Assembly (NCBI GenBank): GCA_965116925.1
Contig: OZ220744.1
Coordinates: 5,984,001-6,048,000, forward strand
Source: Candidatus Poribacteria bacterium
Lineage (GTDB): Bacteria > Poribacteria > WGA-4E > PCPOR2b
Length of the DNA stretch: 64,000 nucleotides
Direction of reading: 5' to 3'
Shown here: in pieces, positions 1 to 64,000 of the stretch
Layout: every line of letters starts with the position of its first letter
How positions within the stretch are numbered: position 1 is the first letter of the stretch
Program-made: the position numbers and the translations under genes
The notes under the pieces: generated by a model
Told to the model about the DNA's origin: nothing
Seen by the model: the letters and a program-made list of their open reading frames with translations, nothing else
Database searches by the model: none

Positions 1-1525
1 GGGTTTCACTCAGGTCACTCGATTGATAGCGTCCACCGTACAGACTGTGCTGAAGGGCTTTGACGTAGCCGGAGGCGGCGTTGTTCACGATGGCAAGGGT
101 AAAACCGAGTCCTAAGCGTCGTGCTGTTTCAAGTTCTCCGAGCATCATGTTGAATCCAGCATCGCCGGTAAGCCCAACCACCGGTGAATCTGGAGCAGCA
201 AGCTGTGCACCGATAACCCCCGGTAGACCGTAGCCGATCGAGGCAAACCCCCGATTTGCGATGTAGGAACGCCCCGCACGAGTTGAGTCATAGAGTAATC
301 CGGTCCAATGAGCGGCAAATCCACCATCAACAACAAGAATCCCATCATCGGGCATGACGCCTTGCAGTTCGCGAACCAATCGCGCCATGTGAATCGGACG
401 CTCCTCGGAGGCATAGCGGGGTTCTGCTTCTACCCGCCAAGCTGCCATCCGTTCTGCTAACTCCGCTAGGTAGGATGCGTGTTGGGCCTGTAAGGCTTCG
501 GCGTCGTCAGCGAGGCTAGCGTGAAGATCGATAAGCCCTTCAGCGGCATCCCCCCAGAGGGCGACTTCTGTGGGTGTCGTGCGTCCGATCTCCTCCGCTA
601 CGATATCGAGATGGATGAACGGGACACCTCGCGGCATCAGGGCGTAGCGTTTGGTGGCAATCTCGCCCATCTTGCAACCGACTGCGAGGATGCAATCTGA
701 GGATTCGATCAGGTCATTGGCAATCCGTGACCAGCGACCAAATAAGCCCACACTCAACGGATGTGTACACGGAATGGCACCCTTCCCGCTCAATGTCTGA
801 GCGACTGGGACGCTGAAATCTTCGGCGAACTTGAGTAGCACTTCATAGGCTCCTGAGAGATGGATACCACCCCCCGCGAGTATAATTGGTCGCTTAGAAC
901 GGCGGAACTGCGCTGCGGCGCGAGCAACCGCTTCACGGCCCGGACGGGGACGTTGAGCAGGGATACAGATAGTTTTTGGATCGATATAGAAATCGTCTAT
1001 CGGATAGTCAAATTCCCCGTGTGCTACATCTTCGGGGACATCGAGAACAACGGGTCCTGGTCGCCCGGAGGTCGCGATGGCGTAGGCACGGCGCACCAGT
1101 TCGGGGATGCGAAGGCCATCTTCGATCCGGATTAACGCCTTGACCGATGGGGCGAGGATCTCGGATTGACGCGCCTCCTGCGTCATGTTTTTCCAAGAAT
1201 GGGCACGGTTGCTGTTGCCAACGATAACGACGAGGGGCACCCCTGCGTTTAACGACTCGACGAGTCCTGTCACTAGGTTTGTGGCTCCCGGACCGAGCGT
1301 CGCATCGCAGATGCCGGGGCGTCCGGTCACGCGTGCCCATGCGTCAGCGGCGAATACGCCGGATCGCTCATCGTTGATGAGTGTATGTTGAAGCCCTAGT
1401 TCACGCACTGCATCGTAGAAGGGCAGTAGTTGGAACCCAGCCATACCGAACATCGGGGCGGGGTTATGGTTCTTGAGCATTTCGGCGAGTGCTTGCCCGC
1501 CGTTCATCTGTCGAAATGAAGACAT
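1..1525 (-). CDS. Thiamine-pyrophosphate-dependent enzyme (acetolactate synthase large subunit-like); 3' end runs off the window
   Basis: Not in the ORF track (no stop in window). Manual translation from ATG 1525: MSSFRQMNGGQALAEML...INDERSGVFAADAWARVTGRPGICDATLGPGATNLVTG...RPGPVVLDVPED...RPIILAGGG, the TPP-enzyme N-terminal and middle domain motifs. Confidence 0.9.
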   Translation of the reverse strand, partial: MSSFRQMNGGQALAEMLKNHNPAPMFGMAGFQLLPFYDAVRELGLQHTLINDERSGVFAADAWARVTGRPGICDATLGPGATNLVTGLVESLNAGVPLVVIVGNSNRAHSWKNMTQEARQSEILAPSVKALIRIEDGLRIPELVRRAYAIATSGRPGPVVLDVPEDVAHGEFDYPIDDFYIDPKTICIPAQRPRPGREAVARAAAQFRRSKRPIILAGGGIHLSGAYEVLLKFAEDFSVPVAQTLSGKGAIPCTHPLSVGLFGRWSRIANDLIESSDCILAVGCKMGEIATKRYALMPRGVPFIHLDIVAEEIGRTTPTEVALWGDAAEGLIDLHASLADDAEALQAQHASYLAELAERMAAWRVEAEPRYASEERPIHMARLVRELQGVMPDDGILVVDGGFAAHWTGLLYDSTRAGRSYIANRGFASIGYGLPGVIGAQLAAPDSPVVGLTGDAGFNMMLGELETARRLGLGFTLAIVNNAASGYVKALQHSLYGGRYQSSDLSET

Positions 1526-1543
1526 AGATCTCCACCCCCTCAA

Positions 1544-2362
1544 TTACGAAGTGAGCAATTCTACAAAGGTTGGCACTGTTATGCCAACGGTGACGTCACA
1601 TTTAGCAGCTTGTTTGTTAATGTATGAGACGATCCCATTTTCCCATGCGGAACACGCATCGCCGATACGGGCGGTCATGGCGTCGACTGTGACCGCCGGT
1701 GTAGAGTTCTGATCAAGGATTTCGAGACGTTGAATTCCAGCCATATCTATCCCAACGCCGGCATCGTTGAACACCGCCCCTCGCGCCTGCACTGCAAGTC
1801 CATAGCCGGGTCGTCCGGCAAGTCTCCCGCCGTGCGAACCCGTAATGATGATTGCGTCGCTATCGTTGGGCTCGACGAGTGATGCAGAGTCACAGGCGAT
1901 TACCCTCACTGGGCCTTCGCGTAGAAGTTTGCGTGTTTCCAGGTAGGCAGGTGCATCGCCTTCAAACACTTTACCACGCTGCATGGCTTCTGCCACCTCT
2001 TGGCAAGTTTCGCCCACGGCACAGCCGAGAGTTTTAGCGGTTGCATTGCAGTGGCTGATCTGTCCGCGTGTGAGCATGTCAGCACCGTCTCCAATACGTG
2101 CTGATGTATGGGCAACCGTTGCGGCTGCCATCCCTAGCCGCTGTAGATAATCGAGTGCTCCGATGCCTGCATTATCTAGCCCGATTCCTGCGTCATTGAA
2201 AATCACACCGCGTAAGCCTGCGAGTGCTGCCAAGTATCCGCAGTAGCTGCCTCCGTGGGAGCCGGCAACGAGCACGGTTCCCCGAAATTGGGGACCGAGT
2301 TTGGTAATGCTATCGGTGAGTTGAATGGTCTTGATGTCGTTGGGATTCAAAGCAACTTGCAT
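1544..2362 (-). CDS. Conserved hypothetical protein made of two homologous halves
   Basis: 272-aa ORF; GSHGG...G(V/A)xFNDAG(I/V)G...ARIGD occurs twice; 18 nt upstream of the TPP enzyme start. Confidence 0.8.
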   Translation of the reverse strand: MQVALNPNDIKTIQLTDSITKLGPQFRGTVLVAGSHGGSYCGYLAALAGLRGVIFNDAGIGLDNAGIGALDYLQRLGMAAATVAHTSARIGDGADMLTRGQISHCNATAKTLGCAVGETCQEVAEAMQRGKVFEGDAPAYLETRKLLREGPVRVIACDSASLVEPNDSDAIIITGSHGGRLAGRPGYGLAVQARGAVFNDAGVGIDMAGIQRLEILDQNSTPAVTVDAMTARIGDACSAWENGIVSYINKQAAKCDVTVGITVPTFVELLTS

Positions 2363-2423
2363 CGGATTTCTCTTTCTAGCAGTTGAGATTCATACCTTAG
2401 CACTATACTTGAACCTTTTCAGT

Positions 2424-3206
2424 TCAATACAATACATCCTCAATTGCTCTATGGAGTTTCCAATCGCCCTTTTCTTTGGCAAATTTTAACGCCTTATATA
2501 AATCCTCCCTCCCTCGCGGGCGGGCCAACTCATCCTTCGCTAAACTCCGATAGAAATAGGCACGAGCATTGTTTGGGTCAAGTTGGATAGCAGTGCCATA
2601 ATCGGCAATCCCGGCGAAATGTTGTCTTAATTTAACCTTCGCTAAACCTCGGTAGTTGTAGTAATCGGCATAATCAGGCTCAAGGCTTATCGCCTTGTCA
2701 AAATCGACAATCGCATCAGTATAGTGTCCGAAGTCATATTTCACCCTACCCCGATTACAGTAGGCATAGGCAGCATTGGGCTCAAGACTTATCAGCATGT
2801 CATAATCGGCAATCGCAGCGGTATGTTGTTCTAACTTGTATTTTATCCAACCTCGATCATTGTAGACATAGGTGGCATTGGGCTCAAGGCTTATTGCCAT
2901 GTCATAATCGACAATCGCAGCAGTGTGTAGTCCTAATACATCCTTTGCCTTACCCCGATAGTAGTAGGATTTAGCATCAGCCGGGTTGAGTTTTATCGCT
3001 ATATCATATTCGATTATGGCTTCAAAGTATTCACCTTTATCCGCTTTTGCTTTTCCCCTATCAACATATTTCTGGCTATCATCACCGTTGTTACCACTTG
3101 TCTGTATTTTACCACTTTGGGTACGCGAGGTGTCGGAAAGTATTCCGAAAATTATCAATCCTATAAATCCTAGGAGACAGGCAATTCCAATTAAACGTTC
3201 TTTCAT
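2424..3206 (-). CDS. Membrane-anchored tetratricopeptide repeat protein
   Basis: N-terminal hydrophobic helix followed by about five 34-aa TPR units (AIxDYDxAIxLxP..AxAYxNRG). Confidence 0.9.
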   Translation of the reverse strand: MKERLIGIACLLGFIGLIIFGILSDTSRTQSGKIQTSGNNGDDSQKYVDRGKAKADKGEYFEAIIEYDIAIKLNPADAKSYYYRGKAKDVLGLHTAAIVDYDMAISLEPNATYVYNDRGWIKYKLEQHTAAIADYDMLISLEPNAAYAYCNRGRVKYDFGHYTDAIVDFDKAISLEPDYADYYNYRGLAKVKLRQHFAGIADYGTAIQLDPNNARAYFYRSLAKDELARPRGREDLYKALKFAKEKGDWKLHRAIEDVLY

Positions 3207-3282
3207 TACACCTTGCTCTTTTCTATTTTGCTCAGTGAAGCCCTCAACTCCCCTTTCAATGAGCTAAATCTTGTCTAATCTA

Positions 3283-3644
3283 ACGCAAGTTGCTAGTTGA
3301 TAACCAAACGTCAGAAACCGACACAATAGTCGGGAATTGAAATTCTCTCCTACTAAAAACATACGGTAGGATTCGTCCCCTCCGAATCGTGACTCTGACT
3401 GTTGACGCATATCGTAGGGAACAACGATCGTTGTTCCCTACAACTCGTTAGGTGTAACAACACTGCTAAGTTTTGGTGATTTGCTCTACTATACACATTG
3501 CGCTCCGCTGGAGCGCGGACCTTGAGACAATCGCCGTTCTATAGACATATCGCTCTTCTGGAACGAAGATTGAACACTTGACGGGCGGGGCAACTCCGCC
3601 CCTACGAGAAAACTGATGGATTTTCAATAGATGATAGCTTGGAT
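3283..3644. mobile_element. Degenerate MITE (ACGCAAGTTGCTAGTTG end type) filled with nested REP-like hairpins
   Basis: Left end ACGCAAGTTGCTAGTTG at 3283, degenerate right end near 3644; internal hairpins such as GTAGGGAACAACGATCGTTGTTCCCTAC and GGGCGGGGCAACTCCGCCCCTAC. Confidence 0.55.
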
Positions 3645-3678
3645 TAGTATAGCACATTGATAGAAATTTTCAACATAT

Positions 3679-4929
3679 TTATCCGACAGATTGTCGCCGT
3701 TGTAGGCGGAGATGTATCAGGAAACTGAGTGTGCCGATGACAGTCAGGCTCGCGCCAGTTAGGAAAAGACTGCGGTAGCCGAGTGTTTCGATGATGTAGC
3801 CGCCTCCCAACGCCATGGCTGAGAAACTCAAGCCCGATGCCATCTCACCGGCACCGGACATCGTCCCTCGGCGGGTTGGTGACACCACCTCCATGGTGTA
3901 AACGAGGAAGGTCGGATACCGGATCGAGGTCAACGCAAGCACTCCGATGAAACCGAGTCCAGCAGCACTCCAGTGAGAGATAAGGATTAACGGCAACATA
4001 CTGATTGCGGTTCCTAGCGATGCCCACGCAGCAGTGCGACCATAGCCCCATCGTCTCGTCAGCAGGGGTACAATCAAGGCTGTTGGGATAGAGAGCAGCC
4101 TACCTGTGGCGGATAACACACCGATGTGAACTGTGGAGATGTGTAGACCGGCATCCATGTAGACGTTAAAGAAGATGAAGAGCGTGCCCACACCGGTTAC
4201 GACGAGGAGCCGAACTAACGTCAGGAATGCAATCAACCGGAGGGGAGAACTCTCTTTGGCCTGTCTTTCTGTTATGGGTTGAACGTGAGGCTCACGGGTT
4301 GCTACGATTGCTATAACCGTAGGAATTAACAATAGGCTGGCAAGTAACAACGAGTATCGGTACGGCGCGGCCTGATCGAGCGAAACGCCAAGATATATGG
4401 CACAAACTCCCGGCAGGAAACCACCGACTAGACTTCCAACAAATCCAGCCAGCGACCAGAGTGCTGCTTGCACTGAAAAGACATGGCTGCGCTCATTCTG
4501 TCGGGTGACTTTCATCACAAACGGTGCAGTGTTTGCAAAGTACATGGCAAAACCGATGAATGCGAAGCACCAAGTAATGAGCAACCACACAGCTTGCCAG
4601 TTTCCTGTGCGTAATTCGGCAAAGGGTAGGAATCCGCAGCCTATCATGAGTAGAGTCAACCCTGTAATCATCATACGACGATTGCCTAAGCGTCCGCTGA
4701 GGGTTCCGGCAGGCAGGCAAAAGAGGGCAAAGAGCAGCATCCCGCTTCCGTTAACCAAGCCAACAAATTCGGGTCCATATCCTAGGCGCAGTAGGTACAG
4801 GTTGAATAGAACGGTATAGATGCCACCATCGACGGTTAGTCCGATTAACATCGTAGTGATGAGGTACAGGCGCACATCGCGGTTGAAATCACGCAGGACG
4901 TGGAGATAGGTGGGAGTTGCTCTGTTCAT
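3679..4929 (-). CDS. MFS transporter
   Basis: 416 aa with about 12 hydrophobic segments and MFS loop motifs (GTLSGRLGNRR, LTRRWGYGR). Confidence 0.9.
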   Translation of the reverse strand: MNRATPTYLHVLRDFNRDVRLYLITTMLIGLTVDGGIYTVLFNLYLLRLGYGPEFVGLVNGSGMLLFALFCLPAGTLSGRLGNRRMMITGLTLLMIGCGFLPFAELRTGNWQAVWLLITWCFAFIGFAMYFANTAPFVMKVTRQNERSHVFSVQAALWSLAGFVGSLVGGFLPGVCAIYLGVSLDQAAPYRYSLLLASLLLIPTVIAIVATREPHVQPITERQAKESSPLRLIAFLTLVRLLVVTGVGTLFIFFNVYMDAGLHISTVHIGVLSATGRLLSIPTALIVPLLTRRWGYGRTAAWASLGTAISMLPLILISHWSAAGLGFIGVLALTSIRYPTFLVYTMEVVSPTRRGTMSGAGEMASGLSFSAMALGGGYIIETLGYRSLFLTGASLTVIGTLSFLIHLRLQRRQSVG

Positions 4930-4944
4930 GCTGTTGGACGTGAC

Positions 4945-5982
4945 CTATGCCCTCTCGACCAACTGGCGTGTGGCATCCACCACGTAGGTTACATCATCGC
5001 GTGTGATGTGACGATGGACAACTAGACGCGCACTAGCAGGAGGGCGCGGGTTCGCGAGGATACCGCAGGTCCTCCATTTCTCAATAAGCGATTCAGAACG
5101 CCACCCTAGTTCCTCGACGTTTACCATGGCGAAGTTAGTAGGTGTGGGAGGGCGTTGGATTTTTAGCCCTTCAATTGACTCCAATCCTGTACAGAGTAGG
5201 CGGGCGTTTTCATGGTCTTCCGCCAGTCGATCCACCATCTTCTCCAATGCGACAATACCCGCTGCCGCGATAATACCCGCTTGACGCATACCGCCGCCCA
5301 TGCGTTTGCGTACAGCATCGGCTTCGTCAATAAAGACATGGCTACCACACAGTAACGATCCTACCGGCGCACTCAACCCTTTTGATACGCAGAACATCAC
5401 CGAGTCAATGTGCCGGGTATAATCTTTTACACCTATCCCATGTGCCACCACTGCATTAAAGAGTCGAGCACCGTCCATGTGGATTTTCAATCCGTGCGTT
5501 CTCGCTGCTGTGGAAACCGCTTCTACCTCTGCGGGCGTCCATGCGGATCCGCCGCTGCCGTTGTGGGTGTTCTCAATACACAGTAGGCTCGGTTGGGAGA
5601 CGTCCTCCGAATTGATGATCTCGTCCAACTGTTCGGGTTGAATTACTCCGAACTCCGCCTGCATCGGATGGGGTTTCACTCCATGGAGGACGGCAAATTC
5701 GCCCCGCGCTCCGGCGAACAGATGAGCGCGTTCCTCGAAAAAGACATCGCCCCCCGAACGGGTGTGAGCGAATAACGCACATGCGTTGCCCATGGTGCCG
5801 CTAGGCACATAAAGCCCCGCCTCCATTCCGAGTGTTTCTGCAGCCAGTTCTTGGAGTTTATTGACGGTGGTATCCTCTCCGTAACCGTCATCTCCGAGGG
5901 CTGCCTCCATCATGGCTTCCTTCATTTCTTGTGTCGGCAGGGTAACGGTGTCACTTCTCAGGTCTACTGTTCTTTCTGGCAT
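4945..5982 (-). CDS. ltaE: Low-specificity L-threonine aldolase family (PLP-dependent)
   Basis: DLRSDTVT, SGTMGN, ENTHN, HMDGAR and SKGLSAPVGS motifs. Confidence 0.88.
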   Translation of the reverse strand: MPERTVDLRSDTVTLPTQEMKEAMMEAALGDDGYGEDTTVNKLQELAAETLGMEAGLYVPSGTMGNACALFAHTRSGGDVFFEERAHLFAGARGEFAVLHGVKPHPMQAEFGVIQPEQLDEIINSEDVSQPSLLCIENTHNGSGGSAWTPAEVEAVSTAARTHGLKIHMDGARLFNAVVAHGIGVKDYTRHIDSVMFCVSKGLSAPVGSLLCGSHVFIDEADAVRKRMGGGMRQAGIIAAAGIVALEKMVDRLAEDHENARLLCTGLESIEGLKIQRPPTPTNFAMVNVEELGWRSESLIEKWRTCGILANPRPPASARLVVHRHITRDDVTYVVDATRQLVERA

Positions 5983-6024
5983 TCTCTTTTCTTTCTGTAT
6001 CCATCAAAGGGCGAGTGTGCCTCG

Positions 6025-7161
6025 CTAATGAGGATCAACCCTAAAGTGTTTTACCACATCTTCATTCAACTCAAATCCCAGTCCCGGACGGTCAGGCACT
6101 TCGATAAAGCCGTCTGCATCAACCTCCATTGTCGGGGTTAGCAGCTCGGAGATGATTGGCGAATCTGGAAATGCGATGGGCGTCTCAAAATACGGCATAT
6201 TCGGGAGTACCGCAGCGAGATGGATTTCTGCCGCCACTCCGACGACATGGCACCACGCGTGGGGTACACAAATCAGTCCCCTTCGATAAGCGGCTTCCGC
6301 AATCCGTGCAATTTCTCGAATTCCGCCTGAACGGACTGAACTGGGCTGCACCACATCCACCCGTCCTTTCTCCATAATATCCTCAAACTCAAATCGTGTG
6401 GTGAAACCCCAATCGCCTACCGCAATGCGGGTATCTACCGCATCTGCCAACCGGGCATAGCCGGCGAGATTGTCCGCTGGGAGGGGTGCCTCAATAAAGT
6501 ACGGGCGATATTCTTCAATCGCACGGATCGAGGCGATGGCTTGTCCGACCTCGTACCAGCAGTTCTGCACATCAATCAGGATTTCTCTGTCCTCACCGAT
6601 GGTTTCACGGACGGCTCCCACAATTTCGGCATCGCGCTGTGTGCTGACATGTCCGAAACCGCCGGGCCACTCCTCTAACTTCATTGCATGAAAGTTCCGT
6701 TCCTTTGCCAATGTAAAACGTTCGACAATCTCCTCTACATCCTCACCCGGCGGGTAGACGGTCGCATAGGGCATCACCTTCTTTTTAATTTCGCCGGCTT
6801 CCCGCACGGTGCAGCAGGCGTGCCAGATCAGTTCACAGACCGGCTTGCCGAGTGCTTTGCCTGTAATATCCCAGAGTGCGGTCTCCACCGCTCCAATGGC
6901 AGCAATGGTGACGCCACGTCTCCCGAATAAGCCTGTGGCGGAGTACATTTTTTGCCACAAGCGTTCAACTTGCAGCGGGTCTTCGCCGCCCAGAAGTCCT
7001 TGTAAGCCGCCGTCGGTGCGGATGATAGCATCAATCACCAGTGATGGGGATTCCGCCTGCCCAATCCCGGTGATACCTTCATCGGTATGCACGCGTACTA
7101 AGGTTTCGTCCGCTTTACCCGGATCTGTCAACGCAATGGTTTCTATTTCTGTGATTTTCAT
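6025..7161 (-). CDS. Mandelate racemase/muconate lactonizing enzyme family protein
   Basis: VRVHTDEGITGIG, ETALWDITGKALG, FIEAPL and VPDRPGLG enolase-superfamily motifs. Confidence 0.9.
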   Translation of the reverse strand: MKITEIETIALTDPGKADETLVRVHTDEGITGIGQAESPSLVIDAIIRTDGGLQGLLGGEDPLQVERLWQKMYSATGLFGRRGVTIAAIGAVETALWDITGKALGKPVCELIWHACCTVREAGEIKKKVMPYATVYPPGEDVEEIVERFTLAKERNFHAMKLEEWPGGFGHVSTQRDAEIVGAVRETIGEDREILIDVQNCWYEVGQAIASIRAIEEYRPYFIEAPLPADNLAGYARLADAVDTRIAVGDWGFTTRFEFEDIMEKGRVDVVQPSSVRSGGIREIARIAEAAYRRGLICVPHAWCHVVGVAAEIHLAAVLPNMPYFETPIAFPDSPIISELLTPTMEVDADGFIEVPDRPGLGFELNEDVVKHFRVDPH

Positions 7162-7454
7162 TTTAGTTTAGCCTCTTATCTCTCGCTAGGAATGCCGTTC
7201 GATGGCGGATTATAGCACGTTTTCTGACGCTGAATCAAGTGGATGTTGCCTGACTAGAAGTTCTCTATGAAACAGTGAAGATGGAATCATTTACGGGCGA
7301 GGTCACCTCGCCCCTACGATTGATGCAGAACCTACCCTCGATCTTATCGGGACCCGCGTTGATTTCCGTAGGGATTGGGTTGCCCAACCCGTTGGCACCG
7401 TGCTGTAATTTGCATAACGGTTACGGCATACGGCGTATGCCTACTACTATCTTA

Positions 7455-7753
7455 ACGCAAGTTGCTAGTTGTATGTGACGCAGTAAAAGTCAGCTCCCAA
7501 TATCCGTAGGTCGGGCATCATGGGTTTTAAGAAATTAAACGGGTAATTCTATATTTTCCCAGACCCGGTAGGTGCGGTTTCCAACCGCACCGGACATCGC
7601 TCGGAAATTACCCAATTAATAAATTAATCTTCATCTTGCCCGACTCATAGCCCCAGCGGGGCGACATGTGTAAAGAAAATAGGATAAAACCAGCCTTAAA
7701 GCCCCAGCGGGGCGACATGTATGTGGTATCGTAACGCAACTAGCAACTTAGGT
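7455..7753. mobile_element. MITE with terminal inverted repeats, 7-bp target duplication and REP-like cargo
   Basis: Ends ACGCAAGTTGCTAGTTG / CAACTAGCAACTTAGGT; direct repeat TATCTTA at 7448-7454 and 7754-7760; two GCCCCAGCGGGGCGACATGT hairpins inside. Confidence 0.75.
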
Positions 7754-9120
7754 TATCTTAGAAAAAATTGAGGGAGCAGTTCTTTTGACGCGAGGAGCAG
7801 CTCGTCGAGCATCGCTTCCGCTTTATCGGGCAGGATTGCCATTTCATCGATCAGCAACGCCTGAAGTGCGAGGTTACGATCTCCCTTGACTGCAGCATCA
7901 GCGACCAGTTCGTGCCACACGAACCGTTTCTCCAGAATCCCTTTGAGCACCGGCGGCACCTCACCCATCTGTATTGCGCGCACGCCTCCAGAGTCCGTTA
8001 CGCCCTCCAACTCGACTTCAGCCGTTGCGGGAAGGTTAGCGATTGCGCCTTGGTTGGCGACGTTGACGATATAAATCTCACGACGACCATTTGCAATGGC
8101 ACCGATGAGGCTTGCGATGCCTTCGCCGGTGATCGAGTCGTCCTGCACGTCGGGCAATTGGATCTCGTCCAGAAGCCCCTGATACTCCTTAAAGAATTCG
8201 GCACGAACTTCCGGTTCGGCAGGTGCTGCGGTCGGTTTGCCGGTTTCGTAGCCGTGTCCCAGAAGGCTCTCGTACATGCCGTAAGGTAAATTCTTCGGCC
8301 CGCCCTGCACCTGTGTCAAAAACGGGTAAAACTCTATAATGTGATCGTCGGACGGATAAACGATATGATACCCGTAAATTTGTGATAACCTTGCACTGAG
8401 GACTCGCCCTTTCGGTGCTTGACGTTCGGCGACACGCCGCATCAATTCTGGATACAGGTCCTCTCCCTTGTGTAGAACGCGGGTGAACCAAAAATAATGA
8501 TTCGTTCCGACCCACATGCAATCCAGTTCTGTAGGCGACACACCCAGAATCTCTGCCGCATACACGATCCCTGCTTGTACCCCGTGGCAGATGCCGATGA
8601 CGTTCACGTCGGTATACTTGTGCATCGCGCGTAGTAGCGTTGCCATGGGGTTTGAATGGTTAAACATGATAGCCTTGGGGCAACGCTTCTCCATCTCTTG
8701 ACAGATGTTGATATAAGCGGGGATTGACCGTAGCGCCATCATCATCCCTGCCGGTCCGCAGGTGTCACCGATAACTTGAGAAATACCGTATTTCTCTGGG
8801 ATGCGGATATCGGCGTTGTGGAAATATGAGTTGTAAACATTCCGCGTGATTTCGGCACCGCTTCCGCCAATCGAAGAGATAGCGAAATCTGCACCATCAA
8901 CGGCATCAACAAGGTCAATCGTCGAACGAATTTTGAATCTCGTTCCTGCGATTTCGGCTAAACGCCTTCCCATTGCCGCCATTCTTTCAACCTTTTCGCT
9001 GTCGATGTCGTAGAGGACGAGTTCCGAATCGCCCAGATCTTGACTCAACAGCAAATCTGGTATTGCGCGGCGGAAATAGAGACTTCCACCGCCGAGACAT
9101 ACGATCTTTTTAGCTGGCAC
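7753..9120 (-). CDS. Family 4 glycoside hydrolase (NAD/Mn-dependent, alpha-galactosidase-like)
   Basis: LGGGS NAD-binding motif, GDTCGPAG, NHSNPM, catalytic GICHG and GTNH motifs. Confidence 0.9.
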   Translation of the reverse strand: MPAKKIVCLGGGSLYFRRAIPDLLLSQDLGDSELVLYDIDSEKVERMAAMGRRLAEIAGTRFKIRSTIDLVDAVDGADFAISSIGGSGAEITRNVYNSYFHNADIRIPEKYGISQVIGDTCGPAGMMMALRSIPAYINICQEMEKRCPKAIMFNHSNPMATLLRAMHKYTDVNVIGICHGVQAGIVYAAEILGVSPTELDCMWVGTNHYFWFTRVLHKGEDLYPELMRRVAERQAPKGRVLSARLSQIYGYHIVYPSDDHIIEFYPFLTQVQGGPKNLPYGMYESLLGHGYETGKPTAAPAEPEVRAEFFKEYQGLLDEIQLPDVQDDSITGEGIASLIGAIANGRREIYIVNVANQGAIANLPATAEVELEGVTDSGGVRAIQMGEVPPVLKGILEKRFVWHELVADAAVKGDRNLALQALLIDEMAILPDKAEAMLDELLLASKELLPQFFLR

Positions 9121-9239
9121 AACAATACCTCCGTGGTGATAATGAATTAAGATTTTGGGCTGATTCTTTTGGCATGACTTTGGTTTGAATGGTCAGAAAA
9201 TCGTCAACGGGATTTTGAACCAGCCCGGAATTTGTACGC

Positions 9240-9268
9240 ATTTTATGATAGTTTTCAAAGGTTGTCAA
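9240..9268 (-). promoter_or_regulatory. Putative sigma70 promoter for the GH4 gene
   Basis: Minus strand reads TTGACA-17 nt-TAAAAT. Confidence 0.55.
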
Positions 9269-9290
9269 TACGAAGGATTCGGTTTTGATG

Positions 9291-9319
9291 TTGAGTTTTG
9301 ACGGCTCCGGTTGTATAAT
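9291..9319 (+). promoter_or_regulatory. Putative sigma70 promoter for the cytochrome b gene
   Basis: TTGAGT-17 nt-TATAAT upstream of the AGGAGG RBS at 9361. Confidence 0.5.
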
Positions 9320-9376
9320 TTACACAAGGATCGACGCAAGTTTAACCGAACTCGTTTTCAAGGAGGAATCACACCG

Positions 9377-10537
9377 ATGAAAAATCGAGTGGGAGCATTT
9401 TTAGCGAATCGATTGCCTCTCAAAGATGTGGAAGATCACATCAAAAAGCCGCTGCCGAGGCATATCAACTGGCTTTTCTCTCTGGGAAGTATGGCAGCCT
9501 TTTTGCTGATTCTTCAAGCAGTTACTGGGGCGTTTTTAGCGTTTTACTATTCGCCCTCACCTGACCACGCTTATAACGCTGTGAATTATATCAGCAAGGA
9601 GGTGGCTTTCGGCGGTTTTGTGCGCGGATTGCACCATTGGGGTGCCAGTGCGATGGTGATTGTTGTGTTTTTGCACCTACTGCGCGTTGTCGCTTACGCC
9701 TCCTATAAACCGCCGAGGGAGATGACGTGGGTCACCGGGGTCTTGATGTTCCTGATCGTGTTGGGATTCGGTTTCACAGGTTATCTGCTGCCGTGGGATC
9801 AAAAGGCGTATTGGGCAACGGTGGTCGGCGTTAAAATTGCCGGCACTGCCCCTGTCATCGGGGAATTTGTTGGGAAGGTGCTCCGTGGCGGGGAGGAGGT
9901 CGGTGCTGTTACCCTGACTCGGTTTTATGCGCTGCACACAATCTGGCTACCGTGGATCGCTTTTGGGTTGGTTGGTGTGCATCTGTTTTTTGTGCGCTAT
10001 TACGGTTCAGCGGGAACCCCCAAGAACGCTCCCGAAGATATGCGGTCGGGCAAACCGTTTTATCCGGATCAGCTCTTTGAGGATGCGGTCGCGATCTTGA
10101 TCCTGTTCATCATCCTTGCCACGATGGCGATCTTTATCCCTGTGCCTCTCGAAGAGCTTGCTGACCCGACCGATGCTAGCTATGATCCGCGTCCGGAGTG
10201 GTATTTTCTGTTTTTGTTCCAGTTGCTCAAGTATTTTGAGGGACCTCTTGAGGTGGTTGGTACGTTTGTTATTCCTACGGTTGGGTTTATCCTGCTCCTT
10301 CTCCTTCCATTTTTGGATAGGAAAGAGGAGCGGACTTCCTTGCTGAAACGTCCTGTCGCGCTTGCGGTTACTTGTGTGTCTGTTGTGTTGATTGTGCTGC
10401 TTACCGTTCTTGGTGCGATTGCGCCTAGATTGGAGCCTGCTCCTGAGGAAACACCTGTGACTGAGGGGGCGGTGCCAACTCAAGAAGAGACTCAGGAGAA
10501 AAAGGAAGAGGCGGTTTTTGATTTTGGTTTGGATTAG
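9377..10537 (+). CDS. Cytochrome b subunit of a bc-type complex (cytochrome b6 and subunit IV regions in one chain)
   Basis: RGLHHWGAS...FLHLLR heme ligands, GYLLPWDQKAYWA, TRFYALH and PEWY motif; start moved to ATG 9377 after AGGAGG. Confidence 0.92.
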   Translation: MKNRVGAFLANRLPLKDVEDHIKKPLPRHINWLFSLGSMAAFLLILQAVTGAFLAFYYSPSPDHAYNAVNYISKEVAFGGFVRGLHHWGASAMVIVVFLHLLRVVAYASYKPPREMTWVTGVLMFLIVLGFGFTGYLLPWDQKAYWATVVGVKIAGTAPVIGEFVGKVLRGGEEVGAVTLTRFYALHTIWLPWIAFGLVGVHLFFVRYYGSAGTPKNAPEDMRSGKPFYPDQLFEDAVAILILFIILATMAIFIPVPLEELADPTDASYDPRPEWYFLFLFQLLKYFEGPLEVVGTFVIPTVGFILLLLLPFLDRKEERTSLLKRPVALAVTCVSVVLIVLLTVLGAIAPRLEPAPEETPVTEGAVPTQEETQEKKEEAVFDFGLD

Positions 10538-10757
10538 GAATTGTCTGAATCAGGATTTTTAGGATAGAAGGATAAACAGGATAAGGTAGGGCGACGTCCA
10601 AAGATTTTGGGAATGCCCTAACTTTGTTGCCGATAGTACATTAGAAGACTATAACAAGGCAATAGAACTTAACTCGCATTTTGTCGAGCCCTATTACAAT
10701 CGCGGCGTCGCTTATCACGAAAGACACCAGTATGATCTTGCCATTAAGGATTATACC

Positions 10758-11429
10758 ATGGCAGTAGACTTGAAACCAGACCTTGCTGAAGCCTATACCA
10801 ATCGCGGTATCGCTTACAACAACACAGGCGATTACGTCCGCGCCATTGAAGATCTTAACAAGGCGATAGGACTGAGCCCAGACCTTGCTGAAGCCTATTA
10901 CAATCGCGGCAATGCTTACTACGAAAGACGGGAATTTGCTCAAAGTATCAAAGACTATAGCAAGGCGATAGAACTGAAACCACAGCTTGCCGAAGCTTAT
11001 TACAATCGTGGCGAGGCGTGGTTACATCTAGAAGAATGGGAAAAAGCCGAATCGGATCTAGCAGATGCCAAGAGCATGGGGATAAATATCATAACTGCAT
11101 TTGATTACCTCTATGAAAGCGTTGCGGACTTTGAGCAGAGTAATGGTGTTAAGCTACCGAAAAACATTGCCGCAATGCTAACACCTCAAGTAATTGCCAT
11201 GCGAAGAGGGGATTTACAACAGCGAATAATTAAGTTAATCGAGCAACTCCCGGCAGATAAATTGCAAATGGTCATTGACTATCTGATAGATCTTCAAGAC
11301 GAAGAAGAATGGGAGGCAACTCATGAATTGGCGGGCGATCCGGAAATTGCCAAGAATTTAGAACGTGCAGAAGCAGATATGAAAGCGGGAAGGCTAAAGC
11401 GTTGGAATGATGTTAGACGGGACGTTTAA
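10758..11429 (+). CDS. 5'-truncated TPR protein fused in frame to an antitoxin-like C-terminal module
   Basis: TPR units continue in frame upstream of the ATG to about 10641 with no start codon (in-frame TAG at 10587); the last ~76 aa (MRRGDLQQRIIKLIEQLP...AEADMKAGRLKRWNDVRRDV) resemble a small type II antitoxin. Confidence 0.65.
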   Translation: MAVDLKPDLAEAYTNRGIAYNNTGDYVRAIEDLNKAIGLSPDLAEAYYNRGNAYYERREFAQSIKDYSKAIELKPQLAEAYYNRGEAWLHLEEWEKAESDLADAKSMGINIITAFDYLYESVADFEQSNGVKLPKNIAAMLTPQVIAMRRGDLQQRIIKLIEQLPADKLQMVIDYLIDLQDEEEWEATHELAGDPEIAKNLERAEADMKAGRLKRWNDVRRDV

Positions 11430-11520
11430 TGTACAACTCACCGATGACGCAGAGAAGCATTACAACACGCTTGACGCCAACATGACGCGACGAGTGAGCC
11501 GAGCGATTAATCTCCTATAG
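11422..11520 (+). pseudogene. RelE/ParE-like toxin N-terminal remnant
   Basis: (ACG)FNVQLTDDAEKHYNTLDANMTRRVSRAINLL* overlaps the antitoxin-like stop; ACG at the expected ATG position; ends after 32 codons. Confidence 0.55.
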
Positions 11521-11687
11521 ATGCGGCAAATTAAATCCGTAATAATCTGCGATTCAGACGATCTTTCTATTCATCGTTTCGATCTCTCAGTTCTTTAATA
11601 CCATCTTGTATTTTGCATATCCCACCTTTAGTCCAATCCTATTGATAACCTTGGTCTATCTGTGCTCCAATAGTCCCCGCTTAATCC

Positions 11688-11717
11688 TTGACATGCCTCT
11701 TTGTAATGTTCTATACT
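11688..11717 (+). promoter_or_regulatory. Putative sigma70 promoter
   Basis: TTGACA-18 nt-TATACT upstream of an AAGGAGG RBS. Confidence 0.55.
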
Positions 11718-11742
11718 GTCTGACCGAAAAGGAGGCTGTAAT

Positions 11743-14103
11743 GTGGTGCGACAGACAACGCCAAAAGTCCCATTCACCGAGATGCCCTGGACTCAAATTA
11801 GATTCCTTCATGTTTCAGCGATCTCCCTGATAGCATGGGCGTGTCTGTTGCGACCTGCATTTGCCCAACATACAGATCCGTTAGGGAATCCCGTCTTCGA
11901 TAAAAGCGGGAAGGAACTGTATACACTCCAAGCGCGCTTTGGCGTGTTGGGTGGGGACTCACTCCTGCGCCGTGACTCGGAGTTTCGCAGTAAAACGAGC
12001 AACCGGAACTTCTTTACCTTCAATATTCCGGGCGAAAATGTGCTCCATCAGTTGACCGTTGGCAACTTTCCGACCAAGTTTTCGAGTTTTACGCTCAATA
12101 AAGAGCTCTTTGATGCAGCCCGTTGGAATATAACGGTGCCGAAAGCAGGCGGCAGAGTATCTGCTTTTGTGGGGAGGGTAACGAACAACACCTTTGCGCT
12201 ATCCGGGGATCGGGTCAGGCCTATTGAGAACCGAGATATTGTGAGCCGTTCCGATTGGTTCATGGCGGGCTTGCGGGCGGAAGCGAATCTCGGTGCCCAC
12301 AGCGTCCGATTGGGGGCGTTGCCGGAATTTACTATGCCGTTACCTAGGGTCGGGTTTAACTATGTGAATCGGTTTTTTACCAACTACGATCTCACCCGCA
12401 CGAGCAATCCGTTTCGGGGCGTTACGATTGCCAATCCGCCGCCGGAATTGTACCTGCGTTTCAGCGACGCCTCACCGGAAAATCCGGGCGGTGCAAAGGT
12501 CTTTCGTGTCCGCGTTTTTGTCGATGATATTTTGGAGTATGACATTATCGGCGGCAGAGAGTTGCCCGGTGTACTGCTGTTCCCGAACGACAGCAGGCGG
12601 GACGGGAATTCACGTTGGGTGGACGGCGAAGGGACGTTTACCTATCGATTCTTCCTTTTCAGTCCGCAGGAGATTAATAGTGTGCGGTTTGAGGTTGATG
12701 TTGCCAACGACTACCTAGTTGATCTTTCAACGGACAACCAAAATTTTCAGGTGGAGTTAAGTGCGCCGGGCAACGTTAAGGACGAATCGAATCGGAAGGT
12801 ACATCGGTTTGAATATGGCGAGTTAACCGATGAAGCGACGATGGGATTCGATCTCCAAACGACGCTTCTCGGATTTTCGATTGAAGCTGAACGTGCGTGG
12901 TATGTGCAGACCAAACAGTATCCACTCCTCAGTGGCAAGCGGGCGCACCGCACAACGGGAGCATGGTTCATTGATGTGAACCGGAACTTTGGTCCGGTGA
13001 CTTGGCGCAGCGAGGTTACGCGGATTGCTCCCTTTTACACGGCGAGAAATTTCATTGACGATAACGACGACGACGATCCCTATGCGGATTCTCGCGAGCC
13101 GGAGATTTTGATTTCGGGGAATACGAAGGATGACTTAGATGGCGATAGGGTCAAGGACTGGAACGACGATTTCCTGCTGTTCTTTGCGGATCCGCCGAGT
13201 TTTCGCTTAGGCCTCAACCGTGAATCAATCGACTTCAATAATAATGGTCAGCCTGACAACCTCGAAGACGATGATAAACCGAACTACCGTTACGATTATG
13301 ATGAGGGTTCTTCTGGACACCACACCTACCTCAAGGTTGAACTGCCGTTTGTGGAAGGGCTTTCTGTTCTACCCGGATATTACGAGAAACATCTGATTCT
13401 TCAACACAAGAGCGCGAGAGGATGGTATAATGTCTTATCTTACGCACCGAAGTCGATTCCTCATTTCGGGACGATTCTCTTTCGTTATACCTTTCGTCGA
13501 TCTCACGATATTATTCCGGACGATGTTGTGATCCGCAGTACAGGCGATATTATCGAGGATGATTTGGTGCGTCAAAGGTATCTCGGCAATATTTTTACGA
13601 TGATTGTCGATTACCAAGATATCAAGAATCTTACAATTCGTAGCAAATTCAAATACCAGCGGGATACGTTGTTCCACACGCGTCAACGGGTTATTGATAC
13701 TGCATTGATTAATCAGATCCGCTATGACTATAAAGTTCGTGAAGACCTGACCATCTCTCCAGCGTTTCGGAGTGATCGAAACATCGGCTATACGTTTCCT
13801 TTTGATAAACGGACTGCCTTTGATACCATCCGAAATGTTTATATCTTGACTTTGACTCATCAGGTTGCGGCGCAATTGCAGTTGAGTGCCGGTGCACAGT
13901 ATCTGACGTGGCGGGATCGCAAGGATTCACAACGGAGTCTCAACCGAACTGTTAGCTTTTTGGAGCTTGTGCTACAGGGCGATGCCTTTGGGCAGCGGAT
14001 GGGACTGCTGATTACCGGTGATTATATTATCCAGAATTTCCTTGAGCCGATTGGAGGCGGCGAAAGGCACACGAACATTGGAATTTCGCTGTTTTTGTTG
14101 TAG
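11743..14103 (+). CDS. Large exported, possibly outer-membrane, protein of unknown function
   Basis: 786 aa; signal-peptide-like segment ending PAFA-Q; acidic DxDxD-type motifs; amphipathic beta-strand-like C-terminus. Confidence 0.75.
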   Translation: MVRQTTPKVPFTEMPWTQIRFLHVSAISLIAWACLLRPAFAQHTDPLGNPVFDKSGKELYTLQARFGVLGGDSLLRRDSEFRSKTSNRNFFTFNIPGENVLHQLTVGNFPTKFSSFTLNKELFDAARWNITVPKAGGRVSAFVGRVTNNTFALSGDRVRPIENRDIVSRSDWFMAGLRAEANLGAHSVRLGALPEFTMPLPRVGFNYVNRFFTNYDLTRTSNPFRGVTIANPPPELYLRFSDASPENPGGAKVFRVRVFVDDILEYDIIGGRELPGVLLFPNDSRRDGNSRWVDGEGTFTYRFFLFSPQEINSVRFEVDVANDYLVDLSTDNQNFQVELSAPGNVKDESNRKVHRFEYGELTDEATMGFDLQTTLLGFSIEAERAWYVQTKQYPLLSGKRAHRTTGAWFIDVNRNFGPVTWRSEVTRIAPFYTARNFIDDNDDDDPYADSREPEILISGNTKDDLDGDRVKDWNDDFLLFFADPPSFRLGLNRESIDFNNNGQPDNLEDDDKPNYRYDYDEGSSGHHTYLKVELPFVEGLSVLPGYYEKHLILQHKSARGWYNVLSYAPKSIPHFGTILFRYTFRRSHDIIPDDVVIRSTGDIIEDDLVRQRYLGNIFTMIVDYQDIKNLTIRSKFKYQRDTLFHTRQRVIDTALINQIRYDYKVREDLTISPAFRSDRNIGYTFPFDKRTAFDTIRNVYILTLTHQVAAQLQLSAGAQYLTWRDRKDSQRSLNRTVSFLELVLQGDAFGQRMGLLITGDYIIQNFLEPIGGGERHTNIGISLFLL

Positions 14104-14257
14104 GCTGCTACATGTCGCTCCGTCCCGATAAGATCGGGCTTCAAAGTTACTGGAGCCAAAACTGAGGTCGTTGACGGGCGAGGGAACCTCGCCCCTACGG
14201 ATTTTCAATACATAGCAACTTGGGTTATAAATAAAGAAATAGAAAGGAGTAACAACC

Positions 14258-15223
14258 ATGCAAGGGCAACCGTGGGATGAAATGCAGCCATACTTTCGGC
14301 TCATCACCCCTAAACGCATTATTTTGGCGATTGTTGTTTTGCTTCTTATTGCTGTATCCTTGACCAGTATGTACACTGTCGAGGCGGATGAGGTGGCTTT
14401 GGTGCTACGGTTTGGGCAATACATTGACACAACTCAACCCGGCTTGCGCTTCAAACTCCCGTTTGGGATTGACCAAGTTATCGGTGTCCCTGTCAAAAGG
14501 GTGTTCAAGGAGGAATTTGGGTTCCGCACCCTGCGCGCAGGCGTTCGCACCCAATATGATCCCAGAGACTATTCCGATGAATCACTGCTGTTGACAGGAG
14601 ACCTCAGCATCGCTGATGTTGAGTGGGTGGTTCAATATCAGATTGGTGATCCGCGAAAGTTCCTGTTTGCCATCCGCGATGCGACCCGGTCCTTACGCGA
14701 TCTCTCTGAAGCGGTGATGCGGACAGTTGTCGGAGACCGTACTGTCACGGAAGTGTTGACCGTTGGACGTATCGAAATCGCTGCCGAAGTGAAACAAAGC
14801 CTTCAAGAGTTGCTCGATCGGTACGATACCGGTTTGATCCTTGTGAACGTTACCTTGCAAGATGTGAATCCCCCGGAGACAGTGAAACCCTCTTTCAATG
14901 CTGTCAATGAGGCAAAGCAGGAGAAAGAGAGACTGATTAACGAGGCACGGAAGGACTATAACGAATCTGTCCCGAAAGCCAAGGGTGTTGCGCGGCAAAG
15001 GATCTTAGAAGCAGAGGGATACGCGCTCAAGCGTGTTAACGAAGCGAGAGGCGATGCCGATCGATTCAACGCAATCCGACGGGAGTATCGAAATGCTAAG
15101 GCGGTGACCCGTCGCAGGCTCTATCTGGAGGCTATGAATGAGGTTCTGCCGACAGTCAAAGAGATCTATATCATTGACGGTAAGTCGAATGCTCCGCTCC
15201 CGATTCTACAGCTTGACAAGTAA
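14258..15223 (+). CDS. hflK: FtsH protease modulator HflK
   Basis: SPFH-domain protein with N-terminal TM, LTGD, EAEGY and VTRRRLYLE motifs; followed by hflC. Confidence 0.93.
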   Translation: MQGQPWDEMQPYFRLITPKRIILAIVVLLLIAVSLTSMYTVEADEVALVLRFGQYIDTTQPGLRFKLPFGIDQVIGVPVKRVFKEEFGFRTLRAGVRTQYDPRDYSDESLLLTGDLSIADVEWVVQYQIGDPRKFLFAIRDATRSLRDLSEAVMRTVVGDRTVTEVLTVGRIEIAAEVKQSLQELLDRYDTGLILVNVTLQDVNPPETVKPSFNAVNEAKQEKERLINEARKDYNESVPKAKGVARQRILEAEGYALKRVNEARGDADRFNAIRREYRNAKAVTRRRLYLEAMNEVLPTVKEIYIIDGKSNAPLPILQLDK

Positions 15224-15253
15224 CAATTTTCATCTCACGAAAGGATATCCACG

Positions 15254-16228
15254 ATGAATCCCAAAGCACTAGTATCAATAATCGTTATTCTCATCATCGC
15301 TATTCCCTTAGCCTCAAATGTGTTCTACACGGTTCGTGAAGATGAACAGGTGGTGATTACTCAATTTGGCGAGGCGATCAAAACAACGAGTGAAGCGGGT
15401 CTAAAAATAAAAACACCGTTCATCCAGAAGGTCCAGCGTCTGGAAAAACGGATTCTCGAATGGGACGGTTCGCCCAACGAGATTACAACGAAGGATAAGC
15501 GATTTATCTGGCTGGATACCACTGCCCGCTGGCGCATTACAAATGCCCTTGCGTTTTACGAGAGATTCCGCGGTGGGAATCCAGAAGCACTTGCTCAATC
15601 TCGGTTAGATGACATCATTGATTCGGCTGCCCGTGATTTGGTGACGGGTCAGCTACTCGTTGAAGTTGTGCGTAACTCAGACCGTATTCTGGATCTCAAT
15701 TTGGAAGAGCTGGATCAGGATGAAGGAGGCGGTAGTGCTGAACAGCTGGAAAGCATTTCAGTGGGCAGGGATACAATTGTAAACATGATCTTTGAAAAGG
15801 CGCAACAGAGCATCCCCGAAGACTGGGGGATTGAGCTAGTTGACGTACGGATTAAACGAATTAACTATGTAGAATCTGTCCGTCGGGAGGTTTTCGCCCA
15901 AATGATTTCCGAACGAGATCGAATTGCTGCCAAGTATCGGTCAGAAGGTCAAGGTGAAGCGGCAGATATCATGGGCCAGAAACAGAAGGAGTTAGAGCGC
16001 ATCCAGTCTGAAGCATACCAGAAAGCGGAGCAGCTTAGAGGTGACGCTGACGCGCAAGCGATTCAGATTTATGCACAATCACACGGTCAAGATCCGGAGT
16101 TTTACGCGTTCCTTCAGACGCTAGAAACTTACCGTAAGACGATCAACACCAATACCAAGCTGATTTTATCAACGGATAGCGATCTCTACAACTATCTCAA
16201 GAACGCCGGGCTGACAGGGAGACGGTAG
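15254..16228 (+). CDS. hflC: FtsH protease modulator HflC
   Basis: VDVRIKRI, MISER.RIA..YRSEG and DPEFYAF motifs. Confidence 0.93.
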   Translation: MNPKALVSIIVILIIAIPLASNVFYTVREDEQVVITQFGEAIKTTSEAGLKIKTPFIQKVQRLEKRILEWDGSPNEITTKDKRFIWLDTTARWRITNALAFYERFRGGNPEALAQSRLDDIIDSAARDLVTGQLLVEVVRNSDRILDLNLEELDQDEGGGSAEQLESISVGRDTIVNMIFEKAQQSIPEDWGIELVDVRIKRINYVESVRREVFAQMISERDRIAAKYRSEGQGEAADIMGQKQKELERIQSEAYQKAEQLRGDADAQAIQIYAQSHGQDPEFYAFLQTLETYRKTINTNTKLILSTDSDLYNYLKNAGLTGRR

Positions 16229-16249
16229 CACTGGAAGAAATAGGTACAA

Positions 16250-17212
16250 ATGATTAAATCACTCCAGTTGTATCAAGAAAATAATAGTGGTAATTCATGT
16301 CCCGACTTGTCGGGGTTCTCGGAGCGGAACGCGACCGGTAAAAAATCGGTTCAATACTCCCCGACCCGCCGCCATCCACCATGGATTCGGGCACGGGTTC
16401 CATCGGGACCGAACTATACCGAACTCAAGCGGTTGATGCGTGACCTTGAGCTGCACACCGTTTGTGAGGAGGCGCAGTGCCCAAATATCGGTGAGTGTTG
16501 GGAAAGCCGATCGGCTACTTTTATGATCTTGGGCGATGTCTGTACGCGTCGGTGTATGTTTTGTGCGGTTACCAAAGGGAATCCGGAGGGCGTTGATTTT
16601 GATGAACCTCGTCGGCTCGGCGAGGCTGTAGGGCATCTGAGGTTGGAGCATGTGGTAATCACTTCTGTCAATCGTGACGAGCTTGCCGACGGTGGGGCGA
16701 GCATCTTTGCAGAATGTATCCATGAGTCGCGCCGGCATAGCCCCGGCTGCACCGTTGAGGTGTTAATCCCAGATCTTGAGGGGAATTGGGACGCGCTTGG
16801 CGTGATTGTCGAAGCCAAACCTGACGTTCTCAATCATAATACGGAGACGGTGCCGCGCCTCTATCGCAGGACGCGCCCCCAAGCCAAATATCAGCGCACC
16901 TTAGACCTGTTGCGCATCGGTAAAGAGATGGATGGGACGATACTGACCAAGTCGGGCTTGATGGTAGGATTAGGGGAGAGCACCGAAGAACTGTTAGAAA
17001 CGATGCAGGATATCTGTGATACAAACTGCGATCTTTTGACGATTGGACAGTACCTCTCGCCGACATCGAGGCATTTGCCGATCCAGCGATATTACACCCC
17101 GGAGGAGTTTAAAGAGTTGAAAATAGCCGGCATGGAGATGGGATTTCGGCATGTGGAATCGGGACCGCTCGTCCGGAGTTCGTATCATGCACGGGAACAG
17201 GCGCAGTTGTGA
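16250..17212 (+). CDS. lipA: Lipoyl synthase
   Basis: CEEAQCPNIGEC, CTRRCMFC radical-SAM motif and VRSSYHA. Confidence 0.97.
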   Translation: MIKSLQLYQENNSGNSCPDLSGFSERNATGKKSVQYSPTRRHPPWIRARVPSGPNYTELKRLMRDLELHTVCEEAQCPNIGECWESRSATFMILGDVCTRRCMFCAVTKGNPEGVDFDEPRRLGEAVGHLRLEHVVITSVNRDELADGGASIFAECIHESRRHSPGCTVEVLIPDLEGNWDALGVIVEAKPDVLNHNTETVPRLYRRTRPQAKYQRTLDLLRIGKEMDGTILTKSGLMVGLGESTEELLETMQDICDTNCDLLTIGQYLSPTSRHLPIQRYYTPEEFKELKIAGMEMGFRHVESGPLVRSSYHAREQAQL

Positions 17213-17270
17213 TTATCGCGGATTTAGATTGGTAATTCAGATTAGGAGTGATACGGAAAGGAAATTCACG

Positions 17271-18269
17271 ATGCCTGACCAATACAAAATTTTGATAGCC
17301 GATGCCCCGTGGTCTATAGAGCCGGAACGGGAGGTTTTCGGAGAGATAGGCGCGGAATTAATCGTTGCCGAAACAAAGACAGAGGACGAACTGCTCTCTT
17401 TAGCCCCCCAAGTTGATGGGATACTGACTGACAGGCAATCAATAACCGATGCTATCATAGCGGTGGCACAACGGTGTAAAGCCATCGCTCGCTACGGCGT
17501 CGGGTTTGATAACGTGGCATTGGAGGCGGCAACGGCTGCAGGAATCATTGTTACCAATGTCCCGGCTTACTGCATCGATGAGGTCACCGATCACGCGATG
17601 GCATTGCTGCTAGCGTGCGCTCGAAAGATTCCGCTTTTCCATAAGCACATCAATAGTTGGAATCGGGATGTGGGTCCCCCGATGCGCCGTATCCGTGGAC
17701 AGACGTTAGGTGTCATTGGGTTTGGCAGGATTGGACAGGCGATCGCACCGAAGGCGCAAGCCTTTGGGTTGGAGGTTATCGTCTTTGATCAGTATCTCAC
17801 GTCGGAAGCGGTTCAAGCGCACGGTGCGGCGAAGGTCGAACTCCCTGAACTCCTTGCAAAATCTGATTTTATTTCTGTTCATACCCCATTGACGCCTGAA
17901 ACGCAGAACTTAATCGGTGAAGCCGAACTTCGTCAGATGAAGCCCAACGCCTACCTCATCAACACCGCGCGGGGCGGTATCATTGATATAGTTGCACTCC
18001 ATAAGGCGTTGAGCGAAGGTTGGATTGCTGGGGCGGGGCAGGATGTCTTACCACAGGAACCCGCGCCCCCTGATGAGCCGCTCCTCACACTGGAAAACGT
18101 CATTTTAACGCCGCACGTTGCGTTCCTTTCGGAAGAATCAACGTACGATGCTCAGAAAACCGCAGCGTCAGAGGTTGTAAGGGTGTTGACGGGGGAGATG
18201 CCGGAATCGGTGGTGAATCCGGAGGTTCTAGACAGTTCCGTGCTTCGTACCAAAGCACTCGCGGGATAA
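17271..18269 (+). CDS. D-isomer-specific 2-hydroxyacid dehydrogenase (SerA/CtBP-like)
   Basis: RYGVGFDNV, GFGRIG, INTARGG and TPHVA motifs; start moved to ATG 17271. Confidence 0.9.
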   Translation: MPDQYKILIADAPWSIEPEREVFGEIGAELIVAETKTEDELLSLAPQVDGILTDRQSITDAIIAVAQRCKAIARYGVGFDNVALEAATAAGIIVTNVPAYCIDEVTDHAMALLLACARKIPLFHKHINSWNRDVGPPMRRIRGQTLGVIGFGRIGQAIAPKAQAFGLEVIVFDQYLTSEAVQAHGAAKVELPELLAKSDFISVHTPLTPETQNLIGEAELRQMKPNAYLINTARGGIIDIVALHKALSEGWIAGAGQDVLPQEPAPPDEPLLTLENVILTPHVAFLSEESTYDAQKTAASEVVRVLTGEMPESVVNPEVLDSSVLRTKALAG

Positions 18270-18369
18270 TAGGAAGACGGGAAAACGAGAGAACCAGAAA
18301 ACGAGACGATGAAACGGTTATGTGTGCAGGTTACGGCATACGGAGTATGCCGACTACTAGCAACTTGGA

Positions 18370-19443
18370 TTACACTGCCTCCGCTATACCGGATGCTGCG
18401 GAACGGTAGGCTGCATCGAGCAGCTCTACGCCTCGCATAGCGGCTTCCCCCGGTGACCAATTTACATCGGTTATTCCGAGAATCAGGTCCACGAAATTGT
18501 TGGGAGGACCGTCGCACTCATAAGCACCTCCATCTGGTGCAACGTCGGCAACCTCGTCAACTCCGTTGTGCCGGCGTAACTCCATGCGAGCGCGTTCGGC
18601 ATCTAGGAGCAGCATCCCCTCGCTGCCAAAGAAGCGGATGTCTACCTGAAATGGTCGATGGGTTGGGACGGTGCCTGTACCGCTGACCGTGCCAACGGCA
18701 CCACTTGTGAAGCGGGTGGTAATTGCATCATACAGATCTACCTGCGCCCCCGGTGCGGTCATCATACTGAAGACAGTCTCTGATCGCAAACCTGATAGCC
18801 AGAACATCAACCCCGCCGAATGCGAAATTTGCCCATGCCCATAACCGCCTCCCGCGACTTGGGGATCCGCCCATGTTGCAGGATCCGGATTGAACATCGT
18901 TCCTTCAGACTGTCCGCTCACCTCCGCAACATCCATGCCTTCGCCGCTGAGCAGCCCACGGATCGGTGAAGCCATGTGGCACAGCACATACTCTATTGTG
19001 CCGATTCCGCCGTCGTCCATGAGTCGTTTGGCATGTTGGATGAACGGCTTGTGATGCCAGCCGTAAGGCACTAGTAGTTGGACGCTCTTCTCATCTGCTA
19101 ACCGCACCAATTCTCGTGCATGTTCAGCGCGAGTGGTTAGCGGTTTCTCACACATGACGTGCAAACCCTTTTCAAGCGCGGCGGAAGCGTGATCGTAGTG
19201 GAGGGTATGGGGTGAAGCCACCACCACGCCATCTAATTCGCACGTGTCAAGCAGGTCGTGATAGTCTTCGGTCGCATACGCAAACCCGAACGCCTCTTGC
19301 ACCTGTCGTAATTCTTCTCTTCCTAGACGACAGACGCCTACTAGTTCGACATCCTCGCGCCCTGCGAAAACAGGCATGTGATTGCTAGTCGCCCACCACC
19401 CTGCCCCGATGAATCCCAAGCGCGCTTTTTTCTGTCCATTCAT
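18370..19443 (-). CDS. Gfo/Idh/MocA family oxidoreductase
   Basis: GFIGAG and HVMCEKP motifs. Confidence 0.9.
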   Translation of the reverse strand: MNGQKKARLGFIGAGWWATSNHMPVFAGREDVELVGVCRLGREELRQVQEAFGFAYATEDYHDLLDTCELDGVVVASPHTLHYDHASAALEKGLHVMCEKPLTTRAEHARELVRLADEKSVQLLVPYGWHHKPFIQHAKRLMDDGGIGTIEYVLCHMASPIRGLLSGEGMDVAEVSGQSEGTMFNPDPATWADPQVAGGGYGHGQISHSAGLMFWLSGLRSETVFSMMTAPGAQVDLYDAITTRFTSGAVGTVSGTGTVPTHRPFQVDIRFFGSEGMLLLDAERARMELRRHNGVDEVADVAPDGGAYECDGPPNNFVDLILGITDVNWSPGEAAMRGVELLDAAYRSAASGIAEAV

Positions 19444-19477
19444 GATGTGTTCTCCATTCTAGGAAAAATATCCAACA

Positions 19478-20446
19478 TTAACGCCTAACAAGCCAGAACT
19501 CACCTTCGCTATGCGTTGCCAACGCGCCTAGCAATACAGCACCGGGGAAATCCTCCGCCATATCAATCGCCATTGTGAAGATTCGGATATCGGTTGTCGC
19601 ACGTTGCTCAATAGCCTTTAGGTCGGGAATGCCTGAAGTCAGAATACCATCGCTAAATAACACTACAATTGTGGGGGCTCTGCTGTGTGTTTCTTGTAAC
19701 GCTTCGAGCATATCTTTGTCTGAATAACGTTCGCTTTTCACAGGCTTCGCACCCTCAAGATGGGCAACGGTATCAGCGATGTTTGTATCGTTGACGGGGA
19801 GGAAGTTGGGCTGGTAAAATTGGACCTCTTCGCTGAAGGTGCAGACGTTGAATTGATCATGCGATTCGAGAAAGTCAAGCGAATCCGTCATGATGCCGAG
19901 GATTCTCCCAAGTTTTCGCGGGTTCAAGCCGATCATGCTTGACGAGAGATCGACGCAGTAGATGATTCGCTGCGGTCCCTCCTGCCTTTCGATAAATTTG
20001 ACGAGTCGGCTTTTACGACGTTCCTCCGGATCAACTTTTTTGATGGGATTTGTTATCACCCGTTCCATCTGTGGCATCGCTTGCGGCGTGACGCTGCCCG
20101 TTGACAATCCCACATTGTCGCCCAGATTCATTGGACCGAGGCTAAACTGCGTCGGCTCTGCTGCTGAAACCACCCCTCGCTCCGTGGCAGGTGCGTTACT
20201 TGTCAAAATCTTCAGTGCCGGTTGGTTGGTTTGCACATTCGCTTTTTGGCGCCGTACTTGCGGACGTTTCGGGCGATTCATCCGTTTCCGCTTAGGTTCT
20301 TCGACCTTCATCAGTACTGCGCTGATAGCGTCTTGATTCGCGATAAATTGCTCGCTGGTCCAGAAGAAAAATCCTATGACGCCAGCGATGAAATGTAAAG
20401 CGAAAGAAACAACGAAGGCTTTGCTTGATCTATACTTTGATCGCAT
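19478..20446 (-). CDS. Membrane-anchored VWA-domain protein
   Basis: N-terminal TM (SFALH), MIDAS DLSSSM, FSDG; paralog of 54119-55321. Confidence 0.8.
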   Translation of the reverse strand: MRSKYRSSKAFVVSFALHFIAGVIGFFFWTSEQFIANQDAISAVLMKVEEPKRKRMNRPKRPQVRRQKANVQTNQPALKILTSNAPATERGVVSAAEPTQFSLGPMNLGDNVGLSTGSVTPQAMPQMERVITNPIKKVDPEERRKSRLVKFIERQEGPQRIIYCVDLSSSMIGLNPRKLGRILGIMTDSLDFLESHDQFNVCTFSEEVQFYQPNFLPVNDTNIADTVAHLEGAKPVKSERYSDKDMLEALQETHSRAPTIVVLFSDGILTSGIPDLKAIEQRATTDIRIFTMAIDMAEDFPGAVLLGALATHSEGEFWLVRR

Positions 20447-20464
20447 TTTAAGGTGATTGTTCCT

Positions 20465-21259
20465 TTAGTTTTCTGAAGGGTGTTGGCGTTCAACGGCTTC
20501 TCGCAAACGCACCATATCCGCCTGCAATTGTTCGACTCTGGCTTCAGCGACTTCGGCTCGCGTTGTTGCTTCAGCCGCTTCAGCTCTTGCCGCTGCGGTT
20601 TCGGCTTTCGATTCCGTGAGTGTCACTAAGGGTGTGCCATCGGGTAGATAGGGGCGCATGAAACGGAGTTTGTTAGGGAGATCCTCGGTTGAAAACAATA
20701 GATTTAGGGCTTCGCTGTACAATGCCCCTCGCTCATCGGGTGGAATAGCTTCATATCCGTCTTCTCTTCGCCGCCATCCACAAAATTCGGGAGGCCGCTC
20801 CCCTTCCGGTTGATGAATGAAGTATTCGTGGATACCTATTTCCGAGAAATACCGCCTCATTTTTTCTCCCCGATCTTCTTTCGCTGTCGAATCGGATAGA
20901 AATTCAAAAACAACAGTTGGAGCCGCTCCTTCTGCCCATGTATAAAAACTTCGGCGCAGCGGTTCGGAAGGCACACCCAACACCACGAACACATCGGGAG
21001 CAACGAATTTCCGTACATCTCCCTCTTGATAGTAGACAAAGCTATCTGTGCCAACATACGCCAGCGTGTCGCCCCGACTGAAATAGTCGTTTAGTTGCTC
21101 GCTGAGAATGCTAATTTGGCGTCCATGAAATTCGGTAACTGACATCGGTTCACCATCTTCTGTAGGATAGCCCTTTAGGTAAACAGTCGGTCGACCAAAA
21201 GCCCTTGGCATTTTTGGCAAAAATTTGCGGCGTTTATCTTCAAAGGTTGTTAGATCCAT
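20465..21259 (-). CDS. Uma2 family (PD-(D/E)XK-like) endonuclease with C-terminal coiled coil
   Basis: APDVFVV, VFEFLS and EYFI motifs; start at ATG 21259 after AAGGAGGG. Confidence 0.85.
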   Translation of the reverse strand: MDLTTFEDKRRKFLPKMPRAFGRPTVYLKGYPTEDGEPMSVTEFHGRQISILSEQLNDYFSRGDTLAYVGTDSFVYYQEGDVRKFVAPDVFVVLGVPSEPLRRSFYTWAEGAAPTVVFEFLSDSTAKEDRGEKMRRYFSEIGIHEYFIHQPEGERPPEFCGWRRREDGYEAIPPDERGALYSEALNLLFSTEDLPNKLRFMRPYLPDGTPLVTLTESKAETAAARAEAAEATTRAEVAEARVEQLQADMVRLREAVERQHPSEN

Positions 21260-21295
21260 TATACATCCCTCCTTAATCAATCACGACGCATTCCG

Positions 21296-24200
21296 TTACC
21301 GCATTGACATTTTTTTGGCATTCAGCTCCCGCCGCAGGACAACGCCCCACTGACCGACTACCCATAGCGCATCGTCGTTTGGAGCGCGGACTATAGTATA
21401 CAGGTTGTTGGATATGTCCGTATGTTCTCGTTCCCACGTCGTACCGCCATCCACTGAACGGAGAATTGTGCCGGACGCGCCAACAGCGTAGATTTCCTGC
21501 TCGGATAGCGCGAGGATGTCGTAAAGGGTTTCGGTGACACCGCTCGACAAGGCTTCCCACTTAAATCCACCCCCCGTTGTGCGGAGAATAATGCCGTAAT
21601 CGCCAGATGCCCAACCCTTCCGCTTTGTGATAAATGACACTCCGTACAGGTCATAACCGGTGTCGGTTTCGTGATGTTTCCAATATCCGCCGCCGTTGAT
21701 TGTGCGTTGGACAATGCCGCTGTGCCCAACCGCCCAACCGAGCGGCGCAAATTTCATCTCAATCCTTTCGAGGTCTTTTCCTGTGGAGGTGCGTTGGGGT
21801 GTCCAGATGGGGCCTCCGTCTTGGTTATGAATAATCTGCCCATCCCTGCCGACAGCCCAACCTTCGGAGAAACTGCCAAATGCAACATCGTTTATCTCAA
21901 AGGGTAACGGTGGATCCTCCTCAAATAACCCTGGACGCGTCGGGGTTTGTCCCGCCGACCACTTTGCACCGTTGGTAGTGTACAGCACAGTACCGTCACG
22001 CCGCATTGACCAGCCCCATCGGGTTGCGTCTTCGGAGTTTAATCCCGACACATCGGCAAAATGAACGCCAACAAGGGGCTGTCCAGTGCCAGTTTGCAGG
22101 TGGGTCCAAGTTTTCCCGCCATCCCGAGTTTCCAGCAGGATGCCGTTATCTCCGGTAATCCAACCGTGTGTGCTGTCTAGGAAGAGGATATCCCGGAAAT
22201 CATCAAGTTGCTCGCCGAGTTGCCGTTCCCATGTTTGTCCACCATTTTCAGTGTAATAGATATGTCCTGCGTCACCGACCGCCCACGCGTGTTGATCGCC
22301 GATGAAATGCACGTTTGTGATTGGCAGTCCAGATTGACGGAGACCCCGACGATGGCGGGTTGGTCTTTCTCGGTTTTCGATTTCCGTTTCTGTCTGTGCG
22401 ACCGCTGTGGCTTCAGCTTCGGATTCAATCTCGCCTTCCGGTGTAAAACGCCCAGCACGGGATCGCTGCTCTGTCATATCTCTCTGGAAGATGTCAGTGA
22501 AATTATCGTCTAGCGGATTGTCGATCGTTGGCTGTGGCTCTTGAGCGTTATCCGCTTTTGCTTCCATATCCGCCTGCTTGCTCTGGGCGATTAGTTCTGC
22601 CGCCGTCTCAAGTCCTACATAGGTCGGCAGCCAACTCTCGCCTTGATCGGTTGTTACGAGGATAGCTCCGTTACGATTGATGCCCCAAGCCCGTTGATGG
22701 TTGTGAAACTTGATTCGACGAAGTCCTTCTACCATGTCTTCCGGGAGGATTTGTTTCCACGTCACGCCGCCATCCTGTGTGATGAACGACCTACCATCCC
22801 CCCCCACAATCCAACCGGACTTCGCGTCGGCGAAATGCACTGCGGCAGCAGGCTGATGGGTCTTGTCCTGAATCTCCCAGTAGTCCCCGCTGTTGACCGT
22901 ATGCAGCACCAAGCCGCCTTCGACCCGTTGGGGGGTAATAGCCCAGCCTTCGGTGCTATTGACGAAATGGAGTGCGGTGATTGGTCGGTTCGTTGTCCCG
23001 GTTTTCTGAAGTTTCCACGTTACGCCGCCGTCCGTCGTATGGAGTGTTTGTCCCTGATCAGCACCGAGCCAACCTTCTTGCGTATTGATGAACTGCATAG
23101 CACTGATTCGCTGGAAGTTTTGCACCACCTTTTTGATGACTTGCCACGTCTGTCCGCCGTTTTCTGTCCGGAGCAGCACACCGCGTCCGGCAATCCATCC
23201 GTGATCTTCATCGACAAAAGTGACCCGTCGCAAATCTTCTTTCACACCGCTGTGTTGGGGCACCCACGTTTTGCCACCATCCGTCGTGTGTGCAATCACG
23301 CCGCCGGATCCAACCGCCCACCCGCGCAAAGTGGCTAGCTCATCCGCCGTGCGATGAAAATAGGTATCGGCGAAATCGGTCTGCCAAGTCGCCTGACGGA
23401 CGATGTCCCAATGATAGGTGACCTCCTCGACGGTCGGTTGTTCCTCGGCAACTTCGGTAGCTTCCGTCCGTTCTGCCATAGGAGGTAGTTCGGCTGGGAG
23501 CTCCTCTGCATCAACAGAGTAACGCATCGCAATTCCGCCTTTACCGACGGCAACCATCCCTTCCGGTGAAAGCGCGAATCCGTAAAGGTCGTTCTCCGTA
23601 TCGCTCTCCTGCTTCTCCCATTTCTTCCCGCCGTTGGTGGTGGTCAGGATAACGCCACCATCTCCCACAATGAGACCGTGCTTTTCATCGGCGAAGTAGA
23701 CCTTATTCAGGTTTGCCTCCGTGCCGCTGGGTTGGAATCTCCACGTTTTTCCGCCATCTTTGGTGTTCAGAATTTCTCCGAACTGTCCAGTCACCCAGCC
23801 ATTTTTGTTGTCACTAAAGTAGATCGCGTACAGTTCATTATAGGTGGGTGTCTTCTGTTGCGTCCATGTCAGTCCACCGTTGGCTGTATGGATAACAACG
23901 CCGGGCCAACCGACCGACCAGCCTTCCTTTTCGTTGAGGAAAAACACCTCCTTAAGCATGTGAAATTCGCCCGGTGTCTGCTGCACCCATGTTTCACCGC
24001 CGTCAGCGGTATGCAAGACTGTCCCAAGATCGCCAACGACCCAACCTTTCTTTGGGCTGACGAAGTAGGTGCCCCGGAGCGAGTACCACCACCCGCTTTT
24101 TTGGGTTTCCCAACTTTGTCCGCCATCGGAGGTGTGGACAATCATGCCACGATCGCCGACCGCCCAACCCTCTAGATCGGAGACAAAATAGAGGCTTCGG

Positions 24201-25339
24201 ATGTGGTCCCAGATGTCCGTCTGAACCTCAGTCCACGTTTGCCCGCCATCTTGGCTCATGGCGATGGTGCCTTTTTCACCGACAGCGATTGCCCTGTTTC
24301 CATCCGCAAACTGTATCTCCTCAAGGTTATTGGCGGTGGTGCCGCTGGCTATCGTCCACGTCTCCCCACCGTCCTCTGAGTGCATGATCGTGCCTTGCCA
24401 ACCGACCGCCCACGCCTCGTCTGGAGTGGTGAACTGAACCCCGGTCAGATTATTTTCGGTGCCGCTCTCTAGCAATCGCCAGTTGTCTCCTCCGTCCTCT
24501 GTGAATGTGATGAAACCGATGTCAGCGACCGCTACGCCGCGTTTATTATCTGTGAAATGGATACTGTTGACGGTATCTCGAACATGGCCGTTGATCAGTG
24601 GGATACGGCTATCCTGCTTCGTCCATTCGGCACCCCCATTTGTTGTGTGGAAGATCGAGCCGTCAGTCCCGACAAGCCAGCCCTCGTTTTTGCTGATGAA
24701 GAAGACCCGCTTGTTATCGTTGATCATCCGGTCCCGTTCTCCTTCATAGCGATTACTCTGCTGCCTCCACGTTTTGCCACCATCCTCTGTGAGGAAAATC
24801 CGATCGTTTGCACCGACAGTCCAACCACGACGCTTAGTAACAAACCAGACACCGCTGAGCGGAAATTCGCTGATGTATTCATACCGTTCCCACGTTTTGC
24901 CGCCGTTCTTGGTGTAGAGCACATCGGCATCCTCTCCAACGATCCACCCCTCATCGGAATTTGCAAAGTGGACATCCCGGAGCGTTGCCAAAGTGCCGCT
25001 GTCTTGGAGATGCCAGCGACGTCCGTCATCGGTGGTAGCGATTAAACCCCTATCGCCAACCGCCCAGCCGTAGCGAGTATTGGTGAAATAGACCGCCTTA
25101 AAATCGCCTTCCGTTCCAACTTCTTGGCGTTCCCACGTCTTTCCGCCATCCTTTGTATGGACGATCATTCCCTTTTCGCCGACGATCCATCCACGTTCGG
25201 CATCTGCGAAATGTAGATCTGTGAAATTGACTTCCCAATCCGCTTTGCGGGTCACGTCTTGCCTACAGCCGATGAGTAATATTATGAGTGCAAGCGCAAA
25301 TGTCATGGCTCGAAATATATGTTGATATGTCCGTTTCAT
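21296..25339 (-). CDS. Large YCF48/BNR-repeat beta-propeller lipoprotein
   Basis: 1347 aa; lipobox LLIGC; many GWxVGxxGxIxHTxDGGxTW units. Confidence 0.88.
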   Translation of the reverse strand: MKRTYQHIFRAMTFALALIILLIGCRQDVTRKADWEVNFTDLHFADAERGWIVGEKGMIVHTKDGGKTWERQEVGTEGDFKAVYFTNTRYGWAVGDRGLIATTDDGRRWHLQDSGTLATLRDVHFANSDEGWIVGEDADVLYTKNGGKTWERYEYISEFPLSGVWFVTKRRGWTVGANDRIFLTEDGGKTWRQQSNRYEGERDRMINDNKRVFFISKNEGWLVGTDGSIFHTTNGGAEWTKQDSRIPLINGHVRDTVNSIHFTDNKRGVAVADIGFITFTEDGGDNWRLLESGTENNLTGVQFTTPDEAWAVGWQGTIMHSEDGGETWTIASGTTANNLEEIQFADGNRAIAVGEKGTIAMSQDGGQTWTEVQTDIWDHIRSLYFVSDLEGWAVGDRGMIVHTSDGGQSWETQKSGWWYSLRGTYFVSPKKGWVVGDLGTVLHTADGGETWVQQTPGEFHMLKEVFFLNEKEGWSVGWPGVVIHTANGGLTWTQQKTPTYNELYAIYFSDNKNGWVTGQFGEILNTKDGGKTWRFQPSGTEANLNKVYFADEKHGLIVGDGGVILTTTNGGKKWEKQESDTENDLYGFALSPEGMVAVGKGGIAMRYSVDAEELPAELPPMAERTEATEVAEEQPTVEEVTYHWDIVRQATWQTDFADTYFHRTADELATLRGWAVGSGGVIAHTTDGGKTWVPQHSGVKEDLRRVTFVDEDHGWIAGRGVLLRTENGGQTWQVIKKVVQNFQRISAMQFINTQEGWLGADQGQTLHTTDGGVTWKLQKTGTTNRPITALHFVNSTEGWAITPQRVEGGLVLHTVNSGDYWEIQDKTHQPAAAVHFADAKSGWIVGGDGRSFITQDGGVTWKQILPEDMVEGLRRIKFHNHQRAWGINRNGAILVTTDQGESWLPTYVGLETAAELIAQSKQADMEAKADNAQEPQPTIDNPLDDNFTDIFQRDMTEQRSRAGRFTPEGEIESEAEATAVAQTETEIENRERPTRHRRGLRQSGLPITNVHFIGDQHAWAVGDAGHIYYTENGGQTWERQLGEQLDDFRDILFLDSTHGWITGDNGILLETRDGGKTWTHLQTGTGQPLVGVHFADVSGLNSEDATRWGWSMRRDGTVLYTTNGAKWSAGQTPTRPGLFEEDPPLPFEINDVAFGSFSEGWAVGRDGQIIHNQDGGPIWTPQRTSTGKDLERIEMKFAPLGWAVGHSGIVQRTINGGGYWKHHETDTGYDLYGVSFITKRKGWASGDYGIILRTTGGGFKWEALSSGVTETLYDILALSEQEIYAVGASGTILRSVDGGTTWEREHTDISNNLYTIVRAPNDDALWVVGQWGVVLRRELNAKKMSMR

Positions 25340-25812
25340 CTGATTTTTTCTCCTTAAAGTGTCGTAATGCTTGCAGAAACGCGGAAAGCCCGAAATCCAG
25401 TGGTGTGCCAGATCGGCTTTGGACCTGTCTCAACTCGATGAACGAGCGGAAAGCAATGGTGAAAATGCCTCTCGAAATTCTTGATCCTTTGGACGTGAAA
25501 ATCTCCTAAATGTTGAAGGACTAATCCGTTTCTGTCCTACAAAGTATAACATAATTGTGTATTAAACCCTACACCAAAATTCACTGAACAAGGATGCCTG
25601 TCTGAACATTCTGCCCGATGGGGTGTAGGGCGTTTGCTGCGCTCCGCCTTTTTGCTTGCATTTCAAGAGTCGGTGTGCTAACATGAACGCATCATATCCT
25701 CGGCGAAAATTTCATACAGATACAGTCGCGCGTATCTCATTGAGATGCGTTCTCAGACTGGATTTACAGGACTCAAAATTGACAGGGTTGATAATGAAGT
25801 TGAGAATCTTTA

Positions 25813-25840
25813 AGCGTTGATAAACGCACTTATCAAAGGT
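25813..25840. other. dif-like 11-6-11 palindromic site (site 0)
   Basis: AGCGTTGATAA-ACGCAC-TTATCAAAGGT. Confidence 0.4.
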
Positions 25841-26103
25841 AAAACCGCTTTTCCCCCGGCGGAACAGGGGTGAGCTTAGGTCGCAATTAACGGTGTGGCC
25901 TGCTCCGGAGCGGGATTCAACTGGACAGGGAAGCCGGCACTACAGTTTGGTGCAGATTGGCATTTGTGAATCGACGAGACGAACCGAGATAGATCAGGTG
26001 GGGGCCAACGCGTGGGACCATATACCGTGATTGACGAATAGCAACCCGATACCACACCCGCTGAATAGAAACCAACCCTTAACCATCGAAAAGGGTACCA
26101 CAA

Positions 26104-26358
26104 ATGGAAGCGTTGCTTATGCTGATAATTCTTGGAAGTTTGAGCCTCGCTGCTTATCTCCTCATTAATTATCCTTTCGATCCACCCAAGGACGGGAAGC
26201 AACGCGATGACGACAGGCAGAAGAAACCAAAACGTCGACGCATTACGCGAATTGAAGATATTGATGGTCGGATCTATTTTCGAGGTGCCCCGCCGGAGGA
26301 ATGGAAGGCTTTAGAAGAAGAATACCAGAGACAGCAGCGAGAAAAATATTACAGATAA
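26104..26358 (+). CDS. Small membrane-anchored hypothetical protein
   Basis: 84 aa; N-terminal TM followed by a charged tail. Confidence 0.65.
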   Translation: MEALLMLIILGSLSLAAYLLINYPFDPPKDGKQRDDDRQKKPKRRRITRIEDIDGRIYFRGAPPEEWKALEEEYQRQQREKYYR

Positions 26359-26377
26359 TCGACCCTACACCCCCAGA

Positions 26378-26405
26378 ATGTCCGATACAATCTCTTATCG
26401 GATAC
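26378..26405. other. dif-like 11-6-11 site (site A)
   Basis: ATGTCCGATAC-AATCTC-TTATCGGATAC, 19 nt after the stop at 26358. Confidence 0.5.
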
Positions 26406-26421
26406 AAGTAGGAGGAATATT

Positions 26422-26940
26422 TTGGAATTACGTTTTGACGAATCGCAAATCCGTTACTATGCAGAAAAGTATCTGGAGGACCATCCAGTTTACGACAATT
26501 CCGTAAAAAGCATTATAGGTGAGGTAAAAGCAAGAAGGTATCTAACACTATCCGACTTGATAGCACTCTCAAACTGGACAGGGGATCCTCGAAACAAGCT
26601 TCGCATCGAAAAGAACTCCAGTATCTCCATCGAAGAGATTACACGAATCGCTCTAAGCCCAGACACGGCTGAGCCCGACAGAATCAACAGCCTACAACTG
26701 TACGGTGTTGGTCCAACAATCGCTTCCGCAATCTTACACTGGTTTCACAAAGATTGTTACCCTATTTGGTCCAAACCTGCCAGATACAGTGTTCACCTCG
26801 ACAAAAGCAGAGACGAACCAAAGCCCGAAGAGTGGCAAGCCTATGTCTCATTTTGTAGATGTTTAGCGAAGAAAAGCAAAGTAAATATGCGAACTTTGGA
26901 CAGAGCACTCTGGAAATACGGGAAATACCGAGGGGCATAA
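26422..26940 (+). CDS. Hypothetical protein with a helix-hairpin-helix-like motif (DNA glycosylase superfamily-like)
   Basis: LYGVGPTIASAILH and MRTLDRALW motifs; AGGAGG RBS before a TTG start. Confidence 0.65.
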   Translation: MELRFDESQIRYYAEKYLEDHPVYDNSVKSIIGEVKARRYLTLSDLIALSNWTGDPRNKLRIEKNSSISIEEITRIALSPDTAEPDRINSLQLYGVGPTIASAILHWFHKDCYPIWSKPARYSVHLDKSRDEPKPEEWQAYVSFCRCLAKKSKVNMRTLDRALWKYGKYRGA

Positions 26941-27007
26941 TTTGCCGCGAAGGGGGCATCTCCCTTGTGGCAACACTTCAAGAGACGGGGATTTAAAAGG
27001 AGATAAA

Positions 27008-27292
27008 ATGATAAGCATTGTTAGGCAAAAACTTTTGACTATACATCACTTGACTGACGATTTAGTGCCGAATAGTAATAATAACTCACGAATAATTGAA
27101 ATTCTAACAGAACGAGCAGGGTTGCTTGATCAACTTGGAGAATCTGATGAGGCTCAAGCCGATAGATTTGCCGTGAGGCACATCGAAAGGCATCCCAATA
27201 GAGATCATAGCCATCTATCTTATGGGCGTGCAGCCCAAATAGAACTTCAAGGAATTGCAGAGAGGAATGGAATGAGGGACCTATTTCGATAA
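27008..27292 (+). CDS. Hypothetical protein
   Basis: AAAGGAG RBS then ATG 27008; 94 aa. Confidence 0.6.
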   Translation: MISIVRQKLLTIHHLTDDLVPNSNNNSRIIEILTERAGLLDQLGESDEAQADRFAVRHIERHPNRDHSHLSYGRAAQIELQGIAERNGMRDLFR

Positions 27293-27299
27293 AAGGAGA

Positions 27300-27327
27300 A
27301 TATCCTATAAATTAGCTTATCGGACAT
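27300..27327. other. dif-like 11-6-11 site (site B, inverted relative to A)
   Basis: ATATCCTATAA-ATTAGC-TTATCGGACAT; reverse complement starts ATGTCCGATAA like site A. Confidence 0.5.
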
Positions 27328-27436
27328 CGTTGTGAAAGAACAGTCGTAAAAAGTGATAAAAGCTACAAGGGAAAAACGCTTTACCACGTCTCCCTTGTAG
27401 TTTAGGATTGTTTATCAAGGAATAAAGGGAGGGGCT

Positions 27437-28807
27437 ATGGATATATTGACGATGGTATTGATTGCTCTTGCATTACTATCCGTGGTGACAGCAGGTGTGG
27501 TGCATCGAGCGTATTCTCGGTCGCAAGATCGTGTGCAGGAACTTACTGCGAAAGTGTCAGGTTTGGATGTAAACCTCGAAGATAGAGACAGCCAATTAAA
27601 TTCAGCAACTCAAGAAAGAGATGGATTACGCGATAATGCAAATCAACTTACTGCAAAAGTGTCGGGTTTGGAGGCAAGTCTCGAAGATAGAGAGAGTCAA
27701 TTAAATTCAGTAACCCAGGAAAGAGATGAATTACGCGATAATGCAAATCAACTTACTCAGCAGGTGGCAAGCCTTGAGGCAAATCTCAACGCCAAAGAGG
27801 AACAACTAGCTGAGCTTAATGCGTTCGAGGAGCGTTCCTTAAATGCGTTCAAAGTGTTATCATCAAAAATAGTGACAGATCAGGGGGAGTTATTGAGATC
27901 GCAGACGGTGGATTCCGTCAATAACTTAATTAGACCGCTTTCGGAGGGAATTGATAAGTTTAATACGGCGCGAGCGCGAGCTGAAGGTTCTCTGAGTGAC
28001 GACATAACAAGGCTTACATCTGAAACAGGCAAATTGGCTTCTGCATTGACGAAGGCACCTCACGTGCGTGGCAGATGGGGTGAAATGCAAGTTGAACGTG
28101 CCTTGGAATTGTCAGGTCTTGCTAAAGGCACCCACTATACGGTGCAAGATACCGATGGAGCAGGGGGACGAACTGACTTTATTGTCCATCTATCCAATGA
28201 CCGCCACATCATCATTGATTCAAAGGTGTCTCTAGTTGCCTATCTTGATGCCGAAGGTGCGACTAATGAAGAAGAACGCACTCAGTTTCTTGAAAATCAT
28301 GCGCGAGCTGTGAGAAATCAGGTGACCGTTTTAGCGGGAAAGGAGTATCAACAAACCCTGCCAAATACGGCAGATTTTGTGGTGATGGCGATGCCTGACT
28401 TTGCTTTGCCAGCTGCGGTGCAACACGACCATGACCTGATTGATTATGCTTTGGAAAGACGAATAGTCTTAGCGACTTTTTCTATGCTGGTGCCGCTGTT
28501 AAAATGTGTTGCGATGGGTTGGCAACAGAAAAACTTTGGGGATCAGGCTCAAGAAATTGCTGCTTGTGGTAGGGAACTCTACAAGCGTCTAGGGCCCTTC
28601 GTTTCTACTCACTTGTGTGACATTGGTGCTTCACTCAGCAAAGCTGTTAAAGCGTATAATGCGAGTGTGGGATCCTTTGATCAAAGGGTTATGCCACAAG
28701 CCCGGCGTTTTGTGGAATTGGACATAGCATCATCAGAATTGGAGGGCCCCGAAGTAATCAATCAGTCTGTTCGCTCTTTGAAAGATAGCTCCTTAGATGA
28801 TTTGTAA
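27437..28807 (+). CDS. rmuC: DNA recombination protein RmuC family
   Basis: N-terminal TM, coiled coil, RGRWGEMQV, IIIDSKVSL and DFVVM motifs. Confidence 0.88.
   Translation: MDILTMVLIALALLSVVTAGVVHRAYSRSQDRVQELTAKVSGLDVNLEDRDSQLNSATQERDGLRDNANQLTAKVSGLEASLEDRESQLNSVTQERDELRDNANQLTQQVASLEANLNAKEEQLAELNAFEERSLNAFKVLSSKIVTDQGELLRSQTVDSVNNLIRPLSEGIDKFNTARARAEGSLSDDITRLTSETGKLASALTKAPHVRGRWGEMQVERALELSGLAKGTHYTVQDTDGAGGRTDFIVHLSNDRHIIIDSKVSLVAYLDAEGATNEEERTQFLENHARAVRNQVTVLAGKEYQQTLPNTADFVVMAMPDFALPAAVQHDHDLIDYALERRIVLATFSMLVPLLKCVAMGWQQKNFGDQAQEIAACGRELYKRLGPFVSTHLCDIGASLSKAVKAYNASVGSFDQRVMPQARRFVELDIASSELEGPEVINQSVRSLKDSSLDDL
27541..27757 (+). repeat. 105-bp (35-aa) tandem duplication inside the rmuC coiled coil
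   Basis: Units start at 27541 and 27646, with a partial third at 27751 (LTAKVSGL..LEDR.SQLNS.TQERD.LRDNANQ). Confidence 0.9.
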
Positions 28808-28880
28808 GCCACAAGGGAGGCACACCTCGCAAACAGTCTATCCGTTGAGCGGCACTTGAGAATACATTAAGGAGGAAAAA

Positions 28881-29402
28881 TTGGGAGACAAAGAGAATTA
28901 CGATTTCAGGAAGTCCAGATGGGGCATGTCAAGGGATGAGGTAAAGTCTACGGAAGATGCTACATTTATCGGTTCAACTGAGGATTTCTTATTTTATGAC
29001 GGGCGTGTAGCTAACATGGATTGTGGTATTAGCTATAATTTTGTAAACAACATGCTGGTATCTGCTAGGTACGGGTTTACAGAAGAACATAGCAATAAAA
29101 ATGATTACCTATATGATTTTTTTAAATTAAAGGATATCCTGAAGGAGAAATATGGAGATCCGGCAATTGACGATATAGATTGGCGTAACAGACTGTATGT
29201 CGACAGCGAAGAGGACTACGGGTTCGCCGTCAGTCTGGGGCATTTGGAGCTGTTTGCAGCATGGGATACCCCTAGCACAGGCATAAGTTGTCGCCTTTAT
29301 GGCGATAATTACGAAGTTGAATTAGGTGTTCTATATCGCAGCAAGGCACACCAACATCTTGTGGAGAAAAATTTAGAAAGTAAAGATCTTGATGATTTCT
29401 AA
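28881..29402 (+). CDS. Hypothetical protein
   Basis: TAAGGAGG RBS, TTG start, 173 aa. Confidence 0.75.
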   Translation: MGDKENYDFRKSRWGMSRDEVKSTEDATFIGSTEDFLFYDGRVANMDCGISYNFVNNMLVSARYGFTEEHSNKNDYLYDFFKLKDILKEKYGDPAIDDIDWRNRLYVDSEEDYGFAVSLGHLELFAAWDTPSTGISCRLYGDNYEVELGVLYRSKAHQHLVEKNLESKDLDDF

Positions 29403-29435
29403 TAGTGCTCAATCAAACCCTGATGAGTAATAAAC

Positions 29436-29452
29436 ACGTCCGATAATATTTC
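29436..29452. other. dif-like half site (site C)
   Basis: ACGTCCGATAA-TATTTC with the right arm missing; same orientation as site A. Confidence 0.4.
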
Positions 29453-29989
29453 GGTAGGTCTGCACTAAAGTGTGGAGTCGTGAAATCGGCACTCAGGCTT
29501 ATAAAATCGTTCATACAGCAACAAGACATTCATCAAAGAAATTCTCAATGAACACGGGGTTTGGAGGCGTATTACCGATGTATGACATTTTTGGGTGTAC
29601 CTCGGATTTGTCCCATAATTTCAGACATTTGATGCCTACCACACTTAACTGCGGTGCTACCAATATTTCTTACCAGACATTTTAAGCCCTTTTTTGGAAA
29701 ACCCCAAAAACAAGATCCAGTCATAGCGCGGATCTTGGTTGTCTCAATAAGCAAAAAATATGTCCCAATAACTTGTAGGGGAGAAGTCATGGGACTGCAT
29801 AAGGCTTTTATTTTTATTAAAACACGGTATGGCGTTGGGTTTCACTTTATCTATCCTGTAAAAAGGTGTTGGTAGAAAGCGTAGCTTCTATTGTGTTTGA
29901 TAGGGTTCTGCTTTAACCGTTCAACCCAACCTACCCGCTGTCAAATATCAACACGCCCTAACTCGGCATCTGGAAAGGAGGGTATCAAC

Positions 29990-31033
29990 ATGAAAGCCGC
30001 TCAACTGTATGCCTACGACAAAGAGATGAACGTCGATCTGAAAATTGAAACCGTACCTGAGCCAACGATCAGCAATCCTGAGGATGTGATTGTTCGTGTC
30101 GGTGCTGCAGGCTTATGCCGAACCGATCTACACATCATCGAAGGGGTATGGCGGGACGTGATGGATGCGGACGGCGCGTTGTTGCCTTACATCATGGGGC
30201 ATGAAAACGCAGGTTGGGTTGAGGAGGTTGGCGTTGGCGTGAAATCGGTAAAGCCGGGTGATGCCGTTATCTGCCATCCCTTGCGGTCGTGCGGAATCTG
30301 TACAGGCTGCCGCCGGGGCGAGGATATGTACTGCGAGAACAACGCATTTCCGGGGCTGAGCGACAACGGTGGCTTTGCCGAGTATTTCCTGACCAATGAG
30401 CGGGCGTTGATTAAACTTAACGAGAATGTGTTGCCGGTGAATGTGGCTCCCATGGCGGATGCCGGCATCACTGCCTACCGGGTAGCCAAGCGGGCGGCGA
30501 AGATCTTGAATCCGGGCAGTTATTGTGCGATCCTCGGTGTGGGTGGGTTGGGACACATTGCCCTCCAGTGTTTGCATGAGTTGTGCGGCACCCGTACCAT
30601 TGCGATTGACCGAAGTGAATCTGCCCGAAAATTGGCTAAAGACTTGGGGGCTCACCATGTGCTTGACGGCGGTCCCGATGTCGTTGAGGAGTTGAAAGAA
30701 CTCACCGGAGGCGGTGCCCACGCCGTCATTGATTTTGTGGGAGAGCTCGGCGCAGAGCAACTCTGCTGGCAGATGTTGCGTCAAGGTGGGACCCACTTCG
30801 TCGTCGGTTACGGCGGCACAATTGAGGTCCCCACCGTTCACATGATTATCAATGAAATCGCAATTGTCGGCAGCCTTGTTGGCAATTATACGGAATTGGT
30901 CGAATTGATGGAGCTGAACGCCGAAGGTCGCGTTAATATGCGTGCACAAGAGTACTCGCTGGACGACATTAACACGGCTATCACCGACTTCAAAAATCGT
31001 CAGATTGTGGGTCGGGGCGTTATTGTTCCCTAA
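29990..31033 (+). CDS. Zn-dependent NAD(P) alcohol dehydrogenase
   Basis: GLCRTD, GHENAG, CGICTGCRRGEDMYC and GVGGLG motifs; start at ATG 29990 after AAGGAGGG. Confidence 0.93.
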   Translation: MKAAQLYAYDKEMNVDLKIETVPEPTISNPEDVIVRVGAAGLCRTDLHIIEGVWRDVMDADGALLPYIMGHENAGWVEEVGVGVKSVKPGDAVICHPLRSCGICTGCRRGEDMYCENNAFPGLSDNGGFAEYFLTNERALIKLNENVLPVNVAPMADAGITAYRVAKRAAKILNPGSYCAILGVGGLGHIALQCLHELCGTRTIAIDRSESARKLAKDLGAHHVLDGGPDVVEELKELTGGGAHAVIDFVGELGAEQLCWQMLRQGGTHFVVGYGGTIEVPTVHMIINEIAIVGSLVGNYTELVELMELNAEGRVNMRAQEYSLDDINTAITDFKNRQIVGRGVIVP

Positions 31034-31059
31034 CCCCTAGTCACACACAAATTGATGAA

Positions 31060-31143
31060 GGCTCATGTAAAAAGAAAGCATGAAGAGAAACCGAGTTTTT
31101 TCTTCAAAACTCGGTTTCTTTGCACTAAATCTTAACATGAGCA
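31060..31143. mobile_element. MITE of the GGCTCATG family with internal AGAAACCGAG...CTCGGTTTCT hairpin
   Basis: Ends GGCTCATGTAA / TTAACATGAGCA; hairpin at 31086-31119; similar flanks ATTGATGAA / ATTGATAGAA. Confidence 0.7.
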
Positions 31144-31181
31144 ATTGATAGAAATCCAGCACGGCGTAAGTGGAGGGAAAA

Positions 31182-31943
31182 ATGTACGATGATGTGCGGC
31201 TATCGCTTCCTGATACTTTAGATCGAGAGGTCATCTTCAAGCGACTGGAGAGGGTACTTGATCCTGAACTTGACGAGTCCATCCTCAAACTTGGTTTCGT
31301 CAAGTCGGTTAAAGCCGAAAGCGATCATCTAACAATTGAACTGCACCTTCCCACATACTGGTGTGCACCCAACTTCTCCTACATGATGGCTGAGGATACC
31401 CGTCGTGAACTTCTAACGGTTGAGGGGATCCACGATGTCACGGTTCGGTTGACAGATCATTTTGCTGCGAAGACAATTGAAGCGGGTGTGAACGCTGGCA
31501 AATCCTTCTCGCAGGCTTTCCCAGATGAGGCATCTGAAGATCTGTGTCAACTCAGCGATCTTTTTCTTCGTAAAGGGTATATTAAGCGTCAAGAACGGCT
31601 GTTGCAGAACTTGAAAAATGCGGGTTTATCATTTGAGGAGATCGCTGCCCGACGTATTAGCGACCTCTATTGTGAGGACGAATCTTGTCGGATCCGGCGC
31701 AACGATGGTCGAATATGTGATGTTGGGGAGGCTGAAGTCGCTCGTCAATACTTCCAGCGTCGAGCGGAAATGGACCTTGACTGCTCGCCTACTGCGCCTC
31801 TGATAATCGATCTGCGTGGTAGAGAGGTCACTGCCGAACAGTTAGAGAAGTATCTGATACGCGCACGCACCGTGCGCGTCGCACTGCAAGCGAACGGGTC
31901 GTTCTGTGCTGCTGTGTTGACAGCACGGAAAGGTAAAAACTGA
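31182..31943 (+). CDS. DUF59/PaaD-like metal-sulfur cluster assembly protein
   Basis: VLDPELDESILKLGFV and LPTYWCAPNF motifs; start at ATG 31182 after GGAGGG. Confidence 0.85.
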   Translation: MYDDVRLSLPDTLDREVIFKRLERVLDPELDESILKLGFVKSVKAESDHLTIELHLPTYWCAPNFSYMMAEDTRRELLTVEGIHDVTVRLTDHFAAKTIEAGVNAGKSFSQAFPDEASEDLCQLSDLFLRKGYIKRQERLLQNLKNAGLSFEEIAARRISDLYCEDESCRIRRNDGRICDVGEAEVARQYFQRRAEMDLDCSPTAPLIIDLRGREVTAEQLEKYLIRARTVRVALQANGSFCAAVLTARKGKN

Positions 31944-31993
31944 GCCAACCTTTCAAAAGTGGTTCATAAAGAAAGAAAGTGTAAAGCGCGAAG

Positions 31994-32027
31994 AGAAACC
32001 GAGTTTTTTCTTGAAAACTCGGTTTCT
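31994..32027. repeat. AGAAACCGAG-loop-CTCGGTTTCT palindrome (MITE core)
   Basis: The same hairpin occurs at 31086, 34525, 39751, 52402, 56012, 60607 and 63495. Confidence 0.9.
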
Positions 32028-32071
32028 GTTTCAGAGTCATAAATACCGTTAAATATACGAGGAGCCTTACA

Positions 32072-33100
32072 ATGTATAAAGAAAATGGGCAAGAGATTTT
32101 TGTTGTTGACGGGCATATGCACTTTTGGGACGCCAACCCGGAAAACTGGCGCAATGAGTATGGCGAAGGTTGGATCCGCTGTTTCTACGATTTTCATACC
32201 GCCCTCAGCCCGGAAGAATATGTCTGGTCGTTTGAAAAGTATTGCAAATACGGTGAAGAGACGCTAGTTAACGATCTCTTTTCGGAGGGATACGTCGACG
32301 TTGCCATTCTCAACTCAACGTATCTGTACGAGTTTTATAAAAACGGATTTAATACCCACCAACAGAACAACGAGATCAAAGCGAAATATCCCGATCGTTT
32401 TATTCTCTGCGGTTCCTTCGATCCCAGAGCGGAGGAGGCCGGACTGGACGCGTTCCGGCAGATGGTAGAGGATTACCCGATTCAGGGACTCAAGCTCTAC
32501 ACCGCCGAATGGCGAAACGGCTCGAAAGGCTGGCGACTGAACGATCCGTGGGCTTACAAGTATTTTGAGCTCGCCGAGGAACTTGGGGTTAAAAATATCC
32601 ACGTTCACAAGGGACCGACGGTTTATCCTCTGAATCGTGACGCTTTTGATGTTGCTGATGTGGATTATGCCGCCACTGACTTTCCCAATCTCAACTTTAT
32701 CATTGAACATATTGGACTGCCACGGTTAGACGATTTCTGCTGGATCGCCACGCAGGAAAAGAACGTCTATGCCGGCATGTCGGTGGCAATGGCGTTCATC
32801 CACTCACGCCCGAAATATTTCGCCGAGATCGTTGCTAACCTGCTGTTTTGGTTAGGCGAGGATAAGATGATCTTTGGCAGCGACTATGCGATCTGGACGC
32901 CCAAGTGGTTGATTGAGAAGTTTATGGCACTTGAGTTGCCGGACGATATCAAAGAGGAATATGGGGTTGATCTTACACCAGAAGCCAAGCGCAAGGTCTT
33001 GGGTGAAAATGTCGCCGGTCTGTATGGGATTGACCTCTCCGCCCATCGCGAGAAACTGAGCCAAGATGAGATTGGCCTCAAACTTGCCGAGGGCGCATAA
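32072..33100 (+). CDS. Amidohydrolase-2 family metallo-hydrolase
   Basis: DGHMH, HVHKG, EHIGLP and FGSDY motifs. Confidence 0.9.
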   Translation: MYKENGQEIFVVDGHMHFWDANPENWRNEYGEGWIRCFYDFHTALSPEEYVWSFEKYCKYGEETLVNDLFSEGYVDVAILNSTYLYEFYKNGFNTHQQNNEIKAKYPDRFILCGSFDPRAEEAGLDAFRQMVEDYPIQGLKLYTAEWRNGSKGWRLNDPWAYKYFELAEELGVKNIHVHKGPTVYPLNRDAFDVADVDYAATDFPNLNFIIEHIGLPRLDDFCWIATQEKNVYAGMSVAMAFIHSRPKYFAEIVANLLFWLGEDKMIFGSDYAIWTPKWLIEKFMALELPDDIKEEYGVDLTPEAKRKVLGENVAGLYGIDLSAHREKLSQDEIGLKLAEGA

Positions 33101-33160
33101 AACAACACTGGAACTTGGAACCGTGCTATACCAACCCGATCATTACTGTGAGGGCTGCTC

Positions 33161-34270
33161 ATGATCGCTGCACATACTGATGTCGTTGGCAGCTTGCTCC
33201 GCCCATCTGAACTTCTCAGAGCGAGAAGTGAGGTTGCGACAGGCAAAATGACGCAAGCGGCGTTCAAAGCGATCGAAGATCAAGCGGTTGACGAAGCGGT
33301 TGCACTTCAGGAGGCGGTGGGCTTGGAGGTTGTGACCGATGGCGAGATGCGGCGGTTATCCTTCCAGAGCCAAATGACAGAAGCGGTCAGTGGTTTTGGA
33401 GAATATGATCTCGATGCGTTCCTCTGGGGTGATTGGCATGGTGACGAAGGTACGGGGAGTTTGAGCCTAGAACGCCCCAAAAGCTTGGGCGTTGTCGGCA
33501 AACTCACCCGCAAACGGCACCTCTCAACAGAGGAATTTATCTACCTGCGAGCGCGGACGAATCGTATACCGAAGATCACGTTGCCGAGTCCAAGCCTGTG
33601 GACAAACTTCTGGTCGCCAGAATACTCCACCCCCGCCTATCCCACGCTCGACAGTTTTCTTGCGGAGGTCGTTGACATTATGCGGGACGAGGTCGCTGAG
33701 TTAGTCCGGCTAGGTGCAACCTACATTCAACTTGATGCTCCCCATTATCCGTTGTTGCTCGATCCCAAAACGAGAACCTTCTACGAGGGACAAGGTTGGC
33801 GGCTTGATCAGTGGTTAGACCGGGGTATTGAGATGGATAACGCTGTGATTGGTGATTTTCCGGAGGTGACGTTCGGCTTTCATCTCTGACGCGGCAATCA
33901 GGGCAGCCGGTGGTTGGTCGAAGGGGGATACGATCTGATTGCCAAACCGATTTTTCGTGGCATCCGTGCCCAGCGTCTACTACTCGAGTACGACGATGAA
34001 CGCTCCGGTTCGTTTGAACCGTTGCAGGCGATTCCCGATGACAAGGTCGCTGTTTTAGGGTTGGTCACGACGAAAACGCCGCGCCGAGAAACGCCGGAAG
34101 TACTCACTGCGCGTATCAAGGAAGCCAGCCAATTTGTGCCGCTAGAACGGCTTGCCTTGAGCCCGCAGTGTGGTTTTGCTACTTCGGTCCTTGGCAATCG
34201 CATTACGGCAGAAGATCAGAGACGTAAATTGTCGGTGGTTGTTGAGACTGCTAGAACGGTGTGGGACTAA
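33161..34270 (+). CDS. Cobalamin-independent methionine synthase II (MetE C-terminal-like) family protein; candidate selenoprotein (Sec243)
   Basis: ORFs 33161-33889 and 33914-34270 share one frame. Read through TGA 33887-33889 the protein is 369 aa with VVGSLLRP, TDGEMRR, IQLDAP, FHL-U-RGN (family H-x-C-R-G-N), LEYD and SPQCGF. Confidence 0.85.
33890..33953 (+). promoter_or_regulatory. SECIS-like hairpin after the in-frame UGA of the MetE-like gene
   Basis: CAGCC-GGT-GGTTG stem-loop with a G-containing loop about 20 nt after UGA, enclosed by GGCAATCAG...CTGATTGCC. Confidence 0.6.
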
Positions 34271-34298
34271 ACTGAAAAATTTTTGAAGGAGGAGCGAC

Positions 34299-34505
34299 AT
34301 GGCACAAACGCCTAAAAACCATCAAACCCGAACCGAATCTATTGGCAAATGGACGGTTCGGATTAGATCTTACCAGCTCGGTGATGCGTATATCTGCACT
34401 GTGGACAATGTAAGCCCCGGTGCTGTCATCGCCCGGTCTACGGCTGCAACCCGTGCTGATGCGGAATCCGAGGCGTTGGAACAGGCGAAAGCCGCGATGG
34501 CATAA
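34299..34505 (+). CDS. Small hypothetical protein in the selenium cluster
   Basis: AAGGAGGAG RBS, ATG start, 68 aa containing YICTVDNVSPGAVIAR. Confidence 0.75.
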   Translation: MAQTPKNHQTRTESIGKWTVRIRSYQLGDAYICTVDNVSPGAVIARSTAATRADAESEALEQAKAAMA

Positions 34506-34597
34506 TTGTGTTATACGAGATTAAAGAAACCGAGTTTTTTCTTGAAAACTCGGTTTCTGATGTATTTGTAGAAGATACGAAAGTTGGGAGCGATAGA

Positions 34598-35659
34598 ATG
34601 AACCTGAATAAATTATCACGAAAACATACCCTCACAAGTCTGGCAAAAACATGTGGGTGAGCGGCGAAAGTCAGTCCAGTTGGACTGGGAGAACTGCTCG
34701 CCAAATTGCCGAAGAAAAACGACCCCAATCTGCTCGTTGGATTTGAAACTAGCGACGACGCGGGCATCTACCGTCTCAACGATGAGATGGCTTTAGTTAC
34801 GACCGCTGATTTCATCACGCCGCCGGTGGATGACCCGTATCTGTTCGGTCAAATTGCTGCCGCCAATTCAATCAGCGATATTTATGCGATGGGCGGAAAA
34901 CCTGTGACCTGTCTGAATTTGGTGGGTTTTCCAGCGGATAAATTGGATCCAGAAATCCTGCACGGAATTGTCGAAGGTGCGCTGAGTAAAATCACTGAAT
35001 CTGGCGCAGTCTTGGCGGGTGGCCATACGACCGATGATGAGGAACCGAAATTTGGGCTGTCGGTCACTGGAATTGTGCATCCGGACAACTATTGGCGGAA
35101 CGTCGGTGCAGAGCCGGGAGATGTCCTGATCTTGACAAAACCGATCGGCAGTGGCGTGATTTTTAACGCCAACCTGAAAAATTGGGTGTCAGACCAAGCG
35201 TTAGACGAATGTATAGGGGCTATCACGACGCTCAATAAGGGGGCGGCGGCGGTTATGGCTGGGTTTGACATCCATGCGGTGACGGACATCACCGGATTCG
35301 GATTGGGAGGTCATGCCTTGGAAATGGCAGAAGGGTCGGACGTGACTTTGGAGATTCGCACCGACGACGTGCCGATTATGCGTGAAGCACTGGAGATGTA
35401 TCAGAAAGGGATGCGGACCGGTGTCAACGCCGCCAATCGAGCGTTGATTGAAGAGTCCACACGTTTTGAAAAATCACTTCCTGCATGGCATGAGGAGATC
35501 TTTGTTGATCCGCAGACCAGCGGTGGACTGTTGATGTCTGTGCCAGCTGCTCAAAGCGAGTCACTGTTGGCGGCTTTACACAATGGTGGTGTGACAGAGG
35601 CACAGATTATCGGAGTTGTGAAGTCTTTTGTCAAACCGAACTATCTTGTTTTTGTATAA
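34598..35659 (+). CDS. selD: Selenophosphate synthetase, Sec-containing form
   Basis: From ATG 34598: MNLNKLSRKHTLTSLAKTCG-U(TGA 34658)-AAKVSP, in frame with the 34706 ORF; DDAGIY, DFITP, ANSISDIYAMGG, TDITGFG and DPQTSGGLL motifs. Confidence 0.95.
34671..34688 (+). promoter_or_regulatory. SECIS-like hairpin after the selD UGA
   Basis: TCAGTCC-AGTT-GGACTGG; loop 18-21 nt after UGA. Confidence 0.7.
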
Positions 35660-35662
35660 ACC

Positions 35663-36613
35663 ATGAAAATTTGCTTAATTACCCCTGCCCCAACATACTC
35701 CCGAAAAGGTAATCGTGTGACTGCCCTTCGGTGGGCCCGCATCTTACGAGAACTGGGACACCGTGTCGTTATTGCAGAGGAGTATCAGGGAGAGCGATGC
35801 GACGTGCTGGTCGCACTCCATGCCCGGCGCAGCCACGCCTCCATTGTGCATTTCCGCCATAAACACCCAGAGCTGCCCCTTATTCTTGCCTTGACTGGAA
35901 CAGATCTCTACGGCGATATCCATACGGATGCATCAGCCCAAGAATCTCTGGAGATGGCGGATCGCTTCATTCTATTACAGCCCGCAGGCATCGAAGAACT
36001 TTCAGAACGTCTGCGCCACAAAGCGTGGGTAATCTACCAATCGATAACAGCACCGCCGGGGCAATTTGTTCCAAAGAAGAGCGTTTTCGAGTTGTGTGTG
36101 TTGGGGCATCTGCGTCCTGTGAAGGACCCATTTCGTACTGCGATGGCTTCCCGACAACTGCCTCCATCATCCCGAATTCAGGTGGTACATGTTGGGGGGG
36201 CACTCACCGACGACATGAGAGTACAGGCAGACGCTGAAGTCGCCGCCAATCCACGTTACCGCTGGTTGGGAGAACTCCCGCGCTGGCGGGCGCTCCGTGT
36301 TCTCGCACGCAGTCGGGTTCTTGTGCTGACCTCGCAGATGGAGGGAGGGGCAAATGCAGTTTGCGAAGCGATTGCGTGTTCTGTCCCCGTCATCTCATCG
36401 CGGATATCTGGCTCGATCGGTCTTTTAGGGAGGGATTATCCGGGATACTTTCCGGTGGGAGATACACAGGCGTTGACGGACCTACTCACGCGCCTTGAGA
36501 TGGACACCGCATTTTATGATACACTCAAAGCGTGGTGTGAAGGATTAAAGCCGATTGTTGATCCTGACCGTGAACGTCAGAGCTGGAAACGTCTGCTACA
36601 GGATTTGCAATAG
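35663..36613 (+). CDS. senB: SenB-type (TIGR04348-like) selenosugar synthase glycosyltransferase
   Basis: GNRVTALRW, ALHARRS, LTGTDLY, GHLRPVKDPF, EGGAN and GLLGRDYPGYF motifs; 3 nt downstream of selD. Confidence 0.85.
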   Translation: MKICLITPAPTYSRKGNRVTALRWARILRELGHRVVIAEEYQGERCDVLVALHARRSHASIVHFRHKHPELPLILALTGTDLYGDIHTDASAQESLEMADRFILLQPAGIEELSERLRHKAWVIYQSITAPPGQFVPKKSVFELCVLGHLRPVKDPFRTAMASRQLPPSSRIQVVHVGGALTDDMRVQADAEVAANPRYRWLGELPRWRALRVLARSRVLVLTSQMEGGANAVCEAIACSVPVISSRISGSIGLLGRDYPGYFPVGDTQALTDLLTRLEMDTAFYDTLKAWCEGLKPIVDPDRERQSWKRLLQDLQ

Positions 36614-36638
36614 CAGTAAAAAGAAGGTGGAGGCAGCT

Positions 36639-37610
36639 ATGAAAAGGGTTGGAGTTGTAGGTGCCGGCGCGTGGGGGACTGCGCTTGCGATCACGGCGGC
36701 GCGGGCAGGTAGTGAAGTCACCCTATGGGCACGAGAGCCGGAGGTTGTGGCGTCTATCAACGGACGGCAAGAAAATGAGATGTTCCTGCCCGGTATCAAG
36801 CTGCCCGACACTGTCCATGCGGTCAACGATTTGGAGGCGATGTTGGCACAGGACGCGCTATTGATGGTGGCACCCGCCCAATATGTGGGGAGCACCTGTG
36901 AGGGTCTGGCTTCAGCCGGTTTAGATGCTTCTCTCCCTATAGTTATCTGCAGCAAGGGGATAGAACAGGACAGCTTGAAGCTAATGAGCGAAGTTGTGGC
37001 GGAGCATTTTTCCAATCCGCTGGCGGTACTGAGCGGACCCACCTTTGCAATTGAAGTGGCAAAGGGGCTGCCTGCTTCGGTTACGCTTGCATGTGGTGAT
37101 TCCGAACTTGGACAAAAACTAGCGCAGTTGGTAGTGCACCCAAAATTCAGTGTCCATCATTCCGACGATGTGATTGGTCCCCAGATCTGTGGTGCTATGA
37201 AAAACGTCATTGCCATCGCTTGCGGTATTGTTGAAGGCAAAGGACTCGGAGAAAGTGCGAAAGCGGCGTTGATCACCGAAGGATTGGCGGAGATAAGCCA
37301 ACTATGCGTTGCGAAGGGCGGCAAAACTGAAACAGCGATGGGGCTATGCGGTCTTGGCGACCTGATTCTGACCTGTAACAGTCACACCTCACGCAATATG
37401 TCTTTAGGCTATGCTTTAGGACAAGGAGAGACGTTAGCGGAGATTTTGAGCGATCGAGTGAGCGTTGCCGAAGGGGTTGCGTCGTCCAACGCTGTGGCAG
37501 GGTTGGCAGCCCAGGTGGGCATTCGGCTGCGGATCTGTGGGATCGTTGACCGGATTGTACGAGGCGATGCAGAGGGCGATCAGATGCTCTCGGCACTTGT
37601 TCAGGAATAA
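36639..37610 (+). CDS. gpsA: NAD(P)H-dependent glycerol-3-phosphate dehydrogenase
   Basis: GAGAWGTALA, CSKGIE, SGPTFA, KNVIAIA and GDLILTC...SRN motifs; ATG 36639 after GGAGG. Confidence 0.93.
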   Translation: MKRVGVVGAGAWGTALAITAARAGSEVTLWAREPEVVASINGRQENEMFLPGIKLPDTVHAVNDLEAMLAQDALLMVAPAQYVGSTCEGLASAGLDASLPIVICSKGIEQDSLKLMSEVVAEHFSNPLAVLSGPTFAIEVAKGLPASVTLACGDSELGQKLAQLVVHPKFSVHHSDDVIGPQICGAMKNVIAIACGIVEGKGLGESAKAALITEGLAEISQLCVAKGGKTETAMGLCGLGDLILTCNSHTSRNMSLGYALGQGETLAEILSDRVSVAEGVASSNAVAGLAAQVGIRLRICGIVDRIVRGDAEGDQMLSALVQE

Positions 37611-37614
37611 AAAG

Positions 37615-37917
37615 ATGCAAATACCCCAACCATTGACCCTTGACGAAATTCCCGAAGATGAGCAAGAAGCACTCCTGACAAAGGTTGCCACGGAGATCGT
37701 GAGACGGCGCCTGACCGTGCCTGCGATTTTATTCCTTGAAACTTGTAAACCCATTAACTTTATCGGTAGTCAAATGCTTATTGCACTTAACCCTTTTGTG
37801 ACTTCAATTTTTAATACCGCTGAATACCAGAAATTTGCCCTGATAATCGAAAAGGATGCAAATGTTGAATTACTGACTCAACTCATTGAAAAATTAGACG
37901 GAGAGGAGAAAAAGTAG
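37615..37917 (+). CDS. Conserved hypothetical protein
   Basis: ATG 37615 just after the gpsA stop; RRLTVPAILFLETCKP motif; 1 nt before the next gene. Confidence 0.7.
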   Translation: MQIPQPLTLDEIPEDEQEALLTKVATEIVRRRLTVPAILFLETCKPINFIGSQMLIALNPFVTSIFNTAEYQKFALIIEKDANVELLTQLIEKLDGEEKK

Positions 37918-37918
37918 T

Positions 37919-39727
37919 ATGTCGGACCAGGCACAGGGGATACGCTCGATCCTTGCGACAGATTGTGGCAGCACCACCACGAAAGCCATCTTAATAGAGA
38001 AACGGGGGGACGAATACCATCTTGTGGTTCGTGGGGAGGCGCCGACGACGGTTGAGGCACCGGTGGAGGATGTCACCGCTGGGGTCATCAACGCGGTAAC
38101 GGAGGTCGAGGAGCTCGCTGGACGCAAGCTATTGAAGGACGGGCAGATCATCAAGCCACAGCAGGGAGATAAAGGCACGGATCTGTATATCTCGACGAGT
38201 AGTGCGGGTGGCGGTTTGCAGATGATGGTCGCGGGTGTTGTGCGGAACCTGACCGCTGAGAGTGCGGAACGTGCCGCGTTAGGTGCGGGTGCGATTGTTA
38301 TGGATGTAATCGCATCCAACGACAAGCGACTCCCTCACGAGAAGATTGAACGTATCCGACACCTTCGTCCAGATATGGTGCTTCTTTCCGGCGGCATTGA
38401 TGGTGGGACAACCTCACACGTCGCGGAGTTGGCAGAAATTATTGAGGCAGCAAATCCCAAACCCCGTTTGGGAGTGACTTATGAATTGCCGGTAATCTAT
38501 GCAGGAAACAAAGATGCGAGCGAGGTTGTCGGTGAGCGGCTTGGCGATAAAATGGCGTTAGAGGTGGTTGATAACCTGCGTCCTGTGTTAGAGCGCGAAA
38601 ATCTGATGCCGACCCGTCTGAAGATTCAAGATCAGTTTCTAGAGCATGTCATGGCGCACGCCCCCGGCTACAGAAAATTAATCTCTTGGACCGATGCGCC
38701 GATTATGCCGACGCCCGGTGCTGTCGGCGCGATTATGCAAACAATCGCCGCACAACAGAATATTGAGGTGGTCGGTGTGGACATCGGTGGCGCAACGACG
38801 GATGTGTTCTCTGTCTTCAAAAATCAGGAGGGCGAGGCTATTTTTAACCGCACGGTGAGTGCCAACTTGGGGATGAGCTACAGTATCTCTAACGTCCTTG
38901 CGGAGGCGGGGATGGACAACGTTTTACGGTGGGTGCCCTTTGATATTGATGTTAGTGATCTTGGGAATCGAATCAAGAACAAAATGATACGACCTACGAC
39001 AATTCCACAGGCGTTGGAGGAACTGATTATTGAGGGCGCAATTGCGCGTGAAGCGTTGCGGTTGGCGTTCGATCAGCACAAGCAGCTTGCGGTTGAACTG
39101 CGAGGGGTGCAGCAGCAGCGCACTATCTCCGAAGCGTTCTCTCAATCCGAGACCGGTGCGACACTTGTGGATATGCTCTCGTTGGATCTGATTGTTGGAA
39201 GTGGAGGCGTGCTTTCCCACGCGCCACGCCGGAATCAGGCGATGTTGATGATGATCGACGCATTCCAGCCGGAGGGAGTGACTCACCTCGCTGTTGATAG
39301 CATTTTTATGATGCCTCAGCTTGGTGTGCTCGCTCAGGTCAACGAAGCAGCGGCGACGCAGGTCTTTGAGCGTGATTGTCTCATCCACTTGGGGACCTGC
39401 ATCGCGCCGGTTGGGATTACTAACCCCGGCGATGTAGGTGTCACAATCAGCGGCGATTTGACAGACACCGTACCGTTCGGCGAGTTACGTCTCTATCCGC
39501 TGGGTGTTGAGGAGAAAGCGCGGGTGACAATCCAACCGGAACGTCGTCTCGACATGGGGGCGGGGCGCGGTCAGCCGGTTGAAGCGGAGGTCGAAGGGGG
39601 TGTGGTCGGTTTGGTGGTGGACACACGCGGTCGTCCCCTCGAAGTTTCTAATGCGTCTACTGAGCGTGTTGCCTCCCTCAAGAAATGGTTTGAAGCATTA
39701 GATGTATATCCTGAAAGATTTGTGTGA
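37919..39727 (+). CDS. GlmL/MutL-type glutamate mutase reactivase-like ATPase
   Basis: TDCGSTTTK, SSAGGGL, SGGIDGG, MPTP and DIGGATTDV actin-like ATPase motifs. Confidence 0.8.
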   Translation: MSDQAQGIRSILATDCGSTTTKAILIEKRGDEYHLVVRGEAPTTVEAPVEDVTAGVINAVTEVEELAGRKLLKDGQIIKPQQGDKGTDLYISTSSAGGGLQMMVAGVVRNLTAESAERAALGAGAIVMDVIASNDKRLPHEKIERIRHLRPDMVLLSGGIDGGTTSHVAELAEIIEAANPKPRLGVTYELPVIYAGNKDASEVVGERLGDKMALEVVDNLRPVLERENLMPTRLKIQDQFLEHVMAHAPGYRKLISWTDAPIMPTPGAVGAIMQTIAAQQNIEVVGVDIGGATTDVFSVFKNQEGEAIFNRTVSANLGMSYSISNVLAEAGMDNVLRWVPFDIDVSDLGNRIKNKMIRPTTIPQALEELIIEGAIAREALRLAFDQHKQLAVELRGVQQQRTISEAFSQSETGATLVDMLSLDLIVGSGGVLSHAPRRNQAMLMMIDAFQPEGVTHLAVDSIFMMPQLGVLAQVNEAAATQVFERDCLIHLGTCIAPVGITNPGDVGVTISGDLTDTVPFGELRLYPLGVEEKARVTIQPERRLDMGAGRGQPVEAEVEGGVVGLVVDTRGRPLEVSNASTERVASLKKWFEALDVYPERFV

Positions 39728-39801
39728 AAAGTTAAGTACAAAACGCTAAGAGAAACCGAGCTTTTGCCAAAAACTCGGTTTCTGTTGAGGAGTCTCTTAT
39801 A

Positions 39802-40689
39802 GTGGCACCGAGGCAGATTAATCTTTTCGATCGCGTCATGAAAATCTTGGGGCGGCATTACGCCGAGTCGTTTCTGAAACTCGCTTTTCCTGATACTGCT
39901 TTCCAACTGGTCGGGACACTGGAGAATGTGGAAATTACCCTGCCAGATCGACGCGCTGATTTTCTCCATAGACTTCAGATTGATGGTGAGGAGTATTTGC
40001 TCCACTTTGAATTTCAACTTCAACACCGAACAGATTATCCCCGCAATGTTTTTACTTTCTCTGGCGGACTGACGGACCAACATCAGAAACCAACAATCAC
40101 TATCGTTTTGTATCTGGAGCGGCGGGAGTCAGACCCACCTAGCGAATATGTCGTTCAAATCGGCGAATGGGTCATCCACCGGTTCACCTATCCGATCATA
40201 AAACTGTGGGATTATACAGACCGTATCCGTTCTGGAGAGTTAAGGGAGTTTGCGCCGTTGCTGATTATGTTGGAGCCAGAGAAGACGGAGGCGGTGCTGC
40301 ATCAAGAGAGGGAACTCATTTTACAGGAAAACCACCCACAGAAACGGGCGGATTCATTGGCAACTGCGGTGATGATTGCATCCCGCTATTTTGAACTTGA
40401 ATGGTTATGGGAATTTTTTGGAGAGGAGGTGGAACAGATGCGCGAATCTGGTTTTATCACCGACTGGATTGAGGATGGTATCCAGCAAGGACTGGAGCAA
40501 GCTCTTCAGCAAGAGAAACAGTTGTTCCTCATCCGATTACTTGTTGCCAAATTCGGGGAGCTCCCTCAGTCCGTAACGGATCAAATTCACAAGATGACTA
40601 CAAAGGAAGAACTAGATCAACTGGGGGTACGCCTCTTGACGGCAGAAAGTCTTGAAGAGATGGGGCTAAACGGCGGACAGTCTCGCTGA
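39802..40689 (+). CDS. Rpn/PD-(D/E)XK-like protein with DUF4351-type C-terminal domain
   Basis: RRADFL, LHFEFQ, VLYL and IKLW motifs; C-terminal GIQQGLEQ...KFGELP...LDQLGVRLL. Confidence 0.75.
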   Translation: MAPRQINLFDRVMKILGRHYAESFLKLAFPDTAFQLVGTLENVEITLPDRRADFLHRLQIDGEEYLLHFEFQLQHRTDYPRNVFTFSGGLTDQHQKPTITIVLYLERRESDPPSEYVVQIGEWVIHRFTYPIIKLWDYTDRIRSGELREFAPLLIMLEPEKTEAVLHQERELILQENHPQKRADSLATAVMIASRYFELEWLWEFFGEEVEQMRESGFITDWIEDGIQQGLEQALQQEKQLFLIRLLVAKFGELPQSVTDQIHKMTTKEELDQLGVRLLTAESLEEMGLNGGQSR

Positions 40690-40710
40690 TGGGGAAGGAA
40701 AACAGAGCAG

Positions 40711-41019
40711 GTGGAACAGATGCGTGAAGCTGATTTTATCGCCGATTGGGTTAAGGAAGACATCCCACAAAGATTTCAATTAGGATTTCAGTTAGGAGTC
40801 CAATTGGGATTCCTGTTGGGATTTGAACAAGGCTTCAAGCAAGGGAAGCGGGATCTTCTAATCCAGCAGCTTATGGCAAAGTTTGGGGAGCTCCCTCAAT
40901 CGGTAACGGATCAAATTCAGGGAATGACCACGAATGAAGAGCTGGATCAGCTAGGAATTCGTCTCTTGACAGCAGAAAGCCTTGAGGAAATAGGGTTGAA
41001 TGGCGGAGCGTCTCGTTGA
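40711..41019 (+). CDS. Stand-alone duplicate of the preceding gene's C-terminal (DUF4351-like) module
   Basis: VEQMRE..FI.DW...AKFGELPQSVTDQI..MTT.EELDQLG.RLLTAESLEE.GLNGG, nearly identical to the tail of 39802-40689. Confidence 0.75.
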   Translation: MEQMREADFIADWVKEDIPQRFQLGFQLGVQLGFLLGFEQGFKQGKRDLLIQQLMAKFGELPQSVTDQIQGMTTNEELDQLGIRLLTAESLEEIGLNGGASR

Positions 41020-41177
41020 GAGGAGAGGGATGGATACACTAATCTGGTTTTATCCCTGATTGGATTGAAACTTTTGGAAGGTTTTGCATAAGGTCATAAT
41101 TCCCTTTTTGTGCCCTATCAACGTATGCCATGGATGCGGATTATAAGGCTATGAACAGACAATCAGAATAGGAGAAA

Positions 41178-42011
41178 TTGACGATGCCCATTATGGATGC
41201 GCTGCCGGATATGAAACGAGAACTCAAATTCTTTCCGGTTGAGAATGAAAATCCCCAAAAACTGACAGCGGAACAGATTCGTCAGTTCAACGAAAAGGGT
41301 TATATCTTTCCGTTAGATGTATTTACAGAAGAAGAGATAACAGCAAACCGAGCGTATTTCGATCGGATTATGGGGATAGCAAAGGCAGCCGGTTTGAACA
41401 GCTATTCGATCAACGGTTGGCATCCCACCTGTCGGGGGATTTACGATCTGGCGTTGGACGACCGCATCCTCGATTATGTGCAGGATCTACTCGGTGAGGA
41501 CCTGATCTGCACGATGACCCACTATTTCTGTAAGGAGCCGGGCGATACGAAACAGGTCACTTGGCACCAAGACGCCTCCTACTGGCCCCTGACCCCTAGC
41601 AAGGTGGTAACAGTTTGGTTGGCAATTGATGATGCAGATGAAGAGAATAGCGCGATGAAGGTTATCCCCGGATCTCATCTAGGCGGACAGATTCCCTTTG
41701 AGCACAGCACAGCGGCGGAAAATAATGTTCTTGGTCAGTCGGTACATCAGGCAGAGGATTATGGAGAGGCACCTGTTGCTTTTGAGATGAAGGCGGGGCA
41801 GGTATCGCTACATACCGATCTGTTGCTACACGGGTCGGATCCGAATAACTCGAATCGTCGGCGTTGCGGTCTCACCCTGCGCTATTTTCCACCGGATGTG
41901 CGCGGGCGGGATCCGAGACACGGTTCAGGCATCATCTGTCGTGGAGGCGACAGCGAGGGCTATTGGCAGCACATTCCAAGACCCGAAGGCGACCAGATCC
42001 GGAGGATATAA
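41178..42011 (+). CDS. Phytanoyl-CoA dioxygenase (PhyH) family protein
   Basis: WHQD, VIPGSH and HGS...RR motifs. Confidence 0.9.
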   Translation: MTMPIMDALPDMKRELKFFPVENENPQKLTAEQIRQFNEKGYIFPLDVFTEEEITANRAYFDRIMGIAKAAGLNSYSINGWHPTCRGIYDLALDDRILDYVQDLLGEDLICTMTHYFCKEPGDTKQVTWHQDASYWPLTPSKVVTVWLAIDDADEENSAMKVIPGSHLGGQIPFEHSTAAENNVLGQSVHQAEDYGEAPVAFEMKAGQVSLHTDLLLHGSDPNNSNRRRCGLTLRYFPPDVRGRDPRHGSGIICRGGDSEGYWQHIPRPEGDQIRRI

Positions 42012-42226
42012 GCTTCAATCAACACAGGACCGCTTCTAAAGGATGTTAGTTGTTGCTAGCTGAAATTAACCGCAGAGACGCAGAGTACACAGAGTTTTTA
42101 AGGGATAGGATTTATGTCAGATTGTAGGGAACGCAGATCTGCGTTCCCTACTCATCTTAGAAAGGAACATAGGTAGGAAGATAGGGCTTGACTAGGTCCT
42201 TGACTCAGATAAACAAGGAGAAAGAT

Positions 42227-43048
42227 ATGCCAGTTTTAAGCGCAGCAGATATAGATTTTTGGGAAGAGAACGGCTACGTTGTTGTTCACGACGCGGTGCC
42301 GCCGGAGAATTGTAAGGCAGCCGAGCGTGCCATCTGGGATTTCCTCGAAATGGATACAGACGATCCAGAGACGTGGTATCCAGACCCGCCGCGCCGCGGC
42401 ATCATGGTCGAGATTTATCAGCATCAAGCGTTATGGAATAATCGCCAATATCCTCGAATCCACCAAGCCTTTTCTGAGATTTGGGATACGGAAAAACTAT
42501 GGGTTAGCTTTGATCGCGGCAGCTTGAACCCACCCGAACGGGATGACTATAAGTTTCCGGGCCCCCACCTACATTGGGATATGTCGTTGGATATGCCGGT
42601 TCGACTCAAGGTGCAGGGGGTATTATACCTGACCGATACACCCGGCAATCAAGGAGCATTCACCTGTATACCGGGATTTCACCATAAACTGGAGGATTGG
42701 CTCAACGATCTGCCCAAAGATGCGGATCCGCGGCAGGTTATTAAGCAGAGAGGTGCCGATGCCGTGCCGGTTGCGGGGAAAGCGGGGGATCTGGTCATCT
42801 GGCACAGTGCCCTGCCACACGGGAGCAGCCCGAACAGCGGCGATCGCCCTCGAATCGTGCAGTATATCACCATGTCGCCGGCACCGGAGGACAATGAGGA
42901 AGGGCGTCAGAAACGGATCGCCGGTTGGCAAGAACGGCTGACAGGGCTGGGCAAGGAGGAGAAGAAGAAGGAACACTTCCAGGGCAAGACAGCGGAATTG
43001 ACGCCGCTCGGACGCAAACTTTTGGGACTAGATTCTTGGGAAGAGTGA
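42227..43048 (+). CDS. PhyH family dioxygenase
   Basis: HWD, PGFH and HGSSPN motifs; ATG 42227 after AAGGAG. Confidence 0.9.
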   Translation: MPVLSAADIDFWEENGYVVVHDAVPPENCKAAERAIWDFLEMDTDDPETWYPDPPRRGIMVEIYQHQALWNNRQYPRIHQAFSEIWDTEKLWVSFDRGSLNPPERDDYKFPGPHLHWDMSLDMPVRLKVQGVLYLTDTPGNQGAFTCIPGFHHKLEDWLNDLPKDADPRQVIKQRGADAVPVAGKAGDLVIWHSALPHGSSPNSGDRPRIVQYITMSPAPEDNEEGRQKRIAGWQERLTGLGKEEKKKEHFQGKTAELTPLGRKLLGLDSWEE

Positions 43049-43183
43049 AAGTACGTATATTGGTTCATTAGTTCATTAATAAACCATGAGCCAATCATTT
43101 TTCACGTTTCACGCATCACGTTTCACTTGTAAACCAGCACCATTAGTTATCCTACTGCAAATCATAATTTATGGAGGCTTATA

Positions 43184-44224
43184 ATGTATAAATGTGCATT
43201 TCTGGGTTGTGGTGGACGGGCGCGTGGTCATGCACACGCCTATCAACATATCGAGCGCGGTGAAATTGTCGCACTGTGTGATATGAACGAGGAGTTGTTG
43301 AATAGTTTCGGTGATGAATTTGGGGTCGAGAAACGGTACACGGACATCCATGAAATGCTGGATAGGGAACGTCCCGACCTGCTGCATATCGTGACTGCGC
43401 CGGTGCTGCGGGGATCGAACGAGTTGATCCGCTACCCGCTGATGAATATCGCATCGGAACACGAAGTGCCTGCCGCGATTGTCGAAAAGCCGATTGCGGT
43501 GATGGGGGAGGATTGGCGTCAACTGAGCGAATTATGCAAGAATACCAAGACCAAATTTGCGGTGAACACGCAGCTTAACTTCCATCCGCCAAATCTGAAA
43601 CTAAAGGCTGATGTCGCCGCTGGGGCAATTGGAGACCTCGATTTTATTGATGCCAGTGCGCGTTCAACGCCGATTGATCAGGGGCCCCATGTGCTGCAAC
43701 TGGTCTCCTCGTACATCGACAATTCGCGTCCGGTCAAAGTTTTCGGTCAAGTTGCAGGGGGCGAGCATCTGGATTCTGCTCAACCATCGCCCGACCATGC
43801 GACAGCGTCGGTCACGTATGCCAACGGGGTTCGGGCGTTGGTCACATTTGGCACAAAAGGCTCGCCCGAAATCAGCGATCATGAATCGGTGTTCCAGCAC
43901 AAACGGGTCCGCGTCTTTGGGAAGCGTGGGTTTGTCCATTGGTGGATGTACGGATGGGAGCGCAACACACCGATGGACGGCTATAGTCGTGGGGAACACG
44001 AGTACGGTGAACAGGATGTCTTGGGGCAGGCGGGTCTCACCGAAGCGATGTTTGATTGGCTTGACGATGACGAAAAGGTGCATCCCACCCACTTGGAACA
44101 GTCGCTTGCAGAGTTTAATACGATTTTGGGTATCTATCACAGTGCATTGACGCACGAGCCTGTTGAACTTCCGTTTGACCCGCCCGATGGGTTGATTGAG
44201 TCTCTCAAAACGTTGTTACTGTAA
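43184..44224 (+). CDS. Gfo/Idh/MocA family oxidoreductase
   Basis: LGCGGR and VEKP motifs. Confidence 0.85.
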   Translation: MYKCAFLGCGGRARGHAHAYQHIERGEIVALCDMNEELLNSFGDEFGVEKRYTDIHEMLDRERPDLLHIVTAPVLRGSNELIRYPLMNIASEHEVPAAIVEKPIAVMGEDWRQLSELCKNTKTKFAVNTQLNFHPPNLKLKADVAAGAIGDLDFIDASARSTPIDQGPHVLQLVSSYIDNSRPVKVFGQVAGGEHLDSAQPSPDHATASVTYANGVRALVTFGTKGSPEISDHESVFQHKRVRVFGKRGFVHWWMYGWERNTPMDGYSRGEHEYGEQDVLGQAGLTEAMFDWLDDDEKVHPTHLEQSLAEFNTILGIYHSALTHEPVELPFDPPDGLIESLKTLLL

Positions 44225-44284
44225 AGTCAACTACTTCCCTTGGACAGTAGGGGTAGGTCTTGTACCTACCCGTAGGTAATGATT

Positions 44285-44385
44285 TAGGACTTGTACAGTT
44301 GGTTCATAAGTCCCCCTGATAAGGGGGATTTAGGGGGTTAAAAATAGAAAATCTCGCGCCGCGTGTTAAATTTGCGTAAGTCCTG
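44285..44385. mobile_element. MITE with TAGGACTT...AAGTCCTG ends and 5-bp target duplication
   Basis: TGATT at 44280-44284 and 44386-44390; internal TCCCCCTGATAAGGGGGA hairpin; a partial copy at about 60515-60575. Confidence 0.7.
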
Positions 44386-44461
44386 TGATTGTAAGAGGTT
44401 TGTCGTAGGGAATAACGGTCGTTATTCCCTACAGATTTTTGCCTTGAAGGCATAAAGCATA

Positions 44462-44674
44462 ATGACACTTGAATATCCATTTATTACAATCGTATTGCCA
44501 GAGGCAGAAGGCGGCGGATATTTGATTGAATATCCTGATTTACCGGGTTGTATGTCCGATGGAGAGACAATCCAAGAGGCGATAGAGAACGGCAGGGATG
44601 CGGTACGATGTTGGATAGAGACAGCAAGGGTACATGGGGATGAAATTCCCGCACTAGGATCATCAAGTACATGA
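44462..44674 (+). CDS. hicB: HicB-family antitoxin with no adjacent hicA
   Basis: GGYLIEYPDLPGCMSDGETIQEAIEN motif. Confidence 0.85.
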   Translation: MTLEYPFITIVLPEAEGGGYLIEYPDLPGCMSDGETIQEAIENGRDAVRCWIETARVHGDEIPALGSSST

Positions 44675-45105
44675 GGGGTGTTCATAATTATTGCCCCGAT
44701 AAAATCGGGATTCACATCAATCTGAATCCGGTGCCTGCATCCCAATTTTATCGGGGAGATTCTAGATTGAAGAATTTGTAGAGTTGTCAAGCGTGAAACA
44801 TGAAACAGGCATTTAGCCCCAGAGGGGCGACATGTTTATAGCCGGACGATAAGACCCTTCTACCAAGCCCCAAAGGGGCGACATGTGCCATTTGTCTGAA
44901 TCTGATTAAACCGATAGTGCGGATTGCACGGATTATTGGCTAAATCACAGCGAAGCCGCATTCGAGCGTGTGTGCATTGACCTGCTCCTGACGCACCGAC
45001 GTATGGAAAGGTATTTATGAGCACCCCTCAAGTAAATTATCACTTGCTATTGTTGCGAATTTGTGTATAAGCTGAAACTGTATTAACAGAAATAGGAGGT
45101 TTGGA

Positions 45106-45933
45106 ATGGCGTATAGTAACGTTCCTATTGGAACATCTAACCCCGGTTGCATTGTCATCTTGATTGATCAATCTTGGTCAATGAGCGAAGATTGGGGAAC
45201 CGGAACGAAGTCAGAGCGAGCGTCCCTTGCTGTCAATCGTATCCTTGAGGAACTCGTTATCGCTGGTCGAGCCGGAGATACGATAAAAGATCGGTGTCAC
45301 GTCTCTGTTATTGGCTACGGTGAACGAGTGGAGCCAATCGTTGACGGTATGATATCAGAGGTTGCCTCATCAGTCATTGAATTCAAGAAAATTAAAAAGT
45401 CTATCCCTGACGGGGCGGGTGGGATTGTTGAGGTTGAGGTAGAAATGCCCGTCTGGGTGCAGCCAACGGCGAACAATGGCACCCCAATGCACGAGGCGTT
45501 TGAACGCGCTGCCGAAATTGTGCAACGCTGGTGCGACGATAGACCTGATGGTTTTCCACCAACTGTTATCAACATCACAGATGGTGCCGCCACTCAGCCT
45601 GATTTGACAATAGCTGCTGCAAGAAAAGTCATGAATCTCCGCACGACAGATGGCAACGTTCTGGTCTTCAACATTCACATTGCTTACAATACACACAAAG
45701 TTATTTTCCCAAACAGCACTGACCAATTGGTGAGTGATACCTTGGCAGAATTTCTCTTCAGTCTATCTAGTGTTTTACCAGAACCTTTGCGCGAAATGGC
45801 AAAAGAAGTGGGACTTCCGGCGGATTCCGATGCTCGATGTTTTAGTTATAATGCGGATGAAGTAACGATGATTAAGATCTTGGAGTTTGGTTCTTTGGGT
45901 GTAACAGGGGGAATACTTCCAGTTTCTGTTTGA
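45106..45933 (+). CDS. vWA-domain protein (TerY-like)
   Basis: MIDAS DQSWS, GTPM and NITDG motifs; first gene of a vWA/PP2C/kinase triad. Confidence 0.85.
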   Translation: MAYSNVPIGTSNPGCIVILIDQSWSMSEDWGTGTKSERASLAVNRILEELVIAGRAGDTIKDRCHVSVIGYGERVEPIVDGMISEVASSVIEFKKIKKSIPDGAGGIVEVEVEMPVWVQPTANNGTPMHEAFERAAEIVQRWCDDRPDGFPPTVINITDGAATQPDLTIAAARKVMNLRTTDGNVLVFNIHIAYNTHKVIFPNSTDQLVSDTLAEFLFSLSSVLPEPLREMAKEVGLPADSDARCFSYNADEVTMIKILEFGSLGVTGGILPVSV

Positions 45934-45937
45934 AGAT

Positions 45938-46846
45938 ATGATTAGATTAACAGCGAGCTCCTTCATTATCCATAAAAAAGCGGAAAGCCCAGATGATTGT
46001 CAGGACGCATGTGCCCAAAATGATGAGAAAGGATGCTATGCCATCGCAGATGGCGCGACTCGCTCCTTTTTTCCAAAGGAGTGGGCAACCCTACTGGTAG
46101 AGCACTTCTGCGAAAGTGCCGATTTGTCTTCAGCGAAAACAGATTGGCGAGACTGGATAGTTCCCATCCAACAAAAATGGTATGATCAGATAGAAGAAAA
46201 GGTAAACGAACGAAACCTGTTCTATCTTACAAATTCGTTCAACGCTCAAGAATCCGCCGTTTCTACTTTTATTGGCATCGAATTCAGTAAAGATAGCGAT
46301 GCGTGGGAGGCTATGATTGTAGGTGATAGTTGTCTCTTTCATAAGAGCGATTCTGAGTTTAAAAGCTACCTGATAGAGAATTCAGCGGACTTTACAAGTC
46401 GTCCCGAAGTTTTCGGTAGTTTTAACAAGGACAACCACTTTGAGCCGAAATTTATCGGCGGTGACACCAAACCCGGCGATACGTTTATTTTGGCAACGGA
46501 TGCGTTAGCGAAATGGATTCTTGAACATAAGGAAATTGAGAAATTAGATGCAGCACTTGATAGACTCAAAGCGGTGAAGACGAAAGAACAATTCTACCAA
46601 TTTGTCCATGAAGCGCGTCATGACGATGTCACCCGCCTTATTAATGACGACGTAACGCTCATGATAATTTCGGTTGAAAAGGCTCAAGAACAGTTGAATG
46701 ATCAAGAGACTGAACAACGTCCATCAGTTGAAGATACCGATCCCCCACTGAATTTGTTGCCAATTCTTTTGTTGACAATGGTTACGGTGTTCTTTGGATT
46801 TGCTGCCTTTTGCTATATATTACTCTATTTTTTTTATCGGGACTAG
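45938..46846 (+). CDS. PP2C-like phosphatase with C-terminal TM
   Basis: CQDA, AIADGA, VGDS, LATDAL and DDVT motifs. Confidence 0.85.
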   Translation: MIRLTASSFIIHKKAESPDDCQDACAQNDEKGCYAIADGATRSFFPKEWATLLVEHFCESADLSSAKTDWRDWIVPIQQKWYDQIEEKVNERNLFYLTNSFNAQESAVSTFIGIEFSKDSDAWEAMIVGDSCLFHKSDSEFKSYLIENSADFTSRPEVFGSFNKDNHFEPKFIGGDTKPGDTFILATDALAKWILEHKEIEKLDAALDRLKAVKTKEQFYQFVHEARHDDVTRLINDDVTLMIISVEKAQEQLNDQETEQRPSVEDTDPPLNLLPILLLTMVTVFFGFAAFCYILLYFFYRD

Positions 46847-46873
46847 CAGAGTACCTAACTTGGAGAGCGAATC

Positions 46874-49195
46874 ATGCTTTGGCCAAGCCGGATTGATTAT
46901 ACACAGGCAGTCGGTGGTTATCCTCATGTCAGCATGTTAGATTCAACACTTAAAGGCGGGAATCCCCGGAGAGGGTCTAACAACTATTTGATAGTTTACT
47001 CCGGCGGCTTTTCGACTGTGTTTCCGATTGAGGTATTATCGAATACCTATGCGCTGCGGTGTTGGATTGCAGATATTGGGGATGCCGAAACTCGGTATAA
47101 AGAGATATCAGACTATCTAAGGCAATGCCGTTTGCCCTACTTTGTTGATTTCGCTTATGTTTCCGAAGGCATTCTGGTGAATGGTATCAGATATCCCATC
47201 ACGCGCATGGAATGGGCAGAGGGGGAAACGCTTTGTGATTTTATTGAGCATAATTTGCAGGATGCTAGGTGCTTGAAAACCGCTGCGACGGAATTCCAAA
47301 AGATGGTTGCAGCCCTCCATACTCACCAAATTTCACATGGAGATCTTCAAGATGGAAATATCTTACTTAAGCGAAACGGCCCTGATATCGAAATCAAGTT
47401 GATAGACTACGATAGTTTGTTCGTTCCGGCGCTTCGTGGACAACCTGATAACATTGTCGGACTTCAAGAATATCAACATCCCCAAAGAATAGCAGGCGGT
47501 GGACAAGCGAGCGAGAAGGTAGACTATTTTTCGGAGTTGGTGATTTATCTTTCCTTACTGAGCCTCGTGGAAAGGCCTGATCTCTGGAGTCAGTTTGGAG
47601 ATCGAACCGAAAAAGGGTTGCTATTCACAGTCGAGGATTTCAAAAATCCAGACCAATCCGACGTTCTCCGAGAACTTGAAAATCTGTCGTCGGCTGTGAA
47701 GCAACTGGCTTCAAAATTAAAAGAATTTTGCAAGCGATCGGTTGACCAATTAGAACCTCTAGAATCGGTATTGCCAAAAACCTCGCCTGCTCAAGTTGCC
47801 TACAATCAAGGAATCGTCTATCTTAATAATAACCAATATAATGAAGCGGTTGTCGAGTTTGAAAAGGCGATAAGTCTTAACCCAAATTATAAAGAGGCGC
47901 ACTATGGGATCGGTCTTGCACACTTTAAGATGGGCAATTCTGGAGAGGCAAAAAGGGCGGTGGAAGAGGCTTTAAGGATTAACTCTCAGTATCAACATGC
48001 TATTCAACTTTTAGGCATTATAGAATCATCTACTTTTGGGACTCCAGTATCACCGTCTACGGGAACATCAGGACAAACTTCTAGAAGTCCAACTTCTCAG
48101 TCCTCTCCGTTGACTGGAGCATCGAGCCCGGGTGGCACCTCAAAACCTCAAAGTTTTACCTCAAATCTCTGGCAGTATACTACTGGTGTTGTAGCTTTTA
48201 TTCTACTGATTTGTATTGGGGCACTTGCAATACAGATTAGAGAAAAAAATGAATATCTCAGTAGCATTGAGATATTGGAAAATGAACAGACCGAGACAAA
48301 CTTGAGACTCATTGCTGCCTCAGACGAAAAAAGGCGGCTTTCCTTTGAAAATCGGCGATTACATAATCAACTGACTGAAAAGGATAAGGAAATTAAAAAT
48401 CAAAGTTCTACAGTCCAGCAACTACAAAGCGAAAAAGAAGAACTTCGCAGCCAAAACCAAGAACTGCGCAATGAGAACACAATGCTACAAAACCAATCGG
48501 AACGTGGTACTACGACTTCTACAGTTCGGGCACTTTCAAATGAAAAGGCGGAGCTTCTCCGTGAAAATCAGAGATTACAGACTCAACTAACTCAACAGGA
48601 GAAGGAAACTAAGGTTCAGATTGCTATAGTCCAGCAACTACAAAGCGAAAAAGAAGAACTTCTTAGCCAAAAACGAAAGTTGCAGAACGAGAATGTAAGG
48701 TTACGGGGGCAATCGGACAAACAGCATTCACCTCTTGATCCTCTCCTTATAGATGACAACAGAGATCACGAGCAGTTCCGTGCGGCCTCTCTCCAAAAGA
48801 TTTATCATAACAGTACTCCCCGAGTAAGATCGGCTGCGATTTCTAAAAATAATCAAGGATACACTGCCTTTGATAGGGGGCAGCACAGCAAAGCAATTGC
48901 TCTGTTCCAAGACGCCAAGGAGAGTGATTTGACAGCTTCAGTAGTCCGCTACAACCTTGGTTCCACTTACTTAGTGATGGAAGAGTATATCAAGGCCAGA
49001 AATTATCTTCAAGAGGCAGTAATTCTTAATCCCAATTTTAAAGAAGCGCACTATAACCTTGCTCTCACTCAGCTTAGGAGAGGTTACCCTCAAGAGACAA
49101 AGAAAGCAGCTCAAGCAGCCTTAAACATTGATAAAAATTATAGACCTGCTGGCCAACTTTTAGACTATATAAATAGGTTGATTGGGGCTGAATAG
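46874..49195 (+). CDS. Protein kinase-like domain followed by TPR, TM, coiled coil and TPR
   Basis: SGGF loop, MEWAEG, HGDLQDGN, LIDYD and YQHP; TPR units before the TM and at the C-terminus; repeated VQQLQSEKEEL segment. Confidence 0.85.
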   Translation: MLWPSRIDYTQAVGGYPHVSMLDSTLKGGNPRRGSNNYLIVYSGGFSTVFPIEVLSNTYALRCWIADIGDAETRYKEISDYLRQCRLPYFVDFAYVSEGILVNGIRYPITRMEWAEGETLCDFIEHNLQDARCLKTAATEFQKMVAALHTHQISHGDLQDGNILLKRNGPDIEIKLIDYDSLFVPALRGQPDNIVGLQEYQHPQRIAGGGQASEKVDYFSELVIYLSLLSLVERPDLWSQFGDRTEKGLLFTVEDFKNPDQSDVLRELENLSSAVKQLASKLKEFCKRSVDQLEPLESVLPKTSPAQVAYNQGIVYLNNNQYNEAVVEFEKAISLNPNYKEAHYGIGLAHFKMGNSGEAKRAVEEALRINSQYQHAIQLLGIIESSTFGTPVSPSTGTSGQTSRSPTSQSSPLTGASSPGGTSKPQSFTSNLWQYTTGVVAFILLICIGALAIQIREKNEYLSSIEILENEQTETNLRLIAASDEKRRLSFENRRLHNQLTEKDKEIKNQSSTVQQLQSEKEELRSQNQELRNENTMLQNQSERGTTTSTVRALSNEKAELLRENQRLQTQLTQQEKETKVQIAIVQQLQSEKEELLSQKRKLQNENVRLRGQSDKQHSPLDPLLIDDNRDHEQFRAASLQKIYHNSTPRVRSAAISKNNQGYTAFDRGQHSKAIALFQDAKESDLTASVVRYNLGSTYLVMEEYIKARNYLQEAVILNPNFKEAHYNLALTQLRRGYPQETKKAAQAALNIDKNYRPAGQLLDYINRLIGAE

Positions 49196-49275
49196 CTGAT
49201 TTAGAAAAGGGACTCATTACTTGTTTCTTGTTGAGTTGTGTATACAGTATCATATCTTAATTACGGAGGTATTAA

Positions 49276-50316
49276 ATGGCAGAAAAAACATGTCTAATGA
49301 TTGGCGGCAGCGGCATGGCAGGCGGCTGGATCCGAAACTTTGTCGATAACTTCAGCGATCGGATAAAAATTATTGGATTGGCAGATGTACTGCCGGACGT
49401 ATTACAGGAGCAAGGCGCAGCACTCGGTCTCAGCGAGGATCAGTTGTTCACGGACTTTAACGAGGCATGTGCGACGGTCAAGGCAGACTTCTGCGGCGTT
49501 GCGACACCCCCACCATTCCACAGTCCCGCAGCGATCGCTGCGATGGAGAACGGGATGCCGGTGATCTGCGAAAAGCCGATCGCGGACACGCTCGAAGCGG
49601 CGAAGGCGATGGTGACGACTGCCCAGAAAACCGGGATGCCGTGTGCGATTATCCAGAATTACCGTTATGCACGGAACAAGCAGGAGTTGGTTCGCATTCG
49701 GGAAGAGGGGCGGTTGGGACGGCTTCAGCATATCGTGGGACGATACGCCTGTGACTATCGCCGCTATCAATCGTGGGGTAAGGCGTGGCGGCACGATATG
49801 GATTTCAGTCTACTTTTTGAGGGCTCTGTCCACCACCTCGACATGCTACGCTTCCTCTCCGGCGGCGACTGTGAGACGCTAGTCGGGTTCGGTTGGAATC
49901 CGGAGTGGTCCAGTTTTAAGCACTTTTCGAGTGGGCTGTACCTGATGCAGATGGACAACGGAGTGCATACCTGTTACGAGGGGAATAGCTCTGCTGCGGG
50001 CATCGTCAACTGTTGGCATAATGAACATTATCGCGCGGAGTTTGAGGAGGGGTGTGTCGAAATTGAGGGCGAAGCTCAGGTTACGATTCATCGGGTCGGT
50101 CAGGATCCGGAGATATACGAAGCACCGGAGATACCCCGCTTCGGTCATGAGCATCTGTTCGACGAATTTATCAACTGGATTGATGGCGGAGTGCCTTCTG
50201 CGACGCGAATTGAGGATAACATCAAAAGTTTCGCGCTAGTGATTGCGGCGATGGAGACAAGCGTTGACGGACAATCGAAACAGATTGCAGATTATTTGAA
50301 CGGACTGAATCTTTAG
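49276..50316 (+). CDS. Gfo/Idh/MocA family oxidoreductase
   Basis: ICEKP, QNYR and VHHLD motifs. Confidence 0.9.
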   Translation: MAEKTCLMIGGSGMAGGWIRNFVDNFSDRIKIIGLADVLPDVLQEQGAALGLSEDQLFTDFNEACATVKADFCGVATPPPFHSPAAIAAMENGMPVICEKPIADTLEAAKAMVTTAQKTGMPCAIIQNYRYARNKQELVRIREEGRLGRLQHIVGRYACDYRRYQSWGKAWRHDMDFSLLFEGSVHHLDMLRFLSGGDCETLVGFGWNPEWSSFKHFSSGLYLMQMDNGVHTCYEGNSSAAGIVNCWHNEHYRAEFEEGCVEIEGEAQVTIHRVGQDPEIYEAPEIPRFGHEHLFDEFINWIDGGVPSATRIEDNIKSFALVIAAMETSVDGQSKQIADYLNGLNL

Positions 50317-50526
50317 TCCTTGAGGTATCGGGATCTACCTTCCCTACATTTACCTAATGAATCTCAAACAGTCTTCAAATCAGTCAGGTGTTGAGGCATA
50401 TCCTGTAAATCCTTAAATCCTGAAAATCCTGATTCAGACAATAATCCGCGCAATCTGCGTAATCCGTTTAATCCGCGATTCAGACAATAATTATGAGCAC
50501 CTCTAAAATGGCTAAGGAGAACGAAA

Positions 50527-51729
50527 ATGGCAAATTTAGCAATCAACGGCGGCACACCGGTTCGGACGGAACCGTATCCGTCGTGGCCCAACTTTGATGA
50601 TAATGATCTCAAAACCTTTGAGGAGATCTATCGGAGCGGGGTATGGGGCACCAATGGGTCAAAGGTTCCTGAGTTTGAGGAGCGTTTCGCTCAATTTCAA
50701 GGCACGAAGTATGGTGTCTGCGTGAATAGCGGCACGGCGGCGCTATACGTCGCGCTCAAGGCTGCGGGCGTCGGGCTTGGGGACGAGGTTATCACAACGC
50801 CGTACACCTTCCAAGCGACGGTGGTATCGATTCTGATGGCGAATGGAACGCCGGTGTTTGTGGATACGCTTCCCGACGGTTTTAACATTGACCCATCAAA
50901 AATCGAAGCAGCGATCACACCTAAGACAAAGGTTGTCCTGCCGGTTCATATTGCAGGCTATCCTGCCGATATGGATGGGATTTTAGAAGTTACCGAGCGG
51001 AACAACCTCGTCGTGGTTGAGGATTGTGCCCAAGCACACGGCGCGGAGTGGCGGAACAGAGGGGTCGGCGGTTGGGGGCATCTCGGTTGCTTTAGCTTTC
51101 AATCTTCCAAGAATTTATGTGCGGGCGAAGGGGGTATAGTTCTCACCAACGATCGGAAACTGTATGAACGGGCATGGTCAATTCATAACTGTGGTCGCTC
51201 TCCATCTGAATCTGAATTTGAGACGGAAACGTTCGGCGGAAACTTCCGGCTGACGGAGTGGCAGGGCGGATTGCTGCTATCACGTCTTGGACGCTTGGAT
51301 GGCGAGGTCAACCTTCGCAATGCGAATATGCAATTTTTAGATGCCGGGTTGGGAGAAATCCCCGGCATCAAGGTGGTGCCGCTCGATTCACGCGCAACCC
51401 GCGGCGGCTGTCACGGCTATAAAGCGATTTTCGACCCAGAGGAGTTTGAGGGCATCTCTCGCGAAACGTTCATCAAGGCGATGGGCGCGGAGGGGGTTCC
51501 AATGCGACATTGGTACACGACACCGATGTATCGAGAACCGTTTATGGAATCGGATCTCCTGAGTACGAAGCCAGACTATTCAAACGTCTCCTGTCCAGAG
51601 ACGGAAAAGTTATGCAAAAACGGTCTGGCACTCAGCCAGAGTATTCTGATGGGGACTGAGGAAGATATGGCGGACATCGTCACGGCGGCAACAAAGATCC
51701 GTCGGTATGTAGGCGAATTGAAGTCGTGA
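50527..51729 (+). CDS. DegT/DnrJ/EryC1/StrS aminotransferase
   Basis: NSGTAAL, EDCAQAHG and SFQSSKNLCAGEGG motifs. Confidence 0.93.
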   Translation: MANLAINGGTPVRTEPYPSWPNFDDNDLKTFEEIYRSGVWGTNGSKVPEFEERFAQFQGTKYGVCVNSGTAALYVALKAAGVGLGDEVITTPYTFQATVVSILMANGTPVFVDTLPDGFNIDPSKIEAAITPKTKVVLPVHIAGYPADMDGILEVTERNNLVVVEDCAQAHGAEWRNRGVGGWGHLGCFSFQSSKNLCAGEGGIVLTNDRKLYERAWSIHNCGRSPSESEFETETFGGNFRLTEWQGGLLLSRLGRLDGEVNLRNANMQFLDAGLGEIPGIKVVPLDSRATRGGCHGYKAIFDPEEFEGISRETFIKAMGAEGVPMRHWYTTPMYREPFMESDLLSTKPDYSNVSCPETEKLCKNGLALSQSILMGTEEDMADIVTAATKIRRYVGELKS

Positions 51730-51761
51730 ATCCATACGATTAACGGATATCGAGATAGGCA

Positions 51762-52307
51762 ATGCACCAAGAACTCACCTACAAACTCGCTCAATGTTGC
51801 TCACCGGAGGCGGACGAGGGCATCGTCGGGTACTTTAAGGAAGATGGCACGGTTGCTGTCCACCGGTCGGATTGCGCTTCTGTCCAGCGATTGCGCCTTG
51901 AACGGCTCCTTGAAGTGACATGGGATGAAATCCACGCAGCAGAAACGCCATCCGATATAGAAACGGAAGATCCGACATTTGATAAACTTGATGAGATGGA
52001 TTATCTTATCCTGAAGCATCATCAGGAATATGGGTTAGACTATTCGATTGTTGTCTCGGAGATGCTCGGTATACCCCTTGAGGAGATTCAGAAGCACCAT
52101 CGGAAATTACGAGAATTGGGTGGCTTGAAACGTGTGGAGAAGCGGATGATTCAGTACCGCAAGAACATTGTGAAAGGGAAGTGGATCAAACACCGCAATC
52201 ATACCTACTACGAATTGACACCCAAAGGGGATCGGTGGATACGCACGTTTGAGGCGAAAACAGAGGCAGTTTCATCGCAAAATAAGAGCGTGAAACGTGA
52301 TGCGTAA
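51762..52307 (+). CDS. Fusion of a RelA/SpoT Cys-Cys (zinc-finger) domain and a DUF2250-like winged helix
   Basis: LAQCCSP...IVGY...VHRSDC...ERLLEVTW followed by KHRNHTYYELTPKG. Confidence 0.7.
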   Translation: MHQELTYKLAQCCSPEADEGIVGYFKEDGTVAVHRSDCASVQRLRLERLLEVTWDEIHAAETPSDIETEDPTFDKLDEMDYLILKHHQEYGLDYSIVVSEMLGIPLEEIQKHHRKLRELGGLKRVEKRMIQYRKNIVKGKWIKHRNHTYYELTPKGDRWIRTFEAKTEAVSSQNKSVKRDA

Positions 52308-52486
52308 AACGTGAAAACTATTTGGTTCATTAGTTCATTGATGAAGTTGGGTTGGGAAATCCAACCTACAGAGACGAAAAAAGACAGGGCAGAATGTAAA
52401 GAGAAACCGAGTTTTTTCTTGAAAACTCGGTTTCTGTTGCACGATTTCTTAACATAAGCCAAAGGGAATAGTCTCAGGAGAATGGA

Positions 52487-53857
52487 TTGCAACAAAACGG
52501 AGAAAGTCAGAGTGTAAAGGGAGGGGTAGCGGGCCCCGGTGGCTACCGAGAGGTCTGGTTGTTAGCATATCCGATCGTTATCACGATGCTATCACGCACG
52601 GCGATGATGTTTGTGGATTCGGCGATGGTCGGGCGTCTGGGCGCAACAGAATTAGCAGCTGTCGGACTGGCAGGGATACTGACATGGACGTTATTCTCCT
52701 TTTTTCAAGGATTTCTGGGTAGCGTCAACACCTTCGTCGCACAACGCTATGGGGCAGGAGATCGACGGGGAATCACCGTTGCAGCGTGGCAAGGGCTTTA
52801 TCTCGCACTCGGATCGTATCTCATCATACTGGTGATTAGCCTGTTTACAGTACCGGCGTTTGCCCTGATGAAGCCGTCTCTAGAGGTGCAGCGTCTGGGA
52901 GGTATCTACGCGCAAATTCGGTTATACGGCGGCATCACCGTCTTTATCTCTTTTGGGATGGCGAGTTTTCTGCGGGGCATCGGCGATACGAAAACACCGA
53001 TGCGGATTGAGATTGTCGCAAATCTGGTCAACCTCCTCCTCGACTATCTGCTAATCTTTGGAAAATTTGGGTGTCCCCGGCTTGAGGTCGTTGGTGCTGC
53101 GATTGCCACGTTGATCGCGGGTGTGGTCGCAGTAATCTGCTATTTCGCTGTTTTCCTCTCACGGAAATCGAATCAAGCGTTCCAAACCCGATCTCATTTC
53201 CGAATTGACTTGCGTGAACTCCGTCGTATTCTTCGGATAGGCTTACCGATGGGCGTTCACAATCTGATGGATATGGGAAGCTTTACGGTGTTTGTTGCCC
53301 TTGTTGGTCGAATGGGCGACATCGCGCTTGCAGCGAATAACGCCGGAGTCACTCTGATTTCGACATCGTTTATGCCGCTGTATGGAATTTCTATGGCAGC
53401 AACAACGCTGGTTGGGCATTACATCGGAGCCGGTCAGCTCCATTATGCCCGCCGGAGTGGCTACACGGCGATAAAGTTGGGAGTTGTGTACACCTTTTTC
53501 GTTGCCATTGCGTTTTTTTTAGTACCGGAGTTTCTTATCTCGCTAGTTACACCGGATGCGGAAGTTATTCGTCTCGGAACACGGGTCCTGTTTTTTGCAG
53601 CGCTTTTTCAACTCTCCGACGGGTTTGGCATCTGTGCGTCGGGTGCACTCAAGGGGGCCGGCGATACCTTTTTCACGATGTGTGTTAGCATCGGCTATGC
53701 GTGGCTGCTCTTTCTTCCGCTCGCATATAGTTTAGCATTTTTGTTGGGGTATGGAGTGCCTGGTGCGTGGTGCGGTGCAACAATCTATATCATTTTGGCG
53801 GGTATAACCTATTTTCTCCGTTTTCGCAGCAGCCGGTGGGAGCGTATTCGGATCTAA
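52487..53857 (+). CDS. MATE family efflux transporter
   Basis: DSAMVGRLG, RGIGDTKTPM and KGAGDT motifs; about 12 TM segments. Confidence 0.93.
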   Translation: MQQNGESQSVKGGVAGPGGYREVWLLAYPIVITMLSRTAMMFVDSAMVGRLGATELAAVGLAGILTWTLFSFFQGFLGSVNTFVAQRYGAGDRRGITVAAWQGLYLALGSYLIILVISLFTVPAFALMKPSLEVQRLGGIYAQIRLYGGITVFISFGMASFLRGIGDTKTPMRIEIVANLVNLLLDYLLIFGKFGCPRLEVVGAAIATLIAGVVAVICYFAVFLSRKSNQAFQTRSHFRIDLRELRRILRIGLPMGVHNLMDMGSFTVFVALVGRMGDIALAANNAGVTLISTSFMPLYGISMAATTLVGHYIGAGQLHYARRSGYTAIKLGVVYTFFVAIAFFLVPEFLISLVTPDAEVIRLGTRVLFFAALFQLSDGFGICASGALKGAGDTFFTMCVSIGYAWLLFLPLAYSLAFLLGYGVPGAWCGATIYIILAGITYFLRFRSSRWERIRI

Positions 53858-54118
53858 GGATTGATCTAAGTGATATGTCTCGACAATGTTACCGCTTTTG
53901 AGTGTATCAATAGGGAAATTACATCTGTTTATTTGGGAGATTGTCAGTCGCTTTCTCCTTGCTGATTCACTTGTTCATGAGTTGATGGGTTCATTTTTTA
54001 CGTTTCACGCATCACGTTTCACGCCAAGGCAGTGCACCAAAGGACTCACAGCAACACAGGGGGTTCAATCGCTTTCACATGCGATTGCTCTCAGTGTATC
54101 AATGGGAGGGACGGACAA

Positions 54119-55321
54119 ATGCTTGGACGACATACGGAATTCAACAAAATTCGACGACGGTCAGCGATACTGGTCGCTCTGATTTTGCACCTAATTATCG
54201 GAATTGTTTACGTCTTAACTCCTCGTAACGAAGTGGTCAGAAATAAGGATCCTATCTGGGTAGAGTGGGTAAAAGAGCCGCCGAGACCTGAAGTGAAAAC
54301 AATCAAAACCAAGCCGCCGCTGAAGATGCAAGCTCGTAAGCCTGACGAGAATCTGGCTCTCAGATCGAAAGAAAAACTCCTTGAATCCTCACGCAACAAA
54401 TTGACAGAGGTTGCCCGCCGCAGCCAACGGATGGTACGCGAGAATCTCGATGTGACGACAGCACCGCTCACTGAGAAGCTGCCAGATACAATGACAGATG
54501 TGGACTTGAAGGAATCTGAAAGGTCAGATATTTCACGACCGGTTTCGCTTCGGACGGACGGCCAGGGCGAGGTGACGGGACGGGTGCGGGTGCGTGGACA
54601 ACGCAGCGGTCTTGATATGGTTGATTCGTTGGGCAGTTCAAAGGATGGGTTGATTGGGGGAGGTGGATCGCCGGGCAGGTTGAAAAAGTTGGGAAAACTA
54701 CCGAAAGACAAATTGGGTATCATTGACTTCATTGAGGAAGCGGAGGGACCCCAACAGGTTGTCTTCTGTCTTGATGTTTCCGCAAGTATGCAGGCGGCTG
54801 GACTCAGAAAACTGGAATTGGCAATCGAGGCGATCAAAGAAGCGTTGTCTTCGCTTGATGAAGATGACTCGTTCAATATCATTACCTTTGCGGCGAGTGC
54901 CAAAATGGGGAAGGGTAAGCTAGCACCGGTAACAGAGAAGAATATCGAAACGGTATCAAAATATCTGGATCGGTTCACGCCCGAACGAATCGCAAATAGT
55001 CAAGGAACGAATCTCCTCGAAGCCATTGAAAAAGCGCTTGAGGTAGATCCATCAATTATTGTGTTGGTCACCGACGGTTTACCCACAACAGGTAATAATG
55101 AAAATATTGAAGTAGATTCGGCAACAATTCTGGAAGCCGTCAAAGCGAAAAATGTTAATAATGCAAGCATCTATATCGTTGCGCTTGAGATAGATCTGAA
55201 GCATTCGCCCGGTGCGGGTCTCCTTATCGATCTGGTTGAACAAAACAGTGGAGAGATAAAAGTCGTCGATTATAAGCAGCTCGTGCAGCTTGCAACGGAG
55301 GACTTGGAAGCGCAGAATTGA
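54119..55321 (+). CDS. Membrane-anchored VWA-domain protein
   Basis: TM (ALILH), MIDAS DVSASM, VTDG; start moved to ATG 54119 after GGGAGGG. Confidence 0.8.
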   Translation: MLGRHTEFNKIRRRSAILVALILHLIIGIVYVLTPRNEVVRNKDPIWVEWVKEPPRPEVKTIKTKPPLKMQARKPDENLALRSKEKLLESSRNKLTEVARRSQRMVRENLDVTTAPLTEKLPDTMTDVDLKESERSDISRPVSLRTDGQGEVTGRVRVRGQRSGLDMVDSLGSSKDGLIGGGGSPGRLKKLGKLPKDKLGIIDFIEEAEGPQQVVFCLDVSASMQAAGLRKLELAIEAIKEALSSLDEDDSFNIITFAASAKMGKGKLAPVTEKNIETVSKYLDRFTPERIANSQGTNLLEAIEKALEVDPSIIVLVTDGLPTTGNNENIEVDSATILEAVKAKNVNNASIYIVALEIDLKHSPGAGLLIDLVEQNSGEIKVVDYKQLVQLATEDLEAQN

Positions 55322-55476
55322 TGACGGTCTGGGAAAAGTAGTAGGCATACTCCGTATGCCGTAACCCTTGTACAAATAAGGGCCCGTTTCTTAATCCCGA
55401 TTTATCGGGGTTGTCTAGGTTCTGTTGACATTTCATCGCAATCAGATAATCAAGAGGGCACACAAACACATAACCC

Positions 55477-55593
55477 TTCGTAGGGGTTGGGTTTCCCAAC
55501 CCTATGTTCACACATTTCGTAGGGGTTGGGTCTCCCAACCCTTTGTTCACACATTTCGTAGGGGTTGGGTCTCCCAACCCTCTGTTCACACAT
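55477..55593. repeat. Three 39-bp tandem REP-like repeats
   Basis: TTCGTAGGGGTTGGGT(T/C)TCCCAACCCT(A/T/C)TGTTCACACAT at 55477, 55516 and 55555. Confidence 0.92.
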
Positions 55594-55886
55594 TTAGAGA
55601 TAGCTTCGGATTTCTGTAGGTTGATTTTCCAAAATCGACACCCCTAGCACATCGTGCGCTAGTTTTGGCTCAATCACCCCGGCTTGTCGCACGTCGCTGG
55701 ATATTCTGTCGAGAAATGAATCTCGACCTACAATCTATTCTTGTACCCCGATCTGTTAGATTGTGATACGAGCTTGCAAACTAACAGTTCGCGCTACATT
55801 TGGCAGATTGCCTGGTGATTACAGCGTCTGCTGAATGAGCAGTTTCAAAATGTCAACACGCCCTAGCGACTTGAGTTAAAATGTGG

Positions 55887-55915
55887 TTGACAGTCCATTC
55901 GGGCGTCCATATAAT
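55887..55915 (+). promoter_or_regulatory. Consensus sigma70 promoter
   Basis: TTGACA-17 nt-TATAAT, exact consensus. Confidence 0.75.
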
Positions 55916-55978
55916 TTCAATCAATTTAGGTTGGGTAGCGGCCAACGAACGTTATCCTGTACACAGACAATTTTCGTG

Positions 55979-56070
55979 GGCTTATATAAAAAGAAAGTGC
56001 AAAGCGCGAAGAGAAACCGAGTTTTTTCGGCAAAACTTGGTTTCTGCTGCACGATTTCTTTACATGAGCC
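55979..56070. mobile_element. Intact 92-bp MITE with 8-bp target duplication
   Basis: Ends GGCTTATATAAA / TTTACATGAGCC; TTTTCGTG at 55971-55978 and 56071-56078. Confidence 0.85.
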
Positions 56071-56099
56071 TTTTCGTGAATTCTACATGAGGTGTTTTT

Positions 56100-57089
56100 A
56101 TGAATAAAAGCAGTTGGATTCTTTTTAGTTTATTGGTGTTGTCCTTTGGATTTACTATCGGCACAGCCGACGCAGCGAAATTCAAGGTTGCCTTATTGAC
56201 CCCTGGTTCAATTAGCGATGCCGGATGGAATGCGTTAGCTTATGAAGGACTCAAGCGTATTGAAAAGGAGCTGGGAGCCGAGGTCAGCCATGTCGAAAGC
56301 AAAGCCCCATCGCAGTGGGAGGAACATTTCCGATTCTATGCAAGCAAGGGATTCGGTCTGGTTTTCGGGCACGGATTTGAGTATCAAGAGGCAGCAAAAT
56401 CTGTCGCGCCCGATTTTCCGGATACGGTGTTTATCACAACCTCCGGAAATACTGTTTTGGATAATGTGGCGTCAATTGTGTTTGAGCTTGAGGAGGTAAC
56501 ATATCTGCTGGGGGTCATTGCCGGCACGATGACCCAAACGGGCAAGATAGGGCTTATCGGTGGTATGAATATCCCACCGATTAACAGCACCTTTCACGCC
56601 CTCGAAGAAGGGGCGAAATCTGTCAATCCAGATATCAAAATATCGACTTCTTACGTCGGAGATTGGGAGAACATCGGGAAAGCGAAAGAGTTGGCGTTAT
56701 CGCAAATTACAGAGGGAGTTGATTTCATCTTCCACAATGCGGATGCTGCCGGTCGTGGGGTTTTTCATGCTGTCGAAGAGAGCCGCAAAGCGGGGAAGGA
56801 CGTTTACGCTTTCGGTTCAAATCTGGATCAGAACGATATTGCTCCCGATGCAATACTTGCGAGTGCTGTCATTGATACCAAAGCCTTTGTATACGCCGCC
56901 GACTTGGTTCAGACGGGCAAATTTGAACCACGAGTGATGTGGATGGGGATGTCGCTGAATGAGACTGTGAAGTTGGTTTATAACCCCAAACTGAAGGATC
57001 GGGTTCCTGAAGATCTCCGCGCCAAAGTTGAGAAAATTCGTCAGGATATTCTCGCCGGTAAGTTTAAGGCACCTCGCGTAAAATTTTAG
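56100..57089 (+). CDS. BMP family ABC transporter substrate-binding protein
   Basis: Signal peptide; ISDAGWN, GHGFEY and SNLDQ motifs. Confidence 0.88.
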   Translation: MNKSSWILFSLLVLSFGFTIGTADAAKFKVALLTPGSISDAGWNALAYEGLKRIEKELGAEVSHVESKAPSQWEEHFRFYASKGFGLVFGHGFEYQEAAKSVAPDFPDTVFITTSGNTVLDNVASIVFELEEVTYLLGVIAGTMTQTGKIGLIGGMNIPPINSTFHALEEGAKSVNPDIKISTSYVGDWENIGKAKELALSQITEGVDFIFHNADAAGRGVFHAVEESRKAGKDVYAFGSNLDQNDIAPDAILASAVIDTKAFVYAADLVQTGKFEPRVMWMGMSLNETVKLVYNPKLKDRVPEDLRAKVEKIRQDILAGKFKAPRVKF

Positions 57090-57115
57090 AAGCTGATTCT
57101 GCAATGAGCTGAACT

Positions 57116-58228
57116 ATGAAAATTACCGAAATTGAAGCCTTACATCTGCGCTTGCCTGTTGTTCAAGAGGTCGCCGACGGTACCCAAGACTGTCTCATTG
57201 TGCGGGTGCACACCGACGCCGGACTCACCGGGTTAGGGGAGGTGGTCTCCTGCTCGTATGTCGCCCGGGCGGTTATTGAGGCACCGCGCTCCGCACCTTT
57301 TCGGCATGGGTTGGCTTCCATCGTCAAGGGCATGGACGTGGAGGATATAGACGCCGTGTCACGGGCAATGATCGAAGGCACAGCTTGGTACGGCCCCGGT
57401 GGCGTTACCCGCCAGGCAATGAGTGGGATCGATATGGCACTGTGGGATCTCCGTGGTAAAGCGATGGGGGTGCCCGTCCGTGCGTTACTCAGCGAGACCC
57501 CGGTTGACGCAATACCGTGTTATGCTAGTGTTCTCTGGCCCGACCGTCCAGAGTTGATGGCAGCGTCTGCACAGGAATTCTTGGAACAAGAGTACCGGGC
57601 GGTGAAATATGGTTGGGCACCGATGGGACCAGACCCGGACCTAGACGAGGCGTTGGTTGCCGCCGCACGCGACGCGCTGGGCCCTGAAATAGACCTGATG
57701 GTAGATGCTGGCCGCGCTTGGGATGTAGGAACAGCACTGGAGCGTGTTGAGCGGTTTCAGAAATACAATGTTTTCTGGCTTGAAGAGCCGTTGAACCCTT
57801 ATGACACGGTAGGGTACAAGACCCTCTCCGAATCATCGTCAATACCGATTGCTGCCGGCGAGGCGGTGACGTTAATTGAGGAGTACAAGACCTTGCTCAT
57901 AGATGGCGGAATACAGGTGGTTCAGCCCGATCTGGGGCGAGTTGGAGGTATTACAGGGGGAAAACAGATTGCCACTCTGGCACAAGATACCGGTGCGTGG
58001 GTCGTTCCTCATGCCTTTGGGACCGGTGTCCTACTCGCTGCTTCTGCCCAATGGGCTGCCTCTTCCGAAAAGCCGATGACCGAATTTACGCGCGCGCCGT
58101 CTCCGCTGGCGCAAGACCTAGTTAATCACAGCATGAGTTTCCACGACGGGGAATTGCACCTAACTGATGCCCCGGGGTTGGGCGTGGAATTAGATGCGAA
58201 GGTGGTAGAAGCATATCGGGTGAGCTAG
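57116..58228 (+). CDS. Mandelate racemase/muconate lactonizing enzyme family protein
   Basis: DMALWDLRGK, MVDAG, WLEEP, AGE and QPD motifs. Confidence 0.9.
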   Translation: MKITEIEALHLRLPVVQEVADGTQDCLIVRVHTDAGLTGLGEVVSCSYVARAVIEAPRSAPFRHGLASIVKGMDVEDIDAVSRAMIEGTAWYGPGGVTRQAMSGIDMALWDLRGKAMGVPVRALLSETPVDAIPCYASVLWPDRPELMAASAQEFLEQEYRAVKYGWAPMGPDPDLDEALVAAARDALGPEIDLMVDAGRAWDVGTALERVERFQKYNVFWLEEPLNPYDTVGYKTLSESSSIPIAAGEAVTLIEEYKTLLIDGGIQVVQPDLGRVGGITGGKQIATLAQDTGAWVVPHAFGTGVLLAASAQWAASSEKPMTEFTRAPSPLAQDLVNHSMSFHDGELHLTDAPGLGVELDAKVVEAYRVS

Positions 58229-58296
58229 AGCATCGCAGCAGAAGCGATATTTGCGCCGAGCGTTACTCGGACACTAAATAAAAGGAAATTCATCCA

Positions 58297-59838
58297 TTGG
58301 CATCACTCGCACTTGAACTGCACGGCATCACGAAAGCGTTTGGGAACAATCTCGCTGTAGATGGCGTGGACTTCGCATTAGAACAGGGGGAGATTCACAC
58401 TTTACTCGGTGAAAACGGGGCGGGTAAGTCCACGTTGATGAACCTGATCTACGGCTTGTATCAGCCTGATGCTGGGGAGATTCTGATAGACGGGAAATCG
58501 AGCCTTGTCGATTCCCCAAAGACGGCAATTACCTTGGGGTTAGGCATGGTGCATCAGCACTTTATGCTTGTGCCTTCGTTGAGTGTGGCTGAAAATATTG
58601 CCCTCACTTCTGAACGTGGCAAATTCCAGTTTCGGCGAAAAGCAGCAGAGGAGAATGTCCAGCATCTTTCTACCCGTTACGGTTTGTCCATCTCACCACA
58701 GATGAAGGTCTGGGAGCTTTCGGTCGGGCTTCAGCAGCGGGTTGAAATTCTCAAGGCACTTTCAGCGGATGCCCGAATTCTCATCCTTGATGAACCGACC
58801 GCGGTTCTATCCCCACAAGAGATCTCAGAACTGTTCGCCATCCTGCGTCGGCTCAAGTCTGATGGTCATTCCATTATCTTCATTAGTCATAAGTTGAAGG
58901 AGGTAATGGAAATCAGCGATCGGATTACTGTATTACGTAATGGCAGGCGTGTTGCGACGACGGCGGTCGGTGACACCTCTCCTACCCATTTAGCAGAACA
59001 GATGGTCGGGCATGAGTTCCCAGAAATTCAGCGAAGCGCCCAATCCCATGGTCCTCCAATCCTTGAAATCCGCAATTTAACCGTTACAGACCATGATGGT
59101 CGTCGGGTCGTTGATGGTCCCTCATTTGATATTTGCGCCGGTGAAATTGTGGGGATCGCTGGTATTGATGGCAATGGACAGATCGAGATTGCCGAGACGA
59201 TTGTTGGACTCCGCAGGTCTCAGAGCGGTTCTGTCCGTTTTAAGGGGGAAGCAATCACCAACCTTCCGACGAGCAAAAGTCGCCAGTTGGGATATGGCTA
59301 TATCCCCGAAGATCGACAGAACGCCGGACTTATCCTGAGTTTCACGATCGCGGAGAATCTGATTCTCAATGTGCATCGGCTTAAGGGGTATCGGTCAAAA
59401 CTTTTGAAGGATTGGGGGGCGTTTTTAGATCTTAAACGGATTGACGCTGATAGCGAGGAACTCATCCAAAGCTATGATGTGCGGACGACCCACACCCAGG
59501 CACCGGCGGGATCGTTATCTGGGGGAAATCAGCAGAAGGTTGTTATCGCGCGGGAACTCTCGCAGGAGCCAGAACTGTTGATAGCTGTCAATCCGACCCG
59601 CGGGTTAGACATCGGTGCCGCTGACTACACACATCAGCAGTTTTTGGAACAACGTCGGAAGCAACGAGCTGTTTTACTGATTTCGACAGAACTTGACGAG
59701 GTCTTAGCACTGAGTGACCGAATCTTTGTCATGTATAGAGGTGGATTGACTGAGGTGACCGAGTTTCGGGATGACCTATCTAGGATCGGTTTGTTGATGA
59801 CAGGGAATTGGCAAAGTGAATTGGAGCAAGCGAGTTAA
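58297..59838 (+). CDS. Nucleoside/sugar-type ABC transporter ATP-binding protein (two NBDs)
   Basis: GENGAGKST, LDEPT and LSGGNQQK motifs. Confidence 0.93.
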   Translation: MASLALELHGITKAFGNNLAVDGVDFALEQGEIHTLLGENGAGKSTLMNLIYGLYQPDAGEILIDGKSSLVDSPKTAITLGLGMVHQHFMLVPSLSVAENIALTSERGKFQFRRKAAEENVQHLSTRYGLSISPQMKVWELSVGLQQRVEILKALSADARILILDEPTAVLSPQEISELFAILRRLKSDGHSIIFISHKLKEVMEISDRITVLRNGRRVATTAVGDTSPTHLAEQMVGHEFPEIQRSAQSHGPPILEIRNLTVTDHDGRRVVDGPSFDICAGEIVGIAGIDGNGQIEIAETIVGLRRSQSGSVRFKGEAITNLPTSKSRQLGYGYIPEDRQNAGLILSFTIAENLILNVHRLKGYRSKLLKDWGAFLDLKRIDADSEELIQSYDVRTTHTQAPAGSLSGGNQQKVVIARELSQEPELLIAVNPTRGLDIGAADYTHQQFLEQRRKQRAVLLISTELDEVLALSDRIFVMYRGGLTEVTEFRDDLSRIGLLMTGNWQSELEQAS

Positions 59839-59854
59839 TAGGAGAAATACCTAA

Positions 59855-60517
59855 ATGTTGCTAACACAGAAGGTAGCTAGTGAAAACATAGAAATGCGAG
59901 CATTTGGATGGGCGTTACGGTTGACCGCATTTACGATCGGCTATAATTTCTTAGAAGGGACAGTGTCAACCTTGCTAGGATTTCAAGACGAAACGCTCGC
60001 TCTTTTCGGTTTCGGGGTCGATAGCTTTATTGAGGTAATCTCAGCAATCGGTATCGCCCACATGATTACACGCATCCGCCGTTTTCCAGATGTATCAAGG
60101 GATAGATTTGAAATCACGGCGCTGCGTATTACGGGAACCTGTTTTTATCTCCTAACGGTGGGTCTTGTTGTTACCGCAATGCTCAATATCGTTCAAGGTC
60201 ATCAACCTGAAACGACCTTCTGGGGGATTATCATTGCAGTAACTTCAATTATTACGATGTGGATTCTAATCGTTTTGAAGATGAAGGTTGGAAAACAGTT
60301 AGATTCCCAACCTATCATTGCTGATGCGAAGTGCACGAAAGTATGTCTTTATATGTCGTTTGTCCTATTAGCGTCAAGTCTCATCTACGAACTGACGCAC
60401 GTAGGCTACTTAGATAGTATAGCTGCTTTGGGAATTGCCTATTTTTCAGCAAGGGAAGGAAAAGAGGCATTTGAAAAGGCACAAGGTAAAGCCTCATGCT
60501 GTGATTGTGAAGAATAG
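59855..60517 (+). CDS. Cation diffusion facilitator-like membrane protein
   Basis: FGVDSFIE and ADAKCT motifs; about six TM segments; Cys-rich tail CCDC. Confidence 0.8.
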   Translation: MLLTQKVASENIEMRAFGWALRLTAFTIGYNFLEGTVSTLLGFQDETLALFGFGVDSFIEVISAIGIAHMITRIRRFPDVSRDRFEITALRITGTCFYLLTVGLVVTAMLNIVQGHQPETTFWGIIIAVTSIITMWILIVLKMKVGKQLDSQPIIADAKCTKVCLYMSFVLLASSLIYELTHVGYLDSIAALGIAYFSAREGKEAFEKAQGKASCCDCEE

Positions 60518-60672
60518 AACTTATGCAGCACGTTCATAAGTCCCCCTGATAAGGGGGATTTAGGGGGTTAAAAATCAAGGTTCATATAAAAAGAGAGCGC
60601 GAAGCTAAACCGAGTTTTTTCTTCAAAACTCGGTTTCTGTTACACGACTGAAGTACGTGGATCCTATCCAGA

Positions 60673-61659
60673 TCAAGCCTCCTTGTCTGTCAGGAATCGA
60701 CGGAACCATTCGACCATCCGCTCAAAGTATTCGGGGAGAAAGCGATGGTTGCCGTTTGGCTGATAGACTTTGAATCGTTCCGGATGTCCCGATAATCCGT
60801 AGGCCGGCTCCACAACCTGAATCAGTTCATCTACTCCCTCGCAGGGCATATCCTCGTCCTGTGTGGGTGCGACCATCATGAATGGACGCGGTGGTATACA
60901 CGCAGCGACAACCTCCGGATGGTCAAAGTAGCGGAGCATGTGCGGGATGAAGAAGTAGGCACTATGGCGTTCGATGTCTCCTTTGTGGATAAGGCTTGCC
61001 ATACGTCCCAGACCACCGCATATTGGCGCACCCGCTCGAATCCACGGTGCAGCTGCCATCGCGTACCACGTCGCATTCCCGCCGAGCGACATACCCGTAA
61101 TCCCGATGTTATCAGAATTGACCGCGTCGCTTGCTGCAAGGATGCGCGCTGCCCTCAGCGTTTCTTCGACAAGGATTCCCATCTGTGGACGACCATAGGG
61201 GGTGAGGAGTTTGCCTTCAAGATTCCACTGTTCTATGCTAGGGCGTCGGGTGACGCTCCCTTTAGGTGAAATCGCTAGTGTTGCGAAGCCACGTCGTGCC
61301 AGTTCACGTGCCCAACCGATCAACATACCGGGTGGGTCTTCCTCCAGAAAAAACTGCTGATATGCAATCTTTTCGGCGGAGCCGCCTGTTCCGGGTACAC
61401 AAACGACACCGGGCAGTTTTTGACTCGACGCCTTGAGCGGGATCATGAGAATCCCCGGAACTGTTTCGCCGAGCGAGTTTGCGTAGGTCAGTTGGGTAAC
61501 GCGGATACCCTCCTCAGCCTGCGTTCCTCCTACCGTGAAATCAACCTTTGTGGGAATCTCGTCCAACCCCAGCAGCTCTAGTAGTTTTGAGCGCACTGCG
61601 TCTTTTGGAACATCTACCGGGAACGCCGGTCGGATGTCCTTTGGAATAACGTTAGACAT
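60673..61659 (-). CDS. Alpha/beta hydrolase (dienelactone hydrolase-like)
   Basis: GMSLGG nucleophile elbow; Asp and His near the C-terminus. Confidence 0.85.
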   Translation of the reverse strand: MSNVIPKDIRPAFPVDVPKDAVRSKLLELLGLDEIPTKVDFTVGGTQAEEGIRVTQLTYANSLGETVPGILMIPLKASSQKLPGVVCVPGTGGSAEKIAYQQFFLEEDPPGMLIGWARELARRGFATLAISPKGSVTRRPSIEQWNLEGKLLTPYGRPQMGILVEETLRAARILAASDAVNSDNIGITGMSLGGNATWYAMAAAPWIRAGAPICGGLGRMASLIHKGDIERHSAYFFIPHMLRYFDHPEVVAACIPPRPFMMVAPTQDEDMPCEGVDELIQVVEPAYGLSGHPERFKVYQPNGNHRFLPEYFERMVEWFRRFLTDKEA

Positions 61660-61676
61660 TCACCCTCTCCGATCTC

Positions 61677-62420
61677 CTACTTCAATCGCAGAATCTCACG
61701 CTGTGCCTCTGACAGAGCATCCATGACATGGTCGCTAAAGACTAAGCTCTGACCACCCCAATCGGGCATGTAGCCAATGCTGTAACAGTAATACAGGGTC
61801 CGGCGTGGACGTTTCGAGGTGTTTACGAACGAGCCGTGTGTCAAAGCTTCGGTGAAGATAATGGCGTCGCCTGCTTTTGCGGGGATGGGTGTCAACACCG
61901 GATTTTCTTCAGGGTGGTTGCCCCAGGGCCTGACAAAGTTGCTCTTGTGCGCCCCCGGAATGACGGCAAAGCAGCCGTCCTCAACATCGCAATCCAGCAA
62001 CGGAAACACAGCTTTGGTCAACGTCGAGACCATTTGACCGTTGCGGCAATGGTACTGACATTTCGGGATGATAGGGGTGCCGTTCATGTGCAGCCCCGTA
62101 TAACCACCACCCCACCGGTAAATTGTGTAGGTATGGTTGAGCCGGTACGGACCGCCGGTCACACCTTCGACAACATCCAATACTTCAGGAAGATCGATCA
62201 ATGGATTGAAAACGGGATCGGCTTCGAGGATATTGGAGATATAGAGTTCCTTTTCTGTCTTTGGTGTGCCGAGGCAGAGCGGCGGCGGATAGTCCTCCGG
62301 CGGCATATCTTCCAAGGGGTTTAATGCCTTGTTGCACGCTTCTACTACAGATTGAGGCACTACATCTTCCAAGACTATGTAGCCTTGCAGGTCAAATAGA
62401 TATTTTTGTTCTTCTGTCAC
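61677..62420 (-). CDS. PhyH family dioxygenase
   Basis: FDLQGY, IPGAHKSN and THG...RR motifs. Confidence 0.85.
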   Translation of the reverse strand: MTEEQKYLFDLQGYIVLEDVVPQSVVEACNKALNPLEDMPPEDYPPPLCLGTPKTEKELYISNILEADPVFNPLIDLPEVLDVVEGVTGGPYRLNHTYTIYRWGGGYTGLHMNGTPIIPKCQYHCRNGQMVSTLTKAVFPLLDCDVEDGCFAVIPGAHKSNFVRPWGNHPEENPVLTPIPAKAGDAIIFTEALTHGSFVNTSKRPRRTLYYCYSIGYMPDWGGQSLVFSDHVMDALSEAQREILRLK

Positions 62421-62495
62421 TGTCTCCGCCTCCTTAGTTATTGGTTGTTCTGTTTGGAGATTGATTTTGATTTGACAATTTTTTTCCTATGAACG

Positions 62496-63323
62496 CTAGG
62501 GCCACTGCGTTTCAAACGCATCGGTTCCATCACCATATACCAATTTGCCATACGCTTCCCAAAGCGGGAGATTTTGTGAAAGGTGTTCCGCACCCTTCAG
62601 GGCGATTAGGTTCTCCTTCAATTGTGCCGGTGTGGTTGGTGCGGTTAATGCAATGTGGACAGCGGGATGGTGCAGGACGTATTGATAGCAGTCTGCAGCG
62701 GTTGGCACGGTCCCGTCCCAATCTTGATGACCTGTCAGCAGCGATCCCCACCGTGTGCATGTAAATGCAACGACCGGAACGCCAGCGTTAAGTGCTGCAG
62801 GAAGCACCTGTTCTTCCGCGCCTCGATGCGCCATGTTATAGCGGTGCATAAGCACATCAATGCGACCGCTCTCAATGAGCTCTACTGCCATGGGTCGGTT
62901 ATGCGATGTGGCACCGACGTAACGGATGCGCCCCTCTGCTTTCCACCGGTGGAGTTCGTCAAACACACCCCCTGCACCGAGCAGCGTTTCCATGTCATCA
63001 CCAGGAGAGACATACTCTGCGTAGAAGACATCTACTGTGTCCACCTCCAGTTGACGATGCACCTGATCGAGGTAGGAATTCAACGTTTTGAGGTTGCGGG
63101 ATTCGCTTCCCGTTGCCACGACTGTTGACTCTCGATTGTCGCGTAGCACGGATTTCAATTCGTCGATAAGTATGGGATATGACTGATTATAGAAGAAGTA
63201 GTAATTAATACCCGCATCATACGCTGCGGTAACACAGCCTTCCTCCATATTCGGGTTGCCAGCCAGACCGAGTGGCTGTACCGGTTGATTCATCAGGGTT
63301 GTTATCTTGGCGTCTTTTTCCAT
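62496..63323 (-). CDS. Aldo/keto reductase family protein
   Basis: GRIRYVGATSH and RYNMAH motifs. Confidence 0.82.
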   Translation of the reverse strand: MEKDAKITTLMNQPVQPLGLAGNPNMEEGCVTAAYDAGINYYFFYNQSYPILIDELKSVLRDNRESTVVATGSESRNLKTLNSYLDQVHRQLEVDTVDVFYAEYVSPGDDMETLLGAGGVFDELHRWKAEGRIRYVGATSHNRPMAVELIESGRIDVLMHRYNMAHRGAEEQVLPAALNAGVPVVAFTCTRWGSLLTGHQDWDGTVPTAADCYQYVLHHPAVHIALTAPTTPAQLKENLIALKGAEHLSQNLPLWEAYGKLVYGDGTDAFETQWP

Positions 63324-63374
63324 AGGCTGCTCCCGTGTTTTCTATCTCACAATAGCTTTATATCATACATCTCC

Positions 63375-63402
63375 ATTATATACCTTTGGGATGCTATGTC
63401 AA
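63375..63402 (-). promoter_or_regulatory. Putative sigma70 promoter for the AKR-PhyH-hydrolase operon
   Basis: Minus strand reads TTGACA-16 nt-TATAAT. Confidence 0.65.
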
Positions 63403-63542
63403 CCAAAATTTTCTATACATCTACTCGGAGATATGGTAACATGACTCATGCGGGATTGAACGTAGAAAATTAGCGAGTATAGACATGGAGATAGAGAAAC
63501 CGAGTTTTTTTGGCAAAACTCGGTTTCTGTGCCTTGTTCGTA

Positions 63543-64000
63543 TTAAGATGGCAATTCGGAGCGGTCCACCGAACTACTGTCGAGGTCCGAGACATAAAAG
63601 ATCAGCCCAACAAGAAACCAGAAAATCAGCAGTGGTCGTTGGTGAAGAATCTGATCAGCAAGCCCGTAGACAAGGGCAGAAATCAGGAAACCGCTGCCCC
63701 CGATGAACAAGCCAGAGCACCAGAAATCGTCCCTCTTGCGTAAATCAAAAAGCCGACGGAAGATTAGAAAGAGTATTGCTAAAAACAGAATGAGCGATGG
63801 AATCCCCTGTTCAACGGCGATGTGCAGGTAGATGTTATGGGCGTGATACGGTTTGTGATGAATGTCTGCCGGGGCATGTAGTTGGTATTCATAACGAAAC
63901 CTTCCCAAACCGATACCGGTGATAGGATACTTCGCTATCAGTTGGGCGGACGTTCTCCACCATAGGGGACGCTCGCTCATAAAGCCTGATGGGCGTTGGC
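63543..64000 (-). CDS. O-antigen ligase (WaaL/Wzy_C) family protein, C-terminal part; 5' end outside the window
   Basis: PITGIGLG and HAHNIYL...EQG motifs. Confidence 0.85.
   Translation of the reverse strand, partial: QRPSGFMSERPLWWRTSAQLIAKYPITGIGLGRFRYEYQLHAPADIHHKPYHAHNIYLHIAVEQGIPSLILFLAILFLIFRRLFDLRKRDDFWCSGLFIGGSGFLISALVYGLADQILHQRPLLIFWFLVGLIFYVSDLDSSSVDRSELPS

Follow-up and report, generated by a model that had tools for sequence, protein, structure and literature searches.

The 64,000-nucleotide stretch of a Candidatus Poribacteria genome analysed here (hereinafter the window) carries a MetE-like gene preceded by an Amidohydro_2-family gene and followed by a 68-residue open reading frame (ORF), selD and senB (Table 1). 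Automatic gene calls divide the MetE-like gene in two, at 33161–33889 (242 residues) and 33914–34270 (118 residues from a TTG start). The initial annotation regarded the two ORFs as one frame interrupted by a single TGA, and the nucleotide sequence, the ORF list and the translation with TGA read as U bear this out: both pieces lie in the same frame, and the TGA is the sole internal stop in its 369 codons. The context CAT CTC TGA CGC GGC AAT gives H241-L242-U243-R244-G245-N246, within the peptide F-H-L-U-R-G-N, and the two later motifs named in that annotation, LLLEYDD (E276) and SPQCGF (C337), are both in place. A selD of the selenocysteine (Sec) type was said to follow after about 330 bp; it starts 327 bp past the gene end and has its own in-frame TGA (34658–34660, U21, context TCG-U-AAKV) with a hairpin downstream whose loop is AGUU.

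Table 1 Features of the locus, in window coordinates
Feature	Position	Strand	Remarks
Palindromic repeat (hairpin of REP or terminator type) before the Amidohydro_2 gene	31996-32025	.	Genome-wide repeat
Amidohydro_2-family gene, directly upstream of the MetE-like gene	32072-33100	+	PF04909, E 4.5e-41; upstream in 14/16 Poribacteria loci
MetE-like gene, putative selenoprotein	33161-34270	+	369 codons and a TAA stop; short, with a single domain and no N-terminal folate-binding part
His241 codon, H of H-x-U	33881-33883	+	Opposite E. coli MetE His641; invariant in 134/134 loci
In-frame UGA, residue 243, putatively read as Sec	33887-33889	+	Aligned with E. coli MetE zinc-ligand Cys643
SECIS-like hairpin	33902-33918	+	Arms 33902-33908 / 33912-33918; starts 12 nt after UGA
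Glu276 codon within LLLEYDD, putative third ligand of the zinc	33986-33988	+	Invariant in 134/134 loci
Cys337 codon (SPQCGF)	34169-34171	+	Opposite E. coli MetE Cys726; invariant in 131/131 covering loci
68-residue ORF between MetE-like gene and selD	34299-34505	+	In 16/16 Poribacteria loci, 75-99% identity
Same palindromic repeat, between the 68-residue ORF and selD	34527-34556	.	Genome-wide repeat
selD, selenophosphate synthetase	34598-35659	+	TIGR00476, 375 bits; single selD of the genome
senB, selenosugar synthase of selenoneine biosynthesis	35663-36613	+	TIGR04348, 402.6 bits (cut-off 300)

The product matches the Pfam catalytic domain PF01717 over residues 6–343 (E 5.9e-16, 59.1 bits, gathering score 21), and hhalign aligns it with residues 427–731 of E. 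coli MetE at a probability of 97.75%. In this alignment H241, U243 and C337 stand opposite H641, C643 and C726, which are zinc ligands in E. coli MetE, and S11, E62 and D192 stand opposite the homocysteine binders S433, E484 and D599; the roles of the E. coli residues are those given by Price et al. 2021 (PMC7857596). The three putative homocysteine binders are invariant wherever the loci cover them (125/125, 126/126 and 131/131, respectively). The alignment thus agrees with the zinc site proposed in the initial annotation at the H-x-C motif, with Sec in place of the Cys, and at the later Cys. For the Glu, an insertion after H-x-C leaves the third ligand unaligned: hhalign sets Glu665 of E. 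coli in a gapped region facing R269, and E276 is put forward as a candidate ligand from its motif and invariance. That the protein binds zinc and alkylates a thiol is a prediction from homology.

Compared with E. coli MetE, the N-terminal folate-binding half is absent, and the full-length MetE model TIGR01371 reaches only 39.4 bits, far below its cut-off of 929.95 (369 residues versus about 750). The best NCBIfam matches, PRK06520 (237.6 bits, cut-off 313) and PRK06233 (224.3 bits, cut-off 576), both score below their cut-offs, and we therefore treat the protein as a separate subfamily. It shares its length class and single catalytic domain with these short 'methionine synthase II' proteins and with PDB entry 1YPX, deposited as a 'putative vitamin-B12 independent methionine synthase family protein', which phmmer matches over residues 5–368 (E 1.8e-50). 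The H-L-U-R-G-N of the window protein lies opposite H-I-C-R-G-N in 1YPX, and all three relatives have Cys at that position. We know of no established substrates for the 1YPX, PRK06520 or PRK06233 proteins. Since the genome encodes three other short PF01717 paralogs as well as split MetH-like modules, the gene need not have a role in bulk methionine synthesis.

Another set of short MetE-like proteins, the core methionine synthases MesA–MesD, lacks the folate domain, uses other methyl donors and keeps the zinc and homocysteine residues, according to Price et al. (PMC7857596). That article presents none of MesA–MesD as a selenoprotein, and a term search of it gives no mention of the 1YPX/YxjG type. 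The match of the window protein to the MesD structure 3RPD is weak (E 2.7e-6, 29.8 bits), and DUF1852 (MesX) is not found among the 22 window ORFs scanned against Pfam (19478–49195).

We compared codon 243 across homologs. Among 80 related loci from species-representative genomes, 24 have TGA and the other 56 have TGC or TGT, an alternation that answers to the decoding of UGA as Sec proposed at the outset. The TGA carriers comprise all 16 Poribacteria, whose TGA forms share 83–91% protein identity, together with Acidobacteria, three Chloroflexota-type lineages, Nitrospinota, Methylomirabilota and others. In metagenomes, where 80 loci were fetched from at least 118 stretches matching a degenerate TGA pattern, at least 54 further loci have TGA at the aligned codon, 53 of them without any other stop in the alignment; the remaining 26 fetched loci, whose frames are full of stops and which show no similarity to MetE, were chance matches and were left out of the counts. 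Over the combined 134 loci, to which the window copy is additional, position 243 is TGA in 78 and Cys in 56. A tree of 81 sequences requires 7 changes between the TGA and Cys states, and well-supported branches carry at least 4 of these.

The genome has what Sec insertion calls for. Profile searches find selA (607 bits) and selB (373 bits), and the tRNA-Sec gene (selC) is present, which completes the selA/selB/selC set beside the single selD. UGA is not generally reassigned in this organism: TGA is otherwise an ordinary stop, ending 484 of 1611 long open frames genome-wide and 5 of the 19 family-supported genes in the window. Other selenoprotein-type genes of the genome have hairpins at a similar distance from their UGA, with loops AGUU (selD and one peroxiredoxin), GGUCU (FdhA-like) and GUU (Rdx and one peroxiredoxin).

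The hairpin downstream of the UGA was found where the initial annotation had placed it, with a G-containing loop, but its stem is not specific to UGA forms. Its 5-bp core (33904–33908 / 33912–33916) encloses the loop GGU at 33909–33911, nucleotides 23–25 counting from the U of UGA, and across TGA forms the hairpin starts 12–15 nt past the UGA. Cys homologs have equal or stronger stems because the stem is encoded by the conserved residues S-R-W-L; the hairpin is therefore not independent evidence for Sec, and we rejected stem conservation and covariation as proof of a SECIS element. Fold energy was likewise set aside, the 64-nt stretch after the UGA having an unremarkable z-score of –0.50. Only the loop base appears to separate the two groups: the loop contains GU in 25 of 25 TGA forms from genomes and the window and in 54 of 54 among the metagenome TGA matches listed (79/79 together), compared with 15 of 56 Cys forms, 40 of which have CGC. 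The middle loop base is the third position of the Arg250 codon. Few independent lineages underlie this association: among 4 independent pairs it goes in the expected direction in about 3.3 and in the opposite direction in none (sign test p ~0.25). An Rfam scan of 33100–35800 returned no matching family, with two chance-level matches to eukaryotic families only.

Taken together, these observations point to an intact gene whose UGA is decoded as Sec at a zinc-ligand position of a MetE-like enzyme, with the in-ORF hairpin helping, a reading to which we assign a probability of about 0.85. Translation without Sec, either by near-cognate insertion of Trp, Cys or Arg at the UGA or as two pieces of 242 and 118 residues, is improbable. 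Selection downstream of the UGA does show translation rather than the identity of the inserted residue; yet all 56 non-TGA homologs have the metal-ligand Cys at this position, the classic Sec/Cys pattern, the loop base shifts together with the TGA, and selA scores above its cut-off in 24 of 24 TGA genomes versus 37 of 55 Cys genomes (Fisher p 0.0008, with relatedness not corrected for). A split product could start at TTG 33914, but it would deprive the H-x-C pair of one of its ligands. Codons 244–251, between the TGA and this TTG, are moreover conserved across genome and metagenome loci.

Decay of the gene by a recent nonsense mutation at the Cys codon, with the two ORFs as remnants, is less probable again. 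Although TGA is one base away from TGC and TGT and automatic calls divide the gene, the codon is kept in all 16 Poribacteria species genomes, in 8 other lineages and in the metagenome loci, further stops are absent, and the downstream zinc-ligand Cys337 is invariant (Table 1). Purifying selection is much the same on either side of the TGA, with dN/dS values of 0.101 before and 0.096 after it (17 Poribacteria genes, 136 pairs), showing that the copy is intact. An assembly or sequencing error concealing TGC or TGT, in favour of which nothing was found, is the least credible explanation, given that TGA recurs in independent assemblies of the 24 species genomes and at least 54 metagenome contigs and that assembled contigs from four public runs (four studies, two of the runs from RNA libraries) cover the gene including this codon and show no difference at 33887–33889 among those listed. 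This read support comes from assembled contigs, which cannot prove the identity of a single base and do not reveal transcript ends, expression level or rare variants; bins left uncovered by one run (X9) were excluded from the interpretation.

E. coli formate dehydrogenase H is the prototype of a bacterial selenoprotein with Cys homologs and an in-ORF SECIS element. Like known bacterial selenoproteins, the MetE-like protein has its UGA at a functional Cys site with a hairpin just downstream inside the ORF, a predicted dependence on selABCD, and a mosaic of Sec and Cys forms on the tree. Unlike them, its Sec would bind a Lewis-acid zinc rather than serve a redox centre, and the stem pre-exists in Cys homologs. 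The family does not appear as a selenoprotein in the NCBIfam matches, in the searchable selenoprotein lists and reviews, or in the other literature searched, in keeping with its original description as lying outside the canonical bacterial selenoproteins. We consider it most likely that the MetE-like proteins form a widespread selenoprotein family absent from searchable published lists.

The proposed mechanism would begin with decoding of UGA 33887–33889 by the genome's own SelA, SelB, tRNA-Sec and SelD, aided by the in-ORF hairpin with G-U in its loop about 23 nt past the UGA. The product would be a 369-residue single-domain MetE-like TIM-barrel enzyme in which Sec replaces the first zinc-ligand Cys of H-x-C, so that the ligands of the catalytic metal would be His241, Sec243, Cys337 and, probably, Glu276. 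Selenium insertion at U243 is a prediction from sequence comparison. The most likely chemistry is a zinc-activated methylation of homocysteine or of a close thiol or selenol amino acid; since the folate domain is missing, the methyl donor would be other than methyl-tetrahydrofolate-triglutamate.

The surroundings of the gene raise the rival possibility of a role in selenium small-molecule metabolism rather than as an ordinary methionine synthase. The enzyme might recycle homocysteine for EgtD, whose three methylation steps depend on SAM, or it might methylate or demethylate a selenol, for which selenohomocysteine, methylselenol-type compounds and selenoneine might be candidates. In Poribacteria, selD lies downstream of the gene in 16 of 16 loci and senB within the 3-kb flank in 14 of 16. 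The published sen cluster for selenoneine comprises three genes, senA-senB-senC (Kayrouz et al., 10.1101/2022.04.13.486033), and searching the main text of that preprint by term brings up no methionine-synthase-like neighbour. In the window, by comparison, it is selD and senB that adjoin the MetE-like gene, and senA (498 bits, cut-off 420) followed by egtD lies elsewhere in the genome. A locus from another lineage (L090) has the order egtD–MetE-like gene–senA around a TGA form (374.8 bits for egtD and 528.6 bits for senA), and egtD is the most frequent immediate upstream neighbour among 63 TGA loci, occurring in 5 on the same strand with gaps of 12–72 nt.

Outside Poribacteria this association fades. 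At the 8 other TGA loci, neither selD nor senB lies within 3 kb, and senB is present in only 1 of these 8 genomes and in 4 of the 55 genomes with a Cys form, counts to which the incompleteness of metagenome-assembled genomes (MAGs) applies. Neighbours elsewhere are varied and include MttB, URO-D family, threonine-aldolase-like, Na/H exchanger, TenA-like and TauE genes, and neither the 80 genome loci nor the 63 TGA loci have a neighbour common to all of them. The link between the MetE-like gene and selenoneine genes is thus present in some lineages and is not general. Within the window, a copy of the palindromic repeat separates the MetE-like gene from selD–senB and is likely the end of a transcription unit, and no such hairpin separates the MetE-like gene from the Amidohydro_2 gene. 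The conserved homocysteine-binding residues, moreover, are a better fit for a free amino acid than for a betaine. We regard a dedicated role in selenium metabolism as a possible, minority alternative to methylation of homocysteine or a close relative.

Most known selenocysteines either act at redox sites or bind Mo, W or Ni. A more speculative idea, which we hold with still less confidence, is that this would be the first family of natural enzymes whose catalytic zinc is bound by a selenolate, with a Sec form that arose repeatedly among Sec-using bacteria to serve selenium small-molecule metabolism. On this idea the enzyme might move a methyl group onto or off a selenol, either selenohomocysteine or an intermediate of the selenoneine pathway, or it might carry out EgtD-coupled homocysteine recycling in selenoneine-making symbionts. 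If true, Sec as a ligand of the Lewis-acid zinc in an enzyme that alkylates thiols would represent a different use of selenium, and the family would offer a natural Sec/Cys pair for studying how a ligand tunes zinc-thiolate reactivity or oxidation resistance. The recurrent placement beside selenoneine genes gives a lead that can be tested, either to a step missing from that pathway or to the methyl economy of the pathway. Because automatic annotation divides or truncates the gene in many genomes, it is missed in methionine-cycle and selenoproteome inventories of sponge symbionts and of soil or marine MAGs.

Some further features of the locus are recorded here. The 68-residue ORF has no Pfam or NCBIfam match, and its Atlas neighbours are unnamed; the single PDB match of the Amidohydro_2 gene is an uncharacterised protein, 3IRS (E 6.7e-06). 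The palindromic repeat occurs in 6 copies in the window, compared with 0 expected, and in 153 copies in the genome. Contig depth is very high in the bin 34521–34605.

The MetE-like gene is a real, intact, predicted selenoprotein gene of a widespread and apparently uncatalogued family, in which selenocysteine (Sec) is predicted at a zinc-binding position in a methyltransferase of short MetE-like type. Sequence, ORFs and translation agree with the initial annotation that the two ORFs produced by mechanical calling are one frame, broken only by the TGA at codon 243. The joined product matches PF01717 (cobalamin-independent methionine synthase catalytic domain; E 5.9e-16, residues 6-343), and its top NCBIfam matches, PRK06520 (237.6 bits) and PRK06233 (224.3 bits), are both under cut-off. 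The nearest solved structure is 1YPX (E 1.8e-50), whose H-I-C-R-G-N lies opposite H-L-U-R-G-N. The protein lacks the folate-binding half of MetE and shows no close kinship to MesD, a short MetE-like core methionine synthase (3RPD match, 29.8 bits).

Features of the window, the source genome (G000:C1) and compared loci (L-numbers)
Feature	Position	Strand	Remarks
MetE-like gene	33161-34270	+	single frame, 369 sense codons
Mechanical ORFs	33161-33889; 33914-34270		242 aa; 118 aa
In-frame TGA, codon 243	33887-33889	+	sole internal stop; CAT CTC TGA CGC GGC AAT
Hairpin GGCAGCC-GGU-GGUUGGU	33902-33918	+	starts 12 nt after UGA; loop = nt 23-25 from U of UGA
68-aa ORF	34299-34505		no known family
selD	34598-35659		327 bp downstream of MetE-like gene; Sec at residue 21
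senB	35663-36613		TIGR04348, 402.6 bits (cut-off 300)
Palindromic repeat	31088-31117; 31996-32025; 34527-34556; 52404-52433; 60607-60636; 63497-63526		30 nt, 12-nt arms, T-rich loop
senA	G000:C1:879453-880703 (0.88 Mb)		NF041186, 498.2 bits (cut-off 420)
egtD	L100:2938-3945		ORF after senA; 364.5 bits
Further selenoprotein-type genes	G000:C1:4745417-4746238; 1526723-1527106; 996583-996975; 4720852-4721232; 2097953-2098342; 2540626-2541894; 3628452-3628664		one in-frame TGA each
FGE-sulfatase/EgtB-like match	G000:C1:4780627-4781043	-	..GFR-TGA-VRN-stop
Short PF01717 paralogs	G000:C1 1917778; 4508419; 5823304		no stops
MetH-like modules	G000:C1:4018247-4019071; 4268978-4272293; 4280729-4281439; 3113619-3114416		
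MttB-family or URO-D/MtaA-like neighbours	L045:1409-2965; L152; L036:1578-2774		L045, L152 upstream of TGA-form genes

Comparing 17 Poribacteria genes in 136 pairs gives a median dN/dS of 0.101 before the TGA (codons 1-242) and 0.096 after it (codons 244-368); Cys337, 3′ of the TGA, is invariant in 131/131 loci. Because constraint is similar on both sides and Cys337 is invariant, a pseudogene and an assembly error at the TGA are excluded for practical purposes; the decay considered in the initial annotation is not seen. Contigs of four public runs, two from RNA libraries, span the gene (one RNA-library contig of 3358 nt covers 33161-34554), and none of the differences listed for these contigs, which hide rare variants, is at the TGA.

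A protein search returned thousands of full-length homologs, the best 72-79% identical. Tallied in 80 loci from species-representative genomes, codon 243 is TGA in 24 and TGC or TGT in 56. The TGA loci comprise all 16 Poribacteria loci and eight from other lineages (L034, Acidobacteria; L036, L039, L045 and L081, Chloroflexota lineages; L072, Nitrospinota; L079, unclassified; L090, Methylomirabilota); the nearest relatives among the compared loci are Candidatus Poribacteria MAGs. In a maximum-likelihood phylogeny built from 81 sequences (LG+G4, quick search), Poribacteria form one clade and the TGA/Cys state needs seven changes, at least four forced by well-supported branches; tree and Cys counts include four Cys-form genomes flagged unpublished (L057, L076, L086, L088). 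Such a mosaic of Sec and Cys forms typifies selenoprotein families. Scanning metagenome contigs with a degenerate pattern holding the TGA gave at least 118 stretches; among the 80 loci taken, at least 54 encode the MetE-like protein (59-81% identity) with TGA at codon 243, and 53 of the 54 among the matches listed have no other stop. Stop-filled frames mark 26 of the 80 as chance matches.

Full-text searches found no paper naming the family a selenoprotein, in line with the novelty first suspected. By term search, we found no mention of it in the text of a review on the prokaryotic selenoproteome from May 2026, which puts the number of families identified so far above 110, nor in the deep-Sep paper and a 2022 review.

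The 6.47-Mb source genome holds the Sec machinery whose presence was to be confirmed, with tRNA-Sec adjoining selB and selA. Its single selD is the Sec-type copy in the window, 327 bp after the gene (about 330 bp in the initial annotation) and with its own in-frame TGA. TGA also serves as an ordinary stop, closing 5/19 family-supported window genes and 484/1611 long open frames genome-wide. The selenoproteome is large: one in-frame TGA occurs in 6/18 AhpC/TSA matches, in 1/3 molybdopterin-oxidoreductase matches and in the single Rdx match. That brings the additional selenoprotein-type genes to eight or more: six of the AhpC/TSA family, an FdhA-like molybdoenzyme gene and an Rdx/SelW-like gene. 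Among the TGA-holding peroxiredoxin genes, two form a tandem pair. In an FGE-sulfatase/EgtB-like match, a TGA lies three codons ahead of a second stop and is either the true stop or a C-terminal Sec. Among compared genomes, selA is above cut-off in 24/24 with the TGA form versus 37/55 with the Cys form (Fisher p 0.0008, relatedness ignored and MAGs incomplete).

The initial annotation also described a hairpin with a G-containing loop about 20 nt downstream. The hairpin is present, with a GGU loop, but its stem is no evidence for a SECIS (the hairpin 3′ of the UGA directing Sec insertion), because it is written by conserved Ser249-Arg250-Trp251-Leu252 and is present, often stronger, in Cys homologs; nor is its fold energy (z-score -0.50). 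TGA and Cys forms differ in the base at the centre of the loop, which is the third position of the Arg250 codon. This codon is CGG in 22 and CGT in 3 of the 25 TGA forms from genome loci and the window, and CGG in 46, CGT in 7 and AGG in 1 of 54 metagenome TGA forms among the matches listed; the 56 Cys forms from genome loci have 40 CGC, 9 CGG, 5 CGT, 1 CGA and 1 AGG. The loop thus holds a G-U step in 79/79 TGA forms among the matches listed versus 15/56 Cys forms (naive Fisher p 2e-22); the tree offers four phylogenetically independent pairs, ~3.3 in the expected direction and none opposite (sign test p ~0.25). Similarly placed hairpins in other selenoprotein-type genes of the source genome have loops AGUU (selD, one peroxiredoxin), GGUCU (FdhA-like) and GUU (Rdx, one peroxiredoxin), and GU is absent from two kinds of peroxiredoxin loop. 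Rfam has no family matching the element. Plausibly, the hairpin is a SECIS built on a stem that the family already had, a circumstance that would make recurrent change from Cys to Sec easier. Gaiellaceae (Actinomycetota) Cys forms (loci L055-L096) carry a stronger 8-bp hairpin, GGCGAGCC-GCU-GGCUCGUC, where TGA forms have the SECIS-like element (nt 15-35 past the Cys codon), with outer pairs altered on both sides relative to TGA forms; it may be the relic of a SECIS, reflect codon bias or serve another role.

Aligning a family profile of 21 sequences to E. coli K-12 MetE by hhalign (residues 427-731, probability 97.75%) places H241, U243 and C337 opposite the zinc ligands H641, C643 and C726, and S11, E62 and D192 opposite the homocysteine binders S433, E484 and D599 (roles as described in PMC7857596). 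Positions 243 and 337 are the only Cys-type positions in the protein. The alignment agrees with the proposed H-x-C, Glu and Cys site with UGA at the Cys, except at the Glu: hhalign puts MetE Glu665 opposite R269, in a gapped stretch, and not opposite E276 (LLLEYDD), which is invariant in 134/134 loci and is a motif-level candidate for its counterpart. By alignment, zinc would be held by His, Sec, probably Glu, and Cys, with a homocysteine-like amino-acid substrate.

The gene need not be a housekeeping methionine synthase. The source genome has three other short PF01717 paralogs, and MetH occurs only as separate modules, its homocysteine-binding, pterin-binding, B12-binding and activation domains each being encoded apart on different ORFs. 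The TGA form of some lineages adjoins a methyltransferase gene of the MttB family (703 bits to PF06253) or one resembling URO-D/MtaA, which hints at corrinoid-dependent methyl supply from quaternary amines.

Gene order in the window is zinc alcohol dehydrogenase, DUF59-like protein, Amidohydro_2, MetE-like gene, 68-aa ORF, selD, senB (selenosugar synthase) and gpsA; within 3 kb, the 16 Poribacteria loci have selD in 16, senB in 14 and Amidohydro_2 in 14. With senA and egtD, selD and senB make a full selenoneine set in a Poribacteria genome of sponge-symbiont type; senA-egtD stand 5 Mb from selD-senB, and the lone selD, itself a selenoprotein, must supply both Sec and selenosugar synthesis. The link of the MetE-like gene to selD/senB is not general: neither lies within 3 kb in any of the eight non-Poribacteria TGA genome loci, and senB occurs in 1/8 of those genomes and 4/55 Cys genomes. 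L090 has egtD and senA on either side of its TGA form, and the gene most often found directly upstream of TGA forms is egtD (5 of 63 TGA loci among the matches listed); other neighbours are varied, and the main text of the selenoneine preprint mentions no MetE-like neighbour. That the enzyme is dedicated to metabolism of selenium or linked to hercynine is a tentative proposal, less likely than not.

The 68-aa ORF is 75-99% identical in 16/16 Poribacteria loci, lies immediately 5′ of selD in each, and travels with selD, since ~1.1-1.8 kb of extra DNA parts it from the MetE-like gene in L022, L025, L030 and L032. A palindromic repeat (6 in the window versus 0 expected by chance; 153 in the genome) sits in intergenic gaps just 3′ of genes and appears to be a lineage-typical element of the REP or terminator kind. 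From the copies at 31996-32025 and 34527-34556, one transcription unit probably runs from Amidohydro_2 through the MetE-like gene to the 68-aa ORF, with selD-senB opening another. Public-run contigs stack on the repeat to depths in the thousands (bin 34521-34605).

Follow-up and report, generated by a model that had tools for sequence, protein, structure and literature searches.

We found that the 64-kb window (the whole stretch of DNA analysed, positions 5984001-6048000 of its contig) very probably holds one half of a selenoneine pathway which is complete but split, the product being predicted from the genes present. senA was found in all 45 of the genomes of the phylum which carry senB and the cluster of a sister genus includes senA, so the locus reads as the known selenoneine pathway in split form. 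The selenophosphate made by SelD would be used in selenocysteine insertion and also by SenB, which would form a 1-seleno-sugar from it; EgtD would provide hercynine, and SenA would join hercynine to the selenosugar to give selenoneine. The ancestral cluster may have had the order MetE-like gene, senA, orf68, selD and senB, with senA leaving it in the window's genus and staying in the sister genus. Any role proposed for the MetE-like enzyme or for orf68 is putative.

Five co-oriented genes lie on the plus strand in the order MetE-like gene, orf68, selD, senB and gpsA (Table 1). A preliminary description of the window had listed these same genes, including the in-frame TGA codons of the MetE-like gene and selD, and both the genes and their positions were confirmed. 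The four genes from the MetE-like gene to senB are packed, with intergenic gaps of 28, 92 and 3 nt; the last is the distance between the end of the selD stop codon at 35659 and the start of senB at 35663, and we infer that selD and senB are probably coupled and translated together. The family match of gpsA begins at residue 29 of its ORF, so that its true start is probably past the senB stop, and gpsA is outside the selenium set. No selenate transporter, YedE/YedF or other selenium gene was found among the 41 further window ORFs which were scanned. A promoter and terminator scan of 32800-37800 gave 3 and 5 sites, not above the 3.5 and 5.0 found in shuffled sequences. Contigs from RNA libraries (four libraries, two studies) cover all four genes, although transcription, strand and operon structure are not inferable from such contigs. 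In the X5 and X6 libraries the four genes were covered as two long contigs, broken at a perfect palindrome between orf68 and selD. This palindrome is a copy of a genome-wide repeat, the half-site of which has 106 and 92 copies on the two genome strands and recurs in relatives; RNA-library and other contigs end there.

Table 1 Features of the selenium cluster (positions within the window) and of the senA locus (contig positions)
Feature	Position	Strand	Details
MetE-like gene (cobalamin-independent methionine synthase II family)	33161..34270	+	369 aa, Sec at residue 243; short form; PF01717
In-frame TGA of the MetE-like gene, read as Sec (U243)	33887..33889	+	motif H-L-U-R-G-N-Q, aligned to invariant Cys243 of HLCRGNQ
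Candidate SECIS core	33904..33916	+	hairpin CAGCC-GGU-GGUUG, 15 nt past TGA; 60-nt fold z -1.42 (weak)
orf68	34299..34505	+	68 aa; small conserved protein, unnamed family
Perfect 15-bp palindrome	34525..34558	.	z -5.78
selD (selenophosphate synthetase; SenC role)	34598..35659	+	353 aa; TIGR00476 375 bits (cut-off 125); NF002098 329.5 bits
In-frame TGA of selD	34658-34660		within ...KTCGUAAKV...
Hairpin after the selD TGA	34671-34688		z -2.06
senB (selenosugar synthase)	35663..36613	+	TIGR04348 402.6 bits (cut-off 300), model 1-309 of 310
gpsA (glycerol-3-phosphate dehydrogenase)	ORF 36555..37610	+	NF000942 365.1 bits (cut-off 257)
senA	G000:C1:879420-880715		NF041186 511.8 bits (cut-off 420); signature TIGR04373 96-97.6 bits (cut-off 71)
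egtD	next gene, 175 nt after senA		TIGR03438 364.5 bits (cut-off 290.9)

The product of selD was assigned to SelD/SenC by a TIGR00476 score over the cut-off and by a selenocysteine in the N-terminal glycine-rich loop. The longest selD frame with the TGA read through starts at 34508; as the family match begins at residue 42 of this frame and the ATG at 34598 has an upstream GGGAG, this ATG was taken as the probable start. selD is present as a single copy, and as the only selD of the genome it is shared with selenocysteine synthesis. The senB product matched the solved SenB structures 8JJN, 8JJQ and 8FBX over its full length (residues 3-316, E values from 7.9e-58 to 1e-57) and was assigned as the selenosugar synthase SenB, with predicted Se-glycosyltransferase activity.

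The preliminary description had noted that no EgtB/SenA-like gene occurs in the 64 kb, which was correct: 0 of the 19 FGE-sulfatase and 0 of the 29 EgtB-model matches of the genome fall in this interval. It had taken this absence as a sign of a possible undescribed selenometabolite pathway, a proposal which lost its support once the whole genome was searched, since senA and egtD were found elsewhere on the chromosome, senA accompanied senB in 45 of 45 genomes and senA lies inside the sister-genus cluster; the premise of a pathway without SenA thus fails. senA is 5.14 Mb from the window cluster on the same single contig (1.33 Mb if circular). Its product also gave a full-length match to the EgtB model, under the cut-off (340 of 360). 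When the product was aligned to OvsA-YNF (8UX5), Y, N and F stood opposite Y401, N430 and F431, with 3 of 17 motif positions checked; according to PMC11030361, hercynine-using SenA has Y, N and F/Y where histidine-using OvsA has M, Q and A. Among solved structures the best match was OvsA (341 bits), above the SenA of V. paradoxus (264 bits), so the senA call draws on the NCBIfam model, the three residues and the egtD neighbour. By these sequence features the gene is a bona fide senA.

We compared 176 genomes of the phylum by profile search. senB was found in 45 of these (44 over the cut-off), and exactly these 45 also have a senA over the cut-off. The window's genus is represented by 20 genomes, and in each of them senA and senB are far apart or on different contigs; egtD adjoins senA in each of the three senA loci of the genus which were fetched. 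The sister genus G031 has the co-oriented order MetE-like gene, senA, orf68, selD and senB, and in other genera of the phylum senA abuts senB. Outside the genus, senA was found within 10 kb at 60 of 71 senB loci, 58 of these within about 1.2 kb. We suggest that senA was relocated to the side of egtD in the window's genus, this being the presumed order of the rearrangement. A pathway in which selD, senB and the MetE-like gene act without SenA to make another selenometabolite, such as a methylated selenosugar, would suit the tight packing and common orientation of the four genes, the retention of this block throughout the genus (20 genomes) and the 11 of 71 senB loci outside the genus without senA within 10 kb. 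We consider it very improbable: the senA-egtD pair is kept in every genome of the genus, senA is inside the block in the sister genus and senB never occurred without senA among the 176 genomes.

The split pathway can be set beside two known systems. According to the preprint by Kayrouz et al. (bioRxiv 10.1101/2022.04.13.486033), a sen cluster is defined by an egtB homologue, a TIGR04348 gene and selD within 5 kb; with senA 5.14 Mb away, the window locus falls outside this definition, and it takes the whole genome to complete the pathway. As in the V. paradoxus sen cluster (senA, senB and senC) described there, the same three enzyme families are found together with EgtD, the hercynine source for the pathway, selD is directly before senB and the similarity of SenB to the solved V. 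paradoxus enzyme is full-length. Unlike in that cluster, senA is here beside egtD and not within 5 kb, selD is itself a selenoprotein gene and, as the sole selD, serves selenocysteine synthesis too, and the block includes a MetE-like selenoprotein gene and orf68. Ovoselenol provides a precedent for separated selenometabolite pathway genes (PMC11030361). The OvsA system likewise has its senB/senC cassette apart from the enzyme which forms the C-Se bond on the same chromosome, and solved OvsA is the best-scoring match of the senA product here; however, its residues are of the SenA type (Y, N, F) and not of the OvsA type (M, Q, A), and its neighbour is EgtD rather than an OvsM-type methyltransferase.

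The product of the MetE-like gene matched Pfam Meth_synt_2 with 59.1 bits (gathering cut-off 21) and scored under the cut-offs of NF005085 (237.6 of 313) and NF004875 (224.3 of 576), and is thus a member of neither of these named NCBIfam subfamilies. The closest solved structure was 1YPX (E = 1.8e-50). With the single-domain methionine synthase II family (1YPX from Listeria; PRK06520, PRK06233) the protein shares fold family, length and the H-x-C and distal Cys motifs, and it differs in that selenocysteine replaces the Cys of H-x-C and in its scores under the NCBIfam cut-offs. Full-length Cys-containing homologues from several phyla are 72-79% identical to it and, judged from these alignments, it is the selenocysteine form of a widespread Cys-containing family. 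The predicted ligands of the zinc site are H241, U243 (where all 12 full-length homologues have Cys) and the invariant C337, the H-x-C and distal Cys being conserved. The gene appears to encode a zinc-type thiol/selenol methyltransferase in which one metal-binding Cys has been replaced by selenocysteine. To our knowledge, selenocysteine at a zinc-ligand position is unusual. No paper on a MetE-like selenoprotein family was found, and a search combining MetE, selenoprotein, in-frame UGA and bacterial gave none. The genome has no full-length canonical MetH and only separate modules (at 4268978-4281439 and 4018247-4019071), which speaks neither for nor against a role of the MetE-like enzyme as methionine synthase.

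Bacterial selenoprotein genes have an in-frame UGA with a SECIS hairpin just downstream, the type example being E. coli fdhF. The MetE-like gene resembles these in having its UGA at a metal-binding Cys position, Cys homologues, a short downstream hairpin as a candidate SECIS and a genome with selA, selB, selC and selD, and it has the marks by which we recognised selenoproteins, namely a UGA aligned with Cys, conservation in orthologues and constraint downstream. It contains one in-frame TGA only. Each of the 23 orthologues in the phylum, the most divergent at 78% identity, has kept this TGA, as have 2 from Acidobacteriota, and dN/dS was 0.06-0.13 after the TGA vs 0.07-0.11 before it. The genome encodes SelA (607.3 bits, cut-off 267.9), SelB (373.3 bits, cut-off 242.25) and a tRNA-SeC found by ARAGORN in addition to SelD. 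The alignment with Cys in 12 of 12 homologues, the retention in 23 of 23 orthologues and the equal constraint on both sides mean that the TGA of the MetE-like gene is more than chance, and the same holds for that of selD. That the TGA is a true stop in a split or dead gene would agree with the frame breaking into ORFs of 242 and 118 aa under table 11, with the weak hairpin after the TGA and with the greater stability of the same stretch in Cys forms; it is hardly credible given the common codon position of the TGA among orthologues, the equal purifying selection, the invariant second metal-binding Cys (C337) 3' of the TGA and the full selenocysteine machinery. The hairpin is short and, unlike in the known genes, its stem is also encoded by a conserved peptide in the Cys forms; its loop codon was CGG/CGT in 24 of 24 Sec forms vs 10 of 80 Cys forms. 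An attempt to recognise the SECIS by folding energy, in which the 45 nt after the codon gave means of -11.2 kcal/mol in Sec forms and -18.4 kcal/mol in Cys forms, was set aside: the Cys forms come from G+C-richer DNA (0.70 vs 0.58), which makes the comparison uninformative.

Every one of the 19 other genomes of the genus has orf68, with a product 86-99% identical to that of the window; in the sister genus the identity is 76%. The gene is always in the selenium cluster. Relatives were found in 168 representative clusters at E <= 1e-3, and the Atlas clusters are all unnamed. Searches of Pfam and NCBIfam with the orf68 product found nothing, even at a threshold of E 10. The predicted structure (pLDDT 92.2) suggests four strands and one helix, and a Foldseek search of this model against the PDB gave no fold match at E <= 0.001 (best E 0.088). 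When 20 relatives were scanned with Pfam, 17 were without a match and one each had a rhodanese domain, a DUF11 and AAA domains, which stand in front of or beside the orf68-like part. The idea that orf68 is a remnant of senA was rejected (best blastp E 8.8).

The preliminary description had asked whether MetE-like genes are linked to senB in other taxa. Orthologues of the MetE-like gene were found within 6 kb of senA or senB in two genomes each of Acidobacteriota and Latescibacterota and on one metagenome contig. The orthologues near sen genes in other phyla are 64-74% identical to the MetE-like protein of the window. In Acidobacteriota, a Sec form lies 63 nt upstream of senA in G311 and another 5.6 kb from senB in G176/L144; Cys forms lie 3.3 kb from senA in the Latescibacterota loci L125 and L128, 11 nt after senA in the metagenome locus L190 and 2.5 kb after senA-egtD in L200. 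Such recurrence makes a functional tie to the sen genes possible and is beyond what a plain split pathway explains. It should be noted that these counts are small and the relatives are not independent. Most members of the family are not close to senA or senB: an orthologue was within 10 kb at 3 of the 71 senB loci outside the genus, and among 80 metagenome loci of the family (37 of them under 5 kb, from a search pattern which favoured Cys forms) clear sen genes were near 2 and an egtD fragment near 1. Of 301 sampled Acidobacteriota genomes, 21 have senB (including the unpublished genome G229) and 4 have a MetE-like orthologue, 3 of these with senA or senB. Within the phylum of the window the gene was found in 23 of 176 genomes, all from four related genera, and 22 of the 45 sen-bearing genomes are without it, so it is not required for selenoneine synthesis; in G029 it is on a different contig from senA and senB.

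There is a slightly better than even chance that the simpler alternative of the preliminary description, mere clustering of genes which use selenium, is right: the MetE-like gene would then stand beside selD simply as one more selenoprotein gene that came down with the block, metabolically unconnected to selenosugar or selenoneine. Members of the family are found widely and in most cases away from sen genes, only the four related genera of the phylum have the gene, and selD here also serves selenoprotein synthesis. However, Cys forms, which are independent of selenium, are also near senA or senB (L125, L128, L190 and L200), and L144, L125 and L200 have no selD within 10 kb, so that what the gene keeps close to is senA/senB rather than selD. 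The gene could instead be an accessory of selenoneine or histidine-betaine metabolism, which would add to the split pathway rather than replace it; we think this unlikely. The enzyme might methylate selenoneine or the selenosugar at the selenol, or it might take part in methyl transfer between homocysteine and a donor (a betaine or a corrinoid), feeding the three SAM-dependent methylations of EgtD. Besides the orthologues near sen genes in G311, G176/L144, L125, L128, L190 and L200 and the Acidobacteriota co-occurrence, such a role would be consistent with a distant MetE paralogue (34-35%) immediately upstream of senA in L109, L131 and L132, and with the genes next to some Cys forms: in L183 an MttB-family gene lies 14 nt upstream, in L200 and L211 there are permease plus OpuAC betaine-binding fusions with a 4-nt overlap, and in L220 a HAL/PAL-family lyase is 3 nt downstream. 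Against it stand the low counts among the metagenome and senB loci, the unrelated genes between the MetE-like and sen genes in L144 and L125, the sen-bearing genomes of the phylum without the gene and the separate contig in G029. The tie between the MetE-like enzyme and the selenosugar genes which the preliminary description proposed therefore survives as a possible selenoneine accessory and falls as a substitute for SenA.

Returning to the split pathway, finding senB and selD but no senA within 64 kb is no sign of a new pathway unless the whole genome lacks senA. Complete sets of selenoneine genes are now placed in 45 of 176 sampled genomes of Poribacteria, which are sponge-associated bacteria by run labels. 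We found no paper naming both Poribacteria and selenoneine, and the supplementary tables of Kayrouz et al. may list Poribacteria or split clusters. The rearrangement is a dated one, in which the five-gene cluster kept by the sister genus has been split in the window's genus. That the MetE-like gene recurs near senA in three phyla is a testable hint at the substrate of a selenocysteine-containing enzyme. Tentatively, the Sec and Cys forms may together be an unrecognised accessory of histidine-betaine selenol/thiol metabolism, acting in the formation of Se-methylselenoneine, for which no enzyme was found named in the search listing of the literature, or in betaine-homocysteine methyl shuttling. 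If so, the use of selenocysteine in the metal site would reflect adaptation to betaine selenol/thiol chemistry, and the closeness to senA, betaine-type transporters, an MttB-family gene and a HAL/PAL-family lyase in unrelated phyla would be the footprint of this accessory.

The five co-oriented genes of the selenium cluster were recovered in the content and order that the preliminary description had reported, with open reading frames, in-frame TGAs and family scores all in agreement. On profile scores, we regard the family assignments as firm: SelD matched TIGR00476 at 375 bits (cut-off 125), SenB matched TIGR04348 at 402.6 bits (cut-off 300) and aligned full-length with the solved Variovorax enzyme (E about 1e-57), and the MetE-like protein matched Pfam Meth_synt_2 at 59.1 bits (cut-off 21) while falling under the cut-off of every named methionine-synthase model in the profile scan. 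The start of selD was placed at the later ATG in preference to 34508, since in the longer frame the family match begins only at residue 42 and GGGAG precedes the later ATG. None of the genome's 19 FGE-sulfatase and 29 EgtB-model matches lies inside the window, so the earlier statement that these 64 kb hold no EgtB/SenA-like gene is correct.

Coordinates of the features discussed (window positions, unless a chromosome or fetched locus is named; G000 is the window's genome)
Feature	Position	Strand	Remark
MetE-like gene	33161-34270	+	short; one in-frame TGA, 33887-33889
orf68	34299-34505	+	68 codons; between MetE-like gene and selD
Palindrome	34525-34558		perfect, 15 bp, 4-nt loop; orf68-selD gap; genome-wide repeat
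selD	from ATG 34598	+	in-frame TGA, 34658-34660
senB	35663-36613	+	begins 3 nt past selD stop
gpsA	after senB	+	last of five co-oriented genes
PhyH-family dioxygenase genes	41178-43048 and 61677-62420		three genes
Molybdopterin oxidoreductase	G000:C1:877955-879322 (L015 3-1370)		immediately upstream of senA
senA	G000:C1:879420-880715		431 aa
egtD	175 nt beyond senA		next gene
tRNA-Sec, selB, selA	G000 2373929-2377461		side by side
MetH-type modules	G000:C1:4268978-4281439 and 4018247-4019071		separate ORFs, 272-361 aa
FGE-sulfatase-type match	G000:C1:4780621-4781046		in-frame TGA; open frame 164-168 aa
Disulphide oxidoreductase	L190 6871-8256; L125 2610-4004		about 460 aa

The pathway proposed from this absence, an undescribed selenometabolite route without SenA, was not supported, as a search of the whole genome (one contig, 6.47 Mb, with the window at G000:C1:5984001-6048000) found both senA and egtD. 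The senA product scored 511.8 bits against the NF041186 SenA equivalog (cut-off 420) and 96-97.6 bits for the EgtB-related signature domain (cut-off 71), and was slightly under the cut-off of the EgtB model (340 vs 360). The adjacent egtD (TIGR03438, 364.5 bits, cut-off 290.9) encodes the enzyme which makes hercynine, the substrate of SenA. The best solved-structure match of the senA product was OvsA, the ovoselenol enzyme (341 bits), ahead of V. paradoxus SenA (264 bits). The residues which decide between the two are given in an excerpt of PMC11030361 as M, Q and A in histidine-using OvsA and Y, N and F/Y in hercynine-using SenA. Aligned to the OvsA-YNF variant 8UX5, our protein reads Y, N and F, in a check covering 3 of the 17 motif positions. 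Judged from these residues and the neighbouring egtD, the gene encodes SenA. The gene immediately upstream is the C-terminal part of a xanthine dehydrogenase-type molybdopterin oxidoreductase (about 285 bits with XdhA-type models, which is under their cut-offs; weak selenium-dependent hydroxylase matches). Elsewhere on the chromosome, the FGE-sulfatase-type match with an in-frame TGA is either a selenoprotein candidate or a broken gene.

Across 176 genomes of the phylum, senB was found in 45 (44 over the cut-off, the remaining one interrupted at a contig end) and senA over its cut-off in the same 45, with a weaker EgtB-like match alone in 2 more. In the window's genus, each of the 20 genomes has senA and senB at distant sites or on separate contigs, and egtD follows senA in each of the three senA loci fetched; in other genera senA adjoins senB. 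A set of 80 diverse senB loci drawn from species genomes contained 9 of the window-genus type, and the other 71 were counted separately: among these 71, senA lay within 10 kb of senB in 60 (58 within about 1.2 kb), and selD was present in 15 and egtD in 25. In the sister genus (G031), the MetE-like gene, senA, orf68, selD and senB form one co-oriented block. The simplest history would be that the common ancestor of both genera had this five-gene block and that senA relocated beside egtD in the window's genus, a direction taken from outgroups with adjacent senA and senB. The first sen paper (bioRxiv 10.1101/2022.04.13.486033) counts 827 three-gene sen clusters among 2,353 TIGR04348 genes, so that senB without an adjacent senA is nothing unusual in print. 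Loci L159, L160, L163-L167 and L170 (Planctomycetota and other records) hold senB homologues (55-60% identical) whose flanks contain no senA, selD or egtD up to 10 kb away, and would be more promising than the window in a search for SenA-independent uses of the selenosugar, provided that senA and ovsA are absent from their complete genomes as well.

As the only selD in the genome is the copy in the window, its product must supply both SenB and selenoprotein synthesis, for which tRNA-Sec, selB and selA are present. U243 of the MetE-like protein lies opposite the invariant Cys of HLCRGNQ in 12 full-length homologues (73-79% identical, named from Chloroflexota, Nitrospirae, Alphaproteobacteria, Blastocatellia and others), and a second invariant Cys, C337, is located past the TGA. 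The TGA is retained in 23/23 phylum orthologues (78-100% identity) and in 2 from Acidobacteriota, and across six usable comparisons dN/dS past it (0.06-0.13) matched that of the part before it; one more comparison could be used past the TGA only, an indel having put the preceding part out of register. The hairpin past the TGA is short and weak, with a stem also encoded by the conserved peptide in Cys forms; the loop codon is the sole difference, CGG or CGT in 24/24 Sec forms vs 10/80 Cys forms. As most Sec forms are close kin, the hairpin is no more than a candidate SECIS and the selenocysteine call rests on conservation. All four genes are covered, at 90-99% likeness, by contigs from RNA libraries (four libraries in two studies, with the labels sponge metagenome or metagenome), which cannot prove transcription. 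The window also contains PhyH-family dioxygenase genes, several GFO/IDH/MocA oxidoreductases and enolase-superfamily genes, which are characteristic of sponge symbionts that degrade carbohydrates and have no bearing on the selenium cluster.

orf68 is a real gene, with 86-99% identity among members of the genus and 76% to the sister-genus copy, and is found as one copy, invariably in the selenium block. Searches at E ≤ 1e-3 gave 168 representative relatives, and a four-stranded fold with one helix is predicted with confidence (pLDDT 92.2); profile and structure searches matched no named family and no solved fold. One of 20 relatives scanned (P0321) carries a rhodanese domain N-terminal to the orf68-like part, which gives no more than a hint of a role in sulfur or selenium handling. 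The palindrome in the orf68-selD gap is a genome-wide repeat and not a locus-specific signal, with about a hundred copies (the half-site 106 times on one strand and 92 on the other) and others in genus relatives. In appearance it resembles REP-type intergenic repeats, and the RNA-library assemblies break there.

The MetE-like gene occurs in 23/176 phylum genomes, all within four related genera, and cannot be required for the selenoneine pathway because it is absent from 22 of the 45 genomes with sen genes; in G029 it is on a different contig from senA and senB. Outside the genus type, an orthologue lies within 6 kb at 3/71 senB loci: L125 and L128 (Latescibacterota, Cys forms, the L128 copy frameshifted) and L144 (Acidobacteriota, TGA form), with unrelated intervening genes in L144 and L125. 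Among 301 sampled Acidobacteriota, senB was found in 21 (unpublished genome G229 included) and the MetE-like orthologue in four: a TGA form ending 63 nt before senA (G311), one 5.6 kb from senB (G176), one on a different contig from the sen genes (G458) and one in a genome where sen genes were not found (G249). A distant MetE paralogue (34-35% identical) is immediately upstream of senA in 3 acidobacterial loci. The 80 metagenome MetE-like loci were Cys forms only, as one search pattern spelled Cys, and 37 were shorter than 5 kb; two had clear sen neighbours, with senA 11 nt upstream in L190 and senA-egtD 2.5 kb upstream in L200, and part of an egtD gene lies at the edge of the L211 contig. Genes packed closely against Cys forms included an MttB-family methyltransferase, two permease and OpuAC betaine-binding fusions and a HAL/PAL-family lyase, along with many unrelated genes. 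EgtU-type ergothioneine transporters are fusions of this type, and ergothionase is a HAL/PAL family member.

MetE-like partners of senB in other taxa, raised in the preliminary description, are therefore rare; in our reading of gene positions, closeness to sen genes nevertheless appears to recur above positional chance, on small numbers and with kinship ignored. Its recurrence in at least three phyla, and near Cys forms too, argues against a mere gathering of selenoprotein genes near selD. We consider a functional tie of the MetE-like enzyme to the sen genes unlikely. In the unrelated loci L190 and L125, a pyridine-nucleotide disulphide oxidoreductase adjoins the Cys-form gene near senA, and the L190 selD itself follows such a domain in a fusion of 762 aa; a putative diselenide or disulphide reductase would fit. 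Full-length MetH was not found in the window's genome, and its homocysteine-binding, pterin-binding, B12-binding and activation modules are separate ORFs, which could represent either a methionine synthase split into parts or a corrinoid methyltransferase set.

The locus in the window is most likely half of a selenoneine pathway whose genes are split between two sites, a known pathway rather than a new one, and the part that merits work at the bench is the MetE-like selenoprotein with its possible link to selenoneine metabolism.
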